Of a stretch of DNA of 64,000 nucleotides, positions 1 through 64,000 are shown piece after piece. The DNA is from a virus (lineage: Duplodnaviria; Caudoviricetes): positions 128,001-192,000 of IMG/VR virus record IMGVR_UViG_3300024331_000007. The stretch is one strand, 5' to 3'. The number at the start of each line of letters is the position of its first letter. Within the stretch, counting starts at the first letter, position 1. The notes under the pieces are model-generated. The model had not been told where the DNA came from, ran no database searches, and was given only the letters and a program-made list of their open reading frames with translations. The position numbers were made by a program, and so were the translations under genes.

Positions 1-173
1 TTATCCTCTTCCTCAAGATCAGATTGTCGTTCAAATGCCTGTTCTTCAAGTCTAGTAATTCTATCAATGAGCATGGCAACTCCAATTACTGGAAGTAGCA
101 TGCTGTATTGATTTTTCTCATTCAACTCCATGACTTCCTTAGCCAATCCTTTAAGATCGTCGGGAATGTTCAT
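1..173 (-). CDS. hypothetical protein, runs off window edge
   Basis: Read by hand: MNIPDDLKGLAKEVMEL..., open to position 1; N-terminus resembles ORF 51535-51867 (MNVPEDLQGL). Confidence 0.5.
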   Translation of the reverse strand, partial: MNIPDDLKGLAKEVMELNEKNQYSMLLPVIGVAMLIDRITRLEEQAFERQSDLEEED

Positions 174-214
174 GGTTGCAAAATCAGCAATGTTTAGGTA
201 GCCGTTGTCACCGT

Positions 215-400
215 TCATTTGCAACCTCTGCAAGGTTCTCGCTTAATGTTTACGTGAAGTTTGGCTTGGTTTTCGTCAATATCTGGATGTTGCTTAAAAT
301 AAGCTTTAACTTTTTCGTCCGTTTGGCGCAACTCCTCAATACTACTTGCTTCATACAAATAAGTATTGTTGACAAAGACTTCAAATTTGAGTGCAGACAT
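215..400 (-). CDS. hypothetical protein
   Basis: ORF track; start trimmed to MSALKFEV to avoid overlap. Confidence 0.5.
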   Translation of the reverse strand: MSALKFEVFVNNTYLYEASSIEELRQTDEKVKAYFKQHPDIDENQAKLHVNIKREPCRGCK

Positions 401-407
401 AATTCTC

Positions 408-812
408 CTACTTCCACATATCGGCAAGCGTAGTATGTAAAATTGCCAATGCCTCACGACGAGCTTCGACATACATGAGTCCGCGAGCCACAGCGTCGTT
501 GGGTCCAGTTTTATCAGTTAATCTTTCGTCGGGCAAATTTCCACCCAAACGTGCAATACTACGAAGCGTCCGTTCCAGTTCCTTGATTCTTTCTTCCTTC
601 TTTTCGAGTGACATATTTTCCTTTTTGATATCCTTGTAGGTTTCTGACAACGTTCCGTTTCTTTCAGCCTGACGCATGATTTCTTTTTCTTTATCCGTCA
701 ACTTTCTTAAGAGCAACGAACTAAAAGGCCAGATTGAAAATACTCCAAATTTGGTTGAGAATGCAACTAAATTGTTGCTCACATATTTTCTTGCCATGTA
801 TTCTTCTCTCAT
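408..812 (-). CDS. hypothetical protein
   Basis: ORF in tightly packed, stop/start-overlapping minus-strand run. Confidence 0.6.
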   Translation of the reverse strand: MREEYMARKYVSNNLVAFSTKFGVFSIWPFSSLLLRKLTDKEKEIMRQAERNGTLSETYKDIKKENMSLEKKEERIKELERTLRSIARLGGNLPDERLTDKTGPNDAVARGLMYVEARREALAILHTTLADMWK

Positions 813-1156
813 ATAGTTACTCGGACTCCTGTGTGGCGTCGTATGTATCCGCCATAACCATCATCTGAAGATGACGAAGAATCATCCTCTAACATTTTGA
901 GCATGAGTAATTGATCTTGTTCTTTCTGAGATAATGGTCGCCACGCAAAATGTTTGCCGCGATGGGCCACAATGGTTACGATCAGACCGTTTACACCAGC
1001 AATCAAAGAAGCAAGTATCGTCCAGACCTCACCTTTTTCATGCTCCAACGTAGTTCTGAAATGATGATTGTATTCTCCCATCAGAAAAAACCAATTGATA
1101 AAGGAACACATAAACCATACATATAAAAATTGCTGTTGAGTGATATGAATATGCAT
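809..1156 (-). CDS. small two-TM membrane protein (paralog array member)
   Basis: Two hydrophobic segments, then GKHFAWRP...QLLMLKMLE; similar to the next ORFs. Confidence 0.7.
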   Translation of the reverse strand: MHIHITQQQFLYVWFMCSFINWFFLMGEYNHHFRTTLEHEKGEVWTILASLIAGVNGLIVTIVAHRGKHFAWRPLSQKEQDQLLMLKMLEDDSSSSSDDGYGGYIRRHTGVRVTI

Positions 1157-1434
1157 TATTCTTCCAACTTTCGCAGCATTAATCGCTGCTCAATTTCGCT
1201 GTGTGTTTCTGGTCGCCACGCCCAATGTTTGAAACATCCTGTCAATAGTAAAGGTAGTGTGGCAGCGGGTCCAAAAATAACACATAAGACAACCAAAACT
1301 CTATCTCGAAAAAATGGTTCGTTGTCAGTGGTGTAGCTCCTGAGGAATCCGCTGACCATCCCCCAATTAAGAGTATCACATATTATCCACATAACCAAAA
1401 ATAAAATAACGGAGTGATGCATTGAACCTCTCAA
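1156..1434 (-). CDS. small two-TM membrane protein (paralog array member)
   Basis: Two hydrophobic segments, VIFGP, FKHWAWRP...QRLMLRKLEE. Confidence 0.7.
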   Translation of the reverse strand: MRGSMHHSVILFLVMWIICDTLNWGMVSGFLRSYTTDNEPFFRDRVLVVLCVIFGPAATLPLLLTGCFKHWAWRPETHSEIEQRLMLRKLEE

Positions 1435-1709
1435 TCTGCGTAGTACTCAAGAGTTTCAAGCATATCCCACCCGTCTTTCTTACTTTTGCCCCAGAATCGT
1501 CGGGTCCAATGCTTAAAACCAAACTGTTGAAATGTTGCAATGAATGCCGCAGGGCCAAGAACCAAATCAAACAGGATGAATAAAATATCTGTTTTGAGTT
1601 TTCGTGAACGCGGATGCTTCCATGTCATATAACCATCTTGAAAACCCCATGCGGCAAAACCAAACGCCAACCAACATGATGCCAGTATGTAATAAACAAT
1701 GTGTGTCAT
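1431..1709 (-). CDS. small two-TM membrane protein (paralog array member)
   Basis: Hydrophobic N-terminus, LVLGP, GFKHW. Confidence 0.7.
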   Translation of the reverse strand: MTHIVYYILASCWLAFGFAAWGFQDGYMTWKHPRSRKLKTDILFILFDLVLGPAAFIATFQQFGFKHWTRRFWGKSKKDGWDMLETLEYYAD

Positions 1710-2008
1710 GATTCCAACTTGTCTAAGAACCTACGTCCTTTTGAATTGTATTTCCAAAAACCAAATTTGGATTTTATACCGTGTTTATGATCCTCTATCA
1801 TTATTTCCAAAACAACCCACCATGACAATAGTCCACATATAATCATAAGGCCGAGAGCGTCTTTGTCTGGACCATCCAGAGTCAATAGATTTTTCGGCTC
1901 TCCGTCCCATAATGAAAACCAACAAAATAGCCACGCACTAAAACCAAACATCAGCCAAATTAGCCCAAAGCCAATGAAAAGTGAAATACAATAGAGTACC
2001 TCTCGCAT
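1706..2008 (-). CDS. small two-TM membrane protein (paralog array member)
   Basis: Start trimmed to MREVLY; ends SKGRRFLDKLES. Confidence 0.7.
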   Translation of the reverse strand: MREVLYCISLFIGFGLIWLMFGFSAWLFCWFSLWDGEPKNLLTLDGPDKDALGLMIICGLLSWWVVLEIMIEDHKHGIKSKFGFWKYNSKGRRFLDKLES

Positions 2009-2268
2009 CATGACTCCAGTTTTTCTAGGAATCTTTGCCCTTTTGATTTGTGTTTGTTTTTCCAGTTCGGCAATAACATATTGCCCTCTTTCAGCATCAT
2101 CGATGTTGTTACCAACCCACAAACTATACACGCAAGGGAACAACACCAAAGCTCGCGTTCTATTTTACCATTTTCGAAATAGGAGGTAAACAACAGCAGA
2201 ATATATGTAATAAGACCACACGTAAACCAACATACGAGGAATGCCAAAACAATCTGAGCAAATGTCAT
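2008..2268 (-). CDS. small two-TM membrane protein (paralog array member)
   Basis: Ends SKGQRFLEKLES, nearly identical to the neighbour's tail. Confidence 0.7.
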   Translation of the reverse strand: MTFAQIVLAFLVCWFTCGLITYILLLFTSYFENGKIERELWCCSLACIVCGLVTTSMMLKEGNMLLPNWKNKHKSKGQRFLEKLES

Positions 2269-2519
2269 AATTCAAACTTTCTGAGAACGTGCTCGTTTTT
2301 GCTTTGATACATTGTTCGATCTGCAATAAATCGGAATAGACCAATGATCAATAGCAATGGACCCACTACAAATATTTGAGGAATGAATCGAGAAATGTTC
2401 ACCCAAACAACTTTCATATTCACGCCGGGATTTTTTAATCTCTGCATCAGGACGCCGAGAAGGATCGCTGCAAATCCAGAACCAACCCACCAGAATAAAA
2501 ACCATGCACCTGTTTTCAT
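2265..2519 (-). CDS. small two-TM membrane protein (paralog array member)
   Basis: WWVGSGF...FVVGPLLL; ends HVLRKFEL. Confidence 0.65.
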   Translation of the reverse strand: MKTGAWFLFWWVGSGFAAILLGVLMQRLKNPGVNMKVVWVNISRFIPQIFVVGPLLLIIGLFRFIADRTMYQSKNEHVLRKFEL

Positions 2520-2539
2520 GATTCCAACTTTCTCACAAA

Positions 2540-3928
2540 TTACCCTTTCGCTATAGACCCCAACAATGACTTCAACAAGTCTTTCTTATTCTCTGTCGTT
2601 CCTCCGATTGACACTGTATCTGAGGACGATGCTTCTTTTTTGTTTCGAATCTTTGCCAGCATATTGCTTCCAGTCATTGTTGCCTCATCAACTGGTGCCT
2701 GTGTTGAATTTGTTATTCGAAGAGAATTTACATCGAAGTCCAAATCAACTTTGCTTCCAACCCCGCTACTGTTACGAGTCTTCATAAATTGCAATTGAAT
2801 TGCGCCACGTTCCTTCATACTGCGGCTAGTGAAAATTCCAAACACATTATCAGCAGTGAACAGTTTTGAAATACCACCAGCAATTGATCCTGATGAAAAC
2901 TCCAACTCGTCAAAACCACTGCGATTCAATTGGGATGCTGTAGCCAGTAGTGCTCTTTGTTCGATTGCAAAATTTCTCAACTCTTCACAAACCAGCTTGT
3001 CCTTTGTGAATACGTCAGCAACATCAATTTTTGCCCCACTTGGCATAATCAAATCCAAGTAATCAAGGCAAACAAAGTCTGCTTTGAAATCTTCCTGAAT
3101 CGCCAGTTCTTTAATGTACGCCTTGATCTGATTTACTGTACTCTGTGACGGCAGATACTTAATTTTTAGTCGGCCATACTTCTTTTCAGCCATCTTAATC
3201 CTGAGTTCAACATCGTCAATATTCTTGTAAATATCCTTGCTGCAAACACCTGTTACCATGCTGTCCAATCGCATTGCAACAAGGTCTTGACTCAATTCGA
3301 ATGTGATGTAAATTCCATTGAGTCCTGACTCGATCCAATTCAGAGCCAGATTTTGCAGGAACAAACTCTTTCCAGTTCCAGACGCTCCAACAAAAATATT
3401 CAGTTCGCCGCGATTTGATCCACCGTACAACTTCTCGTCAATGTCTTTCCAACCAGTGCTAATCTGACCATTGCTGTTTTTTAAACGCATCAAACGACCT
3501 CGCGGATCACTGAAATATTCAATACCTAAATCTCGCGTAAGGCTTACTTGAACTGCGTCTTTAATTAGCTTTTCAACTGTGTCAAATTCGCCCTTCACTA
3601 ACAGATCGGCGCTTTCTACAATTGCTCTTTCCAATTCTTCGCGCTTAGTAAATTGCTCAAAGTTATCCAGAAACCATTCTTCATGCCCTTCTCGAATATC
3701 GCTAATCAATTCAAGATTCGTATTCGCAACAGCATTCACTTGTTGAACAGTTGGAATAGTGTTGTGAGTCTGAACATGTTCCTGAATAAATTTTGCTGCT
3801 TTGTATAGGCTTCTATCGAAATTCTGCGGATTGTAGATGTTCTGAATGCGTGTGTATAGATTTCCGCTACTGAGTAAAAAATTAAGAAAGACTTCTTGTA
3901 CTTCTGGTCTTGTTTTTTCTGATGACAT
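2540..3928 (-). CDS. dnaB: replicative DNA helicase, T4 gp41/DnaB-like
   Basis: Walker A GASGTGKS, Walker B LDYLDLI, TASQLNR, MKTRNS; 462 aa; adjacent to primase. Confidence 0.93.
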   Translation of the reverse strand: MSSEKTRPEVQEVFLNFLLSSGNLYTRIQNIYNPQNFDRSLYKAAKFIQEHVQTHNTIPTVQQVNAVANTNLELISDIREGHEEWFLDNFEQFTKREELERAIVESADLLVKGEFDTVEKLIKDAVQVSLTRDLGIEYFSDPRGRLMRLKNSNGQISTGWKDIDEKLYGGSNRGELNIFVGASGTGKSLFLQNLALNWIESGLNGIYITFELSQDLVAMRLDSMVTGVCSKDIYKNIDDVELRIKMAEKKYGRLKIKYLPSQSTVNQIKAYIKELAIQEDFKADFVCLDYLDLIMPSGAKIDVADVFTKDKLVCEELRNFAIEQRALLATASQLNRSGFDELEFSSGSIAGGISKLFTADNVFGIFTSRSMKERGAIQLQFMKTRNSSGVGSKVDLDFDVNSLRITNSTQAPVDEATMTGSNMLAKIRNKKEASSSDTVSIGGTTENKKDLLKSLLGSIAKG

Positions 3929-4256
3929 GTATTACTGCCGCCTTGAGTATAATGTAAAGGTACTCTTTTATATAGTCCTTTCAAGTATACTTCTACGCAG
4001 TGTAAACAGTCAATGATTACTTCGCGGGTTTCTTTCCTAGCTTGTATGATGCAAACAATTTCTTTCTTCGGTTCTCTTGCCAAACACGATAAAAAGATCG
4101 CAGCAACAAGATCAAACTACAAATTCCGACTGCTAGGGAAGTGAATTGAAAAATTTGGTACAAGGTAATATGCATAGTGTTCACCATGATAGCAAAAATT
4201 CAACAGAAGTGCAACCAAAATTTATCTTGATTGCTTTGAAGCCTTTAGTCGCTGCA

Positions 4257-4988
4257 TCAATAATTTCTGTTTGGTCTTAAACAGCACGGTATTGTTTTCA
4301 TTCCTTTATTCCACGGAACCCTTCCACGCATTTTATTTTTAGTTTCTTCGGAATGGCGTTTTCCAAGATGAGAATTGGACATCTTTTTCTTTGATTCTTT
4401 GGATGCTTTGTTACCTAAATTATTTTGACTACCTATCAACGAAGAAGAGATTTTCTTTTTAGTTTCGACGGAAACTAAATGACCAGTTAGAGTGTTTCTA
4501 ATTTTCTGTTTGGTTGTATTTGACGGTGGTGTTCGTAGCAAAGTGGCTGTTCTAATTTTATTTTTAGTCGCTACTGCTTTGTCTTTTCCATATATTTCTT
4601 CATAGGAACGTCCCTTGTTCCTGCCACACTGGACGGCTGACATTTTCTTTTTAGTTTCTTCAGAATGAAACTTATTTTTGAATTTTGCTTTACCAAACCG
4701 ATGACTTTTATTGAGTAGCAAAGGATTGCACCAAGATTCAAAAATTTTGAACTGTTCAAAATTGTATGCATCATCTCCGGTATTAAACTCAGCCAATATT
4801 ATCCAATCATATTCATCAAAGTTGTTGCGAACAATATTACACGATGTTCGATACATTGGAAGATCAATGTCAGACGGCACATTTAGTTTTACATTCTTTT
4901 CTCTATAACCGATGTAAAATTGTTTTGTAATTTTGTGGATACACAGATATACATATGGACGAACTTGCGATGATTTATAAATATTCAT
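4257..4988 (-). CDS. free-standing GIY-YIG homing endonuclease with NUMOD3 repeats
   Basis: YVY...FYIGYR motif; repeated HSEETKKKMS-type NUMOD3 units; RVPWNKG. Confidence 0.85.
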   Translation of the reverse strand: MNIYKSSQVRPYVYLCIHKITKQFYIGYREKNVKLNVPSDIDLPMYRTSCNIVRNNFDEYDWIILAEFNTGDDAYNFEQFKIFESWCNPLLLNKSHRFGKAKFKNKFHSEETKKKMSAVQCGRNKGRSYEEIYGKDKAVATKNKIRTATLLRTPPSNTTKQKIRNTLTGHLVSVETKKKISSSLIGSQNNLGNKASKESKKKMSNSHLGKRHSEETKNKMRGRVPWNKGMKTIPCCLRPNRNY

Positions 4989-5053
4989 GCTGTTGCTCCA
5001 ATAAGCGATAGGGTAGTTGGGGAGGCCAATCCCGCGAACTACATCTATTTATA
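4989..5053 (-). ncRNA. late promoter plus conserved structured leader of GIY-YIG gene (copy 1)
   Basis: TATAAATA-G-AT-GTAGTT-CGC-GGGA/TCCC-C-AACTAC-CCTATCG-(GCT...GGAGC)-AACAGC-ATG; same architecture at 17432, 49882, 53622. Confidence 0.8.
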
Positions 5054-6070
5054 AGGGTTCCTAAATTGTTGCTGTACCCTTATCAGAGCCGCGTTATCGG
5101 TTGCATTTTTTAGCAAATGAGTAACACAAAATAACGAACCATATTTTACATATGCCGCATTTATGTCTTTGACATCCCATTGTGGTATACTCACACTCCA
5201 CCCATTATCAATAGCGGTATCAATTACACTATTATTTCGTATCACTTTTCCATTTTTATCTATTTTGGGTTTATTTAGCCCAGCCTTGTCAAGATCGGGA
5301 ACAACAATGATTTTCTTTTGAAGATCGCAAATCATTTCCGTTTGCTCGTCGCTAATTTCGTTGTGCATGACGGATAAACATTTCACACTTAGCGCATCCA
5401 GTAATCCTTCAGTGACAAATACCCATTCATGCTCTGGTTGAACATATTCCATACCAAACACAAATTCACAGGTCTTTCTCATGATATATCGCATCCTCTC
5501 GGCTGGATTGATCGAGCGAGCAGAATAGCCGATGATTGTATCGTGAAGAATGAATGGCAGAATTACGCGGGAACGATATACAAGATCAGGAGAAACAAGA
5601 AATGGAAAATCGGCGGGTGTAAAACCGCGAGTCTTCAAAAAGTTAACATGTGCTGGATACTTTGAAATATCATTTTCCAACAGCGTGCAATCTTTGGGCA
5701 TTTCAATTGCTTTAATGTCACGGCGTACAATTGCCCTCGGTTCAAACCCAGCTTCTTTTGCTGCGCGTAGACTTTCCAACTTGAGTTGACTAATCGTACT
5801 TTCGTCTACATTTAACCATTTAAGAAGATTGATAAACTTTGGATACAGTGGCTTGCCCGGTGTATATGAAGCTGTAGCGCCACAATTAAAACAATGAAAA
5901 CTACATGATCCTGCTGCGTTATCGAATTTCATTCCGCCACGCCCGCGTTTGTCTGGACTTTGACCGCGATGTTCACAGCACGGAGCATTACGAGACAGCC
6001 AGCCGCTTGGAGAGGTTTTAACTCTGCCGCGATGCCAATAATCGTATGCTGTTTGGGCGATAATGTTCAT
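5045..6070 (-). CDS. dnaG: DNA primase, T4 gp61/DnaG-like
   Basis: N-terminal Zn finger (CCEH...HCFNCG), TOPRIM VTEGLLDALS and PDLDKAG; start trimmed to MNIIAQ. Confidence 0.9.
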   Translation of the reverse strand: MNIIAQTAYDYWHRGRVKTSPSGWLSRNAPCCEHRGQSPDKRGRGGMKFDNAAGSCSFHCFNCGATASYTPGKPLYPKFINLLKWLNVDESTISQLKLESLRAAKEAGFEPRAIVRRDIKAIEMPKDCTLLENDISKYPAHVNFLKTRGFTPADFPFLVSPDLVYRSRVILPFILHDTIIGYSARSINPAERMRYIMRKTCEFVFGMEYVQPEHEWVFVTEGLLDALSVKCLSVMHNEISDEQTEMICDLQKKIIVVPDLDKAGLNKPKIDKNGKVIRNNSVIDTAIDNGWSVSIPQWDVKDINAAYVKYGSLFCVTHLLKNATDNAALIRVQQQFRNPYK

Positions 6071-6145
6071 TCTTGTGAGTATAGCACAAAAAACAGGTCG
6101 CGTCCACAACGAACAGCGACCCACCCAAACTGAAAAAGTCAATTA

Positions 6146-6979
6146 CTAAATACGGATGTTGCCCCCGCTAATGTAAGTCGCGACATTGGATGGGCTTAGG
6201 TTTCCAGAACGAGAAGGATCAATGGAATCCAGAACGAAACGAATTTGGGCAAAGCTGCCCGAAACAGATTGAAACACCAAACCAGCGGCATTTGCATAAA
6301 AAGTTGACGATACATTCGCCCAATCGGTGGGCAATGGAATTGAAACCATTGTTCCCTGAGCGACGATGTTTCCAGTATAGAGAACCAAATTTGCGCAAAG
6401 AGTTGCCAGAGTGCTGTTCATTGGTCTGTTTGTTAGATCGATTGGATTGCTAGTAACGCCCACATCAACAACATCCAAAAATGTTACTGGTGTTGGATCG
6501 GGATATGCAAGAACTGGACCTTTTGCCAGCGTTGTTGTTAAACGAGAACCAAAGTTGTCATTGATGTAAATTGGATAAATGTTAAGATTTGCGTCAGTTC
6601 CAGTCAGCGCAATTTCATACATACCAAAATCCAACGGTGCTAGTTCGCTGGGCGTAAACACGATTTCAACTACTCCATTCGTCGAGTCAATAGATGTGGC
6701 GTTTGCAGTAATCAGTTCATTCTGGGTGTTTGGCTCGAACAAGCCGCACTGAATTGCAACATTACTGTTGGCAAGATTGATGCGCTTCTGGTCTGAATTT
6801 AGACACTGAATCTTGATCGGATTGTTGACACCTGAATAGAGAACTAGCGGAGTACTATACACGGTTCGGACCTCATTATAGCCTACGACTCCAATACCAC
6901 TTGTTGCATCGGAGATGCCGACAATGTAGGCTAATATCTTGGTTTGACGGCCTTCAAAATAGGCTTTTACGGTCTGCAT
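6146..6979 (-). CDS. late, probably virion-associated beta-rich protein
   Basis: 277 aa, beta-strand-like composition, GCTAAATA late-promoter-like site directly upstream. Confidence 0.55.
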   Translation of the reverse strand: MQTVKAYFEGRQTKILAYIVGISDATSGIGVVGYNEVRTVYSTPLVLYSGVNNPIKIQCLNSDQKRINLANSNVAIQCGLFEPNTQNELITANATSIDSTNGVVEIVFTPSELAPLDFGMYEIALTGTDANLNIYPIYINDNFGSRLTTTLAKGPVLAYPDPTPVTFLDVVDVGVTSNPIDLTNRPMNSTLATLCANLVLYTGNIVAQGTMVSIPLPTDWANVSSTFYANAAGLVFQSVSGSFAQIRFVLDSIDPSRSGNLSPSNVATYISGGNIRI

Positions 6980-6984
6980 ACCTA

Positions 6985-7003
6985 TATTTAGCTTTTATAA
7001 ATA
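6985..7003. promoter_or_regulatory. back-to-back T4-type late promoters
   Basis: GCTAAATA on minus (6985-6992) and TATAAATA on plus (6996-7003) between divergent genes. Confidence 0.7.
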
Positions 7004-7036
7004 CTTTCGGCAATCAAAACATTCTAAAGGGAAAAC

Positions 7037-7417
7037 ATGACAAGCAAGCTCTATCAAACACTTTCGGAAAAATTTCCATTCATTTCAGTCATACTTTACG
7101 GGGATTCTCAGGACGAGTATGTTGGTATCATCCAAAACGCGGACAATATCATTACCAGCATCTACGATTTCGGTCTTTTGAAGTCCGACGAAGAAAAACA
7201 CCTGTTCCTCGAATTGGGCGAAAAATGGTACTACGAGTCCAATCGTCAATTGCCCATCAACATCTATTTGAAGGATGAATGGCAGTCTTTTGACAAGGTT
7301 TTCAAGACTTTTATCACAAAGGAACTTCAAGTAATTCACGGACCATCCACAAGCCTATCGGCGCTCTCTCAGAAGAAAAAACGCCGGTCGATTATGGTTG
7401 TGAAGAAGTTGAGCTAA
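7037..7417 (+). CDS. conserved phage hypothetical protein (late)
   Basis: 126 aa plus-strand ORF behind TATAAATA, with GGGAAA RBS-like site. Confidence 0.75.
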   Translation: MTSKLYQTLSEKFPFISVILYGDSQDEYVGIIQNADNIITSIYDFGLLKSDEEKHLFLELGEKWYYESNRQLPINIYLKDEWQSFDKVFKTFITKELQVIHGPSTSLSALSQKKKRRSIMVVKKLS

Positions 7418-8991
7418 TTTTCGTACATTGACGAGCTACGAGTTTCATGTCGAGTTTTTCGGCCTAGATGATTGTTTTTTTGAATGTAAACCAACTTGTT
7501 CAGAAGATCGGGATGCGTTCTCATCAAAATTTTCTTCTGTTTTCGCAATCTGGAATCCATTCTCAGAGGCTTATCATATGCAAACTGCCACGTTGAAAAA
7601 TTCCTGATTGGATAGTAACCATCATCCACAATTGTACCAACGAAGTTCATCTTTTCAGAAAATTTCTTGTTCGGTTGAGAAAGGCGGATAATATTCATTG
7701 TCTCAATCGCCTGATTAAATGCCGGGGCTTCGTTTTGTAAAATGTTTCTTGTGAATCGATGCTTGTCATTATGTGCTGATCCGCTAACCACATTGGTTCG
7801 CTCGGCCATCTTTTCCATTTTGTTTAGATTCGTTTTGTTTGCTGGAAGGATGACAACAGAATACGAATCAACTCGTTCATTATTTTTACCAGTTCTCGCG
7901 CTAAGCTGTCTGTTATACTGTTCGGCTGTTATTCTTCCAGCAGCCAATTCAAATACTTCAGGCAAAGCGTATACTTTTACGAAATGTCCCCTTTTATCAT
8001 AGTGGGCCACGCGCAGAAATGCCTGAGCCATGCTATTGTAGCACGAAGTTTCTGAACGATAATCATGCCAAAAATAAAGCAGGTTGTGAAACCCAACCTC
8101 AGTTGAACGACTACATGTTCTATCAATTACAAGCAACGTCAATACGCCAACCTTTGCATCTGGCGCGTCATCTTCCCACTCGTATGCTGTGGTTTTGTCG
8201 ATAAATTTGCATCGTATTCCAAGATTGTGTAATTCTTGAATCACAGCATGGTTGTTTTTGAGTTTAATACGATCTTGACTTCCGCCAATGTCTCGTAGAA
8301 CTGAAATAATTTTTCCAGTTTTCTTTCCGTTTCGAACCCAATCTTTGCAAATGTCAAGACCATGCGGAGTTAATCCATCATTGTCATAAAACTGTTCAGG
8401 CGCAGTTACAAGTTTTTTGTCTAGGAACCATTCTGCTCCGCGATATGATGATGGCGGTAAGAATGGTCGAGGAGCGGGGAAATTTTTGGAGAACTCTCTA
8501 CAATAAATTAGTTCTTCATTTGTGGCTGAATAATATCTGAATCGAACCAATTCGCCTAGTTTTTCTGTCTTCCGATAAAATGTTCCCAGACATTGTTTCT
8601 TGGCAGTTCCGTAATCGCTTTCGTCAATATGCACGTAGCAAAGAATGCCAGATGAAACTTTAGCCTTAATTTTTGCAACCTGAATCGAAATTTTGTCCAT
8701 CGAAGACACGATCAATGGTGTGATTCCATAGCTTTCCATTTCTTCAATTTGCTTCTTAGTATCTTTGCGCTGGAGAGCAGTTACATAAAAATGATGACAT
8801 TTGGCAAAATTTCTAGGTCTTGCCTTCGTAAACAACGATGCAATTTCAACCATGATTCTTTTGCCCGATTTGACTGGAGCTAGGATAGCCTCGTGTCTAT
8901 TGGCCGTCGCTATATATTTTGTCGTGTGGTCGTACAATTCAAAACGATTTGTTTTAAAATACAAAAGATCATGAAGATTTTGAGAACTCAT
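7414..8991 (-). CDS. divergent SF2 helicase-like ATPase
   Basis: APVKSGK (Walker A-like), HIDESD (DExD-like), YSAT (motif III), QAFLRVAHYD (motif VI-like). Confidence 0.55.
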   Translation of the reverse strand: MSSQNLHDLLYFKTNRFELYDHTTKYIATANRHEAILAPVKSGKRIMVEIASLFTKARPRNFAKCHHFYVTALQRKDTKKQIEEMESYGITPLIVSSMDKISIQVAKIKAKVSSGILCYVHIDESDYGTAKKQCLGTFYRKTEKLGELVRFRYYSATNEELIYCREFSKNFPAPRPFLPPSSYRGAEWFLDKKLVTAPEQFYDNDGLTPHGLDICKDWVRNGKKTGKIISVLRDIGGSQDRIKLKNNHAVIQELHNLGIRCKFIDKTTAYEWEDDAPDAKVGVLTLLVIDRTCSRSTEVGFHNLLYFWHDYRSETSCYNSMAQAFLRVAHYDKRGHFVKVYALPEVFELAAGRITAEQYNRQLSARTGKNNERVDSYSVVILPANKTNLNKMEKMAERTNVVSGSAHNDKHRFTRNILQNEAPAFNQAIETMNIIRLSQPNKKFSEKMNFVGTIVDDGYYPIRNFSTWQFAYDKPLRMDSRLRKQKKILMRTHPDLLNKLVYIQKNNHLGRKTRHETRSSSMYEN

Positions 8992-9043
8992 CGAATATCT
9001 TTCCTTTCATGTATGGCAATTTTAAGTATACACCCAATCACAA

Positions 9044-9583
9044 CTATTGTATATCAAAATTTTGGTTTAGGCCATCAATCTCTTGATCAATTTGATTTAT
9101 CTCTTCAATGGCCTTTTTCACGGCTCCGCTTAAATCTGTATCCACAAAGTCACGAATGATCGTCATGATTTCATCTACGGCATCGGGAGGATTCCAAACT
9201 TTCAAAACAACATTGTCATCTTCGCCATTACCATCTGGAACATCCAAACGCGGAAGGTTCGGCAACACCGCTAGAATTTGCCAAATCTTGTCTTCCACTT
9301 CTTTGAGAGCCTGTTTTTGAATTGGAACCTCGACCTTAATTATAGCCGCCTCATTCAAAAATGGTTCAATTGGTTGCTTGGCTCTCTTTGCCATCGCAAT
9401 GTCTTCGCTGATGACATTCAGGCGAGCAAGATTGATTTCCAGAGCAGCAATCAAAATCTTTCGATGCGCATTCAAATCCAACACTTCGTCAATCTTGTCT
9501 TCAGGCTTCGTTTTGTCATGGCGCAATGCAAGTCTGCGCTTGTACTCTTCGGGATTCGCTTCGATTTCTTTTATATCATGCAT
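9044..9583 (-). CDS. stand-alone seryl-tRNA synthetase N-terminal (tRNA-binding coiled-coil) domain protein
   Basis: MHDIKEIEANPEEYKRRLALR...LAVLPNLPRLDVPDGNGEDDNVVLKVW follows the SerRS N-terminal pattern; no class II catalytic domain follows. Confidence 0.8.
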   Translation of the reverse strand: MHDIKEIEANPEEYKRRLALRHDKTKPEDKIDEVLDLNAHRKILIAALEINLARLNVISEDIAMAKRAKQPIEPFLNEAAIIKVEVPIQKQALKEVEDKIWQILAVLPNLPRLDVPDGNGEDDNVVLKVWNPPDAVDEIMTIIRDFVDTDLSGAVKKAIEEINQIDQEIDGLNQNFDIQ

Positions 9584-10079
9584 ATTGCACCAACTTTACT
9601 AGCATTTTTACAGAATCAGTTGGACATTCAATGTGATCCAGTGCATGAATGTCACCTTGTACCGCTGCCATTTGCACTTCTTCACATGGCCTCTTGATGT
9701 ATTTGATAATTGTTGGTTGTTCTGTCACTGCCGCTATTTGCGCTTCAACACAAGCATATGGCATGTACGCAATTGCATACGGAGCACAACTGACAGCAAA
9801 AAGTTGCATTTCTTTTCCAACGGGTGTCATATATTCCAGAACTGACAAATCGCGATCAATCGCATATCGCTGAACATCTTTGTGTGGACTTTTGATGAAT
9901 CGAATGTTTCGCTGATTCTTTTTTACCGCCGCCATTTGAACGGGCAACTTTGGATTTCGAATCAGCTTCAAACGAAACGGTTGTTCGAGCACAGCCGCAA
10001 TCTGTTCCTCGACTGTTTCCATGCGAGGAACTTTTTCATACGTTTCTGTGCTGAACAATTTTCTTGCCATTACGACCAC
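9576..10079 (-). CDS. helical repeat protein (DUF4116-like QxAAVxxxxxxIxYIxxP repeats)
   Basis: About six ~22-aa repeats such as VQMAAVKKNQRNIRFIKSP. Confidence 0.65.
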   Translation of the reverse strand: MVVMARKLFSTETYEKVPRMETVEEQIAAVLEQPFRLKLIRNPKLPVQMAAVKKNQRNIRFIKSPHKDVQRYAIDRDLSVLEYMTPVGKEMQLFAVSCAPYAIAYMPYACVEAQIAAVTEQPTIIKYIKRPCEEVQMAAVQGDIHALDHIECPTDSVKMLVKLVQYA

Positions 10080-10527
10080 TCCATTAAAAATAAAACATAT
10101 GCTGCTTTACTTTTAAACTTGATAAACGTGTATCCCTCGCCGATAACGTCAGATCGAATCAGAGTTGCATTATATCTGTCTTTGTATCTCTGATTAATCT
10201 CTTTCCAAGACAATCTCGCCGAATCCCCGTTGACAACAGCTACCCATGCTTTAGTATGAGCGGCATATATGTCTTCGATTTTAACAGTTACACTCACAAC
10301 CACTCCAACAGAAAAAGCATGTATTCCGATTCTGATTTGAAAACAACCTCTCGGTATCCACTTTTATCAGCTATCAATGTTACGTTGTATCTCTGATTAA
10401 AAAAATTTTCAATGCCTTCGCTGATAATATCTGGACATGATGTTTGAAAATCTAAAACGGCAACATCCCATGCTTTGCCTAATGGCTTGTGTACTCCCCA
10501 ATCTGCTTTTACCGTGTAACTCATCAT
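10070..10527 (-). other. two tandem paralogous small ORFs (10070-10303, 10294-10527)
   Basis: Both 77 aa, share KAW...F..RYN.TLI...FKS...Y.LFL.EW. Confidence 0.65.
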
Positions 10528-10534
10528 TGCCTAT

Positions 10535-10816
10535 CTATTCCGCTAGCTTAGCTAGCATTGCAATTTCGTCAGTTGGATTCTTGATATAGTGAATGGCTTT
10601 TCCATCTTGATTCACCGCTGAAGATTGTGCCTCTGGAGATGGAGTCTCAATGTATTGAATATAGAGAGGGTGTCCATCCAATGCCGCCAACTCTTCATCG
10701 ACTGACGGGCGTTTAATGTATCGAATTGTTGATGGTTCTTCGGCAATCGCAGCAAGGCGGCTTCGCTTTGTCATGCACATCAACGTCAAACGAATTACAT
10801 TCGGCATTATTTCCAT
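10535..10816 (-). CDS. helical repeat protein, paralog of 9576-10079
   Basis: RLAAIAEEPSTIRYIKRPS, ELAALDGHPLYIQYIETPS repeats; ends AMLAKLAE. Confidence 0.6.
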   Translation of the reverse strand: MEIMPNVIRLTLMCMTKRSRLAAIAEEPSTIRYIKRPSVDEELAALDGHPLYIQYIETPSPEAQSSAVNQDGKAIHYIKNPTDEIAMLAKLAE

Positions 10817-10824
10817 AGGAACTC

Positions 10825-11446
10825 CTAAACTGTTAGTAGGTGCATCATGATTTCATCTTGTTCTGCTTTTTCAATGTCTTCAACCTGCATCCAAAATGGG
10901 GTATAACCATCATGAACAGCGACCCAAACACCGCCATACTGATTTTCAATTTCATCGGGCGATTTGCCTTTATACTGTTCCAAACTTATGAAAGTGTCAT
11001 AGTTTGGATGTTTGCCAATACTTAAAATTTTCACGATGTATTTCTGCCCACCCCGAAACATTCTGACGTATTCGCCAACCTCGAAAGTCTCTTCCATTTG
11101 ACACTCGCTATCAGTTTCCATTTTCGTGAAGTTTTCCAATAACTCCATGATTTGACGCAATCTGCAATTTCAATTCTTTTGGGTCAAACTTTTTTCCATC
11201 TGTGATAGCAATAAGAATTGAATTTGTTTTGCGAAGATTTGTGACTAAAACATTTTGAAGATCGCGAGTCAAGGTAGCCTTTTCCCGATAAATTCTTTCA
11301 GTTTGGGCCATTAGTTCCGCTTTGATTTCCGCAAATCTCTCAGGAGATGCGGAGCGAATTTCTTCAAATGTATCTCTTATATCCATATCTTTTCCTTTCA
11401 AATGCTTCAAAACTTTGGGATGGCGATTTTCTAGCCATCCCAACAC
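10825..11446 (-). other. two hypothetical ORFs (10825-11160 SH3-like; 11111-11446 coiled-coil)
   Basis: ORF track; packed minus-strand run. Confidence 0.5.
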
Positions 11447-11453
11447 TTGCCAA

Positions 11454-12563
11454 TTATTCTCCGTATGCCAGCGGATTGCCCATCAGGGACATCTTCGCAA
11501 CATCGGACCACTCTTCATAATCCTCGTTGAAGGTCTTCACCAGTCCAGCCAGCTTGATAACTGTGCGGAGTGAAAGTTCGTTGAAGCCCTTGGCATTCTC
11601 GCGAAGGAACTCCATGATTTCCTTGCCAGCCTTCTTTGAAAGGTTGAACTGATCCAACATTCCATGATTCTTCACAAGGTCTTCGATGCGAAGCATCTTC
11701 TCACGGAAAGTATGCACAGTCAAATCAAGAAAATGCGCACGAGACATGAGAGCGGAGAGGTGACCACGAAGACGCTCACCGCGAACCTTGCGGAAGTTGA
11801 TGTTTGAAATGAAGATCACGCTTCCTTTAAACTCATAACTGTTAGGAATGTCTTCCTTCGTTAAGGTATGAGAAGCAACATTCCAATAAATCATACGTTT
11901 CGCTGAAGTGTCCAGCGCCGCCTTCAGGATGTTCAACGCGGTTTCGTCTGTAAAAACCATGTCGCAATCGTCCAGAACCAGAACGTCATTGTCGTTGCTA
12001 AACTCATGCAGCTTCATGTACAGACCAATCGGAGTCATGGCACCCGACACAATCTCGTAACGTTTAGGTGTATCTTCAAACTGATCAATCATGCCAGCTT
12101 CACCAAGAGTCTTTTCGACGCCGAAAGTCTTTCCAACTCCCGGTGCTCCAGTGACGAACAGAGCGCGAATATCTCCGCGACGTGCGCCGAGTGTGAGCTT
12201 GTTCAGAACTGAAAAACGCTTGTTTACGCGAACTACAATCTGCTCGTCGGTTTCGGTGGTTTCAACATCAGGAATCGAATCATCTTCCAGAAGAGAAACA
12301 GCGGCAGTTGTGGAAGATGCAGCGGCATTGCGACGAGCAATGGGAGACTTCTTAACGGGATTGAACTCGCCGTTAATCGTAAAATCCTTCTCAGAGCGAA
12401 CCTTGATGCGAGCCTTTGGACGGCCATACAACTTCATGCCGTCAACAGTTACGAAACCTTCGCCAGTCTTTGCGCCGACTTTGTAGCCTTCAAGAATGGT
12501 AAAGGTCTGATTCTTGATGTTCTGTCCGCGAGACTTGCCACGATTAATGGTTACTGTCGCCAT
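11454..12563 (-). CDS. P-loop (AAA-type) ATPase
   Basis: GAPGVGKT Walker A, VLVLDDCD Walker B, FISN sensor; own sigma70 promoter upstream. Confidence 0.8.
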   Translation of the reverse strand: MATVTINRGKSRGQNIKNQTFTILEGYKVGAKTGEGFVTVDGMKLYGRPKARIKVRSEKDFTINGEFNPVKKSPIARRNAAASSTTAAVSLLEDDSIPDVETTETDEQIVVRVNKRFSVLNKLTLGARRGDIRALFVTGAPGVGKTFGVEKTLGEAGMIDQFEDTPKRYEIVSGAMTPIGLYMKLHEFSNDNDVLVLDDCDMVFTDETALNILKAALDTSAKRMIYWNVASHTLTKEDIPNSYEFKGSVIFISNINFRKVRGERLRGHLSALMSRAHFLDLTVHTFREKMLRIEDLVKNHGMLDQFNLSKKAGKEIMEFLRENAKGFNELSLRTVIKLAGLVKTFNEDYEEWSDVAKMSLMGNPLAYGE

Positions 12564-12678
12564 TGGTCGTTTTCCCTTTCGATACTGTGTGATTTTGACT
12601 TCGTTTCGGGAGCTTGTTTGCCTCTCCCCATCAACATGTATAGAATATCAAAGTTGATGGCAAAAGTCAACCAAATTT

Positions 12679-12885
12679 TCAGTTAGTTGTGGAAATTTTC
12701 GGATTTTCCATCTTCCAAAGCGAAGAAAGTAGAGGACTTACTGGCGTAATAGCCGGGTCATCGATAAAGCCAAAGATCGTTGAATTGTACGTTTTGACCG
12801 TGATTTGTTTGCGACGGCGAATATCAATAACCATTCCCCGTTTTCCCCACGGTTGAACGTCAACCACGCTGCCAACTGTAATCAT
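12679..12885 (-). CDS. small SH3-like hypothetical protein
   Basis: ITVGSVVDV...GMVIDI; follows promoter 12910-12938. Confidence 0.55.
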   Translation of the reverse strand: MITVGSVVDVQPWGKRGMVIDIRRRKQITVKTYNSTIFGFIDDPAITPVSPLLSSLWKMENPKISTTN

Positions 12886-12975
12886 CGCATTCCTTTCGAC
12901 TACCTACATAGGATAGCAAAGTTAAGGCTAAAAGTCAACCAAATTTTTAGATTTTAACCCCTCAAAATGAATGGT

Positions 12976-13155
12976 TTAGCCAACTCTATACTGCCCGAAA
13001 TGATAATGAAGATCGGAAATTGCGACCTCTTCAGCCTCGGTCATAAACTCAGCATCGGCAACCCGTTCTACCAGTGCATTAAAATCCTCAAACATATCGT
13101 CTGGGATCATATAGATACGGCCATCGTCGTCCATCACTCGGATTTGCTTTTCCAT
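12976..13155 (-). CDS. small acidic hypothetical protein (59 aa, below ORF-track cutoff)
   Basis: Read by hand: MEKQIRVMDDDGRIYMIPDD...; AAGGAG RBS and promoter 13179-13207 upstream. Confidence 0.6.
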   Translation of the reverse strand: MEKQIRVMDDDGRIYMIPDDMFEDFNALVERVADAEFMTEAEEVAISDLHYHFGQYRVG

Positions 13156-13206
13156 CGAATCTCCTTGCCAATGTATTTATAATAGCAAACTTTGGTGGAA
13201 AGGTCA

Positions 13207-13238
13207 AATGAAAAGCCCGAATCATCTTCGGGCTTCTC
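13207..13238 (-). terminator. intrinsic terminator
   Basis: GAGAAGCCCGA/TCGGGCTTTTC stem followed by T-rich tail on minus. Confidence 0.6.
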
Positions 13239-13721
13239 ATTAAATCAAATTGGTGTTTTCTCATAAATTCAAAGTTAAGTTAAACTGAGGCTTACATATG
13301 GATACCCTCTCTCGGTTAACTGCGTTCAGGCTATGGCCTCTTTGCTACGTTCTAAAACCTTATGTAATGACTATAGCAAACCTCGATCAGAATGTCAACC
13401 AAAAAGTTTAGCCTTCCAAATAAGCAAACACCGAAAGGCAAAGAATGAAAAGCACAACCGCAATTGGAATACTGAAGTACATTGAAATTTCAACCATTGG
13501 CGGAATGAGCAAACCCAATCCAACAGATACGATAGCAAACATCAGATAGTTGAATAAATTGGATTCTCTCGGCATCGGTTCCTTTCAATTCTAGGCCAGT
13601 ATACCAAACTTTTATTCCTTTGTCAAGGCAAGGATGCCGAAAACCCCTTAAATCGCCAAAAACGTCAAAAACAGCTTTTTTGCGCTAATAGAATCAACAA
13701 CTTACAGACGCACTTTTTGGG

Positions 13722-14813
13722 TTAAAGGTCCAACATGTGATCTAATGCCACATGCGCCCAATACTTCACCACGTCGCGAACCTTGATTTGATTTACAACA
13801 TTTCCAGAGACAAGATTCTCAAGTGCCCATGCCAAATGTTGTGGAGTGATTCGATACATTGTTGTGCAGAGGCAACCTTGCTCAGTCAGATTGAAAATCG
13901 TCTTTCCAAGTGGAGCGTACTTTTTCGCAAGACGATTCACAAGATGAATTTCGGTTCCGATTGCAAACTCTGTTCCAACAGGAGCAGCATCAACAATCTT
14001 GATGAGGCTTTCTGTCGAACCAACGGCATCTGCTTTCTGGCAAACTTCCCATTTGCATTCTGGATGAACAATCACTTTGATGTTTGGATGAGCAGCACGA
14101 ACATCATCAACGTGACTCGCAAGGAATCTCTGGTGAACGGCACAATGTCCTTTCCACAAAAGAATTTTACTGTGGTCATAATCAGCTTTACTCAAACTAC
14201 CCTGTAGCGCCCACGGATCATACACAGACATTTCATTCAAGGGAATGCCCATATTGTATCCAGTATTACGTCCAAGATGCTGATCTGGCAGAAATAAAAT
14301 TCGCTTTGCTTGCTTGAATGCCCACTCGAAAGCACGTTGCGCATTCGAAGAAGTACAAACCAACCCTCCGTGCTCACCCACAAATGCTTTGATAGCAGCC
14401 GTCGAGTTCATATATGTAATCGGAAGTGTTTCATCTGCCAGATGAAGCTTTTCCAATGTTTCCCAACACGCTTCAACTTGAGAAATTTCTGCCATATCAG
14501 CCATCGAACATCCAGCGTTTAAATCTGGAAGAATAACAATTTGGTCATGGCCCAAAATATCTGCGCTCTCAGCCATAAAATGAACGCCACAATAAACAAT
14601 GTACTTCGCATTTGTTTTCGCGCCATCTTTGGCGAGTTTAAAACTGTCACCTGTGAAGTCCGCAAACTTGATTACTTCGTCGCGCTGATAATGATGCCCC
14701 AAAATGACAACAGAATTACCCAGCGTCTTTCGAGCCGCAGCGATTCTATCGTCCATTGTATTATCGGGGTATTGCAGGTAATTTTCCAGTGTGCAAACTT
14801 GACCAGTTGCCAT
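13722..14813 (-). CDS. nadA: quinolinate synthase A
   Basis: ILGHHYQRDEV, CGVHFMAESA, AGCSMADMA, YMNSTAAIK, CTSSNA, LPDQHLG, WKGHCAVH, VHPEC, GTEIHLV, CLCTTM; 4Fe-4S cysteines present. Confidence 0.97.
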   Translation of the reverse strand: MATGQVCTLENYLQYPDNTMDDRIAAARKTLGNSVVILGHHYQRDEVIKFADFTGDSFKLAKDGAKTNAKYIVYCGVHFMAESADILGHDQIVILPDLNAGCSMADMAEISQVEACWETLEKLHLADETLPITYMNSTAAIKAFVGEHGGLVCTSSNAQRAFEWAFKQAKRILFLPDQHLGRNTGYNMGIPLNEMSVYDPWALQGSLSKADYDHSKILLWKGHCAVHQRFLASHVDDVRAAHPNIKVIVHPECKWEVCQKADAVGSTESLIKIVDAAPVGTEFAIGTEIHLVNRLAKKYAPLGKTIFNLTEQGCLCTTMYRITPQHLAWALENLVSGNVVNQIKVRDVVKYWAHVALDHMLDL

Positions 14814-14832
14814 GTCTCAACCTCTCATTCAC

Positions 14833-14861
14833 AGTATATCAAAAATGACTGAAATGGTCAA
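14833..14861 (-). promoter_or_regulatory. sigma70-type early promoter for nadA
   Basis: TTGACC-N17-TATACT. Confidence 0.7.
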
Positions 14862-15202
14862 TTCTGGCGTATCTCTACTTCTTTCAAGTCTTTGAGTTGA
14901 TCGTAAACTTCTGGAGCTACGTTGATACAACCCATTGTTACACCCTGTCTCTTTTTTGGGTCATCGCTTGCAAGCCTTTCGGCACGGTGTTGTGTGGGAT
15001 TACGCAACCACACACGATGAATTGCAAATGCATAGTTTTCTGTTTCTTTGAAAACCAACACGTCGCCGCCATATCCCAATTGTTTGGTCAACATATGGCG
15101 TACCTCAAAAACACCTGTCGGCGTTTTGCTTCCTACCAAAGCGTGATGGCAATGGCCTTGGAAGCAGATTAACGCCGACGAGAGAATTACAAGAGCAGTC
15201 AT
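14858..15202 (-). CDS. small secreted L,D-transpeptidase (YkuD)-like protein
   Basis: Hydrophobic N-terminus; TPTGVF, FAIHRVW, TMGCINV (His/Cys catalytic motif). Confidence 0.7.
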   Translation of the reverse strand: MTALVILSSALICFQGHCHHALVGSKTPTGVFEVRHMLTKQLGYGGDVLVFKETENYAFAIHRVWLRNPTQHRAERLASDDPKKRQGVTMGCINVAPEVYDQLKDLKEVEIRQN

Positions 15203-16141
15203 TTACTCACTGATCTTCTTTGTTTCGGTTGGTGTTACGGTAATAGCAGGTGTTACTGTAACTGCTGGAGCAGGTGCAGGAGTTGCTGCTGGTGTTGGAA
15301 CAACGATGATAGCTGGTGTGTTATTAACTGGTGCTGGAGCAGGTGCAGGAGTTGGCTCAGGAACCATTGCGAGGCAATCTTCCAAAGTCAGCTTGGCACG
15401 TTTTGCTGCGTCCGTTGAGCAAAGCAACTTTGCAGCCGCAGTGAAGTTATGCAAGAGAGCAAATTCACGCGCTGTTTCGCGAGTATCGCAACCCTTGTCA
15501 ATCTTGCCGCCGCCCAGCGATGCGCCGAAGAATGGCGAGGAAGCACCCGCTGAATAACTCTTCACGCATGGAGCAGAAGGAATTGCATCAGGAGCATATG
15601 CCATTGGAGTCTGACGAACTTCGTTGTAGGATGAGCTAACAGATGTGCTGTTACCTGAACCTGTGCTGTTGTTTGAAGATGCAGCAGAGCCACCCTGTCC
15701 ACCTGTCGCAGAAGCGTTACCGCCTGTTGCTGAAGATGAAGAGTTTCCGCTGTTGCTGACTCCCGACTTGCTGGAGCTAGAACTTGAGCTAGTATTTGTG
15801 TTGTTGTTCGTGGAATTTCCAGAGTCAGTTACGTTACCGCCCTGTCCAATTCCAATTCCAATTCCGACACCAACACCTGTTCCTTCGCCGCCGTTTCCGC
15901 CCTGTCCACCTTGACCGCCATTGCCTCCCTGACCACCATTACCTCCGTTGCCAGTTCCGCCGTTACCTCCGCCGTTGTTACCACCCTTATGACAGCTTGG
16001 ATCGCTCTTACCGCTGGAGTGATACTTGTTTCCCTTGCCACAATCTGTTCCGCTTCCAGTCGTATCAGCAAGCATAGAAACTGGGAATGCTGAGAGAGCA
16101 AGAGCAAAAACTGAGAGTGCCATAATCTTTGTGAATTTCAT
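15203..16141 (-). CDS. secreted Gly/Ser/Asn-rich low-complexity protein with Pro/Ala tail
   Basis: Signal peptide MKFTKIMALSVFALALSAFPVSMLA; GGNGGQ repeats; Cys-containing C-terminal domain. Confidence 0.7.
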   Translation of the reverse strand: MKFTKIMALSVFALALSAFPVSMLADTTGSGTDCGKGNKYHSSGKSDPSCHKGGNNGGGNGGTGNGGNGGQGGNGGQGGQGGNGGEGTGVGVGIGIGIGQGGNVTDSGNSTNNNTNTSSSSSSSKSGVSNSGNSSSSATGGNASATGGQGGSAASSNNSTGSGNSTSVSSSYNEVRQTPMAYAPDAIPSAPCVKSYSAGASSPFFGASLGGGKIDKGCDTRETAREFALLHNFTAAAKLLCSTDAAKRAKLTLEDCLAMVPEPTPAPAPAPVNNTPAIIVVPTPAATPAPAPAVTVTPAITVTPTETKKISE

Positions 16142-16216
16142 ATTTTAGTTCCTTTCATTTCTTGGTTTGGGTTATTTGTTAATAGCTGTAGCCTTAACTT
16201 TATTAGCTACAGAAGT

Positions 16217-16759
16217 TTATCGAACTCTGTACGTGGCTGTACTTGAGGGGGTTTCTTTGAACGTAATTGCACTAAGCCACGCGGTTCCGTTTGTCTTTTC
16301 TAAAACTATCGGAGAAAGAATCTCAAAAAAATGCTTTGCAAGATATTCTGAAGTCGGTGCTCCTCTGATAATGTATGTCTTACCAAAGTTCGACTGTCCT
16401 GCCCAAAAACTTTTGTGATTAACTGAATCAACAACATCATTATACCAATCAGTAAAGATATGATATGGTTGGCGTGTTAATTTCTCATCATATGCCATGT
16501 TGATAAACTTTGTATCGTGCAATGAAAGTATAATTCCATGATCACACAAAGCATCAACATGATCCATTAAGATTTGTTTAAGAAATCCATAATCCAAAAT
16601 CATGTCAGTTTGAGGACCATCTTCGATTAAATCACCTGTTAACTCCGCGATGATCGTTCCGCGATGTCCGTGCAGGTTTTTACATTTTGATTCGTGCTTT
16701 GGTACTCGATGTGCGTAATCAAAATCTATTTCTTTGGATATTGACTTCTCTTCAATCAT
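16217..16759 (-). CDS. queD: 6-carboxy-5,6,7,8-tetrahydropterin synthase (QueD/PTPS family)
   Basis: FDYAHRV, CKNLHGH, ILDYGFLK, CDHG, PTSEYLA, ETPSS. Confidence 0.9.
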   Translation of the reverse strand: MIEEKSISKEIDFDYAHRVPKHESKCKNLHGHRGTIIAELTGDLIEDGPQTDMILDYGFLKQILMDHVDALCDHGIILSLHDTKFINMAYDEKLTRQPYHIFTDWYNDVVDSVNHKSFWAGQSNFGKTYIIRGAPTSEYLAKHFFEILSPIVLEKTNGTAWLSAITFKETPSSTATYRVR

Positions 16760-16780
16760 ATTTCCTTCGTAACAGGTTTG

Positions 16781-16809
16781 AGTATAGTGTGACTGTTATC
16801 ACATGTCAA
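16781..16809 (-). promoter_or_regulatory. sigma70-type early promoter for queD
   Basis: TTGACA-N17-TATACT. Confidence 0.75.
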
Positions 16810-16811
16810 AA

Positions 16812-17390
16812 TTATTTTTTGGCTGATCGGTTACGAGTGTGTGACCTAATGGTAATCAACATTTCGTTATGAAGATCAGCGAGAGCGCCAGCATCATTTT
16901 CAGCATCGTGCGGTCTGCCACGAAATTTCAATCCAACGGATTCCAATGCTTCTGATAGCGGCAACTTGTATTTCTGGTTGTATGCACTTCGCCACAAAAT
17001 ACCAAAATCCAAAATGCCATTAATTGACCACGGATTAGGACAGGAATATTTTGCGCAATGTTCGGAGATTGGTTCGTAATCGCTTCCCCACGCATATGTA
17101 ATTTTGGTTTGCGGAGCGAACTCTTTCTTAATTGTTCGCATAACTTCTGGAAAGTAGTGGCCCTCATCAATTATTTTTGAACGAGTGATTCCTGTCAGTT
17201 TTGTGCAATAGTCGCTGACCTCAAAATGCTTACTTTGGGGTCTGACGAAATAACTTTTTCGGCGTATGATCTTGAGCGTTTCGGATTCAACTTCTACGAT
17301 GCCCAATTGTATAATGTGGTTTGTTTGACCATGTGGACAGTCTCCGTTCTCCCAACAAAGCATCTCTGCATCCAAAAACTGTATTTTCAT
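16812..17390 (-). CDS. DEDDh 3'-5' exonuclease (ERI1/KapD-like)
   Basis: FLDAE, IIQLG, CTKLTGIT, AWGSD, GRPHDAENDA; start trimmed to MKIQFL. Confidence 0.85.
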   Translation of the reverse strand: MKIQFLDAEMLCWENGDCPHGQTNHIIQLGIVEVESETLKIIRRKSYFVRPQSKHFEVSDYCTKLTGITRSKIIDEGHYFPEVMRTIKKEFAPQTKITYAWGSDYEPISEHCAKYSCPNPWSINGILDFGILWRSAYNQKYKLPLSEALESVGLKFRGRPHDAENDAGALADLHNEMLITIRSHTRNRSAKK

Positions 17391-17431
17391 AATTATTCTT
17401 TCTGCCAGTGGCGTATTACTTGAAGTATAAC

Positions 17432-17499
17432 ATAAATACAAATGCGATTCGCGGTGTTGAAGCACCCAATCGCCCTAACGCTATTATGGAGCGCCAGCT
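17432..17499 (+). ncRNA. late promoter plus conserved structured leader of GIY-YIG gene (copy 2)
   Basis: ATAAATA...GCGATT-CGC-GGTG/CACC-C-AATCGC-CCTAACG-(CGCT...GGAGCG)-CCAGCT-ATG. Confidence 0.8.
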
Positions 17500-18162
17500 A
17501 TGGATATTTACTCCGCAAAATTTTCCCAAGACAAAAAATTTTATGTTTACGAATATCTTCGCGCACATAAATCAAAATATGGTGATATTGGAAGTCCCTA
17601 CTATGTAGGTAAAGGAACTGGTAGTAGAGCGTTTTCAAACGATCATACCACCAAACCGCCAAAAGACAAAAACAATATTCGTGTTTCAAGTTTGATGAAC
17701 GAAGCTGACGCTTTTCAAAACGAAATGTTCAAAATTATGTTGTCGGGCCGTATTGATCTTGGAACTGGTTGCTTACGAAATAGGACTGACGGCGGCGAAG
17801 GTTCGTCTGGAGCAATTCGTACTCAAGATACAATTCGTAAATGCGTAGAAGTTAGAAAACGAAACAATTCTTACAAACGAACTAAAGAAGCAGACAAAAA
17901 AGCCAATGCAACAAAATTTAAAAATGGAACTCATCGTCGTAGCAAAGACTCTCTTATAAAACAAATCAATACTAGGCGAGAAAAAGGTAACTTGAATACC
18001 TGTACTCTTGAAAGTAGAAGAAAATCAGTAGAAACACGAAAAGCAAATGGAACTCTCGGTCGCACCAAGGAATCTATAGCAAAAGGTCTTGCCACACGAA
18101 TATCAAAATATGGCCCATTTGCAAAACCAAAGTTTGAATTGTATTTGCCTTGTATTCTTTAA
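17500..18162 (+). CDS. free-standing GIY-YIG (LEM-3-like) endonuclease
   Basis: FYVYEYLR...PYYVGKG..R, GCLRNRTDGGEG, basic repeat tail; antisense to neighbours. Confidence 0.85.
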   Translation: MDIYSAKFSQDKKFYVYEYLRAHKSKYGDIGSPYYVGKGTGSRAFSNDHTTKPPKDKNNIRVSSLMNEADAFQNEMFKIMLSGRIDLGTGCLRNRTDGGEGSSGAIRTQDTIRKCVEVRKRNNSYKRTKEADKKANATKFKNGTHRRSKDSLIKQINTRREKGNLNTCTLESRRKSVETRKANGTLGRTKESIAKGLATRISKYGPFAKPKFELYLPCIL

Positions 18163-18169
18163 CAAGGAA

Positions 18170-18480
18170 CAAGGCTAAAACCTCGGAGTAGTTTTTAGGC
18201 TACTGGCACCGCTACGCGGTTGAGAGCAACTGTGTAAGTTGCAATCTCGGCATTGCGGCCACTGTTGTTCACAGCAATTATAGTTTCCATTCCCTTAACG
18301 TCAGGCTTGGTACTCGGTTCGTAACTAACGCTATATTTGACCCGTCGAAACCTTGGCACCCACATTTGAAAAACGTAATACATAAATTGGTGTAGGTGGC
18401 GGGAATCGAACCCGCGTCCGAATCAGTATAACGTGAGTCTCTCTCACACGAACGTCATTCGCAAAAACATCTTTACGAAT
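18170..18480 (-). ncRNA. ssrA: circularly permuted (two-piece) tmRNA
   Basis: Acceptor piece first: T-arm GCGGG-TTCGATT-CCCGC then CACCTAC-A-CCA ending at 18388. Then a 24-nt spacer. Coding piece starts at 18363 (GTGGGTG-CCAAGGTTTCGAC). Acceptor stem GTGGGTG/CACCTAC has G3:U70. Inter-piece helices CGGGTCA/TGATTCG, TATAGCG/CGTTATA, ACGAAC/GTTCGT. ATAATT precedes resume codon GCT; tag 18195-18275 = AVNNSGRNAEIATYTVALNRVAVPVA; stop codon lies in a hairpin. Outer ends approximate. Confidence 0.92.
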
Positions 18481-18482
18481 GT

Positions 18483-19018
18483 TTAGGACTTTTCAGTCCT
18501 GAGCTTCGATGCGGCCTTCACTAAATCCGCATCATATGTCACATGAAACTTTACTTCAAAATCTTCAACCTTCTTTCCAGTCTTCCCATCTAAAACTTGA
18601 GTCCGTTTCAAAGTGCTATTCAACTTTCCATCGCACTTTGTATTCTTTTTCTTCAACTCGTCAATGAAATTGAGAGCCTCAGAACATTTCGCAAAATCTT
18701 TTACAGTGAGGTTCATTAGTTTGAATACCTACGTGAACCTTTCCGATCAGTCAACCACTCCAGATTCACACGCTTCGCAGTTTCAGTATTCTCACCAGCA
18801 TCAACAAGTTTGTTCCAGACAGTCGCAAAATTTCGTGCGGCATCTTCAGGAACGTCAGCAGCAATAAACTGTCCAGTCACACCGTCAAAAACATCAACAG
18901 TGTCCATTAGCGCGTTTGGGTTTTGCGCAGGAACCAAAATTACGTGATTTCCAGCTTCGCGCAACTTTTCTGTGATTGCTTCATCAAACCATTTCGTCAT
19001 TTCGTTCCTACTTTCCAT
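18483..19018 (-). other. two hypothetical ORFs (18483-18716, 18716-19018)
   Basis: ORF track; co-oriented, immediately upstream of tmRNA. Confidence 0.55.
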
Positions 19019-19024
19019 TCATAG

Positions 19025-19582
19025 TTAGTTCGATTGCAAATTCCTTTTATATGGTCTTCGTAGCATATATTCTTTTACTTCTTTGCTTGCCCAATCTGGT
19101 TGAGAATCAAGGTCAACCAATAATCTGTTATGTCCAGCACAAATTTCACCCCTGTAATTATTCGGATTTATTTTCTGACCATCATGGTAATGATCCGAAT
19201 TGAGACGATTTGATTGAACTAAACAATTCGGAAATTGACAAACCCGCATCGCTCCCATTGCTTTGATTTCTTCTACTGTAAAACTTCCCTTCAAAAATCG
19301 ATCAAATCGAACATTACCACATTCTTTACATATAAATTTTTGCCTTCCGTGTTCACATATTTGTGATCCTTTACATTTCTTACAATGGCTTTTTCGCTTT
19401 CCGTGTTCACATATTCCAGCGCCACAACATTCCTTACATTGATATTTTAATCTGTTATGTTCACATATTCCCGAGCCATTACATAACCTACATCTAGTTC
19501 TTTGTTTTTTGTGTTCACATAAACCAGAACCATCACATTCTTTACATCGATCTTTACGTCTTCCATGTTTACAAGTAGTCAT
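19025..19582 (-). CDS. CxxCxGxxICEH-repeat zinc protein fused to an endonuclease VII-like His-Me domain
   Basis: Five CEH-type repeats, then CQFPNC...DHYH...RGEIC..HN resembling the EndoVII DHCH...RGLLC..CN motif. Confidence 0.6.
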   Translation of the reverse strand: MTTCKHGRRKDRCKECDGSGLCEHKKQRTRCRLCNGSGICEHNRLKYQCKECCGAGICEHGKRKSHCKKCKGSQICEHGRQKFICKECGNVRFDRFLKGSFTVEEIKAMGAMRVCQFPNCLVQSNRLNSDHYHDGQKINPNNYRGEICAGHNRLLVDLDSQPDWASKEVKEYMLRRPYKRNLQSN

Positions 19583-19596
19583 GATGTTCCATTTTC

Positions 19597-19625
19597 AGTA
19601 TACAGCTATTTATTGCCGTTGTCAA
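19597..19625 (-). promoter_or_regulatory. sigma70-type early promoter
   Basis: TTGACA-N17-TATACT. Confidence 0.75.
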
Positions 19626-19644
19626 GGTCAGTTATGACCAAAGT

Positions 19645-21591
19645 TTACATTTCCAGAGAAAGTAACACAGCCCTTTCTTTTGAAAGCTTTACAATCTGTG
19701 CAGAATTTTTTGAGATTGATTTGGATCGTTTTCCAGTTGAAAGACTCACTGATTTTTCGTTGATTTTAGTGATTCGCCCAACTTGAAGATTGGTGTAGTT
19801 AAAAGTTGCGTATGCAACCCAATCTCCAATAGTCAACTCTTCGCCAAGAAAATCTTTATATTTGGTTGGCAACACTGGTTTCGGTGGAGCAATAGTTTTT
19901 CTCGCTCTTTTGTCTGCTTTGTTTGCCTCAATAACTTTGGCGATGATTTCATCTTTTTCAGGAGATAGAATGATTACATTCTGCGTTTTTCTCCCCTCTT
20001 CAATAACGAAAATTACTTTGTTTCCAGCAGGATGGGCGTAAATCACTGTGCTGTCATTTGAATCTGGAGAGACTACATAATTGTTTGCCACTAGAAGTTT
20101 ACGAATCGAATCTTCTTTGAAGGAAAGCAAATTAGCAAGACGAGAGTAACGAACATCTCCAAATGTCCCTGAAACTAGATTTGTAACGGTAAACGTCGGA
20201 TCATAATTTGTGATGAGGTATAACTTTGTTGTCTTACATTTTGGACATGTGTACCTAGTAGTTTCAAGTTGATTCCACGAACCCCGCATAACATATGCAG
20301 TATATTCAGATGAAAATGTATGTCTGTATGGGCAACGCAATAATCCAAAAGCCATATGTTTATCCTTGTATGAACATTTGCAACATTGCTTGTTCATCTG
20401 TGAGTCGTATGATTTGTGTTGGCATCTTTTTAATAACGGTTTTCCTAGTTCTAACTCTTATGTGAACGCTTGTTCTGGTCAATTTTTCAACTTTGCCTAA
20501 AATAATTTTTCCATTATATGTGCCGCCATAACCTCTTATGTATCCTGTGCTATATGTTGTGGCAACCCAATCTGAAGGTTTTAGTTCGTTTCCGATGGCG
20601 TCTTTAACGACAACCTTTTTACCTTCTACCAATTCTGTCGGAACTTTGAAAACTTGTGCTGAGGTTTTTGTAATTGTTCGGCTTTTTCCATTGGGTAAAA
20701 CCACAACGCTATTTGTGTTAAAATCAACAACCTTTCCAAAAATAGATTTTCCCGTTGCTGTCTTATAAAAAGCAACCCAATCGTTGATCTGTATTTCCGA
20801 TCCAACACAATCTGTCATCATTGCTCCAATGCCATGAGCAAAGATTGCTCTGGCGTAAGTAAAAATATTTGTTCGGAAGTTTTGTACGGCAATACAATCT
20901 TTCCCTTTTGAATTTTCGCACCGATGAGCATTTGATCATCAGTATGCCACGAATTTTCTTTGAATTTCTCAATTGCCGTCACACGGCCAAACGACAAACT
21001 TTTAGTTCCCCACGCACAAACCCAGCATCCAACTGTTACATCATTTCCTCTTGCATCTTTCATTGAAGCAATCTTTGGCTTGGGTTTCGGTGCTGGTTCT
21101 GCCGCCTTGGCTGCTTTATCCACCTTCGCACATTCAATCAGTTTCGGGAATAATAGATCATCGGAGCAATGCAAGCCAATATACATTTCCGTTGTTTTGC
21201 GCTTCCGTGAGAACTTGAAAAGTACATATTCTTTCAGTTCGTTTTCCAAAATGATTTCAGTTTGTCCTGTTTTAGTTGGCGCGAATCCGTTTGCCTCCAA
21301 TGTATCCAGCAAAGAATCCTTTTTATAATTGCCATACGTGGATGAACCATAATTGTAGAACAATTCCTTAGCAAAGGTAACAACAATCATTTTTTTGAAT
21401 GTCAAGGCAGGATGAACATAATTAGCCAAAACTTTCGCATGTATGTTTGCGCAGTTTGGACATTTGGCAGTGAAACTATCTTTCGATGAAATCCAAAGAT
21501 GTTTGCAACCATATGTACATTCGTAGAGACTATGAATCTCTTTCTTCGTATTTGAATTTTGAAATGGAGTTCGAACTAGAATCGCTGGCAT
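19645..21591 (-). other. three tandem paralogous ORFs with D..G..(I/L)..GDWV SH3-like modules (19645-20397, 20360-20821, 20818-21591)
   Basis: KDFLGEELTIGDWVA, DCVGSEIQINDWVA, DAIGNELKPSDWVA, DARGNDVTVGCWVC; each ends in a short E..(A/L)(M/V/L)L helix. Confidence 0.7.
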
Positions 21592-21993
21592 TAGTCAAAA
21601 TCCTCATCGTCCCAAATTTTGCTGTTTCCATTGAAATGCTTGGAATCAGGATACAGAACAATTTCTTCCTCTTCATCCAACACGTCCCGCCACGTCTTTT
21701 TGTAACGGGATGGGCGTTGGTTCTTAGGAGTAATCACGAAGGATGCTTTGGGTGTACCAACACGATCACGCGCATTGCTCTTAACTGCGGAGACTTTGCT
21801 GAACGTCTGCTTTTTTCTTGACTTCGCCATAGTTCCCTTTCTTAGCAACCGTGAAATAAAACAAGGACAATGAAAACCCACGCAAAGACAGTCCAACGAT
21901 AATCCTTGTTGGCCTCATACTCATTACGAGGATTGCGTCTGCGATGACCGAAGTACGCAATAACAAAGATGATGAAAATCAGAGTCAGCATGT

Positions 21994-22656
21994 TTACCTT
22001 TCTTCGTCCAAATTGATTTCGTCCATACGTCGAACATCAAATTCGTTCAGACAGATGAATCGAGTGCCATTGAGATTCTTCATCCACGAAAAATGCCAAT
22101 GCCCAAAAAACCATATCTTCGGTTGATACGCTTCGAACATTGCCGATAACGCCTGTCCAGTGCGAGTCGGTTTTACTGACTCTTCTCGGTACGATCCATA
22201 ATTGCCAATGTTGAAACGAGTTAAAATCCACTGAGTTGCTTGATTAGGACCATCATGAGTAATCACAACATCGGGCTTGTATTCCAAATACAAATCAAAC
22301 GCTTCGCCCAATTCCTTGATAGTCAATTCCTCTTCAGGCCACCAAGAAATACCCTCGACTCGCATAGCACGATCAATGCTCCATGCGCCACTCAGATAAA
22401 AAACTCTGTGCCCGTCAATCTCAGCCGTTCCATAGTCACCCAAATAGTTTGGATGCGCACGACAGAAAGCAGGAGCATCATGATTCCCGCGAATAAATTT
22501 CATTTGCTTCGGAAAATCTGGGCTCTGAGATTTTGGAAACCCCAACCCCAAATCACCGACTTGAACAACAGTTTCATCTGGAAACTGTGCTTTCAACCGT
22601 TTCAATTCCTTTCTGAATCGATCCAACATTCCGTGTACATCGCCAACCAAAATCAT
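21994..22656 (-). CDS. calcineurin-like metallophosphoesterase
   Basis: GDVHG, GDLG, RGNHD, ITHDGP, FGHWH. Confidence 0.9.
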   Translation of the reverse strand: MILVGDVHGMLDRFRKELKRLKAQFPDETVVQVGDLGLGFPKSQSPDFPKQMKFIRGNHDAPAFCRAHPNYLGDYGTAEIDGHRVFYLSGAWSIDRAMRVEGISWWPEEELTIKELGEAFDLYLEYKPDVVITHDGPNQATQWILTRFNIGNYGSYREESVKPTRTGQALSAMFEAYQPKIWFFGHWHFSWMKNLNGTRFICLNEFDVRRMDEINLDEER

Positions 22657-22673
22657 AGTATGCTCCAGCCTCT

Positions 22674-22702
22674 AGTATATCAAAACAAAAGAGTTGCGTC
22701 AA
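22674..22702 (-). promoter_or_regulatory. sigma70-type early promoter
   Basis: TTGACG-N17-TATACT. Confidence 0.7.
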
Positions 22703-22703
22703 T

Positions 22704-22757
22704 AAAAACACAAAACCCTAAACCTATGAAAATACAGGGCTTAGGGTTTTGTTTTTT
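22704..22757. terminator. intrinsic terminator-like hairpin
   Basis: CAAAACCCTAA/TTAGGGTTTTG stem flanked by A and T tracts. Confidence 0.6.
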
Positions 22758-22766
22758 GGTAGAGAG

Positions 22767-23141
22767 CTACTCGCCAAAAACTATTGGATTTGTCTCAATG
22801 ATTGGTGCATCTTCGGGTGTTGGGACTGCTCCGCGTTTGTAATGTAACTTTCCTTGTCTCAATTCTTCCAGTGCAATCTTTGCAAAACGATGTGGAGGAA
22901 TTTCAATTCGCTTGAAAGGATTAAACTCTGAACCAACATTGCCCACTCCCTTGCGAATCGGCGCTCCATTCATTAATTGCCGGGTGCGATGCATAATAAC
23001 CTGAGCAAGTTGAAAGCGACTTCCTACTATTTCTTGATGCTGTTGAATTGTATTTGCGTCTTTTGATAACATTGGACCCTCAAAATCATTCGTTAGTTGC
23101 TGTTGTGGTTTCTTTCTCGTCTGTTTCTTGACCAGCATCAT
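22767..23141 (-). CDS. rpoZ: RNA polymerase omega subunit-like protein
   Basis: SRFQLAQVIMHRTRQLMNGA...KIALEELRQGKL parallels omega NRY.LV..AAKRARQL..GA...K....AL.EI..GK. Confidence 0.7.
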   Translation of the reverse strand: MMLVKKQTRKKPQQQLTNDFEGPMLSKDANTIQQHQEIVGSRFQLAQVIMHRTRQLMNGAPIRKGVGNVGSEFNPFKRIEIPPHRFAKIALEELRQGKLHYKRGAVPTPEDAPIIETNPIVFGE

Positions 23142-23337
23142 ATCCTTTATTAAAGGCTTCTCGAATCTGACTGGTCAAATATGCGCTTACCATAATGACT
23201 GACATCATCGTAATTGTGTTGTATATTTTCGACACTATGATAACTGCACATAGAAATGCCGCAATCCAATTGTGAGTGTACAGGATGCCGCATTCCAAAA
23301 CAAATAAAGCGAGAAGTTGTGGTATGGATTTGTGCAT
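23086..23337 (-). CDS. small membrane protein
   Basis: Hydrophobic segments; ends AFNKGYDAG. Confidence 0.5.
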   Translation of the reverse strand: MHKSIPQLLALFVLECGILYTHNWIAAFLCAVIIVSKIYNTITMMSVIMVSAYLTSQIREAFNKGYDAGQETDEKETTTATNE

Positions 23338-23587
23338 GGTGGGGACAAAAACTCTATCATGCCATCAAGCATCTAAGTTTGGATATTTGTCAATTTCTTC
23401 AAGCAGCTTATTATACTTGTCCATTGCTGCTGTTTCTTGCCCAGACATTTTTCCCCGTTTCCATTTGGAGTGAAACGATACTACTGGACTGCGACTTCTA
23501 TGCCTTTAGGCTCCATCGCAGTCCATAAAACAATTTGGTGTTAATACTCTCTAAGTTTGTTTCAATCACTTATTAATTTCAGTTAGT

Positions 23588-24073
23588 TTACTTCTTCGCC
23601 GCAATCACCGCCGCTGCCTGAGCAGCCGCCTTCGCACGGATCGAACCACCCCGAGCAGTGCTGACGATTGTCTTCACGATGCTCTCTTGCGCTGGCGTTT
23701 CAGTTGTGTTTGGATTTGCCTTTGTGCTAGTCGCGGTAGACTTCACAAGGTTCTTTGTGGCAGGACGGCCACGCTTTGCAGGTACAGCCGTGCCATTTAG
23801 CTTGGCAACTTGCTTATTAATGTAAGCGGCCTTCTCATCAAGAGACGCGAGATTGACGCCTTCTGGCTTTACTTCCTTGAGATACGCAATTGCTTCCAGC
23901 TTTGTCATAGGCTTTGGCAATGAAACAAGCACAAATTCCTTATGACCGGCCTTTGTCATAACTGCTGGACGCGCATCAGGATCGTTGGCAAACCGCGCCT
24001 TGTAGACACCGTTGGGGTCTGCGCTTGAGCCAGCATATTTGAATGTGCGATTGTCAATGTTCATAGTTTTCAT
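23588..24073 (-). CDS. basic Ala/Lys-rich hypothetical protein with long structured 5' leader
   Basis: Start trimmed to MKTMNID (AAAGGA RBS); KRGRP motif; leader hairpins GTGAG..CTCAC and GTTAGGC/GCCTAAC. Confidence 0.6.
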   Translation of the reverse strand: MKTMNIDNRTFKYAGSSADPNGVYKARFANDPDARPAVMTKAGHKEFVLVSLPKPMTKLEAIAYLKEVKPEGVNLASLDEKAAYINKQVAKLNGTAVPAKRGRPATKNLVKSTATSTKANPNTTETPAQESIVKTIVSTARGGSIRAKAAAQAAAVIAAKK

Positions 24074-24184
24074 TTCCTTTGTTAGGCTTTGCCTAACGTT
24101 ATGTGAGCAACTTTGTTGTCTCACGGTTGAATTTTGCATCTCGAACCAATCAGTCGTTGGATCGGTGCGCGTAGCTTTGGTATC

Positions 24185-24214
24185 AGAATAGCATTATGAA
24201 GTACCAAATGTCAA
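24185..24214 (-). promoter_or_regulatory. sigma70-type early promoter
   Basis: TTGACA-N18-TATTCT. Confidence 0.6.
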
Positions 24215-24530
24215 GAGTTTTTTCCGATTGTTACTGAAATAGTCTTAGTTCTTTGTTTTGAGGCATCTACAGAGTCTCTTTTTTCCAGCCGATAGTTAAG
24301 TTCAAACATTAGCTTGTTTTTGTACAATTCCAGAGCAAAATCCATCGCCCAACCCACTAAAGCGGCACTCCAATAGATGATTATACAGACCAAAGTGAAT
24401 CGAAACCATCCATCGTGGGGAGTTTTCGTGAACTCGGCGGTCTGAATCAGCCAGCCCGTCATTAAAAGCATGTACCAATGTTCTTTTAGAAAACGCCAAA
24501 CTTTTGACATTTGTGTTCCTTCCTGTTGCC

Positions 24531-24560
24531 AGTATATCAAATTCTGGTGTTCCGTGTCAA
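24531..24560 (-). promoter_or_regulatory. sigma70-type early promoter
   Basis: TTGACA-N18-TATACT with TTTGA before -10. Confidence 0.65.
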
Positions 24561-24650
24561 CCCCAAAGTTTGACAATAAACAATTCAAACTCTCAACTTT
24601 GACACTTCGATAAATATAGAAGCCGCATAAATACAGCAGAGGGATCGTTA

Positions 24651-25067
24651 ATGCCAATTAAACAGACTTCAAAAATCCAAGTTCGTTCGGGACTTCAGCA
24701 AAACTTGCCACAACTGGCAAAAGGCGAATTAGGTTGGGCCGTTGATACGCAGCGTCTGTACATCGGCAATGGCAATGTTTCTGATGGCGCTCCATTTCAA
24801 GGAAACACTGAAATTATCACTGTCGTTTCTAGCCCGTCAACACCTATCAACATTCCCGTTTCTGGCACTTTTCAGCAAACACCTGATGGTATTCGTACTG
24901 TATTCACAACAACTGGAAACGTGGCACCAGAACCTAATACGATGATTGTTTGGGTTAATTTTCCCCTCGTACCGGGCATTGGTTTTACAACTACTGGTTC
25001 TCAGGTTACCTTCACAACCGCACCGGGAGCTACAGACAACCTCTTCTGGCAAGGTTGGATTTCATAA
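24651..25067 (+). CDS. late virion-type protein with major-tropism-determinant N-terminal-like domain
   Basis: KIQVRSG...LPQLAKGELGWAVDTQRLYIGNG motif typical of tail-fibre N-termini; GATAAATA at 24609-24616. Confidence 0.7.
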   Translation: MPIKQTSKIQVRSGLQQNLPQLAKGELGWAVDTQRLYIGNGNVSDGAPFQGNTEIITVVSSPSTPINIPVSGTFQQTPDGIRTVFTTTGNVAPEPNTMIVWVNFPLVPGIGFTTTGSQVTFTTAPGATDNLFWQGWIS

Positions 25068-25083
25068 AGAAAAAGGATGGCGA

Positions 25084-26205
25084 TTACTCGCCATCCACAC
25101 GGAATACAGAATCGCCCGAAGGTTCAACCATTTTCCAAATCATTGTATCAATCTTTTTGCCGTCCAACAAACCAAACAAAAGACCTGAATACTTACGATT
25201 TTGTTCCATCGTGAAGTACTCCGCCATCTTCTTACGTGATTCCTTGTAAGGTGTAAATGGGTCAAGTTGAGGGCGATTCACGTAGATCACGTTCACTGCG
25301 TTGTAAATCGCTTCATACTTTTCCGTCAAGGACAAAACAACACCCTTAACCCACGTCTTAAACGTATCAGGCATACGCGCATCTGAAAGCCAACCGTTTA
25401 CGGTTTCCATCTGTCCGTCACGCAACAATTCCCACACAGAACGAACGTTCAAACCCGTCAGAATCTTGTGAAGACGAACATACTCATCAAACTTGACCTT
25501 AACTTTCAGGCCAGTTGAAGGATACGTCAAAACATAACCTTCACGATTCTTGTCATTCTCGGCAAGTGACTCGGAAAGCGTCTTACGATATTCCTTGACG
25601 ACTTCCAAACCCATCGCACGACAATAATCCTTCACATTTGAACGCGAAGCCTCCACACCAGTTTCGATATTCACCGCTCCCAAAATTACCAGACCTTCAA
25701 AATCATAGTCCACGACAATTTTGTTCTCGGAATAAATTACTTCCGAAACAAGCGTATAATCCTTCAGCAACGTCAACGAAGGATATCGCGAACGCAACCA
25801 ATTCGTAGCCCATTCCGCTTGTTCTGAATGGAAAGCACCGCGAGTTGCAACGTGATTTAAACCATCCCACGCGAACATCGTACCCATTGAACCATCCAAC
25901 TTCTCAAGGAAAATTGCCTGTTCCTTCGGCAAGTTTTTCTCTAACGTTTCGGGGTGACGATCATCATTCAGATTCCAAAACTTTGCAAATGGACGCGCAA
26001 CAACCTCATTGTTGTCCATGCAATACACAAGACCGCGAGACAAATTCATCTCGTTACCCCAAATCAGCTTAGGGTCGTACTGTGCTTGCGGCGTATAATT
26101 CAACACTGCCAGAGGATACTGACGGTGAATTTTACGCGAGATGTAGCCTTCGTGAATCAAACGATTCAAGTTCTCCACATCCATGATTTGTGACAACTGA
26201 ATCAT
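25084..26205 (-). CDS. rnlA: RNA ligase, T4 Rnl1-like
   Basis: ARPFAKFWN, adenylation motif EKLDGS, TRG, EGYV, KVKVKFDEY. Confidence 0.88.
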   Translation of the reverse strand: MIQLSQIMDVENLNRLIHEGYISRKIHRQYPLAVLNYTPQAQYDPKLIWGNEMNLSRGLVYCMDNNEVVARPFAKFWNLNDDRHPETLEKNLPKEQAIFLEKLDGSMGTMFAWDGLNHVATRGAFHSEQAEWATNWLRSRYPSLTLLKDYTLVSEVIYSENKIVVDYDFEGLVILGAVNIETGVEASRSNVKDYCRAMGLEVVKEYRKTLSESLAENDKNREGYVLTYPSTGLKVKVKFDEYVRLHKILTGLNVRSVWELLRDGQMETVNGWLSDARMPDTFKTWVKGVVLSLTEKYEAIYNAVNVIYVNRPQLDPFTPYKESRKKMAEYFTMEQNRKYSGLLFGLLDGKKIDTMIWKMVEPSGDSVFRVDGE

Positions 26206-27566
26206 TATATTTCCTTATCTTTTCCATTTGGCGTCAATTGACGAACATAATTAAGCTGAGTCGTCTGATTGCCCTTGTTCTTGATGCGTCCCGAAATGTT
26301 GTACGTGTTGCCCTTCGTCCAATTCTTTTTGTCAAAGAAAAACACAACACGATTTCCAAGTACGTTATTTACAAGTGCGTTTACCGCTGTCGAATTGAAG
26401 CGATCCTTGTAAATTGCATCGATGACAGTTATATTCAGATGGACCGTTTCACCGAGATGATTGTCCAGCGGAATGCTCTCATTCGTTGCGTTGCTGAGTG
26501 CTTCGCGCTCTTTGTTGCGCTGAATGTTGCGCTCATAGATCGAAGGAAGCGAAGCAATGAGCATAATCATTGGCCCTGCTTCGGGAACTCCCTCAGTTGT
26601 AGCAGCCTCAACAGCAGCCTTGATAAAATCCTTCGCTGTGCCTTCAAACACAAGCGTAATCATGCTGCAAAAATATTCGCGGACCTGTTCGCCTCGTACA
26701 TAATCTTCAGGAGTAATATCAGAACGGTCTGACGCAAGCATGACCTTAATCATGGAACCGTTTGGAAGTTTTGTTGCGTTCGGATCAGTTTTCGGAGGAT
26801 TCGGATTCGCGTAACTGCCACGAAAATTTTGCGTGTTTGTGCGTTTCACATATTCCCCGTTGATTCTCTGGGCAGCAACCGCAGCCGCGAACACATCAGC
26901 GCGATTGTAAAACTTTGGCTCTACGTTTTCGTCAACCGTTTTCATTACCTTTTCTCCAATTAAGAGCAAAACCACGCTTCTTTGTTGCAGTCACCGTTGA
27001 ACGACTTGATTTCCGTTACCATCCTGCGAACATCTTTCGCAGTGTACGTTACCATTTCATGAGTTGAACCTGTATATGTTATGTCTTTTTCGCGCAACCG
27101 TTTTATGTACGGAGTCTGGGTTGCTCGCATCAACCAAGTTCCAAGACGTTCACATGCAGCGCGTGAATCACGCACAAGAAAAGTGTAATCATAATGCGTT
27201 CCTGAGAAATGCGCCAATGTATTGATCGGCGTTTTCATATACGTCAAAGGTCCGATAAACTCTTTCATTACCTTTTCTCCCATAAATTTGTCATAGTTCA
27301 CAATTCTGTTCATCTTCTATGACTTCATCAAGTTCACGAAACTTTTGAGGTAAAACGCCATCAAAAGCATCAATTACGCTTTCTGGAAGAGTAACATTTT
27401 GAAAGTTAATATCAAACGAATGAAGGATATGGCGAATTACATCTTCGGCCAACCCAGCAGTTCGCATGGTTCCATCTACATACAGGGCATATATATCGCC
27501 CTCCAAAGTATGCACAACTTTGACATCAGAACTGCGAAGAATCATCTTATACCCCTTCAACAACAT
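26205..27566 (-). other. three hypothetical ORFs (26205-26975 with possible OB-fold tail, 26960-27313, 27291-27566)
   Basis: ORF track; operon behind promoter 27571-27599. Confidence 0.6.
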
Positions 27567-27570
27567 ATCC

Positions 27571-27599
27571 AGTATACCAAACTCGCTGAATTAAGTCAA
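27571..27599 (-). promoter_or_regulatory. sigma70-type early promoter
   Basis: TTGACT-N17-TATACT. Confidence 0.75.
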
Positions 27600-27641
27600 G
27601 TATATAAACACTATTGATTTTAAAGGGTTTAGAGACAGAAA

Positions 27642-27665
27642 GAGCGGGGCGCTTTGGCCTCGCTC
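27642..27665 (-). terminator. intrinsic terminator
   Basis: GAGCGAGG/CCCCGCTC-type stem followed by TTTCT on minus. Confidence 0.55.
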
Positions 27666-27689
27666 AATCGATTTGACAAAAACTAAAAG

Positions 27690-27938
27690 TTATGCCTTTG
27701 TGTAGCTGACTTCTGAACCCCATCTGTCACGGCGACTCACGCTATACTTGTTCAAACCATCGCGGGTCTTTTCGACGCGAACGTTCAAACCAGCTTGACG
27801 AAGTTCGGACATACGTGCTCTCAGGTTACCGATACCAAACTGGCTCTTTGCCTGACGAGCAGTGAGAGTGCGACCTGTTCCACGAAGATAATCATGGAGG
27901 AACACATTCTGCGTTGTGTTAATGTTTGTAAATGCCAT
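27690..27938 (-). CDS. small helix-turn-helix DNA-binding protein
   Basis: LRGTGRTLTARQAKSQFGIGNLRARMSELRQAG; own early promoter at 27991-28020 and terminator. Confidence 0.7.
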   Translation of the reverse strand: MAFTNINTTQNVFLHDYLRGTGRTLTARQAKSQFGIGNLRARMSELRQAGLNVRVEKTRDGLNKYSVSRRDRWGSEVSYTKA

Positions 27939-27990
27939 ATAGTCTAATTCTCCTTATCAAGCAAATGGCTTGATTTTTGTAATTGTTACC

Positions 27991-28028
27991 AGTATACTGC
28001 ATCTTTTAAAAACGAGTCAAGCTAAATA
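27991..28028. promoter_or_regulatory. abutting divergent early (minus) and late (plus) promoters
   Basis: TTGACT-N18-TATACT on minus (27991-28020) next to GCTAAATA on plus (28021-28028). Confidence 0.6.
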
Positions 28029-28056
28029 TTAACATCACGAAATACAGGAGCGTTTT

Positions 28057-28395
28057 ATGCCATATGCTATTATAGGAACTTTGGTGTTTTTGGCGTTGCT
28101 CGGTGGAATTATCTTTTACGCCATTCAACAGGCAAAGAAACAGGATCAGGAAGAATTAAAGTCTTCCGCTGAATTTGCCGAAGCTTGTACTTTTAAGGAA
28201 CCTGAAATTGCAGAGGAAGCTGTCAAGATTGAATTGGCAATGGAACCAAAAGTTTCCAAAAAACCTGCCAAAATGAAGGCAAAGAAAAAGTCCAAGAAAC
28301 CTGTTAAGAAAGAAGTTATCGTAACTGAAACTTTTGAATTTCCGACCGTTGCTCCAAAGCCACGCAAACCACGAGCAAAGAAACCTACTGTTTAA
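28057..28395 (+). CDS. membrane-anchored protein with Lys/Pro-rich tail (late)
   Basis: Single N-terminal TM; AGGAG RBS; late promoter. Confidence 0.65.
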   Translation: MPYAIIGTLVFLALLGGIIFYAIQQAKKQDQEELKSSAEFAEACTFKEPEIAEEAVKIELAMEPKVSKKPAKMKAKKKSKKPVKKEVIVTETFEFPTVAPKPRKPRAKKPTV

Positions 28396-28563
28396 CAGCG
28401 TTTTTCGCTATTATAATACATAGAAGTCGGTCAATATATTCATCGACTGTTTCGTAAGGCGGTTGAATCTTGCAATTAGGATCGCCGCCTTCAAGGTCGC
28501 ATTCACATCCTGCTTCATATCCATGTCCAGCAGTTCTACGCCACAATTCTTTCGGAACTTCTA

Positions 28564-28878
28564 TCATTCCGCGTCTTCCTTGATTTCTGCGACCAAGGGA
28601 AAAGACTCAGCGCGAGCCTTTACAATAACCAAATCTCGCAAATGAGAAGCAAGCTCTTTTGTAAGACTATTCACGACTTCGCCCTGTCCGACAGAATCAA
28701 TTCGAGAGGTTATGGCCGCAGCAGCATCATATGGGTGACCAAAAACCTCCATTATAACGCGCACAACAAACTCCGCGCTGGTTACTTCGTCATTAAACAA
28801 AACAACGCTGTAGCGAGGTGGGCGCTTGAGGTCGGTTTCAACTTTTACTTTGGTTAGAATATCGCATGCAGTTGTCAT
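28564..28878 (-). CDS. clpS: ATP-dependent Clp protease adaptor ClpS
   Basis: PPRYSVVLFNDEVT..EFVV..I..VFG...A...G.G.V; adjacent to clpX. Confidence 0.85.
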   Translation of the reverse strand: MTTACDILTKVKVETDLKRPPRYSVVLFNDEVTSAEFVVRVIMEVFGHPYDAAAAITSRIDSVGQGEVVNSLTKELASHLRDLVIVKARAESFPLVAEIKEDAE

Positions 28879-28890
28879 ACTTCAACAATA

Positions 28891-30141
28891 CTACGATTTA
28901 GTCTTTTTGGCAACCGATTTTTTCTCAAATATTTCGATTTTTGGTATTTCCTTTTTATCTACACAGTTGCCGTGAAAAGTAACTTTGGCCACTCTTCGCT
29001 TTTGGTACTCTGGAATAATGTATAAATGTGGTAACATGATGGCGTCACAAATAGATCGAAGACCTCGAACTCCAGTTTTTTCAGTTTTTGCTTGATGTGC
29101 AACTCTTTCCAAAAAGTCGTTGGTAAATTCCAAATCTATCCCATCCACGTTAAAGTAGAATTTGTATTCAGCTAGAATGTTGTTCTTTGCATTAGTAAGA
29201 ACTTCCAAGAGTTCAACTTCAGTTAGCTCTTTTGTGTGGGTTTTCATTGGAAATCTCCCCACAAATTCTGGAATCATACCAAACTCTACGAAATCTTCAG
29301 TGACATATTCGGCATCAAGATTTTGGGTAGCTGCAACTGCGGCATCTCCGAAGCCAAGTCCCTTCTTTTTCTTTAATCGAGTAGTCACAATGTCCGTCAT
29401 TCCGATGAACGCACCACCACAAATGAATAACATATTCGAAGTATTAACTTCCACTACCTTTGGCGCTCTTTTTGAGTCTGGATTTAACGTAACTGGTATG
29501 ACCGTTCCTTCAACCATCTTCAATAATGCAGACTGGATGCCTGATACTTTAGCTTCCGATGCAGTGGCGCGATTCTTCGTAGTGATCTTGTCAATTTCAT
29601 CTATGAACACAATACCATTTTCGGCTGCATTGATGTCACCATTAGCTTCCATTAGCAAGCGTGTGATGATAGTATCAACATTTTGACCAATATATCCAGC
29701 TTCAGTAAGAGTTGTGGCATCTACAGCTATGAAAGGAACATCCAGAAACTTTGCAACGGTACTCACCAGCAGGCTTTTTCCACTTCCACTCGGCCCGGTA
29801 ATCATTAAGTTACTCTTATTCAGATCACTTCCTTCGTGTTCGTAGAGCATCCTCTTATAATGATTTACCACGCTGACGCAAATAGCCATTTTTGCCGTCT
29901 CTTGGCCGATCACAAACTGGTCCATGAACTCTCTAATCTTTATACTATTGAGTTGTTCAACCAATTGCTTCTTTTCTGCCACTTGCGAAGGAACAATCTC
30001 AGACGCAGGGGTGCTCTTGAGCAGGCCGTTGAACAGGATTATGCATTTGTCGCATATCGAGTAGTCACCGCTTACGACCATCTTGAGGCTCTCACCTCTA
30101 CTTTTTTTGCAGAAAGTACATTTGATGGGATTTTTAGTCAT
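28891..30141 (-). CDS. clpX: ATP-dependent Clp protease ATP-binding subunit ClpX
   Basis: C4 Zn domain, VIGQETAK, GPSGSGKS, DATTLTEAGYIG, FIDEIDK, LGF loop, GMIPEFVGR, TGVRGLRS. Confidence 0.93.
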   Translation of the reverse strand: MTKNPIKCTFCKKSRGESLKMVVSGDYSICDKCIILFNGLLKSTPASEIVPSQVAEKKQLVEQLNSIKIREFMDQFVIGQETAKMAICVSVVNHYKRMLYEHEGSDLNKSNLMITGPSGSGKSLLVSTVAKFLDVPFIAVDATTLTEAGYIGQNVDTIITRLLMEANGDINAAENGIVFIDEIDKITTKNRATASEAKVSGIQSALLKMVEGTVIPVTLNPDSKRAPKVVEVNTSNMLFICGGAFIGMTDIVTTRLKKKKGLGFGDAAVAATQNLDAEYVTEDFVEFGMIPEFVGRFPMKTHTKELTEVELLEVLTNAKNNILAEYKFYFNVDGIDLEFTNDFLERVAHQAKTEKTGVRGLRSICDAIMLPHLYIIPEYQKRRVAKVTFHGNCVDKKEIPKIEIFEKKSVAKKTKS

Positions 30142-30405
30142 TGTTAGGCTGATTTGTGTTTCTTAGTTTTGAAAAGGCTTTTGAATGAGAAATGATTGTA
30201 TCTATGAGCATATACCAACCACAAAATAGAAGCAGCACAAGTCAAAAACAATAAAGCTCTGTACTCGTCATATGAGACGCACAGAACAACAAACAGGAAA
30301 AAGACAAGCATTGGAAATTGCTTTACGGTTGCTCGTATCATTGCTACTTCCTATTACGAAGATTGTTACCACTCAATGATACTATTTATGAAAACTGTGC
30401 GAATT

Positions 30406-30951
30406 TTAGGGTTTCAATTTGGCTTTGCGCCTAATAGCGCGGAAGGTAGCCCTTCTAGCCTTTTTGACGGCCTTTTCAATGCGGTGTTCCTTGCGAACAG
30501 AGGACCATTTGTAGGAAAAACGCTTTCTAATGTAGTTCAGGGTATGAAATACTGGCTCATTCCCATTTATTCCATCCGAAACAACCAACAAACCAACACA
30601 TTCTGCTTTTGGCGCAAAATCTTTTACCTCGTAATAGATATTTGCTGCTGTTTCGCCAGATTCAACGAAGTCATCAACTATAACATAGCGTTTTGACTTT
30701 GAAAATCCCTCGACTCTGGATACGCTGTGAGATGTTGCCTCTCTTTTGCGAACCATTATAAGGTTTTTCTTGAGTTTTGTGGCAATAATAGGCGCAATGA
30801 TAGCTCCGCTCATTCCACGGAATGCAATGGAGTCAAAATTTTTCTTTGGAAGTATTCGGATGGCGTTATTGATTAGATGGCGCAGTTTCAGCGGAGTTAA
30901 AAGATACGCCAAATAAGGTGAAACAATATTATGAACCGGGCGTCTGGGCAT
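30406..30951 (-). CDS. type I phosphoribosyltransferase-like protein
   Basis: PRPP-binding motif YVIVDDFVESGET. Confidence 0.75.
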   Translation of the reverse strand: MPRRPVHNIVSPYLAYLLTPLKLRHLINNAIRILPKKNFDSIAFRGMSGAIIAPIIATKLKKNLIMVRKREATSHSVSRVEGFSKSKRYVIVDDFVESGETAANIYYEVKDFAPKAECVGLLVVSDGINGNEPVFHTLNYIRKRFSYKWSSVRKEHRIEKAVKKARRATFRAIRRKAKLKP

Positions 30952-30954
30952 GCG

Positions 30955-31698
30955 TTACTTTAATTTAACCAACACGGCTGTTGAATTATCATCTCGCTGA
31001 ATATTCGCCATTGCTTTCACTAAGTCTTCCGCATCAGCACCCTTTTCAATAAAATCTACAACAATTGGAAGGGTATCTCCAGCAATATGAGACGGGTCCA
31101 TAAGACCATCGGAACAGATTAGAATCCAACTGTTCTCGTTCACAGGAATGTGAAAGATTTCAGGTTCACGTAGGAGAACTCGATTTAAATCCCTATCTCC
31201 CAATGCGCGACTCATTTGAAGTCCCGGTCCATCAATTTGCCATTTGTCAAATAGGTAACCGTTGACGCTTATTTTGCCGCCACGCGCTTCGGCTGCTTGA
31301 GCTTCCGCCAAATTTGTTCGAACATTGTGTTCTGGAGACTTCCAGATTTGTCCGTTCGCATCCTTTATGATAACTGGACTATCGCCCAAAACTGCAATAT
31401 GAGCAACGTTATCCTTCAACCACACGATGCTTGCTGAGGAACCACAGGTATGATCGTTTGTTAACGATGCTAATTTGTTATAAATTTGAAGTAGTGTTGA
31501 ATCTGGGTCTTTCTTTGTTTCTTTAGAAAGTGAATGAAACTCGCGAGGTGCTGCCGACGATGCAATTTCTGCTACCCATTTACCGCCGTGTCCGTCGAAC
31601 ACGCCAAGAAGAACTCCAACTGTTTTCGTTATTTTGAAAAAGGATCGGTCTTCTTGGTATGCTCTACGATTTTGTGCTGAAAATTGTGTTACTTCCAT
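30955..31698 (-). CDS. PP2C-family protein Ser/Thr phosphatase
   Basis: RAYQED, GVFDGHGG, VLGDS, MSRALGD, LICSDGL, DDNST. Confidence 0.9.
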   Translation of the reverse strand: MEVTQFSAQNRRAYQEDRSFFKITKTVGVLLGVFDGHGGKWVAEIASSAAPREFHSLSKETKKDPDSTLLQIYNKLASLTNDHTCGSSASIVWLKDNVAHIAVLGDSPVIIKDANGQIWKSPEHNVRTNLAEAQAAEARGGKISVNGYLFDKWQIDGPGLQMSRALGDRDLNRVLLREPEIFHIPVNENSWILICSDGLMDPSHIAGDTLPIVVDFIEKGADAEDLVKAMANIQRDDNSTAVLVKLK

Positions 31699-32839
31699 GA
31701 TGAACTACTTTCTATGTGAATTGCCTGTTTAACTGGTAGTACGATACTACTAATTGATATTTTATGTATTGGGGCAATGTGGTCTAGTTTCTTATGTCAA
31801 GTCAATGTCAAGTATCTCCAAATATTTGTGCCATTGCACATGCGTTTGAAACTTTTTGATGTTAATCTTTAATCGAGTGTTCGAAGTATTTAGTTTGTTG
31901 TTGCCTTCTGCTTAATTATCTCGGCCATATTAAGAGAATCCGAGATAAGTTGCGTGATTCGGCCCATATCGCTTGGATAATCATACGGTGGAGGGGCAAG
32001 TTCATAAATTTCTGTCTGTGCCTGTTTTAGTCTTTCAATTAAAATGTCAACTGCTGTTTTCGCTTCCATTGTTGGACCTCAATTCTTAATATTTGGGTGG
32101 TATCCTGAATCTTTTTGCGTCTTTAGCTTGCTCTTTTCTCGCTTTCAAATCGTATATCAATGCCAGAATCAAGCCAATCACTGTGAAGAAAGGAATTTGA
32201 ATTGCCAGTAATGACCAGCTAATTGTAATACTGCAAATTAGCATTATTATCAGACCTGCTACAAACATTACAAGTGAACTAAAAAGCCAAGGAAAAATGA
32301 TCTGATGGTTTCTATTCAAAAAATTCATTTCTGCTTCTTCGAAGCTATCGGATGAACGGATTCATGAGCCGACAATGTGAAAAATATGCCGCTTGCAAAA
32401 GAAGATAGACCGAGCATAACCACAAGAACAATTCCATGATGAGGAATATGTAGCAACGGTCCTGCTAAAATTCCAGAAAGCAAAGCAAAACACATCCATC
32501 CAATCAAATATTTTAGTTCCTTGCTCATGTATTACTTCTTTCTGTTCTTTGCGCTTTCTTTCTCAAGTTGCGTCACAAGTTTGTGAATGCGTCGTCCTGC
32601 TTCTTTTCGTTCGACGCCCAATTTTCTTAAATTAAGCCACGAATTTTTACAATCTCCACTGCCCCAACATTTATCACAAATGTCTGGGGTCATTGCCGTT
32701 GAAGCAATAAAAGCGTCCTTTTGCCAAGTCGCCCCACTACCATATAATTTGTATCCTGATCCATTGCAATGATTACATGGATGTTGAACTACTTGCTCTC
32801 TCATAAAACCTTTCAGTACGTATGTTTGTGTTCTCTTTG

Positions 32840-32868
32840 AGTATAATAAGGTTTTCAAGAGTTGTCAA
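32840..32868 (-). promoter_or_regulatory. sigma70-type early promoter
   Basis: TTGACA-N17-TATACT. Confidence 0.75.
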
Positions 32869-32871
32869 GGA

Positions 32872-32959
32872 AAAACAGGGATGGTTGCGGAATTGAACCG
32901 CAAATTATTTGATGCAACAAGTTAATATTAACGGTCCACGCCATCCCTGCATATTTATA
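32872..32959 (-). ncRNA. late-promoter-driven tRNA-like small RNA (non-canonical)
   Basis: TATAAATA (32952-32959) directly before GCAGGGATGG; closes with CCATCCCTGT plus T-tract; T-arm TTGCGG-TTCAATT-CCGCAA; no clean anticodon arm, no CCA. Confidence 0.55.
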
Positions 32960-33091
32960 AAAACAAATATAGGAATCGACACCACGCCCAAACATAGCCA
33001 GAGATAACGAAGAATGCCGCGCCAGTCAGAACAACCAGCGCGGATTCCAGTTTGGTCATATGCTCAAAATGCAACTTCATATGATCCTTTC

Positions 33092-33964
33092 TTATTCATA
33101 AGATTCTAATGCCGCCAATAGAGGTTCAATTGGCGATGCATAAAAACCAGACGAGTTGAGACAGTTGAACTCAACCACTTTGTATGTTCCATCTGCCATT
33201 AGGGCAATGTCCATCACAATATTCTGAGATGGCATCCACTCTTGTGCCATTCGGTTCGCCTGAATCCAAACCGCTTCAGAAATTGGCTCACGAATACGAA
33301 GCAAACCATCATGCTTGTATTGAGAACCTGTTACGACTTTACCGTTCACGATAAAGAAACGCCACTCCTGAACGATCTTTTGAACTGGACTGATTACGAG
33401 TCGGTCATCATCCTTCAGATGCTCATTCTCAATCATCCACCACTCTCTATCGCTAATGGTCGGAGAAGTTCGAGAATCATACTCAAGAACCATTCCAGTC
33501 AGGACTTTCGGATCGGCAGACTTGATGAAGACTGGCTCTGTAATCCAATTCTTCCTAAGGTCACCAACAGTCAGGTAAGACTGAGCCTCGTTCAAAAGGT
33601 CTGGGCGTTTGCCAACCCAATTTTGTGGATCAAACCATGCGTTAGTGAAGAACACACCCGGCTTGATTGGAAGATGTTCAGCAATTTCAACAAGACGAGT
33701 GCTGCCGTAAAACATTGTCGGACCCGACACATCTATATCGTCCATGCCAACAATGTTGTCTGTGAATGGGATAACACCAATTGCGTGACGAGTGCTACCG
33801 CGCTTGTCAATGGCCTCAACCAATGGCGCGACATTATTGTCCAGACACGCGAACGTGACGCCAGAGTTTTGAATTAGCCATTTCATTGAATTGCCTTTCT
33901 TATTTCTGTTCGGCCAGCACATCAGCGAAATATGCCATCCACCACCAATCGGGGATTCGGTCAA
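33092..33964 (-). CDS. ATP-grasp domain protein (R2K/DUF4343-like)
   Basis: FYGST, VFIK, EWRFFIVNGKVVTGSQY, VMDIA, VVEFNCLNSSGFY; true start probably MKWLIQ. Confidence 0.75.
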   Translation of the reverse strand: MTESPIGGGWHISLMCWPNRNKKGNSMKWLIQNSGVTFACLDNNVAPLVEAIDKRGSTRHAIGVIPFTDNIVGMDDIDVSGPTMFYGSTRLVEIAEHLPIKPGVFFTNAWFDPQNWVGKRPDLLNEAQSYLTVGDLRKNWITEPVFIKSADPKVLTGMVLEYDSRTSPTISDREWWMIENEHLKDDDRLVISPVQKIVQEWRFFIVNGKVVTGSQYKHDGLLRIREPISEAVWIQANRMAQEWMPSQNIVMDIALMADGTYKVVEFNCLNSSGFYASPIEPLLAALESYE

Positions 33965-34390
33965 ATTCGCAGTATTCGTCTGGATCAGATGAGTTGCGAC
34001 GATTTATGTCTTTCTCAAGTTCCAGCTTATCTTCATCTGAAATGCCGTTGAACATTGTTTTGTCCGTATCGTTACAACCATGATTGCCATACGTTTCAGA
34101 TGCCATATCAAGCAATCGAGACGCCAACAAAAATCCACCCTTGTTCATTGCGTTTCCTTTCTACTCAAAAGACCAATATCTAACTCGGCGTTTACGAATA
34201 CGAAAACCGTCTATCCTGAAGTTGTCAACAAAAAAGTCAGATATAGTCCACCACAGCAGACAACCAATTGCCCACACGCCAATACATATCGCCGCTAAAA
34301 GAATTAAGAAGCTAATGCCTAAGATAATATCAAATATGATTGTGAGTATTGGTGCAATGATGTCAAACATGAAATGCCTTTCTGAGAGGT

Positions 34391-34465
34391 TGGTAGCCGA
34401 CCCCAGATTTGAACTGAGATAGCTAGTTTCGAAGACTAGCGTCCTATCCGTTGGACGAATCGGCC
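34391..34465 (-). tRNA. trnR-UCG: tRNA-Arg (UCG)
   Basis: Cloverleaf: CTAGT-CTTCGAA-ACTAG, T-loop TTCAAAT, encoded CCA. Confidence 0.9.
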
Positions 34466-34472
34466 ATAAATT

Positions 34473-34547
34473 TGGTAGGCAATGAAGGAATCGAACCTTC
34501 GTCTACGATTTAGAAGATCGTCGTCCTGTCCGTTGAACGAATCGCCC
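34473..34547 (-). tRNA. trnR-UCU: tRNA-Arg (UCU)
   Basis: ACGAT-CTTCTAA-ATCGT, GAAGG-TTCGATT-CCTTC, encoded CCA. Confidence 0.92.
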
Positions 34548-34557
34548 ATAAAACTAT

Positions 34558-34917
34558 TTATGCGATGCTGAAATACATCAGAATCACATATAAAACTTTA
34601 CATCCATAGTGAAGTGCCTGATCGGTAGTAAAGCCAAATCTGCCGTCACACTTCAAAAAGTCAATGAACATATGTAAAACAAGTTCAAGCATTGCCAAAA
34701 ATAAACTGCCTGTTACAAGCCCGACCATACCTGCATGAATCAGAGCATGACTTAACAGCATGATCTGCCACGAATAGCCGGGAATCGGATTCTTGTGATT
34801 CTTCCCTTTTGAGAGAAACTCGCCCTGTAAAGGAAAATCGCAAATTTCATGTCCGACAATCAACCAAAATAGAATTGGCATTAGTTCCTCACGGGGTATT
34901 TCCAAATTCCCCATCAA
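34558..34917 (-). CDS. DUF3307-like membrane protein
   Basis: GHEICDFPLQ, HALIH, HMFIDFLK, DQALH. Confidence 0.75.
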   Translation of the reverse strand: MMGNLEIPREELMPILFWLIVGHEICDFPLQGEFLSKGKNHKNPIPGYSWQIMLLSHALIHAGMVGLVTGSLFLAMLELVLHMFIDFLKCDGRFGFTTDQALHYGCKVLYVILMYFSIA

Positions 34918-35431
34918 GCCAGTTGATAGCCGGGATTACTACTGCAAAGCCAAAAATGACGTTGATTATAATCCCCAGAACGCCTGTAAAATCATACCAC
35001 CATTGATTGTTCCACACATATTGCATGTGATCATACCACAGGTTGACGTAAATCAGTACAATTGTTGAAACGAGAAGAAAAATCCATGTGCTCAGTTTCA
35101 TCAGTGTATAATGCTCCCCGACATTGTTGAAACGGTATTCATAAAACCCTTTCTTTATTCGCTTACAATTTCGCTCGGTGCCTCGCTAGTCGGTTCGCTT
35201 ACCTCAGATGGTTTCTGAATCAAATGTAGTAACCAATTCACTACTAAAATCGAGGTTGTCACAAAGCTAATAAAAGCAAAAACATAGCACCAAATCAAGG
35301 TCAGTCTAAACCACCAAGCCGTTGAAATTGGTTCGGAAAAAGTATACATCCAGCACAACAAATATGAAAATCCTATCGAACTGGCAGGCAATAATGTCAA
35401 CAAATACTTTTTCATGGTAACCTCTCAAAGT

Positions 35432-35524
35432 TGGTAGGGGATGAGTGATTCGAACACTCCCGTTGCACCAATCTAGTGCTCTCCAGTGTTTATAAGGCAC
35501 CGCCGCACACCAATGCTATCCCCC
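35432..35524 (-). tRNA. atypical 93-nt tRNA with UAU anticodon (nominally Ile) and long variable arm
   Basis: GGGGGAT/ATCCCCT-A-CCA; D-arm GCAT-TGGT-GTGC; anticodon loop CT-TAT-AA; variable hairpin GCACT-AGATT-GGTGC; T-arm GAGTG-TTCGAAT-CACTC. Confidence 0.8.
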
Positions 35525-35555
35525 ACAAATTGTTGATACTGCTACCAATATAACA

Positions 35556-35584
35556 AGTATACCATTTGGTAGCAACTCTGTCAA
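35556..35584 (-). promoter_or_regulatory. sigma70-type early promoter for the UAU tRNA
   Basis: TTGACA-N17-TATACT about 30 nt upstream of the tRNA 5' end. Confidence 0.75.
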
Positions 35585-36031
35585 TAACTATTTATCTGTG
35601 ATTCCTAACGCCTTGATGTTTATTACTGTGAATATATTATTCTGCGTATCATAGATAAGTATGTCTCCCGGTTTAGAATGAGACATAATCTCAACAATTG
35701 CTTCATTCAATATACCAACCTCGCGCATATTTTCTAACATTTGGGCATGTTGTTCTTCGCTGCGAAGTCGAAGTATTGGTTCAAATCGTCGCGCATTATC
35801 ATTGGTGATATGAATGCCAGCACGTAGATGACAATGTAAAATGAAACTATACCAGCAAACCAGCCAATGATCTTAACAACACTATCCTTTCTTTTCTTTG
35901 GAATGCTGTTTTTCTTAGCAGTATCGTATTCAACCAAGCAATAGTCGCACATGCGAATGTTATCTTCGATATTCTCGTTTCCTCTTACTCCGCCTTTTGC
36001 ACCGCGACAAATCTCACAGTTGTCCAATTCT

Positions 36032-36406
36032 TTAGTCATTCTCATTCCTATCTATACTTTCAAGATATCTGCACCAATCGCCATCTCCCCAATCAGTCAT
36101 TGTATCAGACGAAACTACTGGCTGCACAAGTTTGTGAGTTCTCTCAAAAATATCTGGTTTTACTGGATAAAATTCTCCAGCATCTCCCTTGACAATCCAA
36201 TCGTCCTTAGATGCATGCATATCACCATCCAAAGTTCTTATTGTAAGATCGCCATAATAATACATCACTGGAGGGTCTTGGCCGCTCAAAGGGTCAAACT
36301 TTGTTTCAGCATTTATCCAATCAATAATTTCTTGAGCATTTTGATATGTTTGCTTGAATTGAATAGCATCGACAATGATTGGAACTTTACGGAATCTTTG
36401 GATCAT
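36032..36406 (-). CDS. PGDYG-like conserved phage protein
   Basis: FRKVP...DAIQF...IRTLDGDMHASKDDWIVKGDAGEFYPVKPDIF. Confidence 0.7.
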   Translation of the reverse strand: MIQRFRKVPIIVDAIQFKQTYQNAQEIIDWINAETKFDPLSGQDPPVMYYYGDLTIRTLDGDMHASKDDWIVKGDAGEFYPVKPDIFERTHKLVQPVVSSDTMTDWGDGDWCRYLESIDRNEND

Positions 36407-36723
36407 GAGATTTTCCTTCCAATATCATTATACCACTGAACCAATTATTATTTTTCTTTTTCTTTGTGAATGGTATGATATGCGTTTGGAAAATGTAATT
36501 TGGTCAATTCCATCCCATCATCGTCGCCTTCAATTTGCGGATATTTTTCAAACAAACGAACGCATTGTTTACAAGTCTGTGATAATCCCTGTCGTAGATT
36601 ACACCAAATATGATGGCAGTCCATAAATCATCCTTAATAGATTTGTGACTTATTTATCTTGACTAGGTTACAATAGGAGAAACCTTCGTCACCAAATCAG
36701 CGTTCAATAAAGTGACCTTCGTT

Positions 36724-37050
36724 TTAAACCTTTTGAGTTCCTCTGAGACGAGGAATCATCCAATCCGCCAATATAAATCTATTTGAAAGTTGCCACGCAT
36801 CTTTGACTTGAGGTTCGCAAAATCTTTTATCGATTCCCGGCCAATCCTGAAATACGGCTGACCATGCTTCGTTCTCAGTTTTAGCGTCTACCATAGCAAC
36901 AATGGTATTATATTCCTTATCCTTGCTATGGAAACCGCTTCCTGAACACCACCAACCCAAAATTGCTTCATTGGGAGGATACGTTAACGGCCTGTAATCC
37001 TCGTCGTAGCAATACCATGACATCCAGTACCTATTCATTTTTGGCCCCAC
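36724..37050 (-). CDS. conserved phage hypothetical protein
   Basis: RYWMSW...DYRPL...LGWWCSG...DWP pattern. Confidence 0.6.
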   Translation of the reverse strand: MGPKMNRYWMSWYCYDEDYRPLTYPPNEAILGWWCSGSGFHSKDKEYNTIVAMVDAKTENEAWSAVFQDWPGIDKRFCEPQVKDAWQLSNRFILADWMIPRLRGTQKV

Positions 37051-37538
37051 TGCTTTTCTGCTATAACAACTTTAAGATGCTGAATCAATTCATCCATTGA
37101 ATCTACTACAGGCATTCCGTTAAGGTGAGCAGTAATTTCGACATTCGCTTTACGATAAAATCCCGGCTCACAAAGTACAATACCCGGCTTGTTAATGTAT
37201 TGTCCCAATTCCAACAGAGTGATTGGAGATTTACTTTCAGCAGTCATCACGAAAACTCGATAGTCGGCAACTTTCAAGTAATGTTGTTCCCACGTAACCT
37301 GTGCCACAAATTCAGAATTGTCCAAATCCTGTTTCCAATTTTTATCCCAATTGTCGCGGCGGGGATTGTACAGAATAACACGATAATCATTTAATGCTGT
37401 GACTAAATTTTTCTGCCAATCCCAAACTGCTCCCTGATCGATACTGCCGCCTAAGAAAATACTGAATGTTCCTATACGATCAAATGGTTGAAGCTTCTCT
37501 GGAGCCTTTACTTCCTTCATTAAAATATCTCCTTGCAA
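37035..37538 (-). CDS. nucleoside 2-deoxyribosyltransferase-like protein
   Basis: IFLGGSID...WQ, NPRRD.W, QVTWE, SPITLLELG, GFYRKANV. Confidence 0.8.
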   Translation of the reverse strand: MQGDILMKEVKAPEKLQPFDRIGTFSIFLGGSIDQGAVWDWQKNLVTALNDYRVILYNPRRDNWDKNWKQDLDNSEFVAQVTWEQHYLKVADYRVFVMTAESKSPITLLELGQYINKPGIVLCEPGFYRKANVEITAHLNGMPVVDSMDELIQHLKVVIAEKQWGQK

Positions 37539-38383
37539 TACGGTACATTAACAGGATTCGAGATTCGGGCCGCTTCTCGTATTCTGCCACATTTCGGACA
37601 GGTGTAAACTGCCGCAGGAAAACTGTAATTGCATGGGATGGTAAACAGTCCAAACAAAACTTTTCGTCTTCCCTTACATAAAATAAGTGTTCTCATTTCC
37701 AATCATCCTCATCTTTTTCCTTAATATGGCGATAATACGAAACACCAACCACAAGAATAAAAAGCACAAATGCCACATTCCCAATCTGATCTGGTGTCAT
37801 CGCGGAGTTCTGAGCCTCGCCAATCTATAAAGTTCTTTCAATTGCTCAATATGATAATTTGCTTCATGAACTGACATTGGACTACTCAGTTCTGGATGAC
37901 ATTTTTCTCGACTTGTATAAACAGGGTATTCATCTTCATAGAATCCCCAAATCTCATTGCTATGCGAAATTACTAAATCTTTTTGGAGTTCCTTGATGTG
38001 ATATGCAAGGGATTCGACAAATTTTCTGGGCAAAACAATAACTTCTTGTTTCTCGTCTGCCGCATCCAGAAAAGTTTGGATTGGATCATCACTCCAGAAT
38101 TGATTAATGTCCCGCTTTCTCGGCATCGCGGCTCGCTTTCCTTTGTTCTTTTTGGATTTGCTTATACGCCTTTTTGCAGGGTGTCACGATCCATGCATCA
38201 ACCCACCAAATAACCAAACCAATTACAACACCATTCCAAAAACCATCCCACCACTGTGTATTAAAATCTATCATATTTGTTTACCTGCTTTCATGAATGA
38301 GACTATGGCATACGAGTTTGGGACATAAACAAACTCCAGTCTTTATTGTAGCAAGAACTGGAGTCGTGTACAAATTGAATTTT

Positions 38384-38459
38384 TGGTGGATGCGGCAGGG
38401 ATCGAACCTGCGACAAACTGATTAAGAGTCAGCTACTCTACCAACTGAGTTACGCATCC
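38384..38459 (-). tRNA. trnK-CUU: tRNA-Lys (CUU)
   Basis: GGATGCG/CGCATCC, GCTGA-CTCTTAA-TCAGT, TTCGATC, encoded CCA. Confidence 0.95.
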
Positions 38460-39573
38460 ATTTAAACTTTCAGTGATTCTCGTATCTTCCAATATATTAG
38501 CAAAACTAGATTTGCTTCGCAAGCCACAACCAAAGATTTAACTATAGCAATACAAATGGTTGTGTGGAGAATCAATAAATTATACGCGAGTACGAACACT
38601 ATGCCAGCGGCACATGCTTGAAACCAATCCTTTACTTTAAACATGTGATAAACCTATGCAAGATGAAGTGCTTGGATGGTTCACAAGCTATGCATCTATT
38701 TATCGTTTCTATGAATCAAGAGTAGAAAAGAAGTCACTCCTTCTTCGTTTAAACTGCTTGAATCTTGGAAATTTTCCATGTTGGCGTTCAGCAAGAAAGT
38801 TTCCAAGAAACTGGTTACCTAAAACAAAACAAATACCAAGGACCGCTCCAATCACAATTGAATTTGGATCGATAGTCATTCAGCCCTTTCTCACAGACTC
38901 ACTTGTTTTGTTACCAGTTCGCCACATCCCAAACAAGTATTTGTGTAGGTTGTGCGAATCGCTCTGATAGTTCTCGGTTGATGCTTTTCGCCAACAGTAT
39001 ACAGCCATGGTGTCAAATCATTTTCCGCATCATACACATTCACTGATCCTATCTCTTTCCATTTGGAAGGATCGTATGAATGACGGTGAAATAACCGCGC
39101 AAAAATTTCTTTCATTCCGTAACCTCTGGCGCTAATTTGAACCACATATGAACGTATTTCATGTGAAAAACTTGTGTTTGCTGAATGCCGTCAACATCCC
39201 AAATCTTCACTGTCATATAACGGCCATCTGGAGTATCGTACAGAACATACCACAAAGCCTCGGCTGTACGAGTAACAATCGACTTGTGTTGTTCCAAAGC
39301 CTCTTCGGTCACATGGAACAACTTCTCAAACTCAACTTCTGAAAATTTACGAGGGCCTACAACAAGAGTACTCATAGTTTTACGCCTTCATTCATCTTCT
39401 CGCGAAAAATTTCCTCGGCCTTTTCAGGAGACATGGCAATCAGCATAGACGCACGATTGACAGCTTCGGTGATCTTTTCAACAACGCCAATTTCACGAGC
39501 CTTTTGCAAAGCCTCACGCGCTGCCTTCTCAAACGATGGATTTGACATTTGCTTCATTTAGCCCTACTCCTTT

Positions 39574-39906
39574 TTACAGAATATCGTAGTCACGCCAAAC
39601 GCGAACACCAAAAACATTTTCCTTGCTGCCGTGGTAACCGTTTTTATAACCAGCCTTCATAATAACTCGGACATTTTCACGAGTTGCACGGTTACGAATC
39701 AAATTCATCACAGGTTTAATTTCACTTGCAACAGGAACTGGTACAAAGAAACTATCAGATGTGCCAGCCCTCATTTTCTTAAAAGGCATCTGCGCCAATC
39801 CAACGAGATTTCGGGCGCGAGTCGGTCGTTCTTTTGATTCGAGTTCAAACATCTTTAGCCTTTCATCTTCCAATAGTATATCGAAGTTTGGCCTGAATGT
39901 CAACAA
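39574..39906 (-). CDS. small DNA-binding-like hypothetical protein
   Basis: MPFKKM...DSFFVP...GVRVWR pattern. Confidence 0.5.
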   Translation of the reverse strand: MLTFRPNFDILLEDERLKMFELESKERPTRARNLVGLAQMPFKKMRAGTSDSFFVPVPVASEIKPVMNLIRNRATRENVRVIMKAGYKNGYHGSKENVFGVRVWRDYDIL

Positions 39907-39933
39907 AAAGCTGGAGTCAAATTCGACTCCAGC
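39905..39933 (-). terminator. intrinsic terminator
   Basis: GCTGGAGTC/GACTCCAGC stem then TTTTT on minus. Confidence 0.7.
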
Positions 39934-40003
39934 CTAAATACAGCAAATTCAGTAACTTAAAGGTTAAAAACAGGATATCATAACCAGTTTCATTTGTCAA
40001 GTA

Positions 40004-41545
40004 TTATTGTATCCATTGCACGATTACTATTCCTGTTGCACCATTTCCGCCAGAGGTTCCTGAATTTGACGATCCTCCGCCTCCGCCTGAACCAAACGCT
40101 TCTCCGTTTGAACCATTGCCAACTGATCCTCCATAGAATCCGCGACCACCACCACCAAAAATACTGGCTCCGCCAGTTACGCCTGCTGATGATGAATTTG
40201 AGGTTCCTGTTGATCCGTCTCCACCATTAACCGAATCGGCATCTCCGCCTGTAGGAGTTCCACCAGCACCACCGTAATTTGCATTCGGAGAGTTTCCGCC
40301 AACACCACCTCCGCCGCCTCCACCAGTCACAGTTGAAATTGTTTGAGTTCCGCTGGCAATTGCTGAATTATTACCATTTCCGCCGCCTGTTCCCGCTGAT
40401 CCTATTCCTCCAGTACCAACAGTAACAGCAATCGTATTTCCTGATGTATATCCAGTTGACAGAACTTTCGCCGCAGCGCCTGCTCCACCACCTGAACCAC
40501 TAACGCCCGATGCACCACCACCACCTGCTCCACCACCTCCGACTATTGTCCATTGAAATGCGGTGCTGGTTGTAACTCCCGCTGGAATAGTAAATGTTCC
40601 AGAAGTAGTAAATGTCTGCTTATGCAATGTTTGGGTGAAGCATCCCAAAGAACTTCCAGTTGTTGATATTCCAATTGTTGCTTGACCCGCTGCGCAGGTA
40701 GTAGGAGAAGATGCAAATGCAGTTGCTGTTCCTGCATTTCCAGTAATAGCAATTGCCCAAGTTCCTGATGCGCCTGTTCCTGTTACGCTGGGCGCTCCGA
40801 TAGTATTATATGAAACAATAAAAGCAGTGGAACCATTATATACTTGTGGCGATGATGCTCCCGATCCACCACTATTAAAGGTTAATGTGCTTGCAACTGA
40901 ACCAGACTGCCCCGTAATGTTTATTGGCCATGTTCCAGATGCTCCAGAACCAGTAGTTGACGGTGCGCCAAAGCTATGAAAGTCATATGTTATTGCAGAA
41001 GAACCATTAAATGTTGTACCGGGCGCAGCACCACCTGATGCTGCTGCGGTCAACGCATTTGTTGTCGCTCCAGTACCTGAAATTGTATTACATCCAAATG
41101 TTTGTGTTGAATTGTCAAAGGTTAATGCATTTGACCCACCACTACAACTTAGAAGTGTCTTCCACGAACCTGTTCCTGCTCCAGTTCCAACAAAAATTTG
41201 ATTTATAGCGTCAGAAAGGGTGATGGAAATTTGGGGTGTTGTTGTTTGATTAGCAACATTGAGCGCAAACATACTATTTGAACCAGTTGGAGAAACCTGT
41301 GTTACTGTTCCAGTTCCAGCCGAAATTGTCACGCATTGAAATACATGAGGTGTAACTGAATCATTATACTGAAGTGCATTATTCAGACCGTGACAAGTTG
41401 GCACTGGACCAGTTCCGCCATATAATGTCCCCAAAACACCCTTTACCTGAATAGGTGTTGATGGGCCTAAATTTATTTGTTGAGCCTGAGCAACGAAGGG
41501 GATTGAAAGCATCAAAACTGCCAGAACTGTGAATAATCTTTTCAT
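40004..41545 (-). CDS. Gly/Ser/Thr-rich tail-fibre-like protein with N-terminal signal peptide
   Basis: Start trimmed to MKRLFTVLAVLMLSIPFVAQA; repeated GASGTW motifs; C-terminal glycine-rich domain (QTFTTSGTFTIP...GGGGAGG...G.GATGIVIVQW). Confidence 0.75.
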   Translation of the reverse strand: MKRLFTVLAVLMLSIPFVAQAQQINLGPSTPIQVKGVLGTLYGGTGPVPTCHGLNNALQYNDSVTPHVFQCVTISAGTGTVTQVSPTGSNSMFALNVANQTTTPQISITLSDAINQIFVGTGAGTGSWKTLLSCSGGSNALTFDNSTQTFGCNTISGTGATTNALTAAASGGAAPGTTFNGSSAITYDFHSFGAPSTTGSGASGTWPINITGQSGSVASTLTFNSGGSGASSPQVYNGSTAFIVSYNTIGAPSVTGTGASGTWAIAITGNAGTATAFASSPTTCAAGQATIGISTTGSSLGCFTQTLHKQTFTTSGTFTIPAGVTTSTAFQWTIVGGGGAGGGGASGVSGSGGGAGAAAKVLSTGYTSGNTIAVTVGTGGIGSAGTGGGNGNNSAIASGTQTISTVTGGGGGGGVGGNSPNANYGGAGGTPTGGDADSVNGGDGSTGTSNSSSAGVTGGASIFGGGGRGFYGGSVGNGSNGEAFGSGGGGGSSNSGTSGGNGATGIVIVQWIQ

Positions 41546-41555
41546 TGTTAACCTC

Positions 41556-42104
41556 TTACCCAAAAATAATGATCTTTCCCGAAACATTGATGTCAGATGA
41601 AATCCCATAAACATTAGCTGAATCGAATCCTGCTGCAACATTTGACGTATCAAGCCAGAATTGCCCCAATGAATTTGCATTTGTCATAGTAAATGTTACA
41701 GCAACGGGAGTATGACCAACAGAATGTCCAAATACAAATGGTCCAGCAGCAGACGAAACAAAAGAAGATACTCTAATATTAGCTGTTCCCGATGAACCCG
41801 CAGTTCCTTGATTTCCCTGTGGTCCTGTAGCTCCAGCAGTGCCTTGATTTCCTTGAGGACCAGCAACACCTGCAGTTCCTTGATTTCCCTGTGGTCCTGT
41901 AGCTCCAGCAGTGCCTTGATTTCCTTGAGGACCAGCAACACCTGCGGTTCCTTGGTTTCCCTGTGGGCCTTGAGGACCAGCACCAATAAAAGATATCAAC
42001 TGCGAGATTGAGGCACTTTCCGTGGTCGAATTTTGAACAATTGGAAAAATTGCAGTATTCGCAATCGATCCCGCTGCGGGAAGTTGACTAATTTTTATAG
42101 ACAT
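41556..42104 (-). CDS. collagen-like virion-type protein (late)
   Basis: [10 protein letters not shown]-terminus, Gly-X-Y run; CATAAATA at 42135-42142. Confidence 0.8.
41800..41943. repeat. exact 72-bp tandem duplication within the collagen region
   Basis: 41800-41871 = 41872-41943, encoding [24 protein letters not shown]-type units. Confidence 0.85.
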
Positions 42105-42153
42105 GTGTTGAATACTCCAATCGTGATTCTGTTATATTTATGCCAACCAAAAC

Positions 42154-42181
42154 AAAACCGCGAATCTTTCGACTCGCGGTT
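42154..42181 (-). terminator. intrinsic terminator
   Basis: AACCGCGA/TCGCGGTT stem, T-tract on minus. Confidence 0.6.
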
Positions 42182-42209
42182 CTGGCTATTTCTATTAATT
42201 GTATTTTGG

Positions 42210-42794
42210 TTATCCCAATGGTTGTTCGTATGTTTCGAAGAAAAGGTACTCTCTCCACATTGGGTCACTCTCGCCCATATTCCTGAGAATGAAACGACTT
42301 GTGTGCGAACTCAATGGTTTTGGTGTGTATCTCAGCTTCATATCCTTCAATTCGCTCAACAATTTGTCACCCTTATGCTTGTTACAAGGCATACAGCAAG
42401 TAACAAGGTTTTCCCATGTATTCTTACCACCACGGGAACGCGGGTAAACGTGATCCATTGTCAATTTGCTAGTTGGAAAGACTTCTCCGCAATATAGACA
42501 CATGTTCTTATCACGATTGAAGATGTTCTTTCTCGTGACAATCTGTGTCCTGATTGGAATATAACGGTACTCCAAAAGCCTAATAACACTCGGCAGAAAG
42601 AAGTCAACCGTTACCAATTCACCCGTGTGTTCGTCCCACATTTTACCACTGTAGAACATTTTATCCTCGTGAACCTTTTCAGCCTTAGCCGCACCCTTGA
42701 CAATGAGTTTCATTGCCCTTTTGGCGCTGCAAATATTCAGCGGCTCAAAAGCGTTGTTGAGAACCAAAACGGGTTTTTGACATAGGGTAGACAT
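42210..42794 (-). CDS. HNH endonuclease (McrA-like)
   Basis: VLVLNNAFEPL, PSVIRL, RDKNMCLYCG, TMDHVYPRSRGG..TWENLVTCC..CN. Confidence 0.9.
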   Translation of the reverse strand: MSTLCQKPVLVLNNAFEPLNICSAKRAMKLIVKGAAKAEKVHEDKMFYSGKMWDEHTGELVTVDFFLPSVIRLLEYRYIPIRTQIVTRKNIFNRDKNMCLYCGEVFPTSKLTMDHVYPRSRGGKNTWENLVTCCMPCNKHKGDKLLSELKDMKLRYTPKPLSSHTSRFILRNMGESDPMWREYLFFETYEQPLG

Positions 42795-43816
42795 TTTGTA
42801 CCTCTTTCTGTATTATTTACTGCTCCAACTTCCGAATCATTTGTTGCTCAATTGACTGCCATGCGGCATTCCATGCACGAAGTTTCGACTTTTGCCAGCC
42901 ACTGAGGAATCTCCATGACTCAAGTCCAATTATCTCAAAATAGGTTGTTTTGAATACCTTGTTTGGGTCCACATCATTTTCTGGTGAAAAATATCCAATG
43001 ATAAACTTCGCTGTCGCAGCCCATTCCGATGAATATGAATTTGTATTAGAGTCCAAATCCTCAGCAACTAATGCATTTGGATAAATGGCCCGTACTTTGT
43101 CCTTCGATGTTTGTCTTTTCATTTCTCAAACTTTTGAAGCATTATTTGCTGAATCATAACCCATGTGCTTATCCAAGCTTCGTCAATCGTTTCGGACCAT
43201 CGTCCTTTTAATCTGAAATGTGAATTTACCCTCTGATAATCACCTGTAATCATCAGCAATTCTTCCGATGTAATGAGAGTCGGCTCTCCGACTCCGTACA
43301 ACTTCAGTGCATGAACATGATTAGTATACTTGTGAGTATCCTTGAATACGATTGCGTTTGGAAATATCCCTCTTACCTTTGAAATGACATCCTGAATCTC
43401 AGTAGAAACCGATGGCATTGGCTCGTACTTCCACTCTTTAAACGTAGGTCCGACAAACCAATCGTTCGAGTCATCCAATCCCATGTGTTTTCCTTTACTT
43501 GTTGAATTTCCAAATTTCATTTAACTGCCGTTGGGCAATCGAATAGTTTCTAAACTTTTTCTCATGGGTTTTTAGCTGATCTTGTATTCTTTTTAAGCGA
43601 GGTAAAATATCTTTGTGAAATGATTCTATGACCGCTGATTGCCCATTTTTGTTTACATAACTAGTGTAAACCAAATTTTGAAAAGAGTCAAGAGAAAAAT
43701 AAAATTCGGTCAATTCTCTGTCAAGCTCAATCATTTCAACAACTAACGATGGCAATCTCGATGCCCACGATAGCTCTTGCGCAGCAAGCATCGCATCAAA
43801 AATTAGATATTTGGCT

Positions 43817-44023
43817 TCATCCTGCGTCATTTCCGCCATTTGGCTTTGCTCCGTAGTCCGTCACATACCAACCATTGCCCTTAAAATGCAATGCGGAACT
43901 GGTCAATGGTCTTTCAACTGGTTCTCCGCATACAGGACAAACCTTTTCCTCAGGTGCTTTGAAACTCTGCAACTTCTCGTAAACATGTTCACATTTTGTG
44001 CAGCGATACTCATATAACGGCAT
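43817..44023 (-). CDS. FmdB-family zinc-ribbon protein
   Basis: MPLYEYRCTKC...CPVCG...FKGNGWYVTDY. Confidence 0.85.
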   Translation of the reverse strand: MPLYEYRCTKCEHVYEKLQSFKAPEEKVCPVCGEPVERPLTSSALHFKGNGWYVTDYGAKPNGGNDAG

Positions 44024-44037
44024 ATCAATATTTATCC

Positions 44038-44382
44038 TCATCGAACATGAAAATCACAACGAACACTGAGCCAACCATCAATTCGTTTGAATCCCTTGTC
44101 TCCGCATCTGTCACAAGTTTCATTGCTTTTGCGTTCGGCTTTATCAATTGCAATATCTGTCTCTTCGTTTCCGCCAGAAGTGTAAACTCGTAAGTCGCCA
44201 AACTTTTCTTTGATTTGATCGATATGAAACTCTGGCAAATCTTTAGTCAAAACAAGAAGTTCGTCAAACAGTTCTTTTATGATTAATAACCAACCATCGC
44301 CGACCTCGAATCCATAAGATCGACGGCCTTGAAACCACGAAGCAGGATAGTTGGAACGTAATTGTTCCCTCAACTCTTTCAT
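44038..44382 (-). CDS. conserved phage hypothetical protein
   Basis: VGDGW..II, QIKEKFGDLRVY, C..CG...GWLSVRC. Confidence 0.65.
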   Translation of the reverse strand: MKELREQLRSNYPASWFQGRRSYGFEVGDGWLLIIKELFDELLVLTKDLPEFHIDQIKEKFGDLRVYTSGGNEETDIAIDKAERKSNETCDRCGDKGFKRIDGWLSVRCDFHVR

Positions 44383-44402
44383 TTGAACTCTCTTTCCAGT
44401 AG

Positions 44403-45555
44403 TTACCAGCTTACAATCACCGATCTAAAATCTTGATCTGATAACTTACAAGCCAACCCTTTTAATGGCAACATTTGACACAGCATAATTTTAATGTGCA
44501 TTAATTTCCACTCTTCTTGGTAACCATTGTTACCACATTTAAACTCAAGATTATATTTCTTCTGCCTAATTGCGTAAGCAATTTCGTCCTGTAATTGACT
44601 AATCAACCTTGGCATATCTTTTTCTGCTTCGCATCTACCAGCTTCCATCTGAAGCATTACTCTTGTGTGGGTTTCGCGTTGGTTTTTACGATCTTCCTCC
44701 TGCCTGAGTTTTTCTTTCTCAATCCTCTCAAGCATTGCTTTATTTTCTAATTTCTCCACTGACTCGATATCAATCATACTCACCAACTTATCTCAAGTTT
44801 GTTTACACTAGGCTTCAATCGGCACACAAATCCGCTGAGTGTTAATGTCGGTATCAACAACGAAACCAAAAAGGTATCCTTTGGTGATTCGCCAATTGTA
44901 TAATGAACAACATTTGACATTCCGCCCTTTACCACTCTTCTGATGCGATCTTCAATCGTTTGCAATTCATCAGGAAATTCTTGTTCCGCAGTTGCCTGTG
45001 CGTTTAGCATACGATCAAAAATCAGTTTCTGACTTTCAATCTCACTTTCTAGCGCAACAAGTTCTTCCTTATATTTCTCGTCAATTTTTTGCCGCTGAAT
45101 TGCACGGACTTCCTCAAGGTTTATCATACTCACCAACTTATCTCAAGTTTGCCTTCGGTTAAACGGCATACATATCCATGCAATGGCAGAACATCCAATA
45201 GCATCTTGACAAGGTAGGTATCGCGAACGTTCCATGAATATTGAAAAGTAAACATTGATCCGCCGTTTGAAACATTTTCTCTAATATTGCATTCGATGCT
45301 TGCCAAAACAGTAGGAAATGCTTCTTCTGCTTTTTCACGATCAAGTTCAGCATCAATTAATTTCTGTTTTTGTTTGTCAGCGGCAGCTTGCAACGATAAT
45401 GTTTTGTTGCGTCGTTCAATTTCAATCTGTCGTTCAATTCTTTCCAATTGAAGTTTTCTAATTTCTTCAAGTTCAATCATGCTCTCAATGCCTCTCGAAT
45501 CTCCATCAACATTCTGCCAAGATGGTTTTCTCCAACTCCTTCGCACATCCCCCAA
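44403..45555 (-). other. three tandem paralogous coiled-coil ORFs (44403-44786, 44780-45136, 45130-45555)
   Basis: Shared SMI(D/N/E)(I/L)E start, coiled coil, A...P..L..I...I, and L...G..C.L...(I/V)SW end. Confidence 0.7.
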
Positions 45556-45926
45556 TACGTGTCATTCCACGTATTATCCTCAATCAATTCAGCATCACCT
45601 GTTGCCAACAGCAATTCTCTGTAAAAAGGATGTGTGAACTTCTGAACAAGAACTTCCATCATCACATCATTCTTGATTGTCTGCCAATCAGGTCGCAAGG
45701 TAACTGTGTATCCGAGTTTCTTTGATTCACCGGGAGTTTTTGCTTGAGCAACCGCGAGTCGTTCTTCTCTAATTAAAGTCTTTGATGCTTGGAAAGCGTG
45801 TTCGGTTGTAGCGCACGAAATTTTTCCACCAGCACAATCATCGATCCAGATTGTCATGCTATCGGCTGAATGAAAATTACTGAGGAATCTAAACGGACCA
45901 AAAAAGCCTAATATACGGTTGCTCAT
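45477..45926 (-). CDS. ybiA: NADAR family protein
   Basis: FLSNF, TTEHAFQASK, KKLG, W...K..VM...L..KF, LLATGDAELIE..TWND.YWG...G.N.LGRMLMEIR. Confidence 0.9.
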   Translation of the reverse strand: MSNRILGFFGPFRFLSNFHSADSMTIWIDDCAGGKISCATTEHAFQASKTLIREERLAVAQAKTPGESKKLGYTVTLRPDWQTIKNDVMMEVLVQKFTHPFYRELLLATGDAELIEDNTWNDTYWGMCEGVGENHLGRMLMEIREALRA

Positions 45927-45983
45927 AATACACATCCTTTGCATTAGTATAGCTCTTTTGAATGAGAGGGTCAAGACCAAAAG

Positions 45984-46005
45984 AAAAGGTCAGCTTTCGC
46001 TGACC
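45984..46005 (-). terminator. intrinsic terminator after tRNA cluster
   Basis: GGTCAGC-GAAA-GCTGACC-TTTT on minus. Confidence 0.75.
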
Positions 46006-46019
46006 AAATTCTTGAATTA

Positions 46020-46102
46020 TGGAGCTAATGGAGGGAATCGAACCCACGGTGTTTGTATGGCAGTTTACAAAACTGCTGCTGTCGCCACTGAGCCACATTA
46101 GC
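46020..46102 (-). tRNA. trnT-UGU: tRNA-Thr (UGU) with enlarged variable loop
   Basis: GCTAATG/CATTAGC-T-CCA; GCAGT-TTTGTAA-ACTGC; T-loop TTCGATT; 83 nt. Confidence 0.8.
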
Positions 46103-46744
46103 TTAAATTGTTCGGCCTTTATACCATCCAACAGGAATCTCTGAATCTTTGGCCGTCTTCTTATTTATGCTTCCGTTAGTAATCCACATCGTTCCAAACT
46201 GAGTATTCTTTGGACCTTGAGAATGGCCTATTCTTGCGAGAGTTGCATATCTTTTCTTATTTGCTTCTTCAGTTTGAGCCTGTTGAATTGCCTTTGCTTG
46301 ATACTTTTTACGATCTTCTTCGCTCATTGCGAATATTCCCCGTTTTAAGTCTCTAGCTCTCACTCCACCCTTCGAATTGATTTCTTGTTTTCGTTCTTTC
46401 GAGTAGCCGTGTATCCCAAGTTTCTTTTTGACAATTACCAATCCACCCGCCAACTGCTCTTGAGGTGTCCAACCGCCCTTCCCACCCAAATGAACATTAT
46501 AGGTGTCTTTACGAGCAATAAATTCTTCGTTAACCAACTCTCGCTCTTTTTCAAACATTTCGGAGCGTGTAACAAAGTTGAATAACGTCACTCGTTTGAA
46601 GTTTTCAGGTCCGTACTTCTTTACAGCCTTTCGGAAGATGCGACCAGACCCTAAGTATCCATCATCAATATTATCGGTAATGTGTGTTCCGATGTATATT
46701 TTTCCATTGATGAGATTTGTGGTTTGGTACACTGTGTAATGCAT
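46103..46744 (-). CDS. Seg-like GIY-YIG homing endonuclease inside tRNA cluster
   Basis: MHYTVYQTTNLINGKIYIGTH...DDGYLGSG; start trimmed; stop codon abuts tRNA 5' end. Confidence 0.88.
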   Translation of the reverse strand: MHYTVYQTTNLINGKIYIGTHITDNIDDGYLGSGRIFRKAVKKYGPENFKRVTLFNFVTRSEMFEKERELVNEEFIARKDTYNVHLGGKGGWTPQEQLAGGLVIVKKKLGIHGYSKERKQEINSKGGVRARDLKRGIFAMSEEDRKKYQAKAIQQAQTEEANKKRYATLARIGHSQGPKNTQFGTMWITNGSINKKTAKDSEIPVGWYKGRTI

Positions 46745-46750
46745 TTGATT

Positions 46751-46825
46751 TGGAGCCTCGTGACGGAACTGACCCGTCAACTAAACTTTACAAGAGTCTT
46801 ATTTTTCCAGTTAAACTAACGAGGC
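46751..46825 (-). tRNA. trnT-UGU: tRNA-Thr (UGU), degenerate T-loop
   Basis: GCCTCGT/ACGAGGC-T-CCA; AGACT-CTTGTAA-AGTTT; T-loop GTCAGTT is non-canonical. Confidence 0.65.
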
Positions 46826-46829
46826 AAAA

Positions 46830-46904
46830 CATCGCAGTGGTTCGGGGTGCTGTCCTCATATTGAGGCCCGTATATTGCTTACGTCTACCAGTGAATCCAC
46901 TGCG
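46830..46904 (-). ncRNA. tRNA-sized structured element between two tRNAs, unassigned
   Basis: Closing stem CGCAGTGG/CCACTGCG; inner CGGG/CCCG and CCTCA/TGAGG; contains TGGTAGACGTAA. Confidence 0.4.
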
Positions 46905-46911
46905 GGAATGT

Positions 46912-46986
46912 TGGAGCCGAATAACAGACTTGAACTGTTTCCTTATCTTTACGAGAGATATATTCTACCAGTTAAAATAATTCGGC
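46912..46986 (-). tRNA. trnT-CGU: tRNA-Thr (CGU)
   Basis: GCCGAAT/ATTCGGC-T-CCA; TATCT-CTCGTAA-AGATA; T-loop TTCAAGT. Confidence 0.85.
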
Positions 46987-47348
46987 AAAACTTATATTTT
47001 GGGGTTAATAGACTTCAATGCCATATACTTCCCCGCCGATCCACGTATCCTTTCTTACCATTGTTCACCGCCGATGTAGGTATCTTTGCTGATAATCTTA
47101 ATCTTGCGGCCCATACCATCACACGAATCAAACTCGTGACCGCGAATGCCTGTGTTCGGAGCGTCAAAATCATGTCCAATCGTTAGGGTCATATCGTCTC
47201 TCTCGGATGGAGCTAGTTTGTTTCTGTTCGTTTAAGAAATCTTCCTTAGCCCAAAGTCTCTTTTTCCATTCTGGTAACTGTTCGTACTTTTTCTCAGCCT
47301 GTTCAAAAACTCTTACTAACCACTTGCCTTCCATAACACATCCTAATT

Positions 47349-47423
47349 TGGAGCCGATTTAGGGAATTGAACCCTAGTTTCAACCATACCAAGGTAGCGT
47401 AATAGCCACTATACGAAATCGGC
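47349..47423 (-). tRNA. trnT-GGU: tRNA-Thr (GGU)
   Basis: GCCGATT/AATCGGC-T-CCA; CTACC-TTGGTAT-GGTTG; T-loop TTCAATT. Confidence 0.88.
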
Positions 47424-47438
47424 GTAAATCTAAAAATT

Positions 47439-47513
47439 TGGCTGGTCCACAAGGATTCGAACCTTGAATGTCTGAGTCAGAGTCAGAAGTGATAGCCGTT
47501 TCACCATAGACCA
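47439..47513 (-). tRNA. trnQ-CUG: tRNA-Gln (CUG)
   Basis: TGGTCTA/TGGACCA-G-CCA; TCTGA-CTCTGAC-TCAGA; TTCGAAT. Confidence 0.92.
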
Positions 47514-47520
47514 ATATACT

Positions 47521-48087
47521 TTATTTAGCACACGAAACATGTCTCTTTGCCGTCCATGTGTCTTTTGCACCATTTTTGTGCTCATTTACCCATTTTATTA
47601 TGTATTCCTTCAACTGTTTATGCCATTTTACTTTGTCAAAACCAGTTGGAGTCCAATGTTGACTGTCACTTCTCTGCGCATTCTGCAAATACTCGTTAAT
47701 CTCACCTGTCATTGATACCATCGGCAAATAAATCCAACGAGGTGTGTAAGCAAAAGACAGCTTATCAGCAAAACACAACTGAGAAGGGTCTTTATCATGC
47801 TTTTTGGCATAGTATCGACTATGATACAGGCAAAAATCGCCCCATTTGTCGCCAAACAGTTTGCGCATAATTCCTGCGCCAAATTCTACGTGTGTCTCGC
47901 CTTCTGGTCCATCCATGTTTGGTTTTCCAAAATAGCCAAAATCGTGTACAAAAAATGCAACCCATAATCTAGGGTCTAATGGAAAACCATACAACTCATA
48001 CCACGCTCGTGCCACAAAAAATGGATGTAGGAAAAAGCAGTGAGCGCCAAATAAAACGCTCTTTGTTCCAATTCTCATAATCCTCAA
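47521..48087 (-). CDS. HD-like hypothetical protein
   Basis: LHP...VHDFGY...H...YHSR...ADK pattern. Confidence 0.55.
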   Translation of the reverse strand: MRIMRIGTKSVLFGAHCFFLHPFFVARAWYELYGFPLDPRLWVAFFVHDFGYFGKPNMDGPEGETHVEFGAGIMRKLFGDKWGDFCLYHSRYYAKKHDKDPSQLCFADKLSFAYTPRWIYLPMVSMTGEINEYLQNAQRSDSQHWTPTGFDKVKWHKQLKEYIIKWVNEHKNGAKDTWTAKRHVSCAK

Positions 48088-48089
48088 AT

Positions 48090-48322
48090 GTTTGGGGATT
48101 CTTCAGAGACATAGTGTGAATATAAAACTGAAGAATCCCTCAAACGGGGGAGTCAACGGTTTCGGGTCCGTTAACGCCTCTCCACCAATCGGTTAGAATG
48201 AACCGATACATTGGGCAAATAGCTCAGAAAATTCTCTGAACGATTTACGTCTACCACTCAGTCAAAAATGGACTGAGACATTGCCGATGTAGCCCCGCTC
48301 CACTCACTCGTACGGAGTGAGA
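48090..48322 (-). ncRNA. multi-hairpin structured RNA; 5' part (48238-48322) has a hatchet-ribozyme-like layout
   Basis: At least six hairpins in 235 non-coding nt; the ribozyme resemblance is from memory and untested. Confidence 0.5.
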
Positions 48323-48325
48323 CGA

Positions 48326-48490
48326 TTAATGAAATAAATTTAATGCGTTCTTCAATGTAATTAAGGCATTCGCCGCATTACATGCCGCTTGAGAGAAACG
48401 CATTGAATCTTGTGAATCCTGCGCTTCCGAAGCCTTTTTAATTAAGGCTTCAACTTGTTTTGCTACTGTTTCATTCATTGTTTCATCCAT
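48326..48490 (-). CDS. small hypothetical protein (54 aa, below ORF-track cutoff)
   Basis: Read by hand: MDETMNETVAKQVEALIKKASEAQDSQDSMRFSQAACNAANAL...; GGAG upstream. Confidence 0.6.
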   Translation of the reverse strand: MDETMNETVAKQVEALIKKASEAQDSQDSMRFSQAACNAANALITLKNALNLFH

Positions 48491-48626
48491 TGGGTTTTAT
48501 CTCCAAATTGTGACGTTGTGTTACGTTAATGATATTCCACGGCAAAACATTGAAACTTTTGGTTATGTGGAACGGCTTCATGAACTTATATCTAAGTATG
48601 CCCTATATTTTAGACAATGTCAACTA

Positions 48627-48959
48627 CTATATTCGAAACGGAGGTTGAAATAGCTTACCATAATGTTTCTGAACAACTTGCAACATTTTTTTACGACCAG
48701 ATGGATTTGCGCTGTGAACTTGAACACCATTCACTGGCCAAACATTGTTTTCTTCCATCCAACACAATATATCGTAACCAGTTTTTTCTTCATCAGCATA
48801 ACCCATTGTTTGGGTCATATTCAAATCGTGATCAAGTGACGCAACTTCGACTTCTCCTGTCGCCAGAAGTTCAATTGCCTCTTCGTATGTTTTTACCCAC
48901 ACCGCGCCTATTGCGCCGTGATGAAATGGGTTTCTTTGATCGTCCAGCCACAGAAACAT
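48627..48959 (-). CDS. cyclic-phosphate-processing receiver-like domain protein
   Basis: LWLDDQR.P, WVKTYEE, SLDHDL, TGYD...W, VHSANP.G. Confidence 0.8.
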   Translation of the reverse strand: MFLWLDDQRNPFHHGAIGAVWVKTYEEAIELLATGEVEVASLDHDLNMTQTMGYADEEKTGYDILCWMEENNVWPVNGVQVHSANPSGRKKMLQVVQKHYGKLFQPPFRI

Positions 48960-49112
48960 TTTTCTTCCTCTTCTTTGGTTGAGCTAGTTTTCGAACTTTA
49001 TCACTGCTCAATGCATCCACTAATGATTTACGCATTCCCAACGGTAACGGATCATGTTTGTCGTGGTAGGTCAAATAACTCAATATTGCCGCGTCTGAGA
49101 ACGAAACGGTTA

Positions 49113-49715
49113 TCATTTTTCCACCACTATAACAGGAACGCAATCTCGTCCGCAGCTTTCTGGCGTCTCGTATGTCATAAACCTACCATCATGCTCAGAG
49201 ATTTCTTTGTGATAGTCTCCGAGAATTGCAAACCATTGTCCATTCGACCGCCATACAGTATCATCACCGATTCCATCAAACTCGTAGGTATCGTACAGCA
49301 TTGCATATCCGCTCTTGGAAAACTTAATCATCGCCTTAACTTTTGTATTTTCTGGTAATGTTGCGGCGGTATAATTTGCCGCAATAACTAATTTGGTTCC
49401 ATGTTCCGTCTGTACGAAAGACGTGACTTTATTGTCTTTGTTGATTGGATCGGCGACTACCACAAGTGCCGCATGTTCTTTTGCTCTGCGAAGTTCAATA
49501 GGAATGATTACTAGTGATGCAACAACGATAAAAATTCCAACAGTAATCCAAAGAGTTTTCTTAAACTTTGATCGGGTGTCCCATAATGGATCGCGATCAT
49601 CATGCTGCATTTGCACACCTTGCATACCACCGACTTGCATACCAGTATTCTTCGAACCAATCATTCCATTCGGTACTCCACCCATATGTTTTACCTTTTC
49701 TTTCGTATCCGACAA
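49113..49715 (-). CDS. single-TM membrane protein
   Basis: One TM segment (LWITVGIFIVVASLVIIP). Confidence 0.55.
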   Translation of the reverse strand: MSDTKEKVKHMGGVPNGMIGSKNTGMQVGGMQGVQMQHDDRDPLWDTRSKFKKTLWITVGIFIVVASLVIIPIELRRAKEHAALVVVADPINKDNKVTSFVQTEHGTKLVIAANYTAATLPENTKVKAMIKFSKSGYAMLYDTYEFDGIGDDTVWRSNGQWFAILGDYHKEISEHDGRFMTYETPESCGRDCVPVIVVEK

Positions 49716-49831
49716 AACTTGGTTGTCAGTTTAAATATTTTGGCGTCATAGTTATTGCCAAGTCAATACCCGATTTTAGGGCCAAGAATCAACGCCCCTG
49801 CCACGCAACTATAAGTTGTGACATCTTCCAC

Positions 49832-49860
49832 AGTATAACCAAACATCAAACTATTGTCAA
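49832..49860 (-). promoter_or_regulatory. sigma70-type early promoter
   Basis: TTGACA-N17-TATACT. Confidence 0.7.
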
Positions 49861-49881
49861 GAAATATATCAGTGTATTAGA

Positions 49882-49946
49882 ATAAATAGATGTAGTTCGC
49901 GGATTCGCCGTCCCAACTACCCTATCGTCTCTGGAGACAACAGCTT
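49882..49946 (+). ncRNA. late promoter plus conserved structured leader of GIY-YIG gene (copy 3)
   Basis: ATAAATAGAT-GTAGTT-CGC-GGA/TCC-C-AACTAC-CCTATCG-(GTCT-CTGG-AGAC)-AACAGC-TT-ATG. Confidence 0.8.
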
Positions 49947-50693
49947 ATGCCTATTTACTCTGCAAAATATTCACAACTCAAAGAGTTCTACGTCTACAAA
50001 TATCTTCGTTCGCGAAAATCCAAATTTGGTGAAATCGATAGTCCGTATAATATCGGCAAAGGTAAGGGGAAACGCGCTTTCTCTAAACAGCATACTATAA
50101 AACCACCCAAAGATAAATCAAAAATTCAATTTATCTCGGAAAATATGAATGAGGCCGATGCCTTTCAACTTGAAATGCTACTCATTCATTGGTTTGGCAG
50201 AATCAACAAAGGAACTGGTTCTCTTCGCAATATGACAGAAGGCGGAACTGGTTGTACGGGAACTGTTATTTCCGCCGAAACTAGAAAAATACAATCTCTA
50301 CAACGAGCAAATAAAATGTGGGTCAATGATGGCAATAAACAACTATTGATTCGCCCAAATTTATTCCGTCAATATAAACAAAAAGGTTATAAAAATGGTA
50401 TGTTGAAATCTTCAGTGAAAGAGCTTGTTTGGATGCATGATCCTAAAACAATGAAATCTACAATGGTCAAAATTTCAAATATTTCTTCGTGTATCTCCAA
50501 AGGTTACATTTTAGGTAGACCCTCTCCATCGGAAGAAACAAGAACAAGGATCAGCAAATCTACTAAAGGAAAGCAAATTACACAAACTCACAAAGACAAT
50601 ATAAGAAAATCTAAGCTTGGAAAGAAACGAAGCGCAGAAGCCTGTAAACGAATTAGCGAAGGAATAATCGCAGCCAAGAAACGCAAACTCTAA
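49947..50693 (+). CDS. free-standing GIY-YIG (LEM-3-like) endonuclease
   Basis: FYVYKYLR...PYNIGKGKG.R, GSLRNMTEGG.G, NUMOD-like tail. Confidence 0.85.
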   Translation: MPIYSAKYSQLKEFYVYKYLRSRKSKFGEIDSPYNIGKGKGKRAFSKQHTIKPPKDKSKIQFISENMNEADAFQLEMLLIHWFGRINKGTGSLRNMTEGGTGCTGTVISAETRKIQSLQRANKMWVNDGNKQLLIRPNLFRQYKQKGYKNGMLKSSVKELVWMHDPKTMKSTMVKISNISSCISKGYILGRPSPSEETRTRISKSTKGKQITQTHKDNIRKSKLGKKRSAEACKRISEGIIAAKKRKL

Positions 50694-51352
50694 ATTCCGT
50701 ATTGCTTTTGGGTCATGGTTTTTACTGGTTTTCTAACGGCAATCATTTTTGCTTTATGAAACTGCACATTGACCGTATCCCAGTTTACAACATTCCACCA
50801 AGCAGCAAGATATTCGTCTCTTTTATTCAAATACTGCCAAAGATACGCATGTTCCCATAAATCGATACCAATAATAGGAACGTCGCCATTCGTTAATGGG
50901 CTATCTTGGTTCGGCAACGACACAATTTCCAGCTTGTCTTTCGGATAGATGAGCCAAACCCAACCAGAACCAAATCTCTTTGTGCCAGCCTCGTTAAACT
51001 TTTTCTTGAACTTGTCAAATGTGCCAAAGTCTTTTGTGATTTGTTTGGCAATGTCTCCAGTTGGAGGACCTCCGCCTTTTGGCTTCATGAGATTCCAAAA
51101 CAAGGTATGATTTGCATCTCCGCCGCCTTGATTGCGCACTGCATCCTGAATAGCCTTTGGCATTTTCTTCCAATTGGTTACCAGAATCTCTGGCGAATAC
51201 TTCTGATACTTTGGATAATCCTTTAATGCTTCATTCAGCTTGTCAACATATGCTTGATGATGCTTATCGTGATGCAGCTTCATGATTTCCTCACTGATAT
51301 GAGGTTCAAGAGCGTTGTATGCGTATGAAAGTTCAGGTAGTTTGTATGCCAT
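50690..51352 (-). CDS. sodA: Fe/Mn superoxide dismutase
   Basis: LPELSYAYNALEPHIS, HHDKHH, NHTLFW, FGSGWVWL, DLWEHAY; all four metal ligands present. Confidence 0.95.
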   Translation of the reverse strand: MAYKLPELSYAYNALEPHISEEIMKLHHDKHHQAYVDKLNEALKDYPKYQKYSPEILVTNWKKMPKAIQDAVRNQGGGDANHTLFWNLMKPKGGGPPTGDIAKQITKDFGTFDKFKKKFNEAGTKRFGSGWVWLIYPKDKLEIVSLPNQDSPLTNGDVPIIGIDLWEHAYLWQYLNKRDEYLAAWWNVVNWDTVNVQFHKAKMIAVRKPVKTMTQKQYGI

Positions 51353-51985
51353 ATTATAATCTCGTCTTTTGCAGCGCCTTAATTACAGCCGTCGCCATCT
51401 TCAGGTATTCTTCATATTTCCAAGCTGTCGAAGGGTTTCCCTTCACATTTTTTAAATAACGCCAATCATATTCGCCTTCAACCTTGCACAATGTTTTTGC
51501 AACGGCCTTAATTAATTTTTCATGATCAAACTTTTTAATTGCCATGCTTCACTCCATCAACTGCTTCGCCCAATGCAGTCGTATAAATTCCCGCTGTCAT
51601 TGAGGCATCAACTATATCCTGCTTCAACTTTCCAATTTGTACTGTAAGACCATCGGCGCGTTCAGTCTCTTTTCTGATTTTCTTTTTGCACTCGTAGTGA
51701 ATATACGATTCAAGATTCGCCGCGTCTGTTTCCAAATCTCCGATTCGCTCAACAAGAGCCATGAGAAATTCTGGAGAGATTGGCATTCTCTCAGCGTCTT
51801 TGCTGGCAAGGTCCAAACAATGATTGTACAAACCCTGCAAATCTTCTGGCACGTTCATTATATCCATTCCTGTGAACCGCGATACGAAAATCTATGATTC
51901 ATCAATTCCTGTAAATCTTGATGCGAGTGATAGACGGGCATTGTTCTTGCCCATCTAACTACCATCGCAATTAGTAATCTTTGCA

Positions 51986-52549
51986 TTAATAAAATTCCAC
52001 CACTTGATCGGCAAGTCCGTACTTTACGGCTTCCTTTGCCGTCAACCAAACATCTTGCGGTGGAAGCAAATACTTTTTTATCTGTGGTTCTGTTAGACCT
52101 GTGCAAAGTTTGATATGAGTCATTACGCGCTGCGTTGCATTATTGAACTCAGTAACCTTGGCCATCAGTTCATGTTCTTTACCGTGCGATCCCCACGAAA
52201 ACTGGTGTGACAGAATCGCAGTGTTTCTTGTGATGAACCGCTTTCCCTTAGTTCCAGCGATGAACGCGAACAATCCAGCACTGCTAATTTGTCCCAATCC
52301 ATATGTACAGATCGGAACGCGGCTTCCTTTCATAGTATCAATTAATGCGAAACAGCTTGGCATTTCTCCACCCGCTGAATTGAAAATCATCTTCATCATT
52401 TTCGGCGGTGTGTCCATAAGATTGCGTTGAAGGATAAACGTTATCGCCTCGCCAGTTGAGCTAGGGTCAAAATCCTTGTTGAAAAGAAAATAGTGGTGAT
52501 CTTCTAATGTTGGGATGTTTGGAACTTTAACATCTTCTTGTAGGCCCAA
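51986..52549 (-). CDS. clpP: ClpP-family protease subunit
   Basis: FNSAGG, GQISSAG (catalytic Ser), SHQ (His), D.WLTAKEAVKYGLADQV. Confidence 0.85.
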   Translation of the reverse strand: MGLQEDVKVPNIPTLEDHHYFLFNKDFDPSSTGEAITFILQRNLMDTPPKMMKMIFNSAGGEMPSCFALIDTMKGSRVPICTYGLGQISSAGLFAFIAGTKGKRFITRNTAILSHQFSWGSHGKEHELMAKVTEFNNATQRVMTHIKLCTGLTEPQIKKYLLPPQDVWLTAKEAVKYGLADQVVEFY

Positions 52550-52572
52550 TGTATTCTCCGTTTAGCTGAAAT

Positions 52573-52594
52573 GGCTGAGGGTTTGCCCTCAGCC
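52573..52594. terminator. terminator-like hairpin
   Basis: GGCTGAGGG-TTTG-CCCTCAGCC. Confidence 0.55.
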
Positions 52595-52600
52595 TCAAAG

Positions 52601-53140
52601 TTACTTCTTTGCTGCTGGTGCTGAAACATTTGACGCTGCCGTGGCCTTCTTCATTGCCTTCACTTCATCTGGCGTAAGCTTAATCCACTGCTTTGAAGAA
52701 GCACTGTACACAACATCGTCTCCCCACTTATTTGCATCCTTAACTTTTTGAATTGCTTTTTGAATCTTCTCTTGGTCCTTATCCCATTCTGGCCCGTATT
52801 TTGCATTCAATTTGTTTTGAAGTTCTTTCAACTCATCCTGATATCTTGCGGAGAGGAGATTTAAATCACCGAGTACAGAAACAACCTCTGAATCACCGGG
52901 AATGGTCGAATCCCCCAATGAAATTTCCTTTGGCGTCAACACTTCGCCTTTTGGTCCTTCGACTGTCTTGACTGGTATTTGTTTTATGGTGGCATCAACC
53001 GCAGTATTATCAGACGAAGAATGCAATGCATCCTTTGTTTCGGATGATTTTGGTGTGGTCTGCGCTGCGAGAAATGAAGAAAATAACACCAATAGTAAAA
53101 TTGTAAATGAACGATGCATGGATTCTCCTAATATAAACAA
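52601..53140 (-). CDS. exported hypothetical protein
   Basis: Signal-peptide-like MHRSFTILLLVLFSSFLAAQ. Confidence 0.55.
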   Translation of the reverse strand: MFILGESMHRSFTILLLVLFSSFLAAQTTPKSSETKDALHSSSDNTAVDATIKQIPVKTVEGPKGEVLTPKEISLGDSTIPGDSEVVSVLGDLNLLSARYQDELKELQNKLNAKYGPEWDKDQEKIQKAIQKVKDANKWGDDVVYSASSKQWIKLTPDEVKAMKKATAASNVSAPAAKK

Positions 53141-53152
53141 CTATATCTCTTC

Positions 53153-53182
53153 ATTATAAGTTCAACGCAAAGAAAGAGTCAA
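53153..53182 (-). promoter_or_regulatory. sigma70-type early promoter
   Basis: TTGACT-N18-TATAAT. Confidence 0.65.
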
Positions 53183-53183
53183 G

Positions 53184-53603
53184 TTAAAGTTTTATCTCAG
53201 TCGGCATTCCTCTTTCATCAAAGAAACGAACCCGACGAACTCCATATTCCCTTACCAAATTCATGCACTTCTCGCAAGGACGCGAACACCCATATTTAAC
53301 AATCGTTTGCTGTGCATTTGTGGTGGTACGGCTAACGTACAAAATAAGATTCTTCGACTTCTCATAGTGCCAACGACGAACTAGACACATTACTTCAGCA
53401 TGAACATTTCCGTTGTAAGTATCATACTGTGCATGTTTAGAAGTACGAGTCCAATCATTAAACCCAATAGCAAGCAAATTTGAACCAGCGTACAGAGAAG
53501 CCCCGAGTTTTTGACCAACAGCCGATCCAGTGCTATGCATAGATGCGGCAGTAGCAGTATCAAATCCCCTTTTCCAACTTTTGCTGATTTTCATTTTATC
53601 CAT
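53184..53603 (-). CDS. cytidine/deoxycytidylate deaminase-like zinc protein
   Basis: HAE...SRPCEKC motifs. Confidence 0.8.
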   Translation of the reverse strand: MDKMKISKSWKRGFDTATAASMHSTGSAVGQKLGASLYAGSNLLAIGFNDWTRTSKHAQYDTYNGNVHAEVMCLVRRWHYEKSKNLILYVSRTTTNAQQTIVKYGCSRPCEKCMNLVREYGVRRVRFFDERGMPTEIKL

Positions 53604-53621
53604 GATTTCCTACTTTCAGTG

Positions 53622-53692
53622 ATAAATAGTTATGCAGTTCGCGAGTCTCGTGAACTCCAACTGCCCTAACGCCATTTCGAGACAATCAGCAT
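53622..53692 (+). ncRNA. late promoter plus conserved structured leader of GIY-YIG gene (copy 4)
   Basis: ATAAATAGTTAT-GCAGTT-CGC-GAGT/ACTC-C-AACTGC-CCTAACG...GAGACAATCAGC-AT-ATG. Confidence 0.8.
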
Positions 53693-54421
53693 ATGAATAT
53701 TTATTATGTATACGCATATCTAAGAGAGAATTCTTCTGTCAATGGTCCAGCAGGATCACCATATTATATTGGCAAAGGAAAAAGAAATAGAGCATATCAA
53801 GATCATTTTGATTGCGCTGCCAATAAACCCAAAAATAAAAATTTCATCCTTAAAATTTTTGACCATTGTTCCAACGACGAAGCGAAGTTTTTAGAAACAG
53901 GGTTGATTAAAATATTTGGTCGTATTGATTTGAAAACCGGATGCCTGCGAAATCTGACACATGGCGGAGACGGTTCTTCTGGGTACAAACATACTGCTGC
54001 AACAAAAACAAAACTTAGAAAGAATGCTATAAGTAGGCAATACTCAATCAAAACTCGACAACTAATGTCTGGGGCTCACAAAGGATCAAAAAATCACAAT
54101 TTTCAAAAATGCATCCCTGAAGAATTAATAAGAAAACGAGTAGAAACAAGAAGAAAAAATAATAATTACGAAGCATCGGATAAAACCAAATTTAGAATCT
54201 CACAATCGTTGATGGGAAGCAAAAATCCCATGTTTGGAACAATAAAACCAAAAGGCTCCGAAAGCCCTTATGCAAAAGCAATTAAATGTACGGAAACAAA
54301 TCAAATTTTTGGTTCTATAACCGATGCTGGTAAAATATTAGAAATACCCCGATCAGACATAAGCAATGTTCTTACTGGTCATCAAAAATCAACCAAGGGA
54401 TTACATTTTGAATTCATCTAA
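53693..54421 (+). CDS. free-standing GIY-YIG (LEM-3-like) endonuclease with NUMOD3 and C-terminal HTH
   Basis: YYVYAYLR...PYYIGKGK..R, GCLRNLTHGGDG, GSKNPMFG, C.ETNQIFGS...I..VL.G.QKSTKG. Confidence 0.85.
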   Translation: MNIYYVYAYLRENSSVNGPAGSPYYIGKGKRNRAYQDHFDCAANKPKNKNFILKIFDHCSNDEAKFLETGLIKIFGRIDLKTGCLRNLTHGGDGSSGYKHTAATKTKLRKNAISRQYSIKTRQLMSGAHKGSKNHNFQKCIPEELIRKRVETRRKNNNYEASDKTKFRISQSLMGSKNPMFGTIKPKGSESPYAKAIKCTETNQIFGSITDAGKILEIPRSDISNVLTGHQKSTKGLHFEFI

Positions 54422-54885
54422 TAAAGATTTAGGTGGCCCAGAGCCGAATCCAATTTTTCTTTTGTAACTGGCCCCACGGCTGTTATTGTATGTACTCGAT
54501 CTTTCGTTCCATAAAATTGCTCATTTGTGTCATGAAACTCACCATAAACAATGTTTGTGTCATCAGAAATCAAATCTTGAATTTCATTGGAAACCTTCCG
54601 AAGTTCTTTTGAGTTGCGAACAGCAAGAACAATCGCCGTCATTTCACGATATTCAACATTTGAATTTGCAAACATTCGTTCAGTAAATCGTCCTATATGA
54701 TAACCTTGCGCTATCAGCCTTCCGTGAACCATCGGAAAAGACTCAACAGTATCTTCAAATAATTCTGGATGATAGCAATCCTCTGGAATATTGAATTCTG
54801 TTGGCGGCTCAATACCCTTATGCAAAAGTTGTACAGTTTGTGGGACAATCACATAAATTCTCTCGTCAAGCATAAACCCTCTCAA
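54418..54885 (-). CDS. peptidyl-tRNA hydrolase type 2 (Pth2)-like protein
   Basis: RIYVIV, GRLIAQGYH, IVLAV.N..EL, HD, T.TAVGP....LD..LGHLNLY follow the Pth2 pattern. Confidence 0.6.
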   Translation of the reverse strand: MRGFMLDERIYVIVPQTVQLLHKGIEPPTEFNIPEDCYHPELFEDTVESFPMVHGRLIAQGYHIGRFTERMFANSNVEYREMTAIVLAVRNSKELRKVSNEIQDLISDDTNIVYGEFHDTNEQFYGTKDRVHTITAVGPVTKEKLDSALGHLNLY

Positions 54886-55929
54886 TTCTCAAGTCTGCAA
54901 AGCAGCATTTCTTCTTTTGACCCTGTAGTCAGTGTATAGGAAGGAACATACAACTTTTTGTTTACGCCTTGTATTTCAAATAATATCCTATCCGCATGAA
55001 TGACTACATTTTTAATGGTTACGACATATCTCTCTTTTGTGACATCGGCAATTCCATGAGGATAGTAAAATAGAGTTAGCCCAATCAAAAATGTATACAT
55101 TCAATTCTCCAAAGTTGCAAGCATCGCCTCTTCATTTGTGGCGTGTTCCAAATACCAACTCTTAACCCATTTCGTATCGCCGTCAAAGAACGTTATTTCA
55201 AAATCAGCGTCAGTTGGGCAGTCTTCGGTGATTTTTGCCATGTAACGTTTGGATGTATCGTCTCTATGATACCAAACATAGTCGCCAATTTCGAATCCCC
55301 ATCCATCCGACATTTAACTCTCCAGTTCCAACTTGTAAAGGAACAGTCTTTCCTGTGATGCATATTCCAATTGCCACGGCGGAACCCATCTCCATCTCTG
55401 TATCCCAAACACAATCTTGACTTCAGTTGGTTCAATCTCCACAATCTTTGCTGGTATAATTGTTGGCGGAATCGTTTTGGGATAGCCGCCTTCTCGAAAT
55501 TCGAACAGAACATCGTCTCCAACCTTTATCTCATGTCCATTTTTATCCAGCATAAATAGTCTCCGTGAACACTTCGTCAAAATTCGCGTTTGCGGTTGGA
55601 ATCGTTGCTTTGGGTGTTTTTGCTATCGCCGTTCATGTTTCTCAACTCGTCCCACGAAACGCATATTACAACCCGCCCAAATTTAAAGGTAACACTGCGT
55701 TTGTTTAACTTTCCAACTTGTACAGCATCAACTCACCTTTTGTCGGTGTCTGAATCTGGTCTGAATATACGGTCATGTAATCGGAACCTTCCCAACGAGG
55801 GTTTATCTGTACTGTGACCATGTTATAACTTATGTCTTTGTCCAGAACTTTCATCATGTGGCGAGAATCTGGTTTGAGTACAAAATACTCATCCAACGAA
55901 TATACCCAAACCAAATCTCCGTTTCTCAT
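54882..55929 (-). other. run of small SH3-like ORFs sharing the C-terminal ..L..LE(N/S) helix (54882-55100, 55101-55313, 55314-55580, 55705-55929)
   Basis: GD.V beta-barrel starts; tails MLLCRLEN, MLATLEN, LFLYKLELES, LMLYKLES. Confidence 0.7.
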
Positions 55930-56132
55930 TAGCTCACCTTAGCGACTAGTCCATTTATCATTGTCACTTCCGCATACCACTTGCGATTGGTATAAGCACA
56001 CGGTCCTACGACACAAAACTTGCCGTTCGGCGTATACTCAGGCTTAAACATCGTTGTCTCGACATAATTCAAAGGCTTGCCGACTGCCGCTTTCAAATCA
56101 TTCTTTGTTTTATATCCCGATACTCCCATCAT
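55929..56132 (-). CDS. conserved phage hypothetical protein
   Basis: GYKTK.DLKAAVGKPL.Y.ET.MF.PEY...VVGP...RKWYA.V. Confidence 0.65.
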   Translation of the reverse strand: MMGVSGYKTKNDLKAAVGKPLNYVETTMFKPEYTPNGKFCVVGPCAYTNRKWYAEVTMINGLVAKVS

Positions 56133-56622
56133 ATCGTTTCCTCTTTCTTCCGATCAAAAGTCCCATACATGAAAACTAAAATTGCCAACAGGAGATAGTA
56201 GATGGCCGATTGTTTATCTCCAGCATCGAAAAAATGACCTGAATAGATAACCAAACCAGCACTGGAGATTTGAAATACAAATGCTAATGTTTCCAGAATT
56301 GCTTTTTTAAACATGATGCCTCATTTCTCAAAAGTTTTCAGAACATCGATTGAAGTCTTAGCCTTCGTTAAAAAGTCAGCTTTCTTTTCATCCGTTCCAG
56401 ACGCAAGAAATAACGCCAATTCCAACACTCGGATATATTTTGCGTTTGCGCTTATCTCTCGCTGAAAATATTCAGCCTGTCCTGCACTACTTGCGGCCCT
56501 TTCCTTGAAATGCTCTAGCTCTCGCATCACCTCATGAAGCTGACGCATTGCACGTTCATATTCTATGCGTACATCGTCTCTTCCGTAATAACCTCTATCC
56601 ATCCCGTCAAGTCCGATTGGCA

Positions 56623-57327
56623 TTAGTTCTCCAGCTTGGACACCATTGCATTACTTGTGTACATCTCAATGTTGTACTTGAAACGCCTCTTGGCGTCATA
56701 AATGTCCATTGCAATTTGAACGGCATTCCATGCCGCATCGATTGCATAATTCTCGTGACGATCCTGAGTCCAGCCGATAAACTCCGCAGGAAGGTCCATG
56801 TCGATATAGCGTCGTCTACCTGCCTTGTTCTCGTAAAGCCACTTTCTCAGTTTACGCGCATAAACATATCGCGTCAATCCGTCGCGATTGTACTCAGTCA
56901 ACAGAAAATCCATAATCGCGGTTGGCGAACCATTCATCTCTGGCGTGATTTCTTGCCACCGTCTATCATACTGCTTTGTTCTGACGGACGACACGCGGCT
57001 AAACTCACGCGAAAAATATGCCTTCTTTTTTCCTGCCTTGTATACAACTTTGGAAGCAAACTCAAGCATCGTATCTTCAGGTTCATGCGGCAACTTGTAT
57101 TTCAAGCAATCAATTAATTCGTCATTGCCCATCATTTCCTTTGCGAGAGAAACTAGATATTCTCCCACAAGATGCGTCGGCAAAGGTTGAGGATAAACCC
57201 ACGATCCATCAAGCCGCGCCGTCTGATAGAGGAAAAACGGAGCAATAGGACCGTTGTCATATTTCGTGCTGTCAAAAATGAATGTGTATTTCTCAGGATT
57301 GATCGTGGAACGAAAATTGTGAACCAT
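56623..57327 (-). CDS. hypothetical protein
   Basis: 234 aa ORF; ends MVSKLEN. Confidence 0.6.
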   Translation of the reverse strand: MVHNFRSTINPEKYTFIFDSTKYDNGPIAPFFLYQTARLDGSWVYPQPLPTHLVGEYLVSLAKEMMGNDELIDCLKYKLPHEPEDTMLEFASKVVYKAGKKKAYFSREFSRVSSVRTKQYDRRWQEITPEMNGSPTAIMDFLLTEYNRDGLTRYVYARKLRKWLYENKAGRRRYIDMDLPAEFIGWTQDRHENYAIDAAWNAVQIAMDIYDAKRRFKYNIEMYTSNAMVSKLEN

Positions 57328-57361
57328 TTTATCCCTTCTTTGGTCATTTCTGTTTATCTGT

Positions 57362-57369
57362 GCTAAATA
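57362..57369 (+). promoter_or_regulatory. T4-type late promoter
   Basis: GCTAAATA 32 nt before the endonuclease start; no structured leader copy here. Confidence 0.55.
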
Positions 57370-57400
57370 CCAATAAGCAATTTACTTCGGAGATAACGAA

Positions 57401-58150
57401 ATGATTACTGCATATGTTTATCAGCATACCAACAAAATCACTGGAGAATTTTACATCGGCTATCGTTGCGCAAATGTTTTCAAAAACATACCACCTGAAA
57501 TTGATCTTCCAAAATACATTTGTTCCTCGCCCTCCATAAAATCATCAATTAAAAAGAATCCCGAAAATTGGATGAGGCAAATTCTTTCTTGCTGGTTTGA
57601 TTCCAACGATGCCTATGAATCGGAACAAAAATTGATCCATAATAACTGGCATAATCCTCTTTTGCTAAATCAACAATATCAACTCAATGGAACAAAACAT
57701 TTCAAAGCGCCTAAAGTATTCAGTCAAAAACATCGTGAAAAAATCAGTAAAGGACTGACTGGCCGAGTTCGTTCTAAAGAACATTGTTCTGCGATTAGCA
57801 ATTCCTTGATGGGCAGAACATTATCTTTACAAAGCATTCAAAAACGCAGCGCAAAAATCACCGGGCAAAAACGAACACCTGAACAATGTTCAAATATTTC
57901 TCAATCCCTTATCGGTCATCTTACTTCTGAATCAACACGAGAAAAAATATCTATTGCAAATTCTGGAAAACAGCATCCAAAAGGATTTGATAGTCCGTGC
58001 TCAAAACCATTTCGTTGCATTGAAACCAATCAACTTTTTGGCTCACAGCCACAGGCAGCAGAACTTCTCAATCTAAAACAATCGGACATAAACAATGTTC
58101 TGAAAGGTCGCCAAAAATCTACTAAAGGATTTCATTTTGAGTTTGTGTGA
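57401..58150 (+). CDS. free-standing GIY-YIG endonuclease with NUMOD3 repeats and C-terminal HTH
   Basis: AYVY...FYIGYR...IDLPKY (like 4257-4988); C-terminus like 53693-54421. Confidence 0.85.
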   Translation: MITAYVYQHTNKITGEFYIGYRCANVFKNIPPEIDLPKYICSSPSIKSSIKKNPENWMRQILSCWFDSNDAYESEQKLIHNNWHNPLLLNQQYQLNGTKHFKAPKVFSQKHREKISKGLTGRVRSKEHCSAISNSLMGRTLSLQSIQKRSAKITGQKRTPEQCSNISQSLIGHLTSESTREKISIANSGKQHPKGFDSPCSKPFRCIETNQLFGSQPQAAELLNLKQSDINNVLKGRQKSTKGFHFEFV

Positions 58151-58370
58151 GTTCATCCACTCCACACCAATCTTCCAAAGCACTTTTCCAAGCAAGTTTG
58201 GGTGTGGAAAGAATTTTAGAAATACCTATTGAACATCCATCGCCAGTTGGCAGCGCGATTTGATACGCTTTCTTTTCACACAGAGAAAAACAATATGCTT
58301 TTGGAAATATGCCTAAAACTTGCTGTCTGAAAGTTTGTTTAGTCATTCGTTTCCTCTCACCAACAAATAT

Positions 58371-58399
58371 AGTATACCAAACATTGGGATTAAAGTCAA
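58371..58399 (-). promoter_or_regulatory. sigma70-type early promoter
   Basis: TTGACT-N17-TATACT. Confidence 0.75.
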
Positions 58400-58449
58400 G
58401 AACTTTAACCCCTTTGTTTAGTTATGGTTGAGAGCCGATTTCCACAGGA

Positions 58450-59055
58450 TTAGCCAATCATTGCCCTAATCAATTCGATTTGAGTCTCCAAAACGTGCCT
58501 AACGTTCTGATACGCGGCCTCTTGCTGAGGGAACAACTTACGAGCAGCCTTGAGCAATGGCAGGATAAACTCTTCAGTTTCAGCAATATATGACAACTGC
58601 TTTTCCTTGCCGAAAACGCCATGCATAGATTGGTGATTGTGCATTCTATCGATGCCCTTTGCCAAACTCGCAACGGGATCATTAACCATAGCAGCGTAAT
58701 ACTTGTCAAGCGGCTTTTTGACGCCAGAGACTTGATTGGTCATGAGTTCAACATGATTCGCATTGCGATCTCCAAACATTTCATTGATGACCGACATGCC
58801 AACATTACAATCTTCAACAACGTCATGGAGCCAAATGGTTATCATTGTTTCCTCGGGAAACATTGTTTGGTCCAAAATGGTACGCGCAAAATTTGCCTGA
58901 GAGACTTGATGCTGAAATTCTGGCGTGACCTTATCCTTGCGTAAACCAACATGCTTACTCTGAGCAAAATTCATTGCTCTGAGAGCAGTGTGATATCCAC
59001 GGCCAACTTGCCAATATCGAATAGCAATTCTCATCTTTTCAAAGTCTTGCTTCAT
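58450..59055 (-). CDS. HD-domain hydrolase, RelA/SpoT hydrolase (Mesh1)-like
   Basis: H.G.RKD..TP...H, LHDVVED, V..MT, K..DR.HN. Confidence 0.8.
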   Translation of the reverse strand: MKQDFEKMRIAIRYWQVGRGYHTALRAMNFAQSKHVGLRKDKVTPEFQHQVSQANFARTILDQTMFPEETMITIWLHDVVEDCNVGMSVINEMFGDRNANHVELMTNQVSGVKKPLDKYYAAMVNDPVASLAKGIDRMHNHQSMHGVFGKEKQLSYIAETEEFILPLLKAARKLFPQQEAAYQNVRHVLETQIELIRAMIG

Positions 59056-59077
59056 CGTAGTCTCCTAACCACATTAT

Positions 59078-59106
59078 AGTGTACCAAACTTTATCGATAA
59101 AGTCAA
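59078..59106 (-). promoter_or_regulatory. sigma70-type early promoter
   Basis: TTGACT-N17-TACACT. Confidence 0.65.
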
Positions 59107-59111
59107 GTATA

Positions 59112-59393
59112 TTATCTTTCAAGCATATGCAGCATAACGTAGTTTTTGTCAACCCACGTAACTTGTGATGGCATCTTGTAAACTGTTTTTACCTGTGTTT
59201 CTGCGCGTGTATAACCGTCTTTCCAAGCACGACACAATCCAATTTCATCATGCCGTTGGCGCAGTCGTCCATGACGCCTTACAGTTCCAGCATTGCGAAA
59301 CTCTACAACTTCAAATAGTTGAACATCGCCGCTCGCCCATACAGCAGTAACGTAATCACCAATTTCAATCGAGTGTCCAATTGCATCAATCAT
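59112..59393 (-). CDS. SH3-like small protein
   Basis: DAIGHSIEIGDYV; ends VMLHMLER. Confidence 0.6.
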   Translation of the reverse strand: MIDAIGHSIEIGDYVTAVWASGDVQLFEVVEFRNAGTVRRHGRLRQRHDEIGLCRAWKDGYTRAETQVKTVYKMPSQVTWVDKNYVMLHMLER

Positions 59394-61178
59394 ATGTCCA
59401 CCTTCATCGGATACGCAAGAACATGCTTGTTTGGTTTACAATATGTTTTCTTATTTTTATGAACCCAAACATTATATCCGTCTTCCTCATCAAGATTTCC
59501 GCTGGAATAATTTTCTGCGTCTTCCAAATGTATCTCTTCGTGACAATACTTGCAAATAACAATGATTCCCAATTTAGCGGCAACTATCCGTGATTCTTCC
59601 TGTTTACGAAAAATATTAGTGAAGAAATTCATTTCGGCTCCCATTCATAAGTATTTGCCAGCGGTCCCGGTCTAGCTAATGCCTTGGACCAGCCCGTTTC
59701 GTCACACCAAAAAGTATCAGTGTCTTCGTGATCCCAATACCCAATTCTCGCTACATATTTTCGTTTCAGCCTCTTCCCGCAATTCTCACAAAGAACAATC
59801 ATTCCTAACTTTTCAGCCATTAGTTCAGATTCTGGAATGCGTATGCTCATGGCAGTTTCCTTGGTTTCGCATATGAAGACGATGGATTGGCTTTCGATAC
59901 GCGGTCAGAACAATACCCCAATTTTGAATCTTCGTGCTTCCAAGTTCCAAGTCTTCCAACTTGCTCTAATCGCCTTCCGCAATTTGCACACAGAACAACC
60001 ATTCCTAACTTCTCTGCCATCAATTCGCTATCTGGAATATCAAGTTTCACTATGCGCTCCAATCAACTTTGCGGGGTGTGGCAATGAAGTTTGGATTATT
60101 TTGTTTGCAACGCATTCTGTATTCACCAGTCTTCTCGTTAAGATGTGCATATATTTCTTCATGAAACAGGTGCCGCCAAGGATGCATTTGCATCGATCTA
60201 ACTATAGAAGCCAAGTCTTCACTGATCAAATAAATTCGCTTATGACAATGGATACAAATATGAACAATACCCAATTGTTCTCCCATCAAGTCGCCTTCGG
60301 ATATTTCGGCTTTCTTAATTTTCGATGCCATCTTGTTTACTTCCTATTCTTGGAAAAGCATACAACAATTTGCCAGCGTAACACGCTCGCAATTTTGTTT
60401 CGTCATGAATCCACAAATTTTTATCTGGCGTATTGAACATCTTAAAATCTGCTTCATCATTCGTGATGGAGATTATCTTATTACAATTTATACAAAATCG
60501 CAGGATTCCAAATTTTTCCGCCACCAATTCATTTTTGGATATTCTAGTTTTCATCTTCATCCTCAAACTTCATAATGTCTTCGTGCCAGTCACGATAATC
60601 AGCTTCATCCATAGGAACAGCAATTCCATCCAAAGGATCGTTCCAACATGCTTTACGTCCATCGCTCTGATCACCTGCGTTGTGAACCCACATATGATAA
60701 TCTTCACAAATTGGCCTGCGACAGTTCCAACAAATTTTCGTCAATCCCATAACCGCAGCAAGATACCATTCCTTTTCTTTCTGCTGATTAACTTTGAATT
60801 GTTCTTCTGGCGTCATTCGTTGTAATCCCATTTATCGTAGATGTGTTTGAATATGCGATAATCATCACTGATCTTGTCAAACCAACTAGACAAATCATCG
60901 GCTTCCAAATCAATGTTGTAAGTTTTATCCTTCACAACAACTGTGATCTTTTTTGGTCCTGCTGGAGGATTGAACATTTCTTCCAAGGTTTTAAGACTCG
61001 CGGGTGATGCGTGTGTTGAAGATTTATCGCATACGACACCCTCAGATGCCGTATGAATCCAGCCAATGACATTTCCAACTTTGTCCGAAACAGAATGCAC
61101 ACGGTTGCGGCAATTTTCGCAAAGGAAAATTATACCCATCTTCGCTGCGACGTAATCGTTCTGTTCCTGTTCTGTCAT
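59390..61178 (-). other. array of seven paralogous small Zn-binding ORFs
   Basis: 59390-59644, 59629-59850, 59847-60062, 60050-60331, 60315-60566, 60544-60831 and 60813-61178 all carry (L/Y)(M/V/L)A.(K/Q)(L/M/F)G...CxxC...W.H...C. Confidence 0.75.
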
Positions 61179-61550
61179 GGTGCTCCTACCATTTTTTGTC
61201 CCAAATGAAAATCAGCCAATAGATGACATAGAACCAACTACAGATAAAGTGGATAATAAGCCATCCAATTGAATGCCATGAGTGCCACGACAAAAATGCC
61301 GCCAAAATACCACCGAGCAATCCACCACCACTAGCTTCATTATTATTTTCCATTTAATTCCTCCATGATTCGATCTGTTTCCGCACTCAGTTCTTCGTAT
61401 GTTACACCAAACTTTTTCAGAATTACTGTTCTGGCTGCAACGTACTCTCGTTCCAATTTTGCTTTCTCTTCTGCATTGCTTGCAACTTTTGTCATGTCCA
61501 TGTGTTCGAACATGAGAAATTCTATTGATGACCACGCATCATTGTACGTC

Positions 61551-61880
61551 TTAGCTTTCATGCTTTGCACTCAAAGAAAATTTATACAACATCACAACGT
61601 TTTCGTCAACCTTCACTGTATTGTCGGGTCGAATTGTTGGCTTGTATCCACTTTTTGGCGCTCCCTTTAAAATATCAACAATCTCACAAACCACATATGG
61701 ATCACCCATGACATAACAGCCAGCGGGAATATTATAATTCTTGCTCTTTTTCAAACGGATGCGCGTGATTTGACTTAACAGCATTTCACCGTTGATCGTT
61801 CGTGCCAGAAAATCTCCCACCTTCATAGTTGTGCCCATGAAATCTTGGCAGGATTCGAGGTTTGGGTTTACAGTTCCCAT
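61551..61880 (-). CDS. SH3-like small protein
   Basis: QDFMGTTMKVGDFL; ENVVMLYKF near C-terminus. Confidence 0.55.
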   Translation of the reverse strand: MGTVNPNLESCQDFMGTTMKVGDFLARTINGEMLLSQITRIRLKKSKNYNIPAGCYVMGDPYVVCEIVDILKGAPKSGYKPTIRPDNTVKVDENVVMLYKFSLSAKHES

Positions 61881-61942
61881 GTAACCATTATACCAAACTT
61901 ACAATCTGTTGTCAAATGTATTGAAAATAAAGGACTTAAACA

Positions 61943-61966
61943 CAAAGGCCGCTTTCGCGGCCTTTG
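61943..61966. terminator. bidirectional-looking intrinsic terminator after nrdJ
   Basis: CAAAGGCCGC-TTTC-GCGGCCTTTG. Confidence 0.75.
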
Positions 61967-61967
61967 T

Positions 61968-64000
61968 TTAGGAACATTTCGATCCACCACATTGCAAACA
62001 TTTAGAACATCCACTTTCATAAACCATCTGTGAACTTCCGCAGTTTGAACATGTGGCTCCTGCAATCTTCTCTCCGTCTTTAATGTATCCACCCAACAAC
62101 TTTTTCAAATGGAATAGAAAGCTGGCAAATGTCACACCTTCGATCTTGTCAATTTCTGCAACGATGTTCTTGATTCTAACTCCATGTCGAAGCAGCAATC
62201 CGATTGTTCGCGCAATCTTCGTGCTGTTGCTATCGTGTTGAAATTTCTCCTCAACTCCAGCCACATACTTTTCAGGTATTCCCTTTGTACGCGCCATCGC
62301 CAACAGACGTTCCAACGCATCATTTGTGGTGACTGTCTTTTCCATTGCGTTTGTCTGAACGAATAACGCAATCGGTGCTTTATTCTCATTCAGCGTAACT
62401 GTGACGTACCATTTGCGACTGCTTCCTCCCTCGTGATCACGCAAAACCTTTACCTCAGCACTGCTTGTATCAGGCATCTTAATGTCACTAATGATTACTT
62501 CTTCATCCATATCATTTTTCTGATCGGCTGCGGACAATACAGCAGTCATTGAACCAGATCGATATGTTGTGAGTCCCTTGATGTATCCAGTCTTATAAGC
62601 ATCCAAATAAATGTTTTGAAAGTCTTCAAAACTGTAATCATTTGGGAGGTTGACTGTCTTTGAACATGCACTATCGACGGCCTTTGCAAATCCTTTTAGA
62701 TCACTGACATGTTCATTAACTGAAAGATTGTCAGTAGTGACGGCCCAATCAGCTTTTTCATCCCACAATCCATGAGCCTTCAGGAAACGAACACCATAAT
62801 CCTCGCAAAGAACTTCCTTTGTCAATCCACGATTTTTGTCAATTTTATAGACACCGCCGTGTTTATCTGTTCCTCGAAGAATCTGTTCATCTCCTTCCTG
62901 AGCAAACTTAAACATTTCTGTCTCAAACCACTCGCCCTGATACCAACGAGGTGTATCAGAAGCAATGTGCTCTGGCATATCAGCAACGATTACAGTACGG
63001 ATGTAGCCATGCAAGAAGATAGGCTCAATTCCACCGCTTACAATGTTTGCAAAAATACTGGAATTTCCATTTGGTTGCATTGAGAACAATGAACTGTTGC
63101 GAATACCATACTTACGCATTCTTTCACGCAACGATTTTGGCAGATCAATGTTGTCCCAATATGGACTGAGAACATGCTTCTCAGGATCACAGAACTCAAA
63201 CATTCCTTTTTCCTCGGCAATTTCAATAGATGCTTCAACACCAGCATGCATGAAAGCCTTCAACAACTCTGAACGGACTTCATCGGCCTTTGCTGAACCA
63301 AAACGCACTCGCATCATATACAATGCACTCCCCCAGCCCATAAGACCGCATCCAATACGACGCTTTTTTCGCATGGATTCAACATATTCTGGTAATGGAG
63401 CGTCACTGTATTGATTCACATTGTCAAGGAAACGAACTAGATACTTCACATACTTCTTTACCTTATTCAAATCAAAACTAGTATGTGTTCTGTTCACAAA
63501 CTGTGTAAGATTGAGAGTTCCAAGGCAGCAAATACCACCGGGAGATAGCATCTGTTCGCCACAAGGATTTGTGCTGGCGATCTTTTCAAGATAATTAAGC
63601 TGATTGAACTTATTGGATCGGTCCAGAAATAAGATTCCGGGTTCATTGCGGTTATAGGTGCTTTGAGTAATGAGATTCCACAGCCATTCAACCTTGACCG
63701 TCTTGTAAACGACGACTGGATAGCCTTTTTCCTGCCAATCAACAATGTCGCCTTTCCATTCTTCCTTGTATTGCGCATGGGTTGTTTCTGGAAAAATTAA
63801 GTCCCACGTAACATGATCCAGTTCCAATTGATCAGCACCCATCTTTTTCAGTTCATAAATTGCCAGAACTTTTTCCATGAATGCATCAACACAATTCACG
63901 CTTACATTGAACTTCTGTAATCGGTTACTGGTTTGCTTGGCTGTAATGAACTCAACGATATCTGGATGCCAAACATCCAACACTCCCATCATTGCGCCTT
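61968..64000 (-). CDS. nrdJ: class II (B12-dependent) ribonucleotide reductase, 5' part outside window
   Basis: GAMMGVL.VWHPDI.EFI.AK, TNPCGEQ, CCLGTLNL, RRIGCG, QPNGNSS, SGGIEP, SACSKTVN, KGLTTYRSGS, C-terminal CxxC/CxxC. Confidence 0.93.
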   Translation of the reverse strand, partial: GAMMGVLDVWHPDIVEFITAKQTSNRLQKFNVSVNCVDAFMEKVLAIYELKKMGADQLELDHVTWDLIFPETTHAQYKEEWKGDIVDWQEKGYPVVVYKTVKVEWLWNLITQSTYNRNEPGILFLDRSNKFNQLNYLEKIASTNPCGEQMLSPGGICCLGTLNLTQFVNRTHTSFDLNKVKKYVKYLVRFLDNVNQYSDAPLPEYVESMRKKRRIGCGLMGWGSALYMMRVRFGSAKADEVRSELLKAFMHAGVEASIEIAEEKGMFEFCDPEKHVLSPYWDNIDLPKSLRERMRKYGIRNSSLFSMQPNGNSSIFANIVSGGIEPIFLHGYIRTVIVADMPEHIASDTPRWYQGEWFETEMFKFAQEGDEQILRGTDKHGGVYKIDKNRGLTKEVLCEDYGVRFLKAHGLWDEKADWAVTTDNLSVNEHVSDLKGFAKAVDSACSKTVNLPNDYSFEDFQNIYLDAYKTGYIKGLTTYRSGSMTAVLSAADQKNDMDEEVIISDIKMPDTSSAEVKVLRDHEGGSSRKWYVTVTLNENKAPIALFVQTNAMEKTVTTNDALERLLAMARTKGIPEKYVAGVEEKFQHDSNSTKIARTIGLLLRHGVRIKNIVAEIDKIEGVTFASFLFHLKKLLGGYIKDGEKIAGATCSNCGSSQMVYESGCSKCLQCGGSKCS

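Follow-up and report, generated by a model that had tools for sequence, protein, structure and literature searches.

What is known of substrate choice by AAA+ proteases comes mainly from E. coli ClpX and the way it recognizes ssrA tags by their Ala-Ala end. In this enzyme, the terminal Ala-Ala-COO- group is held by Y153 and V154 of the pore-1 loop, T199 and V202 of the pore-2 loop, and R228 and H230 of the RKH loop (Fei et al. 2020, PMC7652416), and single changes at T199, V202 or H230 lead to a strongly increased KM (PMC7652416). In an unbiased E. coli screen, C-terminal degrons proved to depend critically on a terminal Ala-Ala (PMC10862746). Human mitochondrial ClpX is devoid of the RKH and pore-2 determinants and, in the account of Martin et al. 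(2008) as relayed in PMC7652416, does not degrade ssrA substrates. In Mycoplasma/Mesoplasma, the mf-ssrA tag is read by mf-Lon, and E. coli has been equipped with this pair for orthogonal protein degradation (PMC9382460). Jumbo phages are already known to encode ClpX, ClpP, ClpS and ClpA (Iyer et al. 2021, PMC7824862). Phage tmRNAs have been described as well, including the two-piece tmRNA of Melnitz (PMC9004378), those of huge phages (PMC7162821) and that of Bacillus phage G (PMC12484599), with PMC4131195 as a further source on phage tmRNAs.

The window analysed here is a stretch of 64,000 nucleotides (bases 128001-192000) from an IMG/VR virus record of 359,890 bp, which is estimated to be 90% complete and for which no DNA-level similarity was found in the phage collection. 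An earlier note on this DNA had proposed that a phage tmRNA tag, a ClpX with altered ssrA-reading loops and a ClpP, together with ClpS and a Pth2-like enzyme, constitute a private ribosome-rescue and proteolysis system. The features that bear on this proposal are listed in Table 1. Their most likely reading, which is put forward tentatively, is that the specificity of the phage ClpXP has shifted away from Ala-Ala degrons, by retargeting or by relaxation.

Table 1. Position of clpX, its recognition and docking elements, the tmRNA and associated genes in the window.
Feature	Position	Strand	Size, basis and remarks
Permuted (two-piece) tmRNA	18104..18480	(-)	ARAGORN; Rfam RF04321, 87.1 bits (gathering 47)
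Tag reading frame	18195..18275	(-)	26 codons and UAA, ending ...VAVPVA (ARAGORN)
T4 Rnl1-like RNA ligase	25084..26205	(-)	Synteny anchor between clpX and tmRNA; scan query
ClpS-like adaptor	28564..28878	(-)	104 aa; directly downstream of clpX; PF02617, 65 bits
ClpX	28891..30141	(-)	416 aa; AAA+ unfoldase; NCBIfam above cut-off; member of the derived-loop clade
LGF tripeptide (ClpP-docking IGF loop)	29350..29358	(-)	Residues 262-264; KKKK just before
RKH-loop equivalent SKRAP	29461..29475	(-)	Alignment
Pore-2 loop TKNRATASEAKVSG	29539..29580	(-)	Two residues shorter than in E. coli
Pore-1 loop GYIG (E. coli GYVG)	29686..29697	(-)	Residues 149-152; alignment
C4 zinc finger, ClpX N-terminus	30043..30120	(-)	Cys8, Cys11, Cys30, Cys33; PF06689, 32.5 bits (cut-off 27)
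PRTase-like and PP2C phosphatase genes	30406..31698	(-)	Pfam; conserved neighbours upstream of clpX
ClpP-like serine peptidase	51986..52549	(-)	187 aa; PF00574, 98 bits; short non-canonical N-terminus
PTH2-like ORF	54418..54885	(-)	155 aa; PF01981, 24.7 bits (cut-off 23), weak

By all sequence tests applied, the clpX gene product is a genuine ClpX. It scores 402.3 with the NCBIfam ClpX equivalog NF003745 (cut-off 359) and 371.2 with TIGR00382, barely above the cut-off of 370.75, and it matches the Pfam families zf-C4_ClpX and AAA_2. The best match in the PDB is E. coli ClpX (E 3e-93), to which phage residues 6-401 align; identity to E. coli ClpX is 39% across aligned columns. The single AAA+ module contains a Walker A motif (GPSGSGKS at residue 116), a Walker B motif (IDEID at 180) and a sensor-2-type GxRGLR motif (GVRGLR at 357). 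Alignment to solved ClpX supports the earlier statement that motor and docking motifs are retained, as the Walker motifs, the pore-1 loop and the LGF tripeptide are all in place. Among 31 relatives, G263 and F264 of the LGF tripeptide are unchanged in every sequence, and of the zinc-finger cysteines, Cys30 and Cys33 are invariant while Cys8 and Cys11 are conserved in at least 90%. The protein-database gene caller places the start of ClpX at Met21, after a Shine-Dalgarno-like GAGGTGA; since residues 1-20, Cys8 and Cys11 included, are kept in the 31 relatives, the ATG at 30141 is most probably the start codon.

The two loops that complete the Ala-Ala pocket in E. coli are rebuilt. The pore-2 loop reads TKNRATASEAKVSG in the phage protein and RKSDNPSITRDVSGEG in E. 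coli ClpX, and PDSKRAP is found where E. coli has GGRKHP. The shortening of pore-2 by two residues and the replacement of RKH by SKRAP, both of which had been pointed out before, are confirmed by alignment to E. coli ClpX. The RKH loop has lost Arg228 and His230 and has kept the Lys with a basic residue after it, so that it is still positively charged. At the six positions that contact Ala-Ala in E. coli, the phage ClpX has Y, I, A, A, S and R, a combination that differs from the ssrA-reading set; four of the six contact residues are replaced throughout the clade described below (V154I, V202, R228, H230) and Ala takes the place of a fifth, T199, in this ClpX, with the assignments of T199 and V202 being affected by an ambiguous alignment over the two-residue indel in pore-2.

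A protein search retrieved about 35 metagenomic ClpX proteins with 50-88% identity to the phage protein, while the next matches reach at most 46%. The derived loops are common to these relatives of one clade and are thus beyond chance. No cultured or named member of the clade was found in the collections searched. Its ClpX proteins are characterized by GYIGQ/E in pore-1, an RKH region cut to [DE]-x-K-[RK], KKKK ahead of [LIM]GF, and a pore-2 skeleton of the form K-x-R...[DE]-x-[KR]-[VI]-[SA]-G-[IV]-Q. The position of Val154 is occupied by Ile in 34 of the 35 clade sequences and by Val in 81 of 83 others. In pore-2, no clade sequence has Val at the Val202 position or Arg at the Arg200 position; in the RKH loop, basic residues never occur at the Arg228 position, Lys229 is retained, and Arg or Lys takes the place of His230. 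In 24 of the 35 clade sequences there is a T199-like Ser or Thr, which, together with the ambiguous alignment over the indel, is a point to be held against a retargeted or relaxed enzyme. In a quick maximum-likelihood tree, the clade is monophyletic (SH-aLRT 100), its stem is the longest inner branch (0.77 changes per site), and its nearest outgroups have canonical-like loops. The single clade, its long stem and the canonical-like outgroups indicate that the loop change happened once, in a burst.

Within the clade, the loops did not settle into a fixed sequence. Among 83 canonical ClpX sequences, RDVSGEGVQQ is nearly universal and these loops rank among the best-conserved segments of the protein. 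When the clade was compared with a canonical ClpX set at matched divergence (mean pairwise identity 63% versus 62%), the mean pairwise identity of pore-2 was 42% in the clade versus 74% in the canonical set, and that of the RKH region, which is hypervariable in the clade, was 22% versus 48%. The equivalents of T199, V202 and R228 belong to the positions with the highest variability in the clade. The clade loops thus evolve faster than the remaining ClpX. Such fast variation is more to be expected from a relaxed or shifting constraint than from a finely tuned new reader.

The tmRNA of the window has an alanine-type acceptor stem with a G3-U70 pair, as deduced from the Rfam alignment, and the -VPVA tag end given in the earlier note agrees with the 26-aa tag predicted by ARAGORN. 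In three relatives (G001, G003 and a 233-kb Logan contig), whose ClpX proteins are of the clade type (67-69% identity), an orthologous tmRNA follows clpX 10-11 kb further downstream. Decoding of the relatives' tags by alignment to the window's tmRNA brought the number of readable clade tags to four. They comprise 23-28 residues and end in ...VAVPVA, ...VNVPVLA, ...IRVPVMA and ...RELVLA, following the pattern V-P-V-[L/M]-A or L-V-L-A (-PVA in the window's own tag), and three of the four share the inner motif E-I-A-T-Y. The tag frame, the terminal Ala codon and the UAA are kept in all four phages, and none of the tags ends in Ala-Ala. The retained Ala and UAA, along with the conserved pore-2 skeleton, leave room for a new specific fit and in this respect speak against retargeting or relaxation.

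Further clade tags were searched for by several routes. A generic two-piece tmRNA pattern applied to IMG/VR returned mostly unrelated tmRNAs among the matches listed, and a tag-specific pattern recovered only G001 again. A metagenome scan anchored on the Rnl1-like ligase identified seven loci with a clade ClpX, with a tmRNA on the G001 contig only. In a search for the host, a scan of 185,579 species genomes with the tag motif gave six chance matches and no tmRNA. No tmRNA was found within 18 kb in the subclade B loci, nor by two Rfam models and our own model in G004, a 99.6-kb and probably fragmentary record that encodes a derived-loop ClpX. The G004 candidate returned by this purpose-built covariance model (25 bits) was rejected because it corresponds to tRNA-Pro.

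Covariation between the tag end and the pore-2 and RKH loops, which had been named as a check on the proposed system, was assessed in 50 other IMG/VR records with ClpX, in records found via the ClpP family and in named phages. Eight of the 50 IMG/VR records combine a permuted tmRNA with canonical pore-2 and RK[H/N] loops, and their tags end in -LAA or -MAA. Canonical loops also occur in G055, G051 and G058, which were found via the ClpP family and have tags ending in -LAA or -VAA, and in Sinorhizobium phage Phosso (-LAA) and Lak-B5 (-MAA). Tags without Ala-Ala are therefore seen in 4/4 derived-loop phages versus 0/13 canonical-loop viral records, the latter representing about ten lineages. This contrast upholds part of the expectation, but it goes back to a single transition and has a counter-example in Bacillus phage G, whose tag ends in -ELQVA (the -QVA end is also given in PMC12484599) and whose ClpX is canonical in pore-1, pore-2 and RKH. 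Within this comparison set, the loop-tag association is one phylogenetic contrast with one co-transition and not repeated covariation. The RKH motif has also been lost in the ClpX proteins of PA5oct, L035, L073 and L362, and no tmRNA was found in those records, a pattern that favours retargeting or relaxation. A literature search found no paper that ties tmRNA tag ends to phage ClpX loops.

The clpP gene that the earlier note had placed at 51986 is present as a gene for a ClpP-like protein. It shares 32% identity with E. coli ClpP in an alignment that matches up Ser, His and Asp, and the intact Ser-His-Asp triad is invariant in 31 members of its family. The N-terminus is shorter, unrelated and without the canonical axial-loop segment, and the best score with NCBIfam ClpP models is 86 bits, below the cut-off of 249. 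The lack of canonical axial loops and the scores below the ClpP cut-offs are to be set against the idea of a retargeted or relaxed ClpXP. In a protein search, the family comprised 590 homologues; ClpX co-occurs in six of eight large viral records having this ClpP family, and the 233-kb relative contig has both. A complex prediction with ClpX residues 60-416 and two copies of the ClpP-like protein, run with alignments, gave a score of 0.00 and weighs neither way. A role of the gene product as prohead protease is unlikely, since it scores higher with ClpP models (86 bits) than with the head-maturation model (44 bits) and since the gene lies among non-structural genes, beside a superoxide dismutase-like ORF.

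In relatives, the gene order around clpX is PP2C - PRTase - ClpX - (Hsp20) - ClpS - HTH. ClpS, one of the further components claimed earlier, is clearly encoded; in each of the three phage ClpS proteins compared, Asp occupies the position of E. coli His66. For the claimed Pth2-like enzyme, an ORF is present but its Pfam match is weak (Table 1). A 769-aa ClpA-like ATPase is encoded far outside the window (best model TIGR02639); it shares 35% identity with E. coli ClpA and has SGF in place of IGL. ClpS would thus have a conventional partner, and a pairing of ClpS with ClpX for want of ClpA or ClpC was rejected on account of this gene. The 360-kb record, estimated to be 90% complete, gave no PF01668 match for SmpB, which implies that rescue must use host SmpB, and neither SspB nor Lon was found in the phage genome. 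Of the private rescue and proteolysis system, what holds is that the parts reside in one genome; its autonomy is weakened by the missing SmpB and by the ClpA-like ATPase as a possible alternative reader.

On the reading of a retargeted or relaxed phage ClpXP, its history might be reconstructed as follows. ClpX belongs to a monophyletic clade in uncultured jumbo T4-like phages from soil and peat and would be a working unfoldase; its gene is part of a conserved module with the order PP2C - PRTase - ClpX - ClpS, to which relatives add a small Hsp between ClpX and ClpS. The LGF loop most likely docks ClpX onto the phage ClpP-like peptidase, and the phage ClpXP would degrade proteins during infection. 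In the ancestor of the clade, the Ala-Ala-COO- pocket appears to have been dismantled by the two-residue deletion in pore-2, by the loss of Val202, Arg228 and His230, and by the change of Val154 to Ile, and the loops have since outpaced other parts of ClpX in evolution. A pocket that was first dismantled and then varied rapidly suggests an enzyme that was retargeted or relaxed, with substrates presumably being picked by other termini, by the zinc-finger N-domain or by an adaptor. In the same lineage, the tmRNA tag appears to have lost Ala-Ala, grown long and gained a hydrophobic-Ala end and a conserved inner motif. Lacking Ala-Ala, the products of phage trans-translation would be uncoupled from canonical ClpX reading, and because the terminal Ala-Ala is critical in the E. 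coli screen (PMC10862746), the phage tag is probably a poor substrate for canonical host ClpXP. The new tag might be read by the ClpX or the ClpA-like ATPase of the phage, or by Lon, FtsH or Tsp of the host.

A possible, though doubtful, alternative is that tag and enzyme form a matched private pair, in which the phage ClpX reads the phage tag, which is poorly read by host ClpXP, and feeds the tagged proteins to the phage ClpP. The tag lost Ala-Ala and ClpX lost its contact residues in the same lineage, and the four derived-loop tags without Ala-Ala stand against 13 canonical-loop records with -LAA, -MAA or -VAA ends. The tag end is conserved in 4/4 phages, suggesting that something reads the tag, and on the side of the enzyme the clade-specific pore-2 skeleton is kept and Val154 to Ile is almost fixed. 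In other phages, the same ClpP family also partners canonical-loop ClpX in the presence of Ala-Ala tags; one ClpP family with both loop types would mean that the loops changed along with the tag rather than with the peptidase. The tag motif was seen in no tmRNA of the representative bacterial genomes scanned. However, all of this amounts to one phylogenetic contrast, and the T199, V202 and R228 positions are highly variable within the clade while the end of the tag is stable. In Bacillus phage G, moreover, a -QVA tag goes with a ClpX whose loops are fully canonical, and loss of RKH recurs in phage ClpX lineages with no tmRNA found. Derived loops are present in G004 without a detectable tmRNA (in what is probably a fragment) and in subclade B with none within 18 kb. 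The phage also lacks its own SmpB, and its ClpA-like ATPase is an alternative reader. It is rather unlikely that tag and reader are a co-evolved orthogonal degron-reader pair by which the phage would, without depending on the host, remove rescue products or selectively retain them.

Ordinary divergence offers a less probable account than a matched pair or a retargeted enzyme, and we regard it as improbable. It would require that the phage ClpX accept short hydrophobic C-termini, whether Ala-Ala or hydrophobic-Ala, and that host ClpXP also degrade proteins with the phage tag, with the loops representing lineage noise. The terminal Ala-COO- of the tag, the pore-1 Tyr, Lys229 and the adjacent basic residue are all retained, the loop sequences drift inside the clade, and phage G has a -VA end alongside a canonical ClpX, all of which would fit. 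Yet changes at T199, V202 and H230 raise KM in E. coli, and human ClpX, which is without these determinants, spares ssrA substrates in the account given in PMC7652416. Few segments of canonical ClpX, moreover, are as well conserved as these loops, with RDVSGEGVQQ present in almost every one of 83 sequences, and the change arose on a long stem branch and was then kept in about 35 descendants. The pore-2 loops of E. coli ClpX also contact the N-terminal loops of ClpP, and the phage ClpP-like protein has no canonical N-terminal axial-loop segment, but a pore-2 rebuilt to fit a divergent ClpP independently of degron reading is very improbable and was rejected as the main cause, since G051/G052/G053/G058 and G055 combine a short-N-terminus ClpP of the same family (46-47% identity) with canonical pore-2 and RKH/RKN.

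The clade of about 35 ClpX proteins constitutes a natural experiment, in which motor and docking elements are intact, the recognition pocket is rebuilt and the Ala-Ala of the tag is gone in the same genomes. It makes testable whether reader and tag co-evolved or whether rescue was simply uncoupled from ClpX. Loop swaps have reportedly conferred ssrA recognition on human ClpX. A matched pair would be the first case in nature in which the degron specificity of ClpX was re-coded along with the tag; it would provide synthetic biology with a new system for orthogonal degradation and represent a new route for phage control of proteostasis in the infected cell. If tag and reader are unmatched, the clade would show that ssrA reading has been given up repeatedly among phage ClpX enzymes, and it would point to other targets of phage ClpX during infection.

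Compared with known systems, the phage set resembles E. coli ClpXP in its zinc-finger N-domain, single AAA+ module, aromatic-hydrophobic pore-1 loop and IGF-type docking loop, and it resembles the E. coli ClpXP/ssrA pathway in having a partner peptidase with a Ser-His-Asp triad and a tmRNA tag with a terminal Ala. It differs from E. coli in the clade-wide replacement of V154, V202, R228 and H230, in the Ala at T199 and in the pore-2 loop shorter by two residues, and also in a tag of 23-28 residues with a hydrophobic-Ala end, in the lack of SspB and in a ClpP-like protein without canonical N-terminal loops. Human ClpX likewise kept motor and docking motifs and lost the readers of Ala-Ala-COO-, but it belongs to another lineage, has Leu at both positions and works in an organelle that has no tmRNA. 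The nearest counterpart in nature is the mf-ssrA/mf-Lon pair, in which the tag is also long and has lost its Ala-Ala end and the reader has changed too. In the mf-Lon lineage, however, ClpXP is absent and Lon took over, whereas the phage keeps an altered ClpX, encodes no Lon and carries the whole set on its own genome. ClpX and tmRNA occur together in phage G, Lak phages and Sinorhizobium phage Phosso, but in contrast to the derived-loop clade, the ClpX of these phages has canonical pore-2 and RKH or RKN loops. The individual components of the set have already been described in large phages.

The automatic gene call places the start of the phage ClpX at Met21, which is preceded by a Shine-Dalgarno-like GAGGTGA. 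A Met21 start would remove half of the zinc finger, and the 20 codons upstream of it are kept in relatives. The stop codon of the preceding 65-aa ORF lies 2 nt ahead of the ClpX ATG at 30141.

In most relatives (L128, L251 and further gene tables), a gene for the small heat-shock protein HSP20 is located between clpX and clpS; neither the window nor the 233-kb Logan relative (L127) has such a gene in the clpX-clpS gap. The PP2C-PRTase-ClpX-Hsp20-ClpS-HTH_39 module appears to be a conserved phage cassette for proteostasis. Comparison of three phage ClpS proteins, from the window and the loci L250 and L251, showed that Asn34, Asp35 and Thr38 of E. coli ClpS are retained in all three, that His66 is replaced by Asp in all three, and that the position of Met40 is occupied by Ala, Val or Ser. 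The preference of the N-degron pocket may be altered.

The ClpP-like peptidase belongs to a large phage family with 590 homologues, which is tightly conserved (65-73% identity among the best 120 of the 590). In its members, the N-terminus is short and lacks the canonical axial loops, and the C-terminus carries a conserved E-F-Y. In the viral record G056, the ClpP-like gene directly follows a divergent clpX. In the window, it adjoins an ORF that was named by eye from its translation as a putative Fe/Mn superoxide dismutase-like protein. The whole phage record (G000) additionally encodes a ClpA-like ATPase, which shares 35% identity with E. coli ClpA and carries SGF instead of IGL in the docking loop. 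Thus, ClpX, ClpA, ClpS and ClpP are all present in one phage. The ORFs of ClpX, ClpS and ClpP are all open in the standard code; the large tRNA block of the phage includes suppressor-type tRNAs, as predicted by ARAGORN.

The long tmRNA tags of the window and of the orthologous tmRNAs in loci L093 and L250 share an inner E-I-A-T-Y-x-V motif, in place of which the tag of the relative G003 has E-V-Y-T-H. By analogy to the SspB-binding head of ssrA, this motif could be a binding site for an adaptor or a protease; an SspB homologue is not encoded by the phage genome.

Coordinates of the features discussed
Feature	Location	Strand	Remark
ClpX start region	window 30081-30141	-	
tmRNA tag frame	window 18195-18275	-	
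ClpS	window 28564-28878	-	
ClpS	L250:1721-2032		
ClpS	L251:3018-3329		
ClpP-like peptidase	window 51986-52549	-	
Superoxide dismutase-like ORF	window 50690-51352	-	putative
ClpA-like double-AAA+ ATPase	G000:C1:319665-321974	+	769 aa; Clp_N domain; outside window
Suppressor-type tRNAs	G000:C1:24352-25279		two CUA, one UUA anticodon; outside window
Bacillus phage G clpP-clpX	JN638751.1: 187784-189744		adjacent genes
Bacillus phage G tmRNA	JN638751.1: 412060-412371		tag end not Ala-Ala

In Bacillus phage G, the ClpX loops are fully canonical and the tmRNA tag ends in -ELQVA. As a cultured system, this phage is amenable to the study of tag reading by a phage ClpXP.
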